A stretch of DNA of 32,000 bases from Rhodospirillales bacterium. GTDB lineage: Bacteria > Pseudomonadota > Alphaproteobacteria > Reyranellales > Reyranellaceae. Under the pieces are notes generated by a model that was given only the letters and a program-made list of their open reading frames with translations, searched no databases and was not told where the DNA came from. Made by a program: the position numbers and the translations under genes. Within the stretch, counting starts at the first letter, position 1; each line of letters starts with the position of its first letter. Positions 1 through 32,000 of this stretch are shown here, piece after piece. Location: assembly GCA_947466085.1 (NCBI GenBank), contig CANIEC010000036.1, positions 1 to 32,000 of the forward strand, given 5' to 3'.

Positions 1-927
1 AAATGGGGTCTCGTCGCCAAGATCGACAGTTCGGAAGCGTTCGAGCCGGTGTACCGCCTGGAACGCGACCTGTTGATCGTAGGGGCGATCGCCTTCCTCG
101 TGGTGGTGGTGACCGGAGCCTGGCTCTCGCGCTCGCTCCTCGGGCCGTTGCGCGAACTCACCGCGGGCGTGCGCCGTTTCGCGGCGGGCGACCACGATGC
201 GCACGTGCCGGTGCGGACGCGCGACGAGATCGGCCAGCTTTGTCTCGCCTTCAACGGCATGATCGACGACATCAACCAGAAGAACGTCGTCATCGAGACC
301 AAGAACCGCGAGAACGAGGAACTGCTGCTCAACGTGCTGCCGGCGCCGATCGCCAATCGCCTGCGCGGGGGAGAGAAAGGCATTGCCGACGGCTTTGCAG
401 AGGTCACGGTGGCCTTCGCCGACCTCGTGGGATTCACCGCCCTGTCGTCGGAGATGCCGCCGGCCGAGGTGGTCACTCTGCTCAACGGTCTGTTCACGCG
501 CTTCGACGTCGCCGCGCAGGAACTCGGCATCGAGAAGATCAAGACGGTGGGCGATGCCTACATGGCGGTGTGCGGTCTGCCGATTCCGGTGCCCAACCAT
601 GCCGAGCGGATGGTGCGCATGGCCATCCGCATGGTGCACATCACGCGCGAGCACGCGATGGAGCATGGCGTGTCGATGAAGCTGCGCGTCGGAATCAACA
701 GCGGGCCGGTCGTGGCCGGCGTCATCGGCAGGAGCAAGTACATCTACGACCTGTGGGGCGACACGGTGAACCTGGCGAGCCGCATGGAATCCGGAGGGAT
801 TCCCGACTCGGTGCAGGTCACGCGCCCGGTCTACGAGAAGCTCAAGGACCAGTTCGTCTTCGAGGCGCGCGGCGAGATCGAGGTCAAGGGCAAGGGCAAC
901 GTCGAGGCCTGGGTCTTGCGCCTCTGA
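1..927 (+). CDS. Class III adenylate/guanylate cyclase with TM segment and HAMP-like linker; 5' end lies outside the window
   Basis: Frame 1 is open from nt 1 (KWGLVAKIDSSEAFEP precedes the listed GTG at 49). Hydrophobic LLIVGAIAFLVVVVTGAWL. Cyclase motifs VAFADLVGFT, KTVGDAYMAV, GINSGPVVAGVIG, YDLWGDTVNLASRMES. TGA at 925-927. Confidence 0.9.
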   Translation, partial: KWGLVAKIDSSEAFEPVYRLERDLLIVGAIAFLVVVVTGAWLSRSLLGPLRELTAGVRRFAAGDHDAHVPVRTRDEIGQLCLAFNGMIDDINQKNVVIETKNRENEELLLNVLPAPIANRLRGGEKGIADGFAEVTVAFADLVGFTALSSEMPPAEVVTLLNGLFTRFDVAAQELGIEKIKTVGDAYMAVCGLPIPVPNHAERMVRMAIRMVHITREHAMEHGVSMKLRVGINSGPVVAGVIGRSKYIYDLWGDTVNLASRMESGGIPDSVQVTRPVYEKLKDQFVFEARGEIEVKGKGNVEAWVLRL

Positions 928-928
928 C

Positions 929-948
929 GCTTCAGCCGAGGCTGAAGC
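929..948. terminator. Hairpin GCTTCAGC-CGAG-GCTGAAGC at the junction of two convergent genes
   Basis: Perfect 8-bp inverted repeat with 4-nt loop read directly. It starts 2 nt after the cyclase stop and overlaps the last codons of the MarC-family gene. There is no U-tract, so terminator function is only inferred. Confidence 0.3.
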
Positions 949-1561
949 TCAGCTTGGTCGCGATCACCAGGCCGGTGACGGCGATGCTGCACAGGATGAG
1001 GCCGAACACGCGGGTCACGATCTCGATGCCTGCCTTTCCGAGCAGGCGGAACAAGGTGCCCGCGAGGGCGTAGACGGCGAAGAGCAGGCAGAGGCAGAGC
1101 GCCAGGATCGCCGTCGTTATCACCTGTTCGCCGATCGAGCGCACGTTGTTGTCGGTCAGCAGCACGACGGTGAGGATCGCGCCGGCGCCGGCGATGCCGG
1201 GAATGGCCAGAGGAAAGATCGCCCGCTGGAGCGGCGTCGCATCGGCAGGGACGTCCATGGCCTCCTCGGATACCTTGCCGAGCGCCATCTTGAGCCCGAA
1301 GAGCAGGAGGATGAGAGACCCCGCAAGCTGGAACGAGGACATGGGTATGTGGAGCGCCGACAGAAGCGTGCGCCCCAGCACGATGAAGAACAGCAGGATC
1401 AGGAACGCGACGCCCAAAGCGTAGGCCGCGACCAGCAGCGACTTCCGCCGGTCGAGGCCGGCCGTGACCATGAGGAAGATGGGCACGGTGGCGAACGGAT
1501 CGAGGATCACGAACAGGGTGACGAACTCGTAGAAGAAGTCGTGGAGAAATACCGTGCCCAA
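932..1561 (-). CDS. MarC family (UPF0056) integral membrane protein
   Basis: 209 aa with about 6 hydrophobic helices. N-terminal FVILDPFATVPIFL and central AIFPLAIPGIAGAGAI are typical MarC/NAAT-family signatures. Confidence 0.8.
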   Translation of the reverse strand: MGTVFLHDFFYEFVTLFVILDPFATVPIFLMVTAGLDRRKSLLVAAYALGVAFLILLFFIVLGRTLLSALHIPMSSFQLAGSLILLLFGLKMALGKVSEEAMDVPADATPLQRAIFPLAIPGIAGAGAILTVVLLTDNNVRSIGEQVITTAILALCLCLLFAVYALAGTLFRLLGKAGIEIVTRVFGLILCSIAVTGLVIATKLSFSLG

Positions 1562-1657
1562 GCGAGGGTTCCCTGGCTATTGTTTCCCTCGGGAAGAGTG
1601 CCGGACATGGTCGCCGACGTAAACAGACCGCTCGCTCGGCCGAAGCATGTCGTCTGC

Positions 1658-2110
1658 CTAAGACGCAGTTGACCTGTCTTCAACAGGCCGATGGGCATCG
1701 CTTGACGCTTCGCTCGTGACAGAGGCCGGCACGGCGGCGCGGATGGATGGCAAGTCCAGCCATTGCAGCGCCTTGTCCGGATCGGAGAATATGCGCATGG
1801 GCCGCTTGGCGGCCGCAAGCATGCCGAGCGCGCGCGCGACCAGGTAATACTTGTTGGCGGGTAACACGACGGCGAGCGGGCCCATCATGCCGGTGGCGTG
1901 GATCGATCGCATGCGCACGCCCAGGCTGATGAATTCGACAGGGCTCATTTGCGTGTCGCCCTGGCTTCCATCGAACAACTTCCGGTAGCCGTGAGCCTGT
2001 GCGCCGCCCATCGCGTCGAGCATGCGGTTTAGATCGACCAGGGTGATATCGCCGTCGGCCCGGGCTGCGAACAGCTTGAGCTGTGAATCGATGGTCCAGT
2101 GCAGGGGCAT
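1658..2110 (-). CDS. Hypothetical protein, paralog of 18712-19089 (possible STAS/SpoIIAA-like fold)
   Basis: ATG at 2110, GC3-rich codons. A gapless alignment to the 125-aa product of 18712-19089 gives 43/119 identities (MPxxWTI, YRKxFD, LGxRxR, GPLA, RPxxIF, KAxxWLD). Confidence 0.65.
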   Translation of the reverse strand: MPLHWTIDSQLKLFAARADGDITLVDLNRMLDAMGGAQAHGYRKLFDGSQGDTQMSPVEFISLGVRMRSIHATGMMGPLAVVLPANKYYLVARALGMLAAAKRPMRIFSDPDKALQWLDLPSIRAAVPASVTSEASSDAHRPVEDRSTAS

Positions 2111-2505
2111 GGCCGGCAGGTCCGCGGCTGTAGGGGAAAATCAGGGAGGGAGGGCGTCGACCTGCTCGAGGCGTGCTTCCGCCGGGAGGCAATGCGCGAA
2201 AGCGGGCGCCGGCTTTCTCCAGCGCCCGTGTCGTCTGCGGCGCGCGATCAACCCGGGTGATCGCCTCCGGTGCCGGGCTGGCGTCGTTTCAGCCTTCGTC
2301 ATCCAAATCACTTCCCAATGGCTGCGCATGCGCTCCATCGGGGCTCCCCTTCGACGGGCGACACGCGCCGGAAGCTCCGAAGTAAACAAATTGCATCGAA
2401 AATGATGAAAAATCCAGCCAATACTGCGGCAGTCCGGGCGCGCGCGATCTTCGCCCGATGCGCGTCGTTTGCCGGGTACTGTCATCCACGGTATCAAACG
2501 TCGTC

Positions 2506-3858
2506 ATGAACCAGGTAACGACCACTGGCAACGCGACCCTGATCGTCTATGACGGCAAGCCGCTGCTCGCCGCCGATCCGTGGTTCGGCGACGAGGATCC
2601 CGCCTATTTCGGCAGCTGGGTGCTCAGCCATCGCATTCCCAGGGCGCTCAAGGACGACATCCTGAAGTGCGAGTACATCTGGTTTTCGCACGGCCATCCG
2701 GATCACCTGAATCCGGTGACGATCGAACGCTTCAAGGGTCAGAAGATCCTGCTGCCCGATCACGTGAACGGTCGCATCCTGAAGGACCTGCAGCCTGGCG
2801 GCTACGATCTCACCGTGCTGCCCGATCGCAAGTGGGTGCAGCTCACCGACAAGGTGAAGGTCCAGTGCATCACCACCCGCATCCAGGATTCGATCCTGCT
2901 GATCGACTCGTGCGGCAGTCTCTTCATCAACACCAACGATGCCGGCACGCGCGACTGCACGCGCTATATCCGCAGCATCGCCTCGCGCTACGAACGCTCC
3001 TACCTGCTCGCCCTGTCGGGCTACGGCGACGCCGACATGATCAACTTCTTCGACGAGCAGGGAAATTTCCTGACGCCGCGCGCCGCGCGCAAACCGTCGG
3101 TCGGGGGGCAGCTCACCAATCTCGCCAGGGCTGCCGGCGCCAGGACGGTGATCCCCTTCTCGGCCTTCCACCAGTATCAGCGCACGGACTCGATGTGGGC
3201 GGAGGCCTACACCACGCCGATGGAGGCCTTCGAGAAGGGCCTGTCGCCGGACGTGGGATTCATCCCCGCCTTCTCGACGGTCGATTGCCGTGATGGCTCG
3301 TGGACGACCCATGCTCCGGAGGCGATCACCGTCGTTCCCAAGGCGCCGGAGGAGTTCGGCGACAACTGGTCCGACGTGCTGGAGGCCGCGGACATCAAGA
3401 AGATCGAGGCCTATTTCGCGCGCAAGGATCCCGTGCAGGACTATTTCGGGTTCGTCAATTTTCGCGTCGGCGGGCGCGATCACGCGATCAGGATGCGCGG
3501 GCCCAAGGAGCGCGGCATCAGCTTCGCCGTGCCGCGCGGCAGCCTGATGACCTGCATCGACTATCGCATCTTCGACGACCTTCTGATCGGCAACTACATG
3601 AAGACCACCCTGCATGGCGGCGTGCGCTCGCTGCAGGAAGGCGGCTTTAACTATTACGTGGCAAAGTACGGCGACAACGGGCAGGCCGAGACCGATGCCG
3701 AGCTGCGGGCCTATCTGGCCGAATACCGCCGCCGGGCAGGCTTCGACTACATCGTGAGCGCACTCGAGGACAAGTCGCGCGACTTCGTCATGCGCTTCGC
3801 CGCGCAGGACTCCCGGCTCTACAAGCTCGCCAAGTCGATCTACGTGAAGATGCGCTGA
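2506..3858 (+). CDS. MBL-fold metallo-hydrolase domain protein with uncharacterised C-terminal half (about 200 aa)
   Basis: ATG at 2506 (MNQVTTTGNATLIVYDGKPLL) is preferred over the listed upstream start. It has an HxHxDH motif (FSHGHPDHLNP) and later NTNDAG. I do not recognise the C-terminal half. Confidence 0.8.
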   Translation: MNQVTTTGNATLIVYDGKPLLAADPWFGDEDPAYFGSWVLSHRIPRALKDDILKCEYIWFSHGHPDHLNPVTIERFKGQKILLPDHVNGRILKDLQPGGYDLTVLPDRKWVQLTDKVKVQCITTRIQDSILLIDSCGSLFINTNDAGTRDCTRYIRSIASRYERSYLLALSGYGDADMINFFDEQGNFLTPRAARKPSVGGQLTNLARAAGARTVIPFSAFHQYQRTDSMWAEAYTTPMEAFEKGLSPDVGFIPAFSTVDCRDGSWTTHAPEAITVVPKAPEEFGDNWSDVLEAADIKKIEAYFARKDPVQDYFGFVNFRVGGRDHAIRMRGPKERGISFAVPRGSLMTCIDYRIFDDLLIGNYMKTTLHGGVRSLQEGGFNYYVAKYGDNGQAETDAELRAYLAEYRRRAGFDYIVSALEDKSRDFVMRFAAQDSRLYKLAKSIYVKMR

Positions 3859-3880
3859 GGCCAATCCACCTCACCCTGAG

Positions 3881-4109
3881 AGGCTGGCCGGAAATGAATT
3901 GAATCGATTCAAGCACTTACCTCATCCTGAGGAGCCGCGCCTTGCGCGGCGTCTCGAAGGATGGGCAACAGGCAGGGCGCGCGTTCCCACCCTTCGAGAC
4001 GCATCGTGGAGTTTACCCCGAGGTACTCGAGGGGCGATGCTCCTCAGGGTGAGGCTATCGGGGCTATTCATAGCCTGTTGTTTTAGCTGCATTCATTTCC
4101 GGCCAGACT
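3881..4109. mobile_element. MITE-like non-coding element: 19-bp terminal inverted repeats flanked by a 5-bp direct repeat CTGAG
   Basis: Left end is AGGCTGGCCGGAAATGAAT (3881-3899). The reverse complement of the right end (4091-4109) is AGTCTGGCCGGAAATGAAT, an 18/19 match. CTGAG occurs at 3876-3880 and 4110-4114. Deleting 3881-4114 restores a REP arm CCTCACCCTGAGGAGC. Confidence 0.5.
3920..4054. repeat. REP-like nested palindromic unit, copy 1 (inside the MITE-like element)
   Basis: Outer arms CCTCATCCTGAGGAGC and GCTCCTCAGGGTGAGG are reverse complements. Inner arms are CGTCTCGAAGGATGGG and CCCACCCTTCGAGACG. It resembles REP families common in GC-rich alphaproteobacteria. Confidence 0.7.
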
Positions 4110-4214
4110 CTGAGGAGCCGCGCAGAGCGCGGCGTCTCGAAGGGTGGGGAACAGGCGCGGTGCTCGTGCCCATGCTTCGAGACGCGCTCTTGCAGAGCGC
4201 TCCTCAGCATGAGG
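4110..4214. repeat. REP-like nested palindromic unit, copy 2 (tip of its left arm displaced to 3869-3880)
   Basis: Reads CTGAGGAGCCGCGCAGAGCGCGGCGTCTCGAAGGGTGGGG ... GCTTCGAGACGCGCTCTTGCAGAGCGCTCCTCAGCATGAGG. It contains three nested hairpins and shares arms and core with copy 1. Confidence 0.7.
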
Positions 4215-4248
4215 TTGGTGTTGGGCGTTCGATCGTGCCCGGAAGACC

Positions 4249-4968
4249 TTAGAGGATCTGCACGGCCGACTGCTGGTTGGCGAAGGCCAGATACCTGTAC
4301 TTGAGGCCGCGCGCCTCGACGAATTCCCTGAACGCCTTGAACTCGCCGTTCTCCCAGTTGGGGAAGGCGATGTAGTCGTCGAACACGATGACGGTGCCGG
4401 CGCCGATGCGGTCGGCCAGCAGGTCGAGGACCAGCCGGGTCGAGGGATAGGTATCGCAATCGATGTGCAGGAAAGAGCACGGCCCCTTGTGGCTCTCGAG
4501 GAAGCCGGGGAGGGTGGCATCGAACCAGCCCACGACCAGCTCGACATTGGGTTCGAGCTCGGTCGGTTTGCTGACCTGGTAGGCGCCGGCCGGTGCCTCG
4601 GTGCCCGGCCAGTCCTCCTTCAGCCCCTCGAAGCTGTCGAAGCCGTAGACCTTGATGTTGCCGCGCGCCACGCGGCGGGCGAAATGGTTGGTCGAGGCGG
4701 CGGTCATGACACCGAACTCGAGATAGAGCCCGTCGCGCGGCGCCTTCGAGATCGCGAAATCCCACAGCAGCTCGCGCGCCGAAAACATCAGCGCCACGTC
4801 GAGATGCTTCTCGACATAGTCGGCGGCGCGCTGGGCGGCCCGGTCCGAAATGATCTTGTAGACGCTGTCGGCGCGCAGGTGGGAGGTGCTGACCCGCGGG
4901 CTGAGCCACAGGATCGGATCGATCACCAGTTTATACACGGCGTCACGCGCCGCTCGCTTCAGGGACAT
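4249..4968 (-). CDS. Class I SAM-dependent methyltransferase, TylF/Methyltransf_24-like
   Basis: ATG at 4968 (MSLKRAARD). Motifs LYLEFGVMTAAST, FLHIDCDTYPSTRLVLD, GTVIVFDDY. The listed longer ORF (to 5142) runs through a tRNA fragment and was trimmed. Confidence 0.8.
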   Translation of the reverse strand: MSLKRAARDAVYKLVIDPILWLSPRVSTSHLRADSVYKIISDRAAQRAADYVEKHLDVALMFSARELLWDFAISKAPRDGLYLEFGVMTAASTNHFARRVARGNIKVYGFDSFEGLKEDWPGTEAPAGAYQVSKPTELEPNVELVVGWFDATLPGFLESHKGPCSFLHIDCDTYPSTRLVLDLLADRIGAGTVIVFDDYIAFPNWENGEFKAFREFVEARGLKYRYLAFANQQSAVQIL

Positions 4969-5031
4969 GACCGGAACCTGACACTTCCCCTTTAGGGCGT
5001 CCAGCCTGGGCGCAGCGCCCCTAAAGGGAAC

Positions 5032-5077
5032 GGCGGACCCGGCGAGAGTCGAACTCACGACCTCTGCCTTCGGAGGG
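5032..5077 (-). repeat. 46-nt copy of the 3' part of tRNA-Arg(CCG), anticodon loop to CC end; att-like direct repeat / tRNA fragment
   Basis: GGCGGACCCGGCGAGAgTCGAACTCACGACCTCTGCCTTCGGAGGG matches 7513-7558 at 45/46 positions in the same orientation. The 5' half of the tRNA is absent. Confidence 0.85.
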
Positions 5078-5244
5078 GACGGTGCCCCGTCAGCCGGATT
5101 GCCGGCCGGTTGGCCGTCGTCGCTTTCGAACGGCGGCTCCACGGCTCGAGGGCCTGGTACACACCTCTGGCCAACCGCGGCCGCGATGCTTTAACAATCC
5201 TGGCGAACCACTCAGGAAATCACATCTCGGGGGAATCTTCGCTC

Positions 5245-6030
5245 ATGCAACTCGACAAGACAGTGGCCGCGGTCGTTACGGGCGGCGCGTCTGGCCTCGG
5301 CGCCGCCACCTCGCGCATGCTTGCCTCGCACGGCGTGAAGGTCGCAATCTTCGACCTCAACGAGGAACAGGGCGAGACGCTCGCCAGGGAAATCGGCGGC
5401 GTCTTCTGCAAGGTCAACGTGACGTCGACCGAAGAGGTCGAGGCCGGGTTCGCGAAGGCGCGGGCGGCCAACGGGCAGGAGCGCATTCTGGTGAACTGCG
5501 CCGGTGTCGGCGGCGGTGCCCAGAAGACCGCATCGCTCGACAGGACGACCGGTGCTCCCAAGGAATATCCGCTGGAGAACTTCGAGCGCATCATCAACGT
5601 CAATCTCATCGGCACGTTTCGCTGCATCACCAAGTCGGCAGCGGGCATGCTGACGCTTGCACCGCAGCCCGACGGGGATCGTGGCGTGATCCTCAACACC
5701 GCATCGGTCGCGGCCGAGGACGGCCAGATCGGCCAGGTCGCCTATACGGCCTCGAAAGCCGGCGTCGTCGGCATCACGCTCGTCGTGGCGCGCGACCTCT
5801 CCAATGAGGGAATTCGCTGCAATACGATCCTGCCCGGCATCTTCGACACGCCGCTGCTCGCGCGTGCGCCGGACAACGTCAAGGCCGCGCTGGCCGCCTC
5901 GGTCCCGTTCCCCAAGCGCCTGGGACGCCCCGAGGAATATGCACAGGTCGCCCATACGATGATCACCTGCGGCTACTTCAATGGCGAGGACGTCCGCATT
6001 GACGGCGCCATCCGCATGGCGCCCCGCTGA
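5245..6030 (+). CDS. Short-chain dehydrogenase/reductase, 3-hydroxyacyl-CoA dehydrogenase type-2-like
   Basis: ATG at 5245 (MQLDKTVAAVVTGGASGLG) with GGGGGA upstream. Motifs TGxxxGxG, NCAG, YTASKAGV (YxxxK). Sits 25 nt upstream of a thiolase. Confidence 0.85.
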   Translation: MQLDKTVAAVVTGGASGLGAATSRMLASHGVKVAIFDLNEEQGETLAREIGGVFCKVNVTSTEEVEAGFAKARAANGQERILVNCAGVGGGAQKTASLDRTTGAPKEYPLENFERIINVNLIGTFRCITKSAAGMLTLAPQPDGDRGVILNTASVAAEDGQIGQVAYTASKAGVVGITLVVARDLSNEGIRCNTILPGIFDTPLLARAPDNVKAALAASVPFPKRLGRPEEYAQVAHTMITCGYFNGEDVRIDGAIRMAPR

Positions 6031-6055
6031 ACCGCGACCGGGAAAGGACAGAACA

Positions 6056-7288
6056 ATGACCGAAGCATGGATCATCGATGCCTGCCGCACGCCGCGCGGC
6101 GTCGGCAAGGCGGGCAAGGGCGCGCTGTGGGAGGTTCATCCGCAGCAGCTCGGTGCGACCGTTCTCAAGGCGATCGCCGAACGCAACGGGATCGACACGA
6201 AGGAGATTGGCGATGTGATCTGGGGGACTGCCGCCCAGGTCTCGAAGCAGAGTGGCGATCTCGGCCGCATGTCTGCCCTCGATGCCGGCTATGACGTCAA
6301 GGCGAGCGGCATCACGATCGACCGTTTCTGCGGTTCGGGCATCAGTGCCGTGAGCCTCGCCGCCGCCTGCATCAAGTCGGGCATGGAAGATCTGGTGGTC
6401 GCCGGTGGTACGGAGATGATGTCCATGGACCGCAGCCGCGGCAGCGGGCCGCCGGTCATGGACAACGGCAATCTGCGCCTGCGCCTGCATCATCCCCAGA
6501 CGCACCAGGGCATCTGCGCCGACGCCATCGCCACGCTGGAGAAGATCCCGCGCCAGGCGCTCGACGAGGCGGGCTATATCAGCCAGCAACGCGCGGCGAT
6601 CGCCATCGCCGAGGGCCGCTTCGCCAAGTCCCTGATCCCCGTCTACAAGGAAGACGGCACGCTCGCCCTGGATCGCGAGGAATATCCGCGTCCGCAGACG
6701 ACTCGCGAGGGACTGGCAAATCTCAAGGCCGCCTTCGCGGCGATGGCCGACGTCCCGCTCGACGACAAGGGCATGACCTATCGCTCGCTGATCCTGCAGG
6801 CCTATCCCGACCTCAAGATCGAGCATGTCCATCATGCCGGCAATTCCTCCGGCGTCGTGGACGGCTCGGCCGCCGTGCTGCTCGCGTCGCCCGACTACGC
6901 CAAGGCCCATGGCCTCAAGCCGCGTGCCCGCGTCGTTGCCATGGCGAACATGGGCGACAGCCCCGAGCTGATGCTCAATGCGCCGGTGCCGGCGGCCCGG
7001 AAGGTGCTGGAGAAGGCCGGTCTCAAGACGAGCGACATCGACCTCTGGGAGATCAACGAGGCCTTCGCCGTTGTCTCGGAGAAGTTCGTGCGCGATCTCG
7101 ATCTCGATCGCGACAAGGTCAACGTCAACGGCGGCTCGATCGCGCTCGGCCACCCGATCGGAGCGACCGGCGCCATCCTGATCGGCACCGTCCTCGACGA
7201 GCTCGAGAGGCAGAACAAGCAGTTCGGTCTTGTCACGATGTGCGCCGCCGGCGGCATGGCGCCGGCGATCATCATCGAGCGCATCTGA
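6056..7288 (+). CDS. Acetyl-CoA C-acyltransferase (thiolase)
   Basis: ATG at 6056 preceded by GGAAAGGA. Motifs IIDACRTPRG, DRFCGSG (catalytic Cys), NVNGGSIALGHPIGATG, MCAAGGM. Confidence 0.9.
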   Translation: MTEAWIIDACRTPRGVGKAGKGALWEVHPQQLGATVLKAIAERNGIDTKEIGDVIWGTAAQVSKQSGDLGRMSALDAGYDVKASGITIDRFCGSGISAVSLAAACIKSGMEDLVVAGGTEMMSMDRSRGSGPPVMDNGNLRLRLHHPQTHQGICADAIATLEKIPRQALDEAGYISQQRAAIAIAEGRFAKSLIPVYKEDGTLALDREEYPRPQTTREGLANLKAAFAAMADVPLDDKGMTYRSLILQAYPDLKIEHVHHAGNSSGVVDGSAAVLLASPDYAKAHGLKPRARVVAMANMGDSPELMLNAPVPAARKVLEKAGLKTSDIDLWEINEAFAVVSEKFVRDLDLDRDKVNVNGGSIALGHPIGATGAILIGTVLDELERQNKQFGLVTMCAAGGMAPAIIIERI

Positions 7289-7325
7289 GAAATCCCCAGG
7301 GAGAAGTCCCTCGACGACCTTTGGG

Positions 7326-7350
7326 GGCGACGGGACTTTCCCCCGTCGCC
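7326..7350 (+). terminator. Hairpin GGCGACGGG-ACTTTCC-CCCGTCGCC downstream of the thiolase gene
   Basis: 9-bp GC-rich stem 38 nt after the thiolase stop. There is no U-tract, so terminator function is uncertain. Confidence 0.3.
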
Positions 7351-7511
7351 ATTACCCCGCTCGGCCGAAAACCTGCCTGCGATCGGTGAGTGGCTCGATC
7401 GTGGTCGGCAACGGGAAAAGCATGGGGCACTGCGACGAGGCCGCGTTGGCGACGGCTGTGACCGGCCAAACCGGGGGGGGGCGGGAGAATGTTCGCAGTC
7501 TTCTACGCGAA

Positions 7512-7588
<77 letters not shown>

Positions 7589-7763
7589 AGCGCGGCGGAC
7601 CATACCGGAGGGGCCTCTGCTGCGCAACGCGAGGACTCGAGAGCCGGTATTGGCCATGCCGGGCACTCAAGGTTGAACCCTTCACCCCGACTGATAAGGT
7701 CGCGTTGCAGATGCTGGCCACGCTATTCCCGCCTGGCAGATGAGGTCTTCGGGAGGTCCAATC

Positions 7764-8189
7764 GTGTCCGATCACGCCCTTCGTCACGCCGTCAACATCA
7801 ACGCGGATGCCTCCAGGGTCCACGAAGCCCTCACGACCCTGGAAGGCCTCAGGGGCTGGACCATGGCCGAGGTCTCCGGCGGTGCCGGCGTGGGGAGCCG
7901 ATGGACCCTGAGATATGCCGGCGGGCCGACGTTCGTCTGGGAGGTGGCGTCGCAGGGGGCCGATACCGTCGTCTGGAAATGCGTCGAAGGGCCGGGCGAT
8001 GCCGCCGGCACCAGTGTTTCCTTCAGTCTCGGCCAGACGCCACACGGGCGCGTCCACCTCACCTTCGCCCATTCCGGCTGGCCGCATCAGAAGGGCAACT
8101 TCGAGAAGTGCAACGCCCTCTGGGGCATGATGCTGCATCACCTCAGGGCCTTCGCCGAGCACGGCAGGACCGCGCCGGCCTATTCCTGA
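7764..8189 (+). CDS. SRPBCC-superfamily protein (AHSA1 / activator of Hsp90 ATPase homolog-like ligand-binding fold)
   Basis: GTG at 7764 is preceded by GGGAGG with 7-nt spacing (the alternative ATG at 7740 has no SD). Pattern ...RVHEALTTLEGLRGW...VWKCVEGP...GTSVSFSL...VHLTFAHSGW...ALWGMMLHHLRAFAEHG fits the family. Sits 25 nt upstream of the UbiD-family gene. Confidence 0.7.
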   Translation: MSDHALRHAVNINADASRVHEALTTLEGLRGWTMAEVSGGAGVGSRWTLRYAGGPTFVWEVASQGADTVVWKCVEGPGDAAGTSVSFSLGQTPHGRVHLTFAHSGWPHQKGNFEKCNALWGMMLHHLRAFAEHGRTAPAYS

Positions 8190-8214
8190 TCTTCCTCTTC
8201 ATTCGGGTGAGACA

Positions 8215-9843
8215 ATGCAGCAGTCCCTTTCCGACTTTGTCGAGGCGATGGACAAGGCCGGCTTTCTGGTGCGCATCAAGGACGAGGTCCGGGTCGATCA
8301 GGTTCCCAAGCTCATGGAAGCCAACCCGACCAAGGCCGTCCTGATCGAGAACATCAAGGACACCGAATTCTCGGTGCTGGCCAACGCCTATTCCAACCAG
8401 GAGATGTTCGCCTGGGCGATGGGCTGCGACAAGACGCGGACCGGCCTCGAGATGGTGGCGCGCTCCAAGGGCCGGGTGAAGTGGGAGACGGTGACGACGG
8501 CGCCCTGCAAGGAAGTGATCCTGAAGGGCGACGATGTCGACCTCACCCGCCTGCCGCTGTTCCTGCATCACGATCGCGACGGGCACGCCTACACCAACGA
8601 CAATCTCTTCATCAGCAAGCATCCCGACACCGGCGTCTACGACTGGGGCATCTACCGCTCGATGTTCCGGACCAGGAACGAGAAGTCGGTCGACATGACC
8701 TGCACCTCGCACCGCCAGCGCATCCATGCGATGGCGGCGGCGGCGAAGGGGCAGAACCTCGAAGTCGCGATCGTGCTGGGCGGTCCCACCATCGACAAGA
8801 TCGCGGCGCTGGTCGGCGTCACCGCCGACACCGACGATTTCGAGGTCCTGGGCGCCTTCTATGGCGAGCCGGCCAGGATGATCAAATGCGAGACCATCGA
8901 CGTGATGGTGCCGGCGAATGCCGAGATCGTGCTCGAATGCGAGCTGATGGCGCTCGAGGGCCTGGTCTACGACGAGGGCCCGTACGGCGAGTTCACCGGC
9001 ATGTACGGCGGCGGCATCAAGCACAATTATCGCCTCAAGGTGAAGGCGATGACCCACCGCAAGGGCGGCATCTTCCAGCATTGCACGATCGGCGGCCTGC
9101 ATCCCTGGTACACCGATAACATGCTGCAGCTGCCGGCGATCGAGGCCGACCTGTTCAACGGGCTGAAGCAGGGCGGCATCGACGTGCGCGAGGTGCGCTG
9201 TCCGCTGGGCGGCCTGTCCAACATCGCCTACGCCAAGATCCATCCGCTGGGCGCCGGCGATTCCAAGCAGGCGCTGGGCATCATGCTGACCTGTTCCAAG
9301 CAGGGACTCCCGAAGATCGCCATGGTGTTCGACACCGACGTCGACATCTGGGACGACCAGGCCGTGCTGGCCGCGATGGCCTACCGTTACATGCCGGACA
9401 GGGACACGGTGCGGCTCGACGGGCTCAACACCATGACCGTCGATCCCAAGAGCACGACGCTCGGCATCTCCTCCAAGATCGGCATGGACTGCACGGTGCC
9501 GCTGGGCCCCGAATGGAACCCCAACGAGTTCGTGCGCAGCACCGTCACCGATCTGGGCGATCCGCCGGCCGGGCTCAAGATCATGACGGAAGACGAGCTG
9601 ACCAAGGACATGGAGGCGTTCATCCGCGCCGAGCCGCGCGCCTGGCACGACATCCTGAAGCAGTATCACGGCCAGCCTTACCCGGTGCTCTACCGCGCCT
9701 TCGGCAACCTGCGGCACAGGCTCGGCCGGACCAACGATCCGCCTTGGTACCGCTACACGCTCTCCGAAACGCCGTTCTCGTGGGAGGCGAAGCCCGCGCC
9801 GCTGAACCACTCGGACCCGCGCCACATCAAGACCGGCGGTTGA
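8215..9843 (+). CDS. UbiD-family (prFMN-dependent) decarboxylase, substrate unknown, about 50 aa longer at the C-terminus than E. coli UbiD
   Basis: 542 aa. Conserved core EGPYGEFTGMYGG (compare EGPFGxxTGYY in UbiD), plus LFLHHDRDGHAY and GIYRSM. Followed after 10 nt by ubiX. Confidence 0.9.
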   Translation: MQQSLSDFVEAMDKAGFLVRIKDEVRVDQVPKLMEANPTKAVLIENIKDTEFSVLANAYSNQEMFAWAMGCDKTRTGLEMVARSKGRVKWETVTTAPCKEVILKGDDVDLTRLPLFLHHDRDGHAYTNDNLFISKHPDTGVYDWGIYRSMFRTRNEKSVDMTCTSHRQRIHAMAAAAKGQNLEVAIVLGGPTIDKIAALVGVTADTDDFEVLGAFYGEPARMIKCETIDVMVPANAEIVLECELMALEGLVYDEGPYGEFTGMYGGGIKHNYRLKVKAMTHRKGGIFQHCTIGGLHPWYTDNMLQLPAIEADLFNGLKQGGIDVREVRCPLGGLSNIAYAKIHPLGAGDSKQALGIMLTCSKQGLPKIAMVFDTDVDIWDDQAVLAAMAYRYMPDRDTVRLDGLNTMTVDPKSTTLGISSKIGMDCTVPLGPEWNPNEFVRSTVTDLGDPPAGLKIMTEDELTKDMEAFIRAEPRAWHDILKQYHGQPYPVLYRAFGNLRHRLGRTNDPPWYRYTLSETPFSWEAKPAPLNHSDPRHIKTGG

Positions 9844-9853
9844 GGGACTTCAA

Positions 9854-10477
9854 ATGACAGCGAGCGAACCCGTGCGACGCATGGTGGTCGGCATCACCGG
9901 CGCCTCGGGGACCGTCTACGGCATCCGCGTGCTCGAGGCGTTGCGGGCGCTGAAGATCGAGAGCCATCTCGTGATTTCCAAGGCGGGCGACCAGACGCGC
10001 TCGCTCGAGACCGACATGTCGGCCTCGGAGCTGCGGGCGCTGGCCGATCACGTCTATGCGCCGGGCGATATCGCGGCTTCGATCTCGAGCGGCTCGTTCC
10101 AGACCATGGGCATGATCGTGGCGCCGTGTTCGGTGCGCACCCTGAGCGAGATCGCGACGGGGGTGACGTCGGGCCTCGTTTCCCGCGCCGCCGACGTCTG
10201 CCTGAAGGAGCGGCGCCGGGTCGTGCTGATGTTCCGCGAGACGCCGCTGCATGCCGGCCACATCAAGAGCATGCTGGCCGTCACCGAGATGGGCGCCATC
10301 GTCGCGGTGCCGTCGCCGGCCTTCTACACGCGGCCGAAGACGGTCGACGAGATCGTGACGCATTCGGTCGCGCGCGTGCTCGACCTGTTCGGTCTCGACA
10401 CCAGGACCTTCCCGCGATGGACCGGCCCCTCCCGCGGGGAGAAGCCGGCCGTCGCCCGGCGCCGGAGCGGCAAATGA
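9854..10477 (+). CDS. ubiX: UbiX flavin prenyltransferase (prFMN synthase)
   Basis: SD GAGGGA 6 nt upstream. Motifs VVGITGASG, MIVAPCSVRTL, KERRRVVLMFRETPLH. Confidence 0.9.
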   Translation: MTASEPVRRMVVGITGASGTVYGIRVLEALRALKIESHLVISKAGDQTRSLETDMSASELRALADHVYAPGDIAASISSGSFQTMGMIVAPCSVRTLSEIATGVTSGLVSRAADVCLKERRRVVLMFRETPLHAGHIKSMLAVTEMGAIVAVPSPAFYTRPKTVDEIVTHSVARVLDLFGLDTRTFPRWTGPSRGEKPAVARRRSGK

Positions 10478-10579
10478 TGGGGCGGTTGCAAATAGCACTG
10501 GCCGAGCCGCCGGTTGGGCTTGGCGGCGTGCCGCGTTTGGGCGACATTCCGCCCACAAGAACCGACCGGGAGGAATGAG

Positions 10580-11587
10580 ATGACCGACCATAGCCGCCGC
10601 GGCTTCGTCCGCGCTTCGGGCGCTGCTGCCGCGCTCGCCACCCTGGGACTCGCGGGCCGTGCGGGCGCGCAGGGCACCCCGCCACTCGAATCCGTGCGCA
10701 TCGTCACCGGCTTCCCGCCGGGCGGTACGTCCGACACGCTGTGCCGCCGCGTCGCCGAAGGCATCAAGGGCACCGCCTATACCAAGGCGGCCATCGTCGA
10801 GAACAAGGCCGGCGCCGGCGGACAGATTGCCATTCAGTCGATGAAGGGCGCGGCGACCGACGGCAGCGTCATCCTGCAGACGCCGGCATCGATGCTGATG
10901 ATCTATCCGCACATCTACAAGAAGCTCAACTACGACGCCTTCACCGACGTGACCCCGGTGACGCTCGCCTGCATCTTCGACTTCGGCTTCTGCGTCGGCC
11001 CCGCCGTGCCCGAGAGCGTGAAGAACATCCCGGAATTCCTGGCCTGGTGCAAAGCCAACCCGGACAAGGCCAACTACGGATCGCCGGCCGCCGGCTCGGT
11101 GCCGCACTTCATCGGCGTGCTGCTGGGCCAGGCGGGCGGCATCGAGCTCAAGCACGTCGCCTATCGCGGCACGCAGCCCGCGGTGCAGGACATGGTCGGC
11201 GGCCAGATCCAGGCCGTCTCCGGCCCGGTCGGCGAGTTCACCCAGCAGGTTGCCGCCGGCAAGGCACGCCTCCTCGGCGTCTCGGGCGCGACCCGCAACC
11301 GCTTCGCGCCGAACGTGCCGACCTTTGCCGAGCAGGGCTACAAGGACCTGGTCTTCTCCGAGTGGTTCGGCTTCTTCGCCCCGGGCGGCACCCCGGCGCC
11401 GGTCGTGATGCGTGCCAACGAGGCCCTGCGCGCCGCGCTCGCCCAGAAGGACGTGATCGACGGCCTCGCCGTCATGGGCCTCGAGGTGAAGTCCTCGACC
11501 CCGCAGGAACTCGGCGCGCTGCTCAAGGAAAGCTACGACCGCTGGGGCCCGATCGTGAAGAAGATCGGGTTTACGGCGGATTCATAA
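10580..11587 (+). CDS. Bug-family (TctC-like) tripartite tricarboxylate transporter substrate-binding protein with Tat signal
   Basis: ATG at 10580 after GGGAGGAA. Twin-arginine signal MTDHSRRGFVRASGAAAALATLG...AGAQG. Family motif GFPPGGTSD. No TctA/TctB genes in the window. Confidence 0.85.
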   Translation: MTDHSRRGFVRASGAAAALATLGLAGRAGAQGTPPLESVRIVTGFPPGGTSDTLCRRVAEGIKGTAYTKAAIVENKAGAGGQIAIQSMKGAATDGSVILQTPASMLMIYPHIYKKLNYDAFTDVTPVTLACIFDFGFCVGPAVPESVKNIPEFLAWCKANPDKANYGSPAAGSVPHFIGVLLGQAGGIELKHVAYRGTQPAVQDMVGGQIQAVSGPVGEFTQQVAAGKARLLGVSGATRNRFAPNVPTFAEQGYKDLVFSEWFGFFAPGGTPAPVVMRANEALRAALAQKDVIDGLAVMGLEVKSSTPQELGALLKESYDRWGPIVKKIGFTADS

Positions 11588-11592
11588 GTTTG

Positions 11593-11712
11593 CTTCCCCA
11601 TTCAGATGGGGAAGTGCCCCGTCATACGGGGCGATGGGGTCATGGGCCTTGCCATGCTTATGACCCCTCCGTCGGCGTAAGACGCCGCCACCTCCCCATT
11701 AGAATGGGGAGG
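11593..11712. repeat. Cluster of five hairpins between convergent genes (REP/BIME-like, possible bidirectional terminators)
   Basis: The five hairpins are CTTCCCCA-TTCAGA-TGGGGAAG (11593-11614), GCCCCG-TCATA-CGGGGC (11616-11632), GGGGTCAT...ATGACCCC (11636-11667), CGGCG-TAAGA-CGCCG, and CCTCCCCA-TTAGAA-TGGGGAGG (11691-11712). The first and last are near-identical. Confidence 0.6.
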
Positions 11713-11718
11713 TAAGAA

Positions 11719-13230
11719 TTACACCCGCTTCGCGTCGTCGCGCGCGTAGGTCGCGACGGCGCGGTCGACCAGCGTCTTGCGGTCGATCTTGTTCGTGCCC
11801 GCGAGCGGCAGCTCGTCGACGAACCACACGGCGCGCGGATGGGCGTAGGCCGGGCCGTTGTCGAGGGCGAAGCGGCGCAGCGCCTCTTCGGTCGGCGCCG
11901 TGCCGGGCTTCGCCACGACGAAGGCGACGGGGAGCTGGTACTTGATCTCGTCCGGCACCGGCACGACGCAGGCCTGGGCCACGTCGGGATGCTGGCCCAG
12001 CAGCTTCTCGACCTCGCCGGGATAGACGTTCTCGCCGCCGCACTGGAACATGTCGTCGGCGCGGCCGACGAAGAAGACGAAGCCGTTCTCGTCGCGGCGC
12101 ATCACGTCACCCGTGTCGTACCAGCCGTCGATCAGGCGCTTCTTCGTATCGGCCTCGCGGTTGAGATAGCCGCTCATGAGCGCCGGCGTGCGGATGTGGA
12201 GTACGCCCTGCGTGGCGCCGGTCTCGGCACCGCCGACGAACTTCACCTCGATGTTCTTGCGTGGGTAGCCCAGCGCACCCATCGGTTTCGGCACGCCGTC
12301 GGGATGCGGTCCGAAGCCCAGCGGGCCGGACTCCGTGGTGCCCCAGCTGTTGGCCGTCTCGGCATTGGGGAACATCCGGTGCATCTGCTCGAAGAATTCC
12401 GCCGTCGAAGGTGCGGAGCCGGTGACCGCCGTCGTGACGCAGCCCAGGTCCGCCCTGGCGAGCTCCTCGGTCTCGCGCATCACCAAGGCCAGCATGGTCG
12501 GGACCGAGGTGATCATGGCGACGCGATTGCGGTCGATGGCGCGGATGAAGCCGCGGGCCGTGAAATTGGTCATCAGCACGATGGTGCCGCCGTTGATCAT
12601 CGTCATCTTGGCGCTGAACAGGCCGTTCATGTGGAACAGCGGCGCGGCGATGATGATCTTCTGTCCCTCGATGCCGGGCCGCTGCTCCGGCGTGGCGCCG
12701 GTCGCCCAGAGGTAGCCGCCATGCGTCAGCGGCACGCCCTTGGGCAGGCCGGTCGAGCCCGACGTGTAGAGGATCATGGCGACCTCTTCGGGCGCCATGT
12801 CGACCGGCTCGAACGCACCCGCGTCGAGCAGACCGTCGAGCTCCTCGATCGCGACGGTCGGCACCAGCGAACCGACCAGCGGCGCGCGCTCGGCATCGGC
12901 GACCGCCAACTTGACGGAAGAGTCCTTCATGATGTGGGCCACCGTTTCGCGCGGCAGCTTGTGATTGACGCAGACCGACACCAGCCCGGCCGCCATGGTC
13001 GCCATGTAGAGCACGAGATAGTCGGCGCTGTTGGCCGCCACGATGGCCACGGCCTCGCCGCGCCTGAGCCCGCGCTTCAGCAGGCCGCGCGCCAGCGCGG
13101 CGATGCGCTCGCGCGCCTGGCCGTAGCTCAGCCGGAGCTGTTCATCGCCCTCGGGCGAAACCTGGATGATGAAGGGGCGGTCGGCCGGCGCCTGCGGGTC
13201 GAGGATGTCGGCGAGATTCTTGAGGTTCAT
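11719..13230 (-). CDS. AMP-dependent acyl-CoA synthetase/ligase (class I adenylate-forming enzyme)
   Basis: ATG at 13230 (MNLKNLADIL; the listed start at 13266 is TTG). Motifs YTSGSTGLPKGV, TGDVMRRDENGFVFFVGRADD, and C-terminal GTNKIDRK. Confidence 0.9.
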   Translation of the reverse strand: MNLKNLADILDPQAPADRPFIIQVSPEGDEQLRLSYGQARERIAALARGLLKRGLRRGEAVAIVAANSADYLVLYMATMAAGLVSVCVNHKLPRETVAHIMKDSSVKLAVADAERAPLVGSLVPTVAIEELDGLLDAGAFEPVDMAPEEVAMILYTSGSTGLPKGVPLTHGGYLWATGATPEQRPGIEGQKIIIAAPLFHMNGLFSAKMTMINGGTIVLMTNFTARGFIRAIDRNRVAMITSVPTMLALVMRETEELARADLGCVTTAVTGSAPSTAEFFEQMHRMFPNAETANSWGTTESGPLGFGPHPDGVPKPMGALGYPRKNIEVKFVGGAETGATQGVLHIRTPALMSGYLNREADTKKRLIDGWYDTGDVMRRDENGFVFFVGRADDMFQCGGENVYPGEVEKLLGQHPDVAQACVVPVPDEIKYQLPVAFVVAKPGTAPTEEALRRFALDNGPAYAHPRAVWFVDELPLAGTNKIDRKTLVDRAVATYARDDAKRV

Positions 13231-13281
13231 GATTCCCTGATTGATCGACGGAAGATGGATCTGCAAGTGACGTGCCGGACT

Positions 13282-14025
13282 TCAGCGGCGGCGATGGAAT
13301 TGCGAGCCGCCATACGACTGGTCGGTCGGCACGATCTCCATGAAGCTCACATCCATGCGCTGCGGAGCGCCCAGTACGAACATGACCGCCTCGGCGATGT
13401 CGGCGGGCTGGAGCGTCTCGAAACCTTCGTAGAAGCGGCGACGTCCTTCCTCGCGATCCGCCATCAGGTCGAGATGGGCGCCGGTCTCGACCCGGCCCGG
13501 CGAGATCTCGCTGACCCGGACGCCCGATCCGTGCAGGTCGAGGCGCAGCGTCTGGCTGAGATTGTGGATGGCGGCCTTGGTCATGGCATAGACCGGCATG
13601 CCGGGCAGCGCCCAGGTGCCCGACGTCGATCCGAGATTGACGATGTGGCCCAGCCCGCGCGCCCGCATGCCGGGGACGGCGGCGGCGAGACAGTTGAGCG
13701 TGCCGCGCAGGTTGACGTCCATCAGCGTGGCGATGTCGTCGGGGGCGGTCTCCCACGACAGGCCGCCGCGGACCGGGGCGGAGGCATTGTTGACCAGGAT
13801 GTCGGCATCGAGCGAGCCCAGGGCACCCAGCACCGTGTCGCGATGGGAGATGTCGAGTGCCATCGGACGGCAGCCGGTTTCCTGGGCCAATTCCGTCAGG
13901 TCCTCGGCGGAACGGGCGACGGCATAGACGTCGAGCCCGCCGATCGTGAGCTCGCGGACGATCGCCGCGCCGATGCCGCGGCTCGCGCCGGTGACGATGG
14001 CGGTGCGATAGCGATCGAGTGACAA
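13282..14025 (-). CDS. Short-chain dehydrogenase/reductase
   Basis: TTG at 14025 is preceded by AAGGAGGA with 5-nt spacing (the listed ATG at 14079 lacks an SD). Motifs VTGASRGIG, NNAS, YAMTKAA. Confidence 0.85.
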   Translation of the reverse strand: MSLDRYRTAIVTGASRGIGAAIVRELTIGGLDVYAVARSAEDLTELAQETGCRPMALDISHRDTVLGALGSLDADILVNNASAPVRGGLSWETAPDDIATLMDVNLRGTLNCLAAAVPGMRARGLGHIVNLGSTSGTWALPGMPVYAMTKAAIHNLSQTLRLDLHGSGVRVSEISPGRVETGAHLDLMADREEGRRRFYEGFETLQPADIAEAVMFVLGAPQRMDVSFMEIVPTDQSYGGSQFHRRR

Positions 14026-14096
14026 GGCTTCCTCCTTTGCCCGGCGCGAACGGCCGCCTAGAGTGCCAGCATAGCGCATCGAAGGTGGAGTGAGGC

Positions 14097-14477
14097 ATGG
14101 CCAAGAAAGTCTTTCCCGACGGTACCGAGGTGGCGGGGTTCTACGTCCGCACCATCAGGAGCGGGCCGTTCGTCTTCGTGTCGGGCACGACCTCGCTCAA
14201 TCCCAAGGGGCAGGTGCAGGGCAAGGATGCGGCCCAGCAGACGACGATCACCATGCGCAAGATCGAGGCCGGGCTGAAGTCGGCCGGCGCCAAGCTCGGC
14301 GACCTCGTGCGGACCACGATCTACGTGACCGACATCCGTGACATGGGAGCCGTGAGCACGGCTTTGGCCAAGTCGCTGAAGGGCGCGGTGGTCACATCGA
14401 CGCTGGTGGCCGTGAGCGCCCTTGCCGTGCCGGGCCTGCTGGTCGAAATTGAGGCCACGGCCGTCGTCGATGCGTGA
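14097..14477 (+). CDS. RidA/YjgF/UK114 family protein
   Basis: 126 aa. The pattern GPFVFVSGTTSL...TTIYVTDIRD...LVEIEATAVV is typical of the Rid family. Confidence 0.8.
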   Translation: MAKKVFPDGTEVAGFYVRTIRSGPFVFVSGTTSLNPKGQVQGKDAAQQTTITMRKIEAGLKSAGAKLGDLVRTTIYVTDIRDMGAVSTALAKSLKGAVVTSTLVAVSALAVPGLLVEIEATAVVDA

Positions 14478-14508
14478 TGAGGGACAGCGGTTGATCGGGG
14501 AGAGCTGG

Positions 14509-14973
14509 ATGAGCGGGAAGAGAGCAGGGTTGCTGGGGCGCCGACAGGCGCTGGTCGGGTCCGTGGGGGCCATGGGAACGATGCTGGCGGCGCCGGCGAT
14601 CGCCCAGCAGCGGGTCAAGTCCGGGACCGTCAGCATCGAGCAGGTCCAGGTGGCCTTTTTCGGCAGCGGCAATGTCGGCAGCGGCACCCTGCACTACGAG
14701 GGCCGCTACTACCGCTTCTCGGTCGGTGGCCTGGGCGTTGGCGGGTTCGGCGTCTCCAAGATGGAAGCCTATGGCGACGTCTACAATCTGAAGGAGCTGC
14801 GCCAGTTTCCCGGCGCCTATGGCCAGGCGCGCTATGGCGCGGCCTATGGCGACCAGGGCAAGGGCGAGATGTGGCTGGAGAACACCAACGGCGTGATGAT
14901 CGACCTCAAGACGCGCCGCCAGGGACTTGCCGTTTCGCTCGGCGCCGACGCCGTCGTCATCGACTTCAAGTGA
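14509..14973 (+). CDS. Exported Gly-rich hypothetical protein with Tat-like signal
   Basis: ATG at 14509 after GGGGAGAG. Signal MSGKRAGLLGRRQALVGSVGAMGTMLAAPAIAQQ. Gly-rich beta-type repeats (GSGNVGSGTLHYEG, GGLGVGGFGVS). Faintly reminiscent of DUF1134-type proteins, but not assigned. Confidence 0.65.
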   Translation: MSGKRAGLLGRRQALVGSVGAMGTMLAAPAIAQQRVKSGTVSIEQVQVAFFGSGNVGSGTLHYEGRYYRFSVGGLGVGGFGVSKMEAYGDVYNLKELRQFPGAYGQARYGAAYGDQGKGEMWLENTNGVMIDLKTRRQGLAVSLGADAVVIDFK

Positions 14974-14981
14974 GGCCGCCC

Positions 14982-15509
14982 ATGACGATGTTCAGCCGCG
15001 CCCTCGCGGGCGCCCTCGTTCTCCTGGCCGCCGCTCCGGCGGTCGCGCAGGACGAGACCCAGACCTTCAATGCTTTCGCGGTGGTGGTCGCCAACGGCTC
15101 GGTCGTGCGGGCCGGCGAGAAGCAGCTCGTCGTGGCGGGCAACCTGTCCGGTCCCATGTTCATCGAAACCGACGAGGGGCCGCAGCAGGCCGGCCGTGTC
15201 GGCTGTGCGCTGTCGTCGAAGATCGACCAGGCCAGCCGCAAGACCAGCGCCACGGGCGCGTGCAGCTTCACGGCCCACGATGGCGCGACGGCCTGGGGTG
15301 AATGGGACTGTGCCGGCTACGAGCTCGTCGGCTGCCGCGGCACGTTCAGGCTGACGGGCGGCACGGGCCGCTTCCAGGGCGCGACCGGGGAGAGCACGTT
15401 CATCTGGCGTCCGACGGCCATCGAGCTGAAGAAGCAGCTCGACGGCATGGCGCTCGACAATGCCAGCGGCATCGTCCTGTGGCGCGAGTTCAAGCTGAAG
15501 GGCAAGTAG
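14982..15509 (+). CDS. Exported hypothetical protein (Sec signal, 4 Cys)
   Basis: ATG at 14982, 8 nt after the preceding stop. Signal MTMFSRALAGALVLLAAAPAVAQD. The FRLTGGTGRFQGATG motif resembles small secreted beta-barrel proteins. No family assigned. Confidence 0.65.
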   Translation: MTMFSRALAGALVLLAAAPAVAQDETQTFNAFAVVVANGSVVRAGEKQLVVAGNLSGPMFIETDEGPQQAGRVGCALSSKIDQASRKTSATGACSFTAHDGATAWGEWDCAGYELVGCRGTFRLTGGTGRFQGATGESTFIWRPTAIELKKQLDGMALDNASGIVLWREFKLKGK

Positions 15510-15512
15510 CCT

Positions 15513-15800
15513 TCAAGCGGCCGGCGGATAGGGAATGCGGTTGCGCTGGAGGAGCTCCTCCAGCGCCTTGATGCCTTGCTGGTAGCGGCCCTTCTGGCAA
15601 TCGAGGGCGGCGCCCAGACGCGCCATGTTGGGGCCGCCCGAGCCTTCGCCGCGCTGCAGATTGTAGCGGTCGTACAGGCCCCCGAGCTGGGCGCAGCGCG
15701 CCGCCAGTTGCTGGTCGGTCTGCTGGGCGCGCCCCGAAACGGGGGCCAGCAACAGTCCTGCAGCGGCGCACGAAAGCAGCATCCCGAGACCGGTTTTCAT
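15513..15800 (-). CDS. Small exported hypothetical protein (95 aa, 2 Cys)
   Basis: ATG at 15800. Signal MKTGLGMLLSCAAAGLLLAPVSGRAQQ. GC3-rich codons. The listed 183-aa ORF was trimmed to this start. Confidence 0.55.
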   Translation of the reverse strand: MKTGLGMLLSCAAAGLLLAPVSGRAQQTDQQLAARCAQLGGLYDRYNLQRGEGSGGPNMARLGAALDCQKGRYQQGIKALEELLQRNRIPYPPAA

Positions 15801-15897
15801 GTCTCGCAGTAGGGCACGAATCGGCCGACCTTGCACCTGTCCGGCAGCGCGCGGTACTGTTTGCCGCCCGGCTGACGGGGCCAAGGGGAGAGAGACG

Positions 15898-16215
15898 ATG
15901 AGAACGCGATCGACGATGCAGTGGATGTTCGTGATGGGCATCACAGGTCTGGTCGCGGCCTGCAGCATGGCGAAGGGCACGCCCGGCCAGGATCCCCGGA
16001 CGGAAACGAATGCGACGCAGGTGACCTGGACCGATGGCAAGCCCGCCATCGCGATCAGCTGCAAGGAACCCGGCGCGTGTCAGACCCGCGCGGTCGCGAT
16101 GTGCAACAGCACGGGCGGCGACTACGTCACGCTGAAGATGGAAAACATGCCGACGCGCGGCGACATGGCGGAGATCCGTGGTCCCGCGTCGGTCGTCATT
16201 CGCTGCGGGGCCTAG
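15898..16215 (+). CDS. Small lipoprotein (105 aa, Cys-rich mature part)
   Basis: ATG at 15898 after AAGGGGAGAGAG. Lipobox GLVAAC. The mature part has 4 further Cys. Confidence 0.6.
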   Translation: MRTRSTMQWMFVMGITGLVAACSMAKGTPGQDPRTETNATQVTWTDGKPAIAISCKEPGACQTRAVAMCNSTGGDYVTLKMENMPTRGDMAEIRGPASVVIRCGA

Positions 16216-17263
16216 GGCTGGCCTGACCGCGGCGCTTCGATCCCCAGAGGCTCGCCATTTTGGGCAGGGATATCGAGGCGTCGGCGCCTGACGGCAGTTG
16301 GCCTTCGTGGTTCGAGATCCACGACATGACGTCTTCCGTCACGGCCGGACCCGCCTTGTCGCGCATCAGCAGGTGGTAGCCGTTCTTGTAGAAGGCAAGC
16401 TTTGAATCGGGACGGGGCGGCATGATCGCGATGGCCGCCTTGACCGGATCCTGCGGCACGATGCGATCTCCCAGCCCGTACATCATGAGATAGGGCTCGT
16501 TGACCCGGGCCGCGGAAGCGCGCGCATCGTCCATCAGGTCGACCAGCCCATAGGCCATGTCGAGGCGGGGTTGGCGCAGCATCATCGGGTCGTTGCGCAA
16601 TTTCTCGATGGTCTTGGGGTTGTCGGTCGGCTGATAGTCGATCGAGGTCGGCCCCGCGGGCATCCAGGGGATGGTGTGGGCGAAGAACCACAGGCCGGCA
16701 CTGGCCACCGGCCCGAACGTGTCGCGCGAGCGGACGGCCGCCGCCGACAGGATCAGCCCGTCCGACTCGGTCCCCCGATCGGCCGCCACCAGCACCACCG
16801 CACCACCCATGCTCTCGCCGGCCAGATAGAAGGGCACGCCGGGATGGCGCGCGCGCACGAGGGCTGCGACCGTCCTCGCATCCTCGACCAGCGTGTCCGT
16901 GCCTGGCCAGCGGCCCCGGGTCGGGCTGCCGCCGAAGCCGCGCTGGTCGTAGGCGTAGGTGGTGATGTCGGCGCCCGACCAGCTTCCGGCCGGCTCCTCC
17001 CAAGCCATGCGGTAGTCGCCGAACCCGTGCAAGGCCAGGATGACCGCCTTGGGGGCGCCGTTTGCCGCAGGCCACACCGACAGCGGTAGCGCAGTCCCGT
17101 CCGCCGCGACATAACGGTCCTCCGTCAGCCGCGGCGTCTGCACCGCGCCGCCCGCCGGAACCACCGTCGGGGCGCAGGCTGAGAGCATGACCGCGGCCGC
17201 GGAGGCCGCTATCATTCGCCGGCGTAACAGGAGTGGGATCGTGACGGAGCCGTTTGAAGTCAT
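16196..17263 (-). CDS. Alpha/beta hydrolase (lysophospholipase / monoacylglycerol-lipase-like), probable lipoprotein
   Basis: Motifs HGFGDY, nucleophile elbow GESMGG, late GYHLLMRD. Lipobox MLSAC. The start is ambiguous. ATG 17263 gives an RRR-containing signal but overlaps the divergent gene by 23 nt. ATG 17215 gives a signal without positive charge. Confidence 0.8.
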   Translation of the reverse strand: MTSNGSVTIPLLLRRRMIAASAAAVMLSACAPTVVPAGGAVQTPRLTEDRYVAADGTALPLSVWPAANGAPKAVILALHGFGDYRMAWEEPAGSWSGADITTYAYDQRGFGGSPTRGRWPGTDTLVEDARTVAALVRARHPGVPFYLAGESMGGAVVLVAADRGTESDGLILSAAAVRSRDTFGPVASAGLWFFAHTIPWMPAGPTSIDYQPTDNPKTIEKLRNDPMMLRQPRLDMAYGLVDLMDDARASAARVNEPYLMMYGLGDRIVPQDPVKAAIAIMPPRPDSKLAFYKNGYHLLMRDKAGPAVTEDVMSWISNHEGQLPSGADASISLPKMASLWGSKRRGQASPRPRSE

Positions 17264-17423
17264 CACTGTCGATACTGACCGCGTCGCCTGCGATGGCGGG
17301 GGCGGCGCGTTGGGCCATCCCAAAGTGTACCTCAACCTGGGCCCGGAAGGACACGTCGAGTGTCCCTACTGCAGCAGGCTCTACAAGCTGCGCGAAGGCG
17401 CGCATCCCGCCCACGCTCACTAA
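17241..17423 (+). CDS. zf-CHCC zinc-finger domain protein (NDUFS6 C-terminal-like), 60 aa
   Basis: GTG at 17241 after AGGAG (7-nt spacing). Motif GHPKVYLNL...VECPYCSRLY. Confidence 0.7.
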   Translation: MTEPFEVITVDTDRVACDGGGGALGHPKVYLNLGPEGHVECPYCSRLYKLREGAHPAHAH

Positions 17424-17435
17424 GGGAACGACCCC

Positions 17436-17894
17436 ATGAAACAGCTCGGTGAAGGCTGGAACTGGCGCGACCTCAAGATCGGCGACAAGTTCGTCACCTA
17501 TGGCCGGACCATCTTCGAGGCCGATCTCCTGAATTTCGTGACCCTTTGCGGCTTTTCCGAGGAGCTGTTCACCAACAGGGAATACATCAGGGAGCACGCG
17601 CCGATGCGCGGCGGGCATCCCGTGCCGGGCGCCCTGGTCTACTCCATGGCCGAAGGTCTGGTGATCCCGACGACCTTGCAGGGAACGGGCCTCGCCTTCC
17701 TGTCGATGGGCTTCGACATCAAGGGCCCGACCTACGTCAACGACACGCTCCACGTCGAGATCGAGATCACCGAGATCAAGCCGACCTCCAAGGACCCGAT
17801 GCGCGCCCTGGTGAGGACCACCAACCTGGTCAAGAACCAGAAGGGCGAAACGGTGCTGGTCTACACGCCTCTGCGCATGCTGCAGGGAAGCTGA
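17436..17894 (+). CDS. MaoC-like (R)-specific enoyl-CoA hydratase/dehydratase (hotdog fold)
   Basis: 152 aa. The pattern GDKFVTYGRTIFEADLLNFVTLCG...HPVPGALV...DTLHVEIEITEIK fits MaoC dehydratases. Starts 12 nt after the zf gene. Confidence 0.8.
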   Translation: MKQLGEGWNWRDLKIGDKFVTYGRTIFEADLLNFVTLCGFSEELFTNREYIREHAPMRGGHPVPGALVYSMAEGLVIPTTLQGTGLAFLSMGFDIKGPTYVNDTLHVEIEITEIKPTSKDPMRALVRTTNLVKNQKGETVLVYTPLRMLQGS

Positions 17895-17900
17895 CCTCCG

Positions 17901-18710
17901 ATGCCGATGCCGACCGACGCCGAGATCGCCCGCTACCGCGAGGACGGCGCCGTCTGCCTGCGCGGCGCCATTCCCATGGAATGGATCGAGCGGATGCGCG
18001 CGGCCGTGGACGACGACATGGCGAGTCCCGGGCCGATGGTGCGGATCAACACGCCGCAGGGCGCGCCCGGCCTGTTCTTCGTCGACTTCCAGCTCTGGCA
18101 GCGCCACCCGGCGGCCCGCGCCTTCGTCTATGAGTCGCCCGCCCGCGAGATCGTGGCCAGGCTCATGGGCTCGAAGGAGGTCGTCTACTATCACGACCAT
18201 CTGCTGGTGAAGGAGCCGGGCACGCAGGAGCGCACGCCCTGGCATCACGACCAGCCCTACTATCCGATCGACGGCGAGCAGGTGATCTCGCTGTGGACGC
18301 CGCTCGATCCCGTCGATCGCGAGACCTGCGTCGAATATGTGAAGGGCTCGCACCGCTGGGGCCGCTGGTTCCAGCCGAAGTTCTTCAAGCAGGGCGGCGT
18401 CGACCTGCAGGTCCGGGACAGCCGCTTCGAGCCGCTGCCCGATCTCGATGCCGAGCGCGGCGAACACGAGTTCCTCGCCTGGGACATGGAGCCGGGCGAC
18501 GTCATTGCCTTCCACGCGCTCACGCTCCACGGCGCCTCGGGCAACCGCTCGACTGCGCGTCGCCGTCGCGCCTGGGCGACACGGTGGTGCGGTGACGATG
18601 CTCGCTACGGCGCTCGCGTCGGCCAGATTTCGCCGCCCATCGAGGGGCACGGGCTGAAGCCGGGCGACAGGCTCGAATGCGAGACATTTCCCAAGGTCTG
18701 GCCGGCGTAA
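17901..18710 (+). CDS. Phytanoyl-CoA dioxygenase (PhyH) family Fe(II)/2-oxoglutarate dioxygenase
   Basis: HxD in TPWHHDQPYY, distal His in AFHALTLHGASGN, R in RRRAWATRW. Starts 6 nt after the MaoC gene. Confidence 0.85.
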   Translation: MPMPTDAEIARYREDGAVCLRGAIPMEWIERMRAAVDDDMASPGPMVRINTPQGAPGLFFVDFQLWQRHPAARAFVYESPAREIVARLMGSKEVVYYHDHLLVKEPGTQERTPWHHDQPYYPIDGEQVISLWTPLDPVDRETCVEYVKGSHRWGRWFQPKFFKQGGVDLQVRDSRFEPLPDLDAERGEHEFLAWDMEPGDVIAFHALTLHGASGNRSTARRRRAWATRWCGDDARYGARVGQISPPIEGHGLKPGDRLECETFPKVWPA

Positions 18711-18711
18711 A

Positions 18712-19089
18712 TCAGGAGCCTGAGTCGAACCCGTCCAGCCATTCGCGGGCTTTGTGCAGCTCGCGGAAGATCTTCACCGGGCGGTCTCCATCTGCCAGCG
18801 TCTCGAACAGGCGGGCCTGCTGGTAGGCGCGTTCGGTCACGGCGATGATGGCGAGGGGGCCGAGCGTCGCGATCTTCATGTAGGCGCGGATACGAGCGCC
18901 GAGCGCCATCATGTCGGCGTCGCTCAGCATCATGCTGGCTTGCGTCGTGTCGAATATCTTTCGGTAGGGCAGGGCATCGGCGACGGTCACGCCGTCGAGA
19001 TAGGCTTCGACATCCGCGAGCCGCAGCTCGTCCTGCGCGACGGCAATCACGAGGCGGTGCGGGTTGGAGATTGTCCACTGGACCGGCAT
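18712..19089 (-). CDS. Hypothetical protein, paralog of 1658-2110 (possible STAS/SpoIIAA-like fold)
   Basis: 125 aa. 43/119 identical, without gaps, to the product of 1658-2110. Last gene of the minus-strand cluster 18712-22988. Confidence 0.65.
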   Translation of the reverse strand: MPVQWTISNPHRLVIAVAQDELRLADVEAYLDGVTVADALPYRKIFDTTQASMMLSDADMMALGARIRAYMKIATLGPLAIIAVTERAYQQARLFETLADGDRPVKIFRELHKAREWLDGFDSGS

Positions 19090-19138
19090 GCCAGCGGACT
19101 ATGCCGGAACGCCCGCAGAACCGACAAGGGCCCGCGTG

Positions 19139-20161
19139 TTACGGAACGAGGACGGCCTTGCCGACGACGGTGCGTTCCTCGATGAGGCGAAAAGCCTTCA
19201 CCCAATCTGCAAGGTCGTAGGTTGCGGCAACGGTCGCCTTGAGCTTGCCCTCGGTGAACCAGTGGGTGAGTTCCTTTTGCGCGTCTGCCACCAACGCGCG
19301 GCGCCGGGCGAGGGCCTCCGCCTCCTTGGGCGACGGCACGCCCTTGCCGCCCCAGCCATTCCAGTAGCCGTAGTAGAAGCCGATCACCGTCACGTTCTTG
19401 ACCAGCAGGATGTTGGCCGGGATCTGCGGGACGGTGCCGCTGGCGAAGCCCATCGGGATGAGGCGGCCCTCGGGCGCAACGCAGCGCAGCGAGGCATCGA
19501 AGGCCGATCCGCCGACCGGATCGTAGATGACATCGGCGCCGCGGCCGCCGGTGACTTCCAGAACCTTGGTGCGCAGATCCTCCGCGCGATAGTCGATCAG
19601 GTGATCGGCGCCGGCCTCCTGCGCGGCCTTCAGCTTGTCGGGGCCGCCGGCGCTGGCGATCACCACCGCGCCCATCGCCTTGCCGACCTCGATGGCGGTG
19701 AGGCCCGATCCGCCGCCCGCGCCGTGCACCAGCAGCACTTCGCCGGGCTGCAGGTTGGCCTTCCACTTCAGGGCGCCATAGGCCGTGGGGTAGAGAGTCG
19801 GAAAATTGGTCGCCTCGGCATAGGGCATGATCTCGGGGATCTGCACGAGGTTCGCGGCCGCCGCCGTCGCGTACTCGGCGAAAGCACCCTGGCTGACGCC
19901 CGTTGCGATGCGGTCGCCGATCGACACGTTCGTCACGCCTTCGCCCAGTGCCACGACATGGCCGGCCAGCTCGTTGCCGGGCACGTAGGGCATGGGCGGC
20001 TTGTTCTGGTGCTTGCCCTGCACGCCCAGCATCGCGGCGAAACTCACGCCCGCGGCACGGACCTTGACCAGCACCTCGCCGGCCTTCGGCACGGGCTGCG
20101 GAATGTCCTCGACCTTCAGACTGTCGATCGGACCATAGGCATGACAAACCAGCGCCCGCAT
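19139..20161 (-). CDS. NADPH:quinone oxidoreductase / zinc-type alcohol dehydrogenase (MDR) family protein
   Basis: 340 aa. Motifs GEVLVKVRAAGV, PYVPGNELAG, LVHGAGGGSGLTAIEVGK. Confidence 0.85.
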   Translation of the reverse strand: MRALVCHAYGPIDSLKVEDIPQPVPKAGEVLVKVRAAGVSFAAMLGVQGKHQNKPPMPYVPGNELAGHVVALGEGVTNVSIGDRIATGVSQGAFAEYATAAAANLVQIPEIMPYAEATNFPTLYPTAYGALKWKANLQPGEVLLVHGAGGGSGLTAIEVGKAMGAVVIASAGGPDKLKAAQEAGADHLIDYRAEDLRTKVLEVTGGRGADVIYDPVGGSAFDASLRCVAPEGRLIPMGFASGTVPQIPANILLVKNVTVIGFYYGYWNGWGGKGVPSPKEAEALARRRALVADAQKELTHWFTEGKLKATVAATYDLADWVKAFRLIEERTVVGKAVLVP

Positions 20162-20177
20162 ATTCCTAACTCCCGGA

Positions 20178-20945
<768 letters not shown>

Positions 20946-20954
20946 GCCTTCGTC

Positions 20955-21338
20955 TTAGCGAACCGTGAGGAGCTCGTCTTCAAGCTGGGCGTTGGAGCGG
21001 GCCGGTGTGCGGAAGTACCACCAGTTCTTCTGGGCGGTCCAATGTTCCTTGCGCGCCGTGCCGCCGCCCCAGACGCAGCGCTTGAAGTCGCGCGTCGCGG
21101 CCATGAAGACCCGGTCGGCCTCGTCGAGCTTCAGCGCGTGGTCGCCCATCTCCTCGCGGCTGAACATCGGCAGCGCCTCGAGGATCAGCTCGCGCACGTC
21201 GACGTCGTTCAGCCAGTTGTCGAGGTCGAACGTGTAGCCCTCCCGCTCCAGATCGCCGGCGAAAGTCGCCCACTGGTCGATCAGTTCCTGCAGGTCGGCC
21301 ACGTTGGGCGGGCCGGGCGGTGGTAATGGCGGGTTCAA
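20955..21338 (-). CDS. Acidic cytoplasmic hypothetical protein (127 aa), translationally coupled to the upstream gene; candidate inhibitor/immunity partner
   Basis: TTG start at 21338 overlaps the upstream TGA (TTGA) and is preceded by AGAGGGA. No signal peptide. About 23 D/E versus 14 K/R by my count. No family recognised. Confidence 0.55.
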   Translation of the reverse strand: MNPPLPPPGPPNVADLQELIDQWATFAGDLEREGYTFDLDNWLNDVDVRELILEALPMFSREEMGDHALKLDEADRVFMAATRDFKRCVWGGGTARKEHWTAQKNWWYFRTPARSNAQLEDELLTVR

Positions 21339-21796
21339 TCGTTCCCTCTTTCGGATTGCCGGCGGAAGTAGCGCTCGCCGTCGTTGGGTTTGAAAAAGGT
21401 GCGTATGACGCCGTTGGCATTGAAGGCGATGAAGGCGCCAGTGTCACGGTCGAAGCGCGTGACGACGCCGTCACGCCGCACCGTCTCGAGGATCGGTCCG
21501 CCGGATTTGGCGTCCCGCAGCAGCTGCGCCTGCCGAAGATAGTCCTGCTTGGTGATGCGACCGAACTCGGCACCGTGTTTCTGATAGTGATCGTCCAGGC
21601 GGCGCTGGTCGGCGAAGCCGACGCTCGCGCCCCAGCCCTGGCCCGCCTCGCGCGTCTCGGCGGAAATCGCAGGACCGCGCGCGGCCTCGCGCTGTCCGCG
21701 TTCGGAGGTCTGTGTCCAGAAGAGGAAAATCGCGACCGCCGCCAGCGCCGCCGTCAGCAGACGGCGCCACGGCAAGCCGCGGGTGCGGAGGTTCAT
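21335..21796 (-). CDS. Membrane-anchored/exported basic hypothetical protein with KHGxEFG...TFFKP C-terminal domain (candidate nuclease/toxin-like domain)
   Basis: ATG at 21796, 4 nt after the puuD-like stop (the listed start at 21832 is TTG). MNLRTRGLPWRR plus helix LLTAALAAVAIFLFW, then a low-complexity linker, then DDHYQKHGAEFGRITKQDYLRQAQLL...NANGVIRTFFKPNDGERYF. Confidence 0.6.
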   Translation of the reverse strand: MNLRTRGLPWRRLLTAALAAVAIFLFWTQTSERGQREAARGPAISAETREAGQGWGASVGFADQRRLDDHYQKHGAEFGRITKQDYLRQAQLLRDAKSGGPILETVRRDGVVTRFDRDTGAFIAFNANGVIRTFFKPNDGERYFRRQSERGND

Positions 21797-21800
21797 ACCC

Positions 21801-22988
21801 CTATTGTGCGCCGCCTTTGAACCAGCGCGCAATCATGCGGCGCTCGGCGTCGGTGATGTTCGTCATGTTGCCGGGCGGCATGACGCGCGAGGCGGCGGCC
21901 TGCTGGTTGATGGCCGCGGCCATGGCGTGAATTTGTGCTGGGGTCTCGAGCAGGAGTCCCTTGGGCGGCGCCAGGAAGCCCTCCTGGGTGGGCTTTGCGG
22001 CATGACAGGACGTGCAGCGCGCCTGGATGATGGGCTGGACCTCGGCGAAGGCCACCGGTCCGCCGCCGTCGGCGCTTGGCCTCGGCAGCGAAAGAAGTGC
22101 CGTGATGGCGATGAAGACGAAGCCCGCTGCGAGGACCAGCGGGTTGGCGTTACCCTTGTGGCGCTGGACGAACCAGACGCGGATCAGGGCGCCGGCGATC
22201 GAGATCGTGAGCAGCAGCACCCAGTTCCACTCGTGGCCGTAGAGGCCGGCATAGTGGTTGCTGATCATCGTGAACAGCACGGGGAGTGTGAAATAGGTGT
22301 TGTGGACCGAGCGCTGGCGGCCCCGCAGCCCGTGGATCGGGTCGGGAATCCGGCCCTCTTCCTTGGCCTTCACCAGCTCGCGCTGGCCCGGGATGATCAC
22401 GAAATAGACGTTCAGCACCATGATGGTGCCGAGCATGGCGCCGAAATGGATGTAGGCGCCGCGGCCGGAGAAGATGTGGCAAAGCGCCCAGGCGGCGGCG
22501 ACGCAGTACAGGAAGATGAGCCCGCCCAGCACGACATCGTCCTGGCCCAGGGTCGAGCGGCAGAGAAAGTCGTAGACCAGCCATCCCAGCACGAGGAACC
22601 CGAGCCCGATGGCGATCGCCTGCACCTTCGTCAGCGGCAGGACCGACGGATCGATCAGCGCGACCTCGGCGCCGTAGTAATAGACGAGGCAGAGCAGGAA
22701 GAAGCCGGTGACGAGCGTCGTATAGGCTTCCCACTTGAACCAGTGCAGCTCGGGCGGCAGCCGCTCCGGCGCGACCTTGAACTTCTTGGCCGTGTAGAAG
22801 CCGCCGCCATGGACCGCCCAGACCTCGCCGCCGATTCCCCTGGCCTCGTCGGCCGGATCGAGCGGCTTGTGCAGGTGGTTATCCAGCCAGATGAAATAGA
22901 AAGAGGCGCCGATCCAGGCGATGCCCACGATCATGTGAGCCCAGCGCAGCAGCAGATTCAGCCAGTCTATGACGAAAGCGGCGTCCAT
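21801..22988 (-). CDS. puuD: PuuD-like integral-membrane cytochrome c (urate hydroxylase family)
   Basis: ATG at 22988 (MDAAFVIDWLNLLLRWAHMIVGIAWIGASFYFIWLDNHL). Multiple TM helices. C-terminal heme c motif CTSCH. The listed 558-aa ORF was trimmed. Confidence 0.75.
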   Translation of the reverse strand: MDAAFVIDWLNLLLRWAHMIVGIAWIGASFYFIWLDNHLHKPLDPADEARGIGGEVWAVHGGGFYTAKKFKVAPERLPPELHWFKWEAYTTLVTGFFLLCLVYYYGAEVALIDPSVLPLTKVQAIAIGLGFLVLGWLVYDFLCRSTLGQDDVVLGGLIFLYCVAAAWALCHIFSGRGAYIHFGAMLGTIMVLNVYFVIIPGQRELVKAKEEGRIPDPIHGLRGRQRSVHNTYFTLPVLFTMISNHYAGLYGHEWNWVLLLTISIAGALIRVWFVQRHKGNANPLVLAAGFVFIAITALLSLPRPSADGGGPVAFAEVQPIIQARCTSCHAAKPTQEGFLAPPKGLLLETPAQIHAMAAAINQQAAASRVMPPGNMTNITDAERRMIARWFKGGAQ

Positions 22989-23012
22989 GAACTCTCGTAG
23001 CGCCTTGCCGGG

Positions 23013-23030
23013 TACCGCCTCAAGGCGGTA
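23013..23030. promoter_or_regulatory. Palindrome TACCGCC-TCAA-GGCGGTA in the 88-bp divergent puuD-like/aceB intergenic region
   Basis: Perfect 7-bp arms with a 4-nt spacer, read directly. Operator function is a guess. Confidence 0.25.
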
Positions 23031-23076
23031 AATCGCCCTTTCGACTGAAACCGAACGAATTTCGAGGGGAACGACG

Positions 23077-24696
23077 ATGGCGGCTTTGGACCTTCCTGCA
23101 GGTGTGACGATCGACGGCGCCCTCAAGCCCGGTTTCGAGAAGGTGCTCACGAAAGAGGCAGTCGCCTTCGTCGCCGACCTGCAGCGCAAGTTCAACGCCC
23201 GCCGCGAGGAGCTGCTGGCCCTGCGCGTCGAGCGCCAGAAGCGCCTCGATGCCGGCGAGAAGCCGGATTTCCTGCCGGAAACCGCGAAAATCCGCGAGAG
23301 CGACTGGACGGTCGCGCCGCTGCCCAAGGACATCCTGGACCGCCGGGTCGAGATCACCGGGCCGGTCGACCGCAAGATGATCATCAACGCGCTGAATTGC
23401 GGCGCCAATGTCTTCATGGCGGACTTCGAGGACGCCTCGACCCCGACCTGGGCCAACATGGTCGAGGGCCAGTACAATCTGGCCGACGCGGTCCGCCGCC
23501 AGATCGACTATGTCGATCCGGTCAGCGGCAAGGCCTACAAGCTGAATGAAAAGACGGCGGTCCTGTTCGTGCGTCCGCGCGGCTGGCACCTGCTCGAGAA
23601 GCACATGACGGTCGACGGCAAGCCGATGTCGGGGTCGCTGTTCGATTTCGGCCTCTACTTCTTCCATAACGCCAAGGAAGCGCTGTCGCGCGGCACCGGG
23701 CCGTACTTCTACCTGCCCAAGATGGAGAGCCATCTCGAGGCGCGCCTCTGGAACGACGTGTTCGTGGCCGCGCAGGACGCGCTCGGCGTGCCGCAGAAGT
23801 CGATCAAGGCCACGGTGCTGATCGAGACGATCGTCGCCACCTTCGAGATGGACGAGATCCTGTGGGAGCTGAAGGACCACTCCGCCGGCCTCAATTGCGG
23901 CCGCTGGGATTACATCTTCTCCTTTATCAAGAAGTTCCGCGAGCAGGAGTGGGCGGTGCTGCCCGATCGCGGCACGGTCGGCATGACCTCGCATTTCCTG
24001 CGCTCCTACAGCCAGCTCGTGATCAAGACCTGCCACCGCCGCGAAGTGCATGCGATGGGCGGCATGGCGGCGCAGATTCCGATTAAGAACGATCCGAAGG
24101 CCAACGACGAGGCGATGGGCCGCGTCCACGCCGACAAGAAGCGCGAGGCCGGCGACGGCCATGACGGCACGTGGGTGGCGCATCCCGGCCTGGTGCCGAT
24201 CGCGAAGGCCGAGTTCGACGCGGTCATGAAGGAGGCCAACCAGATCGCGCGCAAGCGCCAGGACGTGCACGTCACGGCCGCCGACCTGATCCAGATCCCC
24301 ACCGGGCCGAAGACCGAGGCGGGCCTGCGCCAGAACGTGGCCGTCGGCATCGGCTATGTCGAGGCGTGGCTGCGCGGCATCGGTTGCGTGCCGCTGTTCA
24401 ACCTGATGGAAGACGCCGCCACCGCCGAGATCAGCCGCGCGCAGGTCTGGCAGTGGGTGCGCCACAACCAGAAGCTCGACGACGGGCGCGCCATCACCAA
24501 GGAATTCGTGCGCCAGATCGTGCGCGAGGAGAACGACAAGGTGAAGGCGCAGATCGGCGAGGAAGCCTATGCCAAGGGCCGCTACGAGGATGCGGCCCAG
24601 CTGATGATCGACCTGGTCGAGCAGCCGCAGTTCTACGAGTTCCTGACCTTGCCGGCGTACGATCGCATCATCGCCGACGAGAAAGCGGCCGCCTGA
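23077..24696 (+). CDS. aceB: Malate synthase A
   Basis: 539 aa, collinear with E. coli AceB as I recall it: [73 protein letters not shown]. Confidence 0.95.
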
Positions 24697-24706
24697 GGAC
24701 GAAGCG

Positions 24707-26239
24707 ATGATCAAGACCGTTTACGACGTCACCTCCGCGGGCAAGCCCGACGCGCCGGCCATCGGCGCGCCGGGACGGCCGTGGCTCACCTATGGCGGCC
24801 TGAAGAAGCTGACGGACGATACGCTGGCGGCACTGAACGCCGTCGGCATCGGCCGTGGCGACCGCGTCGCCATGGTCGCGCCGAACGGGCCGGAGATGGC
24901 GTCCTCGTTCATCGCCGTCGCCTCCGGGACCAGCTCGGCGCCGCTCAATCCCGCCTATCGTGCCGACGAGTTCGAGTTCTACCTCGACGACCTGAAGCCC
25001 AAGGCGGTGATCGTGCAGCAGGGCATGGACAGCCCCGTACGCGGCATGGCCGAGAAGGTCGGCGTGCCGATCATCGAGCTGATCCCGACCGCCGACGGTC
25101 CGGCCGGAAGCTTCACGCTCGACGTGTCGGCGCTGAAGCCGGCCAAGGCCGCGAGTCCCGGCACGTCGGTCGACGGCGAGATCGCGCTGGTGCTGCACAC
25201 GTCGGGCACGACCGCTCGTCCCAAGATCGTGCCGCTGTCGACCGCCAACCTCGCCGCCTCGGCGCGTCATATCGCGGAATCGCTGGCGCTGACGCCGGGC
25301 GACCGCTGCATGAACATCATGCCGCTGTTCCACATCCACGGGCTGATCGCCGCGACGCTCTCGTCGCTCGGCGCCGGCGCCGCGGTGTCGTGCACGCCGG
25401 GCTTCAACGCGCTGCGCTTCTTCGCCCAGCTCGAGGAGGTGAAGCCCACCTGGTACACGGCCGTGCCGACGATGCACCAGGCGATCCTGACGCGCCTGCG
25501 CAGCCACGCCGACGCGGCGAAGGCCGCCAAGCTGCGCTTCATCCGTTCCTCGTCGGCCTCGCTGCCGCCGCAGGTCATGCTCGAACTCGAGGCCGCCTTC
25601 GACTGCCCGGTGATCGAGGCCTACGGCATGACCGAGGCCAGCCATCAGATGGCGTCGAACGCGCTGCCCCCGGGCAAGCGCAAGCCCGGCGCCGTCGGTC
25701 TGCCGGCGGGGCCGAAGATCGCCATTATGGACGAGGCCGGCCACTTCCTGCCCCAGGGCACGATCGGCGAGGTCGTGATCCAGGGACCGAACGTCACGGC
25801 GGGCTACGACAACAATCCCGATGCCAACCTGAAGGCCTTCGCCGAGGGCTGGTTCCGCACCGGCGACCAGGGCCGCTTCGACGAGGACGGTTACCTGTTC
25901 CTGACCGGCCGCCTGAAGGAGATCATCAACCGCGGCGGCGAGAAGATCAGCCCGATCGAGGTCGACACGATCCTGATGGATCATCCGGCGGTCGAGCAGT
26001 GCGTGACCTTCGCGATCCCCCATCACATGCTGGGTGAGGATGTCGGCGCGGTTGTCGTACTGCGGGCAGGCCAGGAGGCGACGGAGCGCGAGCTGCGCGA
26101 CTTCGTGGCCAAGCATGCGGCCGACTTCAAGGTGCCGCGCAAGGTCGTGTTCGTGAGCGAGATCCCCAAGGGCGCGACCGGCAAGCTGCAGCGCATCGGC
26201 CTTGCTGCCAAGCTCGGCCTCGCCGAGGCAAAAGCCTGA
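24707..26239 (+). CDS. AMP-dependent CoA ligase, oxalate--CoA ligase (AAE3/Pcs60)-like
   Basis: Motifs LHTSGTTARPKIV, PLFHIHGL, WYTAVPTMHQAIL, KLRFIRSSSASLPP, GWFRTGDQG, INRGGEKISPIEVD. These match my recollection of plant/yeast oxalyl-CoA synthetases. Starts 10 nt after aceB. Confidence 0.8.
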   Translation: MIKTVYDVTSAGKPDAPAIGAPGRPWLTYGGLKKLTDDTLAALNAVGIGRGDRVAMVAPNGPEMASSFIAVASGTSSAPLNPAYRADEFEFYLDDLKPKAVIVQQGMDSPVRGMAEKVGVPIIELIPTADGPAGSFTLDVSALKPAKAASPGTSVDGEIALVLHTSGTTARPKIVPLSTANLAASARHIAESLALTPGDRCMNIMPLFHIHGLIAATLSSLGAGAAVSCTPGFNALRFFAQLEEVKPTWYTAVPTMHQAILTRLRSHADAAKAAKLRFIRSSSASLPPQVMLELEAAFDCPVIEAYGMTEASHQMASNALPPGKRKPGAVGLPAGPKIAIMDEAGHFLPQGTIGEVVIQGPNVTAGYDNNPDANLKAFAEGWFRTGDQGRFDEDGYLFLTGRLKEIINRGGEKISPIEVDTILMDHPAVEQCVTFAIPHHMLGEDVGAVVVLRAGQEATERELRDFVAKHAADFKVPRKVVFVSEIPKGATGKLQRIGLAAKLGLAEAKA

Positions 26240-26249
26240 GGACGATGAC

Positions 26250-27218
26250 GTGACCTCGATCTGCGTTTTCGGCGCCGGTGCGATCGGCGGCCTGATGGCG
26301 GCCAAGCTCGAAATGGCCGGCACGCACGTGACCGTGGTGGCGCGCGGCCCCCATGGCGAGGCGCTGCGCACCAGGGGCCTCGTGCTGCTGAGCGAGGGCA
26401 AGGAGACGGTGACGGAACCCCGGGTCGCCTCCGATCCGAAGGAGATCGGCCCGCAGGACTATCTCGTCCTGACCCTGAAGGCGCATTCGCTGCTGCCGGC
26501 GATGGAGCAGCTCAAGCCGCTGATCGGGCCGCACACCACGATCGTCGCGGCGATCAACGGCGTGCCCTGGTGGTACACCTACAAGCTCGGCGGCGCGTTC
26601 GAAGGCAAGCGCATCGAATCGGTCGATCCAGGTGGCGAGCTCACGGCCGCGCTGCCGCCCTCGCAGGTGCTGGGCAGCATCGTCTATCCGGCCGCCGATG
26701 TGGTCGAGCCGGGCGTGATCCACCACACCTACGGCGACCGCTTCACTCTGGGCGAGCCGGACGGCAGCCGCAGCGAACGTGCGGCCAGACTGTCGGAACT
26801 GCTGATCAAGGCCGGTCTCAAGGCGCCGGTGCGCCCGCGCATCCGCGACGAGCTGTGGGTCAAGCTCTGGGGCAACATGGCCTTCAACCCGATCAGCGCG
26901 CTGACCGGTGCGACGCTCGACAAGGTGATCGGCGATCCGGGGACGCACGCGGTCTGCCGCGCGCTCATGGTCGAGGGGCAGGCCGTCGCCGAGAAGCTCG
27001 GCGTGAAGTTCGCCATCAACGTCGACAAGCGCATCGCCGGCGGCGCCGAAGTCGGCGCCCACAAGACGTCGATGCTGCAGGACCTCGAACGCGGCCGGCC
27101 GCTGGAGATCGAGGCGCTGCTGGGCGCGGTCGTCGAAATGTCGGAATGGGTCGGCGTCGACATGCCGATCGGCCGCAGCGTGCTCGCGCTGGTCCGTCAG
27201 CGCGCCGCGATGCGCTGA
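26250..27218 (+). CDS. 2-dehydropantoate 2-reductase (PanE/ApbA) family oxidoreductase
   Basis: GTG at 26250 after GAGGA (7 nt). Rossmann motif ICVFGAGAIGG. Later KLWGNMAFNP and TSMLQDLERGRPLEIEAL. Confidence 0.8.
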   Translation: MTSICVFGAGAIGGLMAAKLEMAGTHVTVVARGPHGEALRTRGLVLLSEGKETVTEPRVASDPKEIGPQDYLVLTLKAHSLLPAMEQLKPLIGPHTTIVAAINGVPWWYTYKLGGAFEGKRIESVDPGGELTAALPPSQVLGSIVYPAADVVEPGVIHHTYGDRFTLGEPDGSRSERAARLSELLIKAGLKAPVRPRIRDELWVKLWGNMAFNPISALTGATLDKVIGDPGTHAVCRALMVEGQAVAEKLGVKFAINVDKRIAGGAEVGAHKTSMLQDLERGRPLEIEALLGAVVEMSEWVGVDMPIGRSVLALVRQRAAMR

Positions 27219-27233
27219 GGCGGTGGGGCGCTG

Positions 27234-27653
27234 ATGGAAAAGGTCGAACTCCTTTTCGATCCCGACAATACGCTCGCCGCAGGCTATGTGGGCGACCGTC
27301 TGTCGATGTTCAATTCGAGCCGCACCGGCAAGTCCGACTACTATCCCTGCAAGATTTTCCTGAAGGGCGAGAAGGGCGAGACCCTGGGCGGCCTGCTCGG
27401 CTACCTCTGGTCGGACTGGCTGTTCGTGTCGACCCTGTGGGTCGACGAGGCGTTGCGGGGGCAGGGCCACGCCACGCGCCTGATGGACGCCGCCGAGGAC
27501 TATGCCCGCACGCGCGGCTGCCACTCGGCGCATCTCGACACCCACACCTGGCAGGCCCGCCCGTTCTACGAGAAGCGCGGCTACGAGGTCTTCGCCACCC
27601 TCGACGACTACCCGCCGGGCCACAAGAAGTTCTTCCTGAGGAAGAGCCTCTAG
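27234..27653 (+). CDS. GNAT family N-acetyltransferase
   Basis: 139 aa. Acetyl-CoA site LWVDEALRGQGHATRLMDAAEDYARTRG and C-terminal FYEKRGYEVF. Confidence 0.8.
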   Translation: MEKVELLFDPDNTLAAGYVGDRLSMFNSSRTGKSDYYPCKIFLKGEKGETLGGLLGYLWSDWLFVSTLWVDEALRGQGHATRLMDAAEDYARTRGCHSAHLDTHTWQARPFYEKRGYEVFATLDDYPPGHKKFFLRKSL

Positions 27654-27683
27654 CAGGCGGTTGGGACGTCGAAATCCCGACGG

Positions 27684-27719
27684 ATAAACGAAACAAACGA
27701 AATAAACGAAACAAATGAA
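27684..27719. repeat. AT-rich tandem repeat, 4 x 9 bp (ATAAACGAA ACAAACGAA ATAAACGAA ACAAATGAA), or 2 x 18 bp
   Basis: Read directly. Lies in a 215-bp lower-GC spacer between the convergent GNAT and UDG genes. Confidence 0.85.
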
Positions 27720-27868
27720 GCGGATGTCGCAGGTCCCGAATCCTGTGTCGTGGTGACCATCAATGGATCGGTATGGCTCGCCGATTTTCTCAAAAAGCCT
27801 ATTGAAAACAGCGTGTTAGAAAGACCTGCTTATCCCGGGGGGCTCGGCTTCGGCCGAGATGACGGGCT

Positions 27869-28717
27869 TCAGCGAACGCCCAGATCCTTCAGCCGCTTGT
27901 CGAGCGACAGCAGGTCGGCCCAGCTCTGGCGCTTGCTGGCGGGGGTGCGCAGCAGATAGGCGGGATGGAAGGTCGGGAGCACCGGGACCTCGCTGCCGTC
28001 GTCGAGAGTCAGGGTCGTCCATTTGCCGCGCAGGCGGGTGATGCCCTCGGTCGTGTTCAGCACCGCCTTCACCGCCGTGCCGCCGGCCAGCACCACGACC
28101 TTCGGCCGGGCGAGCTCGATGTGGCGGCGGGTGAAGGCCAGGCAGATCGCCTGTTCCGACAGGGTCGGCGTACGGTTGCCCGGCGGCCGCCAGAAGAGAA
28201 TGTTGGTGATGTAGAGGTCGCGCTCGCGGCTCATGCCGATGGCCGAGAACATGCGGTCCATGAGCTGGCCGCTCACGCCGACGAACGGTTTGCCGAGCCG
28301 GTCCTCGTCGGCGCCCGGCGCCTCGCCCACGATCATCACCGGCGCGCCGGCGACGCCATCGGCGAACACCGTGTTCTTGGCCGTGCGCTTCAGCGCGCAG
28401 CCCTCGAAGGCGCGGACCGCCTCCTCGAGCTCGGCGATGGTGGTCGCCCGGCGCGAGACTTCGCGCGCATCCTCGGCGAGCTGCGGTGATTCCAGCGGCA
28501 CCGGCGCGCGTGCCACCGGCGGGGCAATGGGGGCGCGGATCGGCGTCGGTGCAGCAGGCGTCGACGGGGCGGCGACAGGAGTGGCGACAACGGCGGTCGG
28601 CGGCGGAAGCGCGAAGCGGTCGATCGCTTCCTCGCCGATCGTCTCGTCGAGCCCGTGATCGACGTACCAGCGCAGCAGCGCGGCGGCGTCCTGCGGAGCG
28701 AACGCCGTCTCGATCAT
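27869..28717 (-). CDS. Uracil-DNA glycosylase, family 4, with Pro/Ala-rich N-terminal extension
   Basis: ATG at 28717 overlaps the upstream stop (ATGA). Motif A is VGEAPGADED and motif B is FHPAYLLR. The listed 459-aa ORF was trimmed. Confidence 0.9.
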   Translation of the reverse strand: MIETAFAPQDAAALLRWYVDHGLDETIGEEAIDRFALPPPTAVVATPVAAPSTPAAPTPIRAPIAPPVARAPVPLESPQLAEDAREVSRRATTIAELEEAVRAFEGCALKRTAKNTVFADGVAGAPVMIVGEAPGADEDRLGKPFVGVSGQLMDRMFSAIGMSRERDLYITNILFWRPPGNRTPTLSEQAICLAFTRRHIELARPKVVVLAGGTAVKAVLNTTEGITRLRGKWTTLTLDDGSEVPVLPTFHPAYLLRTPASKRQSWADLLSLDKRLKDLGVR

Positions 28718-29742
28718 GCCAGGCTCTTGATGAAGGCACCCAGGATCGGCGCCCACATTGCGGCGTCGGCATGGCTCGCCATGTGGCCCTTGTCCGACGG
28801 CATCTCGACATAGGTGAGGTCGACGCCGGCCTTGCGCATGTCGAGCGCATGGGCGGCACAGTCGGTGAGGTCGAACAGCTTGTCGGTCTTGGAGATGACG
28901 TAGAGGACCTTGGTCTTCTTCAGCTGGTCGTACTGCCGGGTGATGTCGAACCCGTCGATCGCGCGCCGCAGGGTGACCAGCGAATGGCCGTCGTAGATCT
29001 TTGCCCAGCCCTTGGCGGCGACCTTGGCCTCGGCTTCGCCCTGGCCGTAGTTCAGCAGCGTCTCGTAGCGGATCTGCTCCAGCGTGCCGGCAATGCCGCC
29101 GTTCTCGTAGTACCAGCCGCCGTTCCAGTTCGGATCGCTGGCGAGCCGCTTCTGCAGCGCCTCGAGGCCGCCGAGCCGGCCGGGCGCGCGCGGCGCGGTC
29201 ACGGACGCGGCGATGCCCTTCATGAAGCCGGGGTAGGAGGCGGCCCACTGGAACGACTGGAAGCCGCCCATCGACGGACCAACCACGGCTACCAGGCTCT
29301 TCAGGCCGAGCGAATCGACCAGCAGCTTCTGGCTGGCCACCATGTCGCGCAGGGTGACCTCGGGAAATGTCGGCCCGTAGGGCTTGCCGGTGCCGGGATC
29401 GATGGAATTGGGGCCGGAACTGCCGTGCGCGGAGCCCAGCGCATTTACCGACACGACGAAATGCCGGTCAGTGTCGATGGCCTTGCCCGGCCCGATCAGC
29501 CCCTCGAACCAGCCGGCCGCGCCCTCGGTGACGCCGCGGCCCTGCTTGCCGGGGGCATTCCTGCCTGCAGCGTGATGGGACGAGGTGTAGCCGTGCACGA
29601 CCAGGATCGCGTTGTCCCTGGCCGGCGAGAGGGTTCCGTAGGTTTCGTAGGCAAGTTCGAGGATGGGTAGCGTCTTGCCACTTTCCAGCCGGAAATCACG
29701 TGCAGAGAAGGTCTGGCTCTCGATATCGATCAACTCTGGCAC
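28714..29742 (-). CDS. MetX-like alpha/beta hydrolase (homoserine O-acetyltransferase family, divergent esterase-like branch)
   Basis: GTG start at 29742 after AGGGG. Motifs YETYGTLSPARDNAILVVHG, IGPGKAIDTD, nucleophile elbow GPSMGG. HGYTSSHH replaces the HALTGxxH of typical MetX. Confidence 0.8.
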   Translation of the reverse strand: MPELIDIESQTFSARDFRLESGKTLPILELAYETYGTLSPARDNAILVVHGYTSSHHAAGRNAPGKQGRGVTEGAAGWFEGLIGPGKAIDTDRHFVVSVNALGSAHGSSGPNSIDPGTGKPYGPTFPEVTLRDMVASQKLLVDSLGLKSLVAVVGPSMGGFQSFQWAASYPGFMKGIAASVTAPRAPGRLGGLEALQKRLASDPNWNGGWYYENGGIAGTLEQIRYETLLNYGQGEAEAKVAAKGWAKIYDGHSLVTLRRAIDGFDITRQYDQLKKTKVLYVISKTDKLFDLTDCAAHALDMRKAGVDLTYVEMPSDKGHMASHADAAMWAPILGAFIKSLA

Positions 29743-29836
29743 GGGAATTCCCCTTTTCAGCGGGTGGCGATCCTGCCCCCGACACGCTATCTAAATCAAA
29801 GGATTGCCGTCCGACAGGCGCGCGTCCATCGGGAAA

Positions 29837-31516
29837 ATGGAATTGCAGAGCGAGATGGGCATGACGCGCGAGGCAATGGAATACGACGTGGTGATCGTGG
29901 GTGGTGGTCCGGCCGGACTGTCGGCGGCGATCCGCCTGAAGCAGCTCGCCGCGGAGCGCAACCACGAAGTCTCCGTCTGCCTGATCGAGAAGGGCTCGGA
30001 ACTCGGCGCCCACATCCTGTCGGGCGCCGTCGTCGACCCGATCGGCCTCAACGAGCTCATTCCGGACTGGAAGGAAAAGGGCGCGCCGCTCGAGACCCAG
30101 GTCACCGACGACCAGTTCCTGTTCCTGACCAAGAGCGGCTCCTACCGGTTCCCCAATTTCCTGCTGCCGCGGCTGATGAACAACCACGGCAACTACATCG
30201 TGAGCCTGGGCGAGGTCTGCCGCTGGCTCGGCCAGCAGGCCGAGGCGCTGGGTGTCGAGATCTATCCGGGCTTTGCGGCGGCCGAGGTGCTCTACAACGA
30301 GGACGGCTCGGTGAAGGGCGTCGCGACCGGCGACATGGGCGTGGCCAAGGACGGCACGCACAAGGACAGCTACACGCCCGGCATGGAGTTGCATGCCAAG
30401 TACACCTTCATCGCCGAAGGTGTGCGCGGCTCACTTGCCAAGATGCTGATGGCAAAGTTCGACCTGCGCGCCGGCGTCGATCCGCAGAAGTTCGGCATCG
30501 GCATCAAGGAACTGTGGCAGGTCGAGCCGGCCAATTTCCGCAAGGGCCTGGTGGTCCACTCGCAGGGCTGGCCACTGTCGGAGACCGGCAGCTCGGGCGG
30601 TTCCTTCATGTACCATTTCGGCGACAACCTCGTCGCCATCGGCCTCGTGGTGCATCTCAGCTACGAGAACCCCTATCTCTCGCCGTTCGACGAATTCCAG
30701 CGCTTCAAGACGCATCCGGACGTCGCCAAGTATCTCAAGGGTGGCAAGCGCCTGGTCTACGGCTCGCGCGCCATCAACGAAGGCGGCATCCAGTCGGTGC
30801 CCAAGCTCACCTTCCCGGGCGGCGCGCTGATCGGCTGCTCGGCCGGTTTCGTGAACGTGCCGCGCATCAAGGGCAGCCACAACGCGGTGAAGAGCGGCAT
30901 GCTGGCCGCCGAAGCGGCGTTCGAGGCGCTGGCCGGCGGCAAGACGGGCGGCGACGAGCTGATCGCCTATCCGGTGAAGCTCAAGGCGTCGTGGATCTGG
31001 AAGGACCTCGACAAGGTGCGCAACGTGAAGCCGGCCCTGAAGTGGGGCACCACGCTCGGCACGCTCTACGGCGGCATGGACATGTGGCTGCACGATCTCG
31101 GGTTGCGCGTGCCGTGGACCCTGCACCATCACAAGGCCGACCACGAGACGCTGCGGCCGGCCAGCGAGTTCCAGCCCATCCAGTATCCCAAGCCGGACGG
31201 GGTGATCTCCTTCGACAAGCTGTCCTCGGTGTTCCTGTCGAACACCAACCACGAGGAGGACCAGCCGGTTCACCTGAAGCTGCGCGATCCGTCGATCCCG
31301 ATCGCCGTCAACCTGCCGCTCTATGCCGAGCCCGCGCAGCGCTACTGCCCGGCCGGCGTCTACGAAGTCGTGACGGCCGACAACGGCCAGCCGCGCTTCC
31401 AGATCAACGCGCAGAACTGCGTGCACTGCAAGACGTGCGACATCAAGGATCCCGCGCAGAACATCGATTGGAGCGTCCCCGAAGGCGGTGGCGGTCCCAA
31501 TTACCCCAACATGTGA
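29837..31516 (+). CDS. Electron-transfer flavoprotein:ubiquinone oxidoreductase (ETF-QO)
   Basis: FAD motif [20 protein letters not shown]-terminal 4Fe-4S motif CPAGVYE...[12 protein letters not shown]. The start is ambiguous among ATG 29837, 29855 and 29861. Confidence 0.9.
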
Positions 31517-31521
31517 GCCGC

Positions 31522-32000
31522 ATGAACCGCACCTCCTTCGCGCTGCTGTCCGCAGCGCTGCTGTTCGCTCTCCCTCTCCCTGGCCAGGCCCAGCAGGGCC
31601 AGGCCCCGCAAGGCGGCGCCCGCGCGCCGACGACGCGGCCGCCGGCCGTCCAGCCCGGCCAGCGCCTGGCGCCGATCTCGCTCCAGGGCCGTTACCTCGC
31701 CGCCCGCGTCGGCGAGCAGGATCACGATTACGACGCCGCTGCCGACCAGATGGATCAGGCGCTGGCGCTGACGCCGCTCGATCCCGAGCTGATCTATGCC
31801 GTCTTTCGTCTGCGCATGTATGCCGGCCGTATCGATTCGGCGGCCGAGCTCGCCCCGGCGGTGCTGGCCACACGGCCGGGCGATGGCTTCGCCAATCTCG
31901 TGATGGCGATCCAGGCCATCAAGAAAGGTGAATACAAGGCCGCCGAACAGCAGCTCAGCAAGATCGGCACCGAGAATCAGCTGGGCGCGCTGCGCGAATA
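31522..32000 (+). CDS. Exported protein, possibly TPR-like; 3' end lies outside the window
   Basis: Not in the ORF track because there is no stop in the window. My frame-1 translation from ATG 31522 is open to the end: MNRTSFALLSAALLFALPLPGQAQQ... then helical ...YDAAADQMDQALALTPLDPELIYAVFRL.... Strong GC3 bias. Confidence 0.65.
   Translation, partial: MNRTSFALLSAALLFALPLPGQAQQGQAPQGGARAPTTRPPAVQPGQRLAPISLQGRYLAARVGEQDHDYDAAADQMDQALALTPLDPELIYAVFRLRMYAGRIDSAAELAPAVLATRPGDGFANLVMAIQAIKKGEYKAAEQQLSKIGTENQLGALRE

Follow-up and report, generated by a model that had tools for sequence, protein, structure and literature searches.

Two small genes lie side by side on the reverse strand of the window, by which we mean the whole 32,000-nucleotide stretch of DNA analysed here. 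Gene A (21335..21796, reverse strand), an open reading frame with an ATG start, encodes by translation a 153-residue protein that is predicted to be exported or anchored and to carry a C-terminal RNase domain of the COG5529/colicin-D-like kind, and gene B (20955..21338, reverse strand), an open reading frame with a TTG start, encodes an acidic protein of 127 residues that has no signal sequence and is a candidate cognate inhibitor or immunity protein for A. Both frames lie where a first-pass annotation of this DNA had placed them, and the two coupling signals that it had described were also seen in the sequence: the tetranucleotide TTGA (21335..21338, reverse strand), where the TTG that opens B and the TGA that closes A overlap, and a Shine-Dalgarno-like AGAGGGA (21343..21349, reverse strand) within the 3' end of A, 4 nt ahead of the B start codon. 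The computed net charge of B was -9 (pI 4.6), matching the earlier figure of near -9, and that of A residues 57-153 was +4 (pI 9.85). Each start codon was backed by homologues of equal length. dN/dS was 0.11-0.125 for the A domain, 0.21-0.22 for B, and 0.12-0.18 for adjoining metabolic genes. Because both frames are kept across phyla at low dN/dS, A and B are real genes, well beyond chance. A promoter and terminator scan from puuD through A and B to the enoyl-CoA hydratase gene gave no signal, which fits co-transcription, but such a scan is uninformative for this organism; an Rfam scan of the window found nothing except one tRNA, away from the pair.

Protein A has the layout claimed for it, with a basic N-terminus, a hydrophobic helix, a linker, and a C-terminal domain seen both in the sequence and in an AlphaFold2 model. 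Residues 1-27 (21716..21796, reverse strand) comprise the basic n-region MNLRTRGLPWRR and then a 15-residue hydrophobic segment, LLTAALAAVAIFLFW, and residues 28-56 (21629..21715, reverse strand) form a low-complexity linker of variable length and composition, the sole part of the A family alignment that is weakly conserved and rich in indels. The model had a helix at residues 10-37 and disorder at residues 32-56, where pLDDT was below 50. The hydrophobic segment spans just 15 residues and no signal-peptidase site is clear, so the N-terminus can be read as either a Sec signal anchor or a cleaved signal peptide. In 105 of 120 A family members (full-length representatives of 50%-identity clusters), the N-terminus carries a lipobox or a hydrophobic stretch; Blastocatellia versions have an LxxC lipobox at the equivalent N-terminus, and two of 40 diverse members scanned matched Pfam LPAM_1. 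Among the delivery routes of polymorphic toxins, only the Sec/lipoprotein-signal ('T2SS type') route is present in the A family.

By sequence match and modelled fold, we assign the C-terminal domain of A (residues 57-153; 21338..21628, reverse strand) as a homologue of the 8EY4-type CdiA RNase toxin domain, in the COG5529 clade. A PDB search with A alone returned 8EY4 chain A, a CdiA toxin fragment from E. coli O32:H37 (E 7.5e-5), and the A family profile matched the same chain with an E of 3.7e-11 at 28% identity, covering chain residues 11-88. In the AlphaFold2 model, pLDDT was 86-92 per 10-residue block over residues ~57-150, and the predicted elements were a pre-alpha helix (64-78), an alpha helix (83-95), four beta strands (102-106, 112-116, 122-125, and 131-135), and a C-terminal helix (140-152). 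Foldseek with this model ranked 8EY4_A first (E 2.6e-5, target-normalised TM 0.82, rmsd 1.9 A, 84 columns), followed by the colicin D tRNase domains 5ZNM, 1TFO, 1TFK, and 1V74 (probability 0.97-1.0). The first-pass annotation had proposed a colicin-D-like (BECR) RNase-type fold and had suggested modelling this domain and searching with the model; the fold was confident, nuclease-toxin structures came out on top, and the sequence match to 8EY4 backs the same assignment. Its suggestion of Pfam and HMM searches fared less evenly, with a profile match to 8EY4_A in the PDB and no match to Pfam Colicin_D, which was not among the families listed for 40 diverse A members (E up to 1). With E allowed up to 10, A itself drew no Pfam hit, and no family for the domain came out of Pfam and NCBIfam scans that covered A and 40 diverse homologues. 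We found 1809 homologues of A, the best 120 of which are 144-159 residues long; JGI gives homologues the COG5529 name, 'pyocin large subunit-like', and the E. coli O32:H37 CdiA toxin type has been tabulated as 'COG5529, RNase, entry via SbmA' (PMC11630599).

The predicted active-site motif on the pre-alpha helix, H70-Y-Q-K73-H74-G-A-E77 (21566..21589, reverse strand), aligns with HWTKHGKEF of 8EY4, and the beta-4 motif I131-R-T133-F-F-K136-P137 (21386..21406, reverse strand), which contains a conserved Thr, aligns with PRTMFKP. Among 40 diverse A family members, H70, H74, R94, T133, F135, and P137 were invariant and K73, E77, and D95 were at least 90% conserved, and the motifs singled out earlier, H-x-x-K-H-G-x-E-F and I-R-T-F-F-K-P...Y-F, indeed contain invariant or near-invariant residues of the family; R94 and D95, conserved in the A family, are not conserved in 8EY4. 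The published Tox-ColD motif consists of [KH]K, Hxx[ED], [ST], and [TS]xxK (K607, K608, H611, D614, and S677 in colicin D), and residues H70..K73-H74-x-x-E77 and T133-x-x-K136 of A can be set against this pattern, with motif order and secondary-structure position suggesting their colicin D equivalents. According to a bioRxiv preprint, the Colicin-like BECR topology comprises pre-alpha, alpha, and beta1-4 elements with a Lys-His on the pre-alpha helix; A has this topology in its two first domain helices and four strands, and the Foldseek matches to colicin D agree with it. The conserved His/Lys/Glu/Thr set, common to A and 8EY4 and apparently reflected in the Tox-ColD pattern, is what would be expected of an active enzyme, and on this sequence and model evidence we infer that the A domain has RNase activity.

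B, by contrast with the known kind of toxin domain in A, appears from sequence comparison to be a member of an undescribed protein family. A single-sequence search found 324 B homologues and a profile search found 1137, and across phyla W23, Y35, L39, D40, N44, D45, D47, R49, D75, W90, G91, A95, E98, W100, W106, W107, Y108, and P112 were invariant. Searches of Pfam, NCBIfam, and the PDB gave no relative of B, a result that sets it apart from the ImmD/Imm64 type insofar as ImmD and Imm64 are in the Pfam library; a Pfam search with B and 14 diverse homologues gave nothing meaningful (best E 0.075, scattered), and these Pfam scans detected neither a recognisable domain nor a DNA-binding domain. 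A PDB sequence search with B alone found nothing, and one with the B family profile, with E allowed up to 10, likewise drew no chain from a set that contains the second chain of 8EY4; in this respect B is unlike CdiI of E. coli O32:H37. An AlphaFold2 model of B built with 40 close homologues reached a pLDDT of 51, and its Foldseek matches were without meaning. No relative of B was found in IMG/VR, and we therefore rejected a phage origin for B.

Linkage between A and B was tight: B lay directly 3' of A at 79 of 79 genome loci with downstream DNA, which cover Reyranellaceae, Vineibacter, Blastocatellia, and other lineages, and the pair is kept outside Reyranellaceae although flanking synteny is lost there. 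B also follows A in three additional, distant A lineages and was found at 71 of 80 diverse metagenome loci across phyla, with seven of the nine B-less loci having no downstream DNA. The first-pass annotation had asked whether the two genes are co-conserved, and B adjoins A in essentially every informative locus. The geometry of the junction is kept as well, with a 4-nt NTGA stop/start overlap at 69 of 80 related genome loci and a B start -20 to +30 nt from the A stop at 66 of 71 metagenome loci, as is charge complementarity (median net charge +3 for the A domain and -5 to -6 for B). As in polymorphic-toxin loci, a partner gene thus lies immediately 3' of the toxin-type gene, and B would be the immunity protein. 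One clade, with a C-terminal '...RAA' motif and its catalytic residues kept, has A without B in sampled flanks of up to ~4 kb per side, and B is therefore not universally required; this clade rests on three independent loci because the metagenome scan seeded with it brought back a wide range of the A+B clades instead.

In Reyranellaceae, the pair occupies one syntenic site, 4-7 nt 3' of the urate hydroxylase gene puuD, and in some genomes a xanthine/uracil permease gene adjoins it. A malate synthase gene is also among the Reyranellaceae neighbours. A general functional link to purine catabolism through puuD, xanthine permease, and malate synthase was rejected, because these neighbours are confined to Reyranellaceae and 18 other lineages share no neighbour family: there, 71 neighbouring ORFs held 77 different Pfam families, none in more than three. 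The Pfam families of these ORFs included no recurrent secretion or delivery system, the commonest neighbour families included no mobile-element family, and A itself has no receptor-binding or translocation domain. GC content was 0.667 for A, 0.664 for B, and 0.664 for the window; recent horizontal transfer or an island origin was rejected on the basis of this native GC, the conserved synteny, and the lack of frequent mobile-element neighbours. Nor does A diversify as polymorphic toxins do, as its domain is the conserved part and its N-terminus and linker are the variable part. The pair is under purifying selection and is inherited like a core gene, not like a mobile weapon.

We propose that A and B probably constitute a two-gene enzyme-inhibitor module, consisting of an exported RNase and its cognate cytoplasmic inhibitor, as judged from sequence and structural models. 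In this mechanism, the basic and hydrophobic N-terminus would direct A to export via Sec, with a lipoprotein signal at the same position serving in other lineages, and a flexible linker of ~30 residues would hold A at the envelope, so displaying a metal-independent RNase domain of ~95 residues outside the cytoplasm. B, an acidic protein whose translation the TTGA overlap couples to that of A, would stay in the cytoplasm, would bind and block the basic RNase domain, and would thereby spare the RNA of the producer from A molecules that fold before export or re-enter the cell. The basic-acidic pairing and coupled translation fit stoichiometric neutralisation, with B as a putative cognate inhibitor that would both bind A and inhibit it.

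Several known systems resemble the pair in part. The CdiA-CT/CdiI system of E. coli O32:H37 (8EY4, P4) has a homologous toxin domain, with H..KHG.EF and RT.FKP..Y common to both, and a small partner gene immediately downstream. In that system, however, the domain tips a CdiA that is very large, is secreted by the type V route, and has domains for receptor binding and entry, whereas A has 153 residues, a Sec anchor, and only a linker, and CDI toxins are polymorphic whereas the A-B pair is not. Colicin D shares with A the pre-alpha, alpha, and four-stranded-sheet architecture and, apparently, the pre-alpha Lys-His and a beta-4 hydroxyl residue, and the colicin D/ImmD system likewise has a basic enzyme whose acidic inhibitor is specified by a downstream gene, the role that B would play; colicin D is plasmid-borne and has receptor and translocation domains, whereas the A-B pair is chromosomal and has neither. 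Barnase/barstar is alike in logic, pairing an acidic inhibitor inside the cell with a basic, metal-independent RNase (of the wider BECR assemblage) that is exported, but has no sequence relationship to A or B (no Pfam hit), and A is tethered rather than released. To our knowledge, tight translational coupling of the A-B type is not known for barnase/barstar. The analogy to colicin/immunity and barnase/barstar drawn in the first-pass annotation holds for an exported-type basic protein of RNase fold with an acidic, coupled partner; its colicin/immunity half is weaker on the evolutionary side, as the pair shows no polymorphism, delivery domain, or mobile context and a clade with A alone exists.

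Phages carry the same domain family. An A-type domain occurs at the extreme C-terminus of phage MuF and portal proteins (IMG/VR loci L090-L118), at 27-37% identity to A and hmmsearch E values of 1e-14 to 1e-27. As with A, the domain is C-terminal and a small partner gene follows; unlike A, its carriers are Phage_Mu_F or portal-NUDIX fusions of 400-1220 residues, and the partner is a small Cys_rich_CPCC protein, never a member of the B family. In layout, the pair also resembles lipoprotein and signal-peptide-only toxins, in which a signal for Sec export or lipidation goes with a nuclease-type toxin domain at the C-terminus and a downstream gene for cytoplasmic immunity; such systems are polymorphic and often multi-copy and island-borne, whereas A-B exists as a single conserved copy surrounded by housekeeping genes. 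Myxococcus SitA/SitI is a lipoprotein toxin/immunity pair in which SitA needs the TraAB exchange machinery, and the A-B pair differs in having no recognisable transfer machinery. The signal-peptide-only kind is the 'T2SS type' of polymorphic toxin systems (Zhang et al. 2012, PMC3482391).

What such a module does for its host can be read in more than one way, and an antibacterial toxin-immunity role falls slightly below even probability in our estimate. A tethered RNase has no evident route to the RNA of another cell, and this counts against A as a weapon. Its characterised or context-annotated relatives, on the other hand, are all conflict toxins (CdiA-CT O32:H37, colicin D, phage MuF), which argues against a safety pair of the barnase/barstar type, with the same biochemistry and a different biology. 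There, A would be an envelope RNase with a non-antagonistic job, such as degradation of RNA reaching the periplasm, nucleotide scavenging, or an attack on foreign nucleic acid coming in, and B would only guard the cytoplasm against A molecules folded ahead of export. This arrangement is on the unlikely side, and yet it would suit the core-gene behaviour of the pair (one site in Reyranellaceae, neighbour-like dN/dS, native GC), the tethering of A by an anchor or lipobox plus linker rather than free secretion, the lack of a delivery domain and of nearby secretion or mobile genes, and the existence of the A-only clade. The closeness of puuD and, in some genomes, of the permease gene in Reyranellaceae would suit it too, but that purine-gene link is missing in the 18 other lineages. 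It is unlikely, in our view, that the pair is a domesticated, vertically inherited envelope module of many soil phyla rather than a weapon, with a tethered colicin-D-type RNase in the producer's own envelope; A might then destroy nucleic acid entering the periplasm or serve as a fail-safe by cutting the producer's own tRNA when Sec export or B fails.

Departures from the enzyme-inhibitor module itself are harder to sustain. We assign a small chance to A being a catalytically dead or repurposed BECR domain, binding for example RNA or the envelope, with B as an export chaperone or regulator instead of an inhibitor. The absence of toxin-like evolutionary dynamics, the dissimilarity of B to any known immunity family, and the R94/D95 pair that 8EY4 does not conserve would each be accommodated, but the His/Lys/Glu/Thr set that A has in common with 8EY4, and apparently with Tox-ColD, varies little or not at all across phyla, and the basic-acidic pairing and coupled translation are conserved. 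A classical type II toxin-antitoxin or abortive-infection module acting in the producer cytoplasm is hardly credible: two small, overlapping, chromosomal, and stably inherited genes have that general form, and the RNase fold is common to RelE-type toxins in the wider BECR assemblage, but most A family members carry a lipobox or export signal, B lacks any recognisable domain and in particular a detectable DNA-binding one, and the Pfam families of the neighbours reveal no PADLOC-style defence context.

The enzyme-inhibitor reading has consequences for both families. The A domain is of a known toxin-domain kind, B is a new partner family, and the pair is widespread in soil bacteria: the families number at least ~1800 A homologues and ~1100 B homologues, and relatives of A occupy more than 545 loci in a collection with one genome each for ~186,000 species. 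Two unannotated protein families thereby gain a name and a testable function, and B becomes a new candidate inhibitor family for COG5529/colicin-D-like RNases and a possible new model of RNase-inhibitor recognition. The pair also presents a toxin-type domain acting as a stable core gene without a delivery apparatus, and with it the question of whether minimal Sec-tethered 'toxins' reach a target at all and, if so, how, which culturable Reyranella or Enhydrobacter strains would open to simple genetics; R. massiliensis, R. soli, and E. aerosaccus are among the culturable carriers. If the pair proves instead to be a domesticated module, B would represent a new family of inhibitors dedicated to RNases, and in A a fold associated elsewhere with interbacterial and phage conflict would have been put to housekeeping or self-surveillance use.

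Gene A, a 153-residue ORF on the reverse strand, runs from an ATG at 21796 to a TGA at 21335-21337, and gene B (20955-21338, same strand, 127 residues) starts at a TTG (21336-21338), with the A stop and B start overlapping in TTGA and an in-gene AGAGGGA lying 4 nt upstream of the TTG. The first-pass annotation had described both ORFs, the overlap, and the AGAGGGA, all of which are present in the sequence, as well as a B protein with a charge near -9 and no signal peptide; we calculate a net charge of -9 (pI 4.6) for B, which lacks a signal sequence, and +4 (pI 9.85) for the A domain. Homologues of A and B have equal lengths and N-termini in register, supporting both start codons. By a simple method (Nei-Gojobori; 32 Reyranellaceae sequences, 392 pairs) applied to GC-rich, partly saturated sequences, dN/dS was 0.11-0.125 for the A domain, 0.21-0.22 for B, and 0.12-0.18 for four flanking metabolic genes. 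A and B are real coding sequences.

The C-terminal domain of A resembles RNase toxins. A matched no family in Pfam, a search proposed in the first-pass annotation, or in NCBIfam; 40 diverse relatives likewise matched no relevant Pfam family, two of them matching LPAM_1, a lipoprotein attachment-site model. The sole significant sequence relative in the PDB was 8EY4 chain A (E 7.5e-5 with the single sequence, 3.7e-11 with the family profile), an 88-residue 'PT-VENN domain-containing protein' from the toxin-immunity complex of a contact-dependent growth inhibition system in E. coli O32:H37. AlphaFold2 modeled the domain with pLDDT values of 86-92 per 10-residue block, as helices 64-78 and 83-95, four strands, and a C-terminal helix. 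When this model was compared with the PDB using Foldseek, 8EY4_A ranked first (E 2.6e-5, TM 0.82 on the target, rmsd 1.9 Å), followed by the colicin D tRNase domains 5ZNM, 1TFO, 1TFK, and 1V74 (probability 0.97-1.0), with no credible match beyond these. Among predicted viral structures, the best match was a 456-residue phage protein (E 1.2e-9, rmsd 1.1 Å) and the second a protein named 'Colicin D'. The colicin-D-like (BECR) RNase-type domain originally suspected by eye is supported by sequence and fold searches. A table of E. coli CdiA toxins lists O32:H37 P4 as 'COG5529, RNase, entry via SbmA' (PMC11630599), and many A homologues carry the JGI label 'pyocin large subunit-like protein', the COG5529 name.

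A cluster search of 1.84 billion representatives (50% identity) returned 2099 A relatives at E ≤0.001; the best 150 of these were all short (70-257 residues), with the domain at the C-terminus. In 40 members with identities down to 48%, H70, H74, A90, R94, F122, T133, F135, P137, and Y143 were invariant, and residues conserved in at least 90% included K73, G75, E77, F78, and D95. The first helix (pre-alpha) holds H70, K73, H74, and E77; the last strand holds T133 and K136. A recent preprint describes the 'Colicin-like' BECR group as carrying, on its pre-alpha helix, a lysine followed by a catalytic histidine, with beta-4 supplying additional residues, and the Tox-ColD motif has been given as '[KH]K, Hxx[ED], [ST], [TS]xxK' (Zhang et al. 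2012, PMC3482391). Judged from motif order and secondary-structure position, the residues of A match the first description and appear to fit the second. Sequence and model together place A in the COG5529/8EY4 RNase toxin clade, with a colicin-D-like fold, intact catalytic-type residues, and predicted RNase activity; no sequence test assigned it to Pfam Colicin_D, barnase, or RelE.

The N-terminus of A reads MNLRTRGLPWRR-LLTAALAAVAIFLFW, with low-complexity sequence at residues 28-56 and the globular domain at 57-153. In an AlphaFold2 model built with 40 homologues, residues 10-37 formed a helix and pLDDT fell below 50 at 32-56; the hydrophobic segment, low-complexity linker, and basic globular C-terminus recognized initially are seen in both sequence and model. 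Because the hydrophobic segment of the window protein has 15 residues and no clear signal-peptidase site was found in it, this segment may be either a membrane anchor or a cleaved signal. Four arginines precede it, and by the positive-inside rule an N-in, C-out orientation is predicted. Export signals recur among the relatives: crude sequence patterns, rather than a dedicated predictor, identified a hydrophobic N-terminal segment in 82 of 120 full-length representatives and a lipobox in 23, and Blastocatellia versions read ...LxxC-R-S/N. In the alignment, variation in length and sequence is confined to the linker. A appears to be built for export and tethering.

Neither B itself nor a profile of 15 diverse members found a relative in Pfam, NCBIfam, or the PDB, and the AlphaFold2 model (pLDDT 51) is unreliable, making a fold search with it meaningless. 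The family comprises 324 homologues by single-sequence search and 1137 by profile search, and its signature across phyla is W23, Y35, L-D-(D/N)-(W/Y)-L-N-D-x-D-x-R, D75, C-(L/V)-W-G, E98-x-W, and N-W-W-Y-F-x-x-P. B is outside every described immunity family. A signal peptide, toxin domain, and downstream immunity gene have been catalogued for Tox-ColD toxins as 'T2SS' (Zhang et al. 2012, PMC3482391), the same architecture as the signal, domain, and downstream partner of A-B; the architecture is known, but the partner family is new.

Linkage of A and B is tight and near-obligate. More than 545 genome loci encode an A relative; among all relatives identified, most come from metagenomes. The co-conservation check envisaged at the outset found B directly downstream of A in 79/79 genome loci having downstream DNA (from the best 80) and present in 71 of 80 diverse metagenome loci. 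The genome count takes in Blastocatellia and two other MAGs, in which A is a lipoprotein, the flanking synteny is gone, and B is 34-37% identical to the window protein; three additional lineages with distantly related A proteins likewise carry a B-family ORF right after A (hmmsearch E 1e-14 to 1e-31). Seven of the nine remaining metagenome loci end too soon after A, and the other two belong to a subclade with B 1.6-2 kb downstream, past two inserted opposite-strand genes. This subclade ends '...YFWRQARR' (L144 3249-4937; L193 2173-4154), and the insertions encode a flavodoxin-like protein (190-197 residues) and a short-chain dehydrogenase. The stop/start overlap takes the form NTGA in 69 of 80 genome loci, and B starts within -20 to +30 nt of the A stop in 66 of 71 metagenome loci. 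The combination of a basic A domain (median net charge +3) with an acidic B (-5 to -6) holds across the family.

Gene order in Reyranellaceae is fixed: malate synthase (opposite strand), puuD (encoding a membrane cytochrome-c urate hydroxylase), A, B, enoyl-CoA hydratase, and a zinc-type alcohol dehydrogenase/quinone oxidoreductase, with gaps of 4-12 nt. A scan of their own strand found no promoter- or terminator-like signals between the genes of the puuD-A-B row, and A and B match the window average in GC content. Outside this family, 71 neighbor ORFs from 18 non-redundant loci matched 77 Pfam families, each in at most three ORFs, with no secretion-system, phage, or transposon families among the most frequent. 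A-B is therefore an autonomous two-gene module with ordinary genes around it. Its vertical inheritance and purifying selection set it apart from colicins, CDI toxins, and other polymorphic toxins.

Several features of these loci deserve mention. In some Reyranella genomes (L001, 3427-4788; L002; others), a gene for a xanthine/uracil permease separates malate synthase from puuD. The window (21801-24696) and several close relatives (e.g., L005, L007, L008) lack this permease gene, and the two flanking genes diverge there with nothing between them; it is a presence/absence polymorphism within an otherwise fixed order. The mechanical puuD ORF, 21801-23477 (-), extends to a TTG at 23477 (558 residues), into the malate synthase start region; homologues have 395 residues, tblastn identity spans 395 residues, and the ATG at 22988 is the probable start. 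A 125-residue ORF without a Pfam family on record closely follows the alcohol dehydrogenase-type gene on its downstream side and occupies the same position in the window, 18712-19089 (-), and in L001 (8706-9083). The sole Rfam/ARAGORN match in the window is tRNA-Arg(CCG), 7512-7588 (-); colicin D cleaves tRNA-Arg, and the closeness of this tRNA gene to A, a colicin-D-like gene, is probably coincidence. Several MAGs titled 'Asaia bogorensis', 'Rhizobium sp. Q54', or 'Heliomicrobium' have Reyranella-type synteny and 81-99% protein identity (L008, L021, L043, L051) or the lipoprotein form of A (L080, L082); the public records appear to be mislabeled taxonomically.

The A-type domain does also occur in classic conflict settings. 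On IMG/VR phage contigs (L096-L117; e.g., L103 2786-4294, L099 1859-4312), Phage_Mu_F proteins and portal-NUDIX fusions 400-1220 residues long, the latter reaching 1218, end in this domain and are followed by a small overlapping Cys_rich_CPCC ORF, never by B. This zinc-ribbon ORF is a candidate for a different immunity family. The one exception to the A-B pairing is a clade with an '...RAA' C-terminus, which, as represented by three independent loci (L086 4001-4567; L199 987-1724; L201 4001-4507), has no B in sampled flanks of up to ~4 kb on each side. Catalytic-type residues are kept; the downstream neighbor is a convergent gene of GntR or HTH type, and the upstream one an APH/DUF6285 gene. 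Its members end '...YF(W/R)RAA...', with 'APLS' and 'E..Q' replacing the usual motifs.

ImmD and barstar bind and block their respective enzymes. In our working model, Sec would export A, which would stay tethered and present its RNase domain outside the cytoplasm, and B, made in step through the overlapping stop and start, would similarly bind and block the basic active-site face of A in the cytoplasm. We consider it likely that A-B is an enzyme-inhibitor pair, with RNase activity, export, and B binding all predicted. A reading of A as a dead enzyme, or one invoking a chaperone, fits poorly and is improbable, and a type II toxin-antitoxin system, another poor fit, is very improbable.

The biological role of such an enzyme-inhibitor pair can be assigned only tentatively. 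Homologues point to antibacterial toxin-immunity, a role that we regard as plausible and nearly as apt to be right as wrong. An envelope RNase that is not a weapon, forming a 'safety pair' of the barnase/barstar type with its inhibitor, seems somewhat doubtful by comparison, and this reading draws support from the missing delivery route, the tethering of A, and core-gene behavior taken together with the A-only clade. What sets A-B apart is non-polymorphic, core-gene evolution combined with wide distribution.
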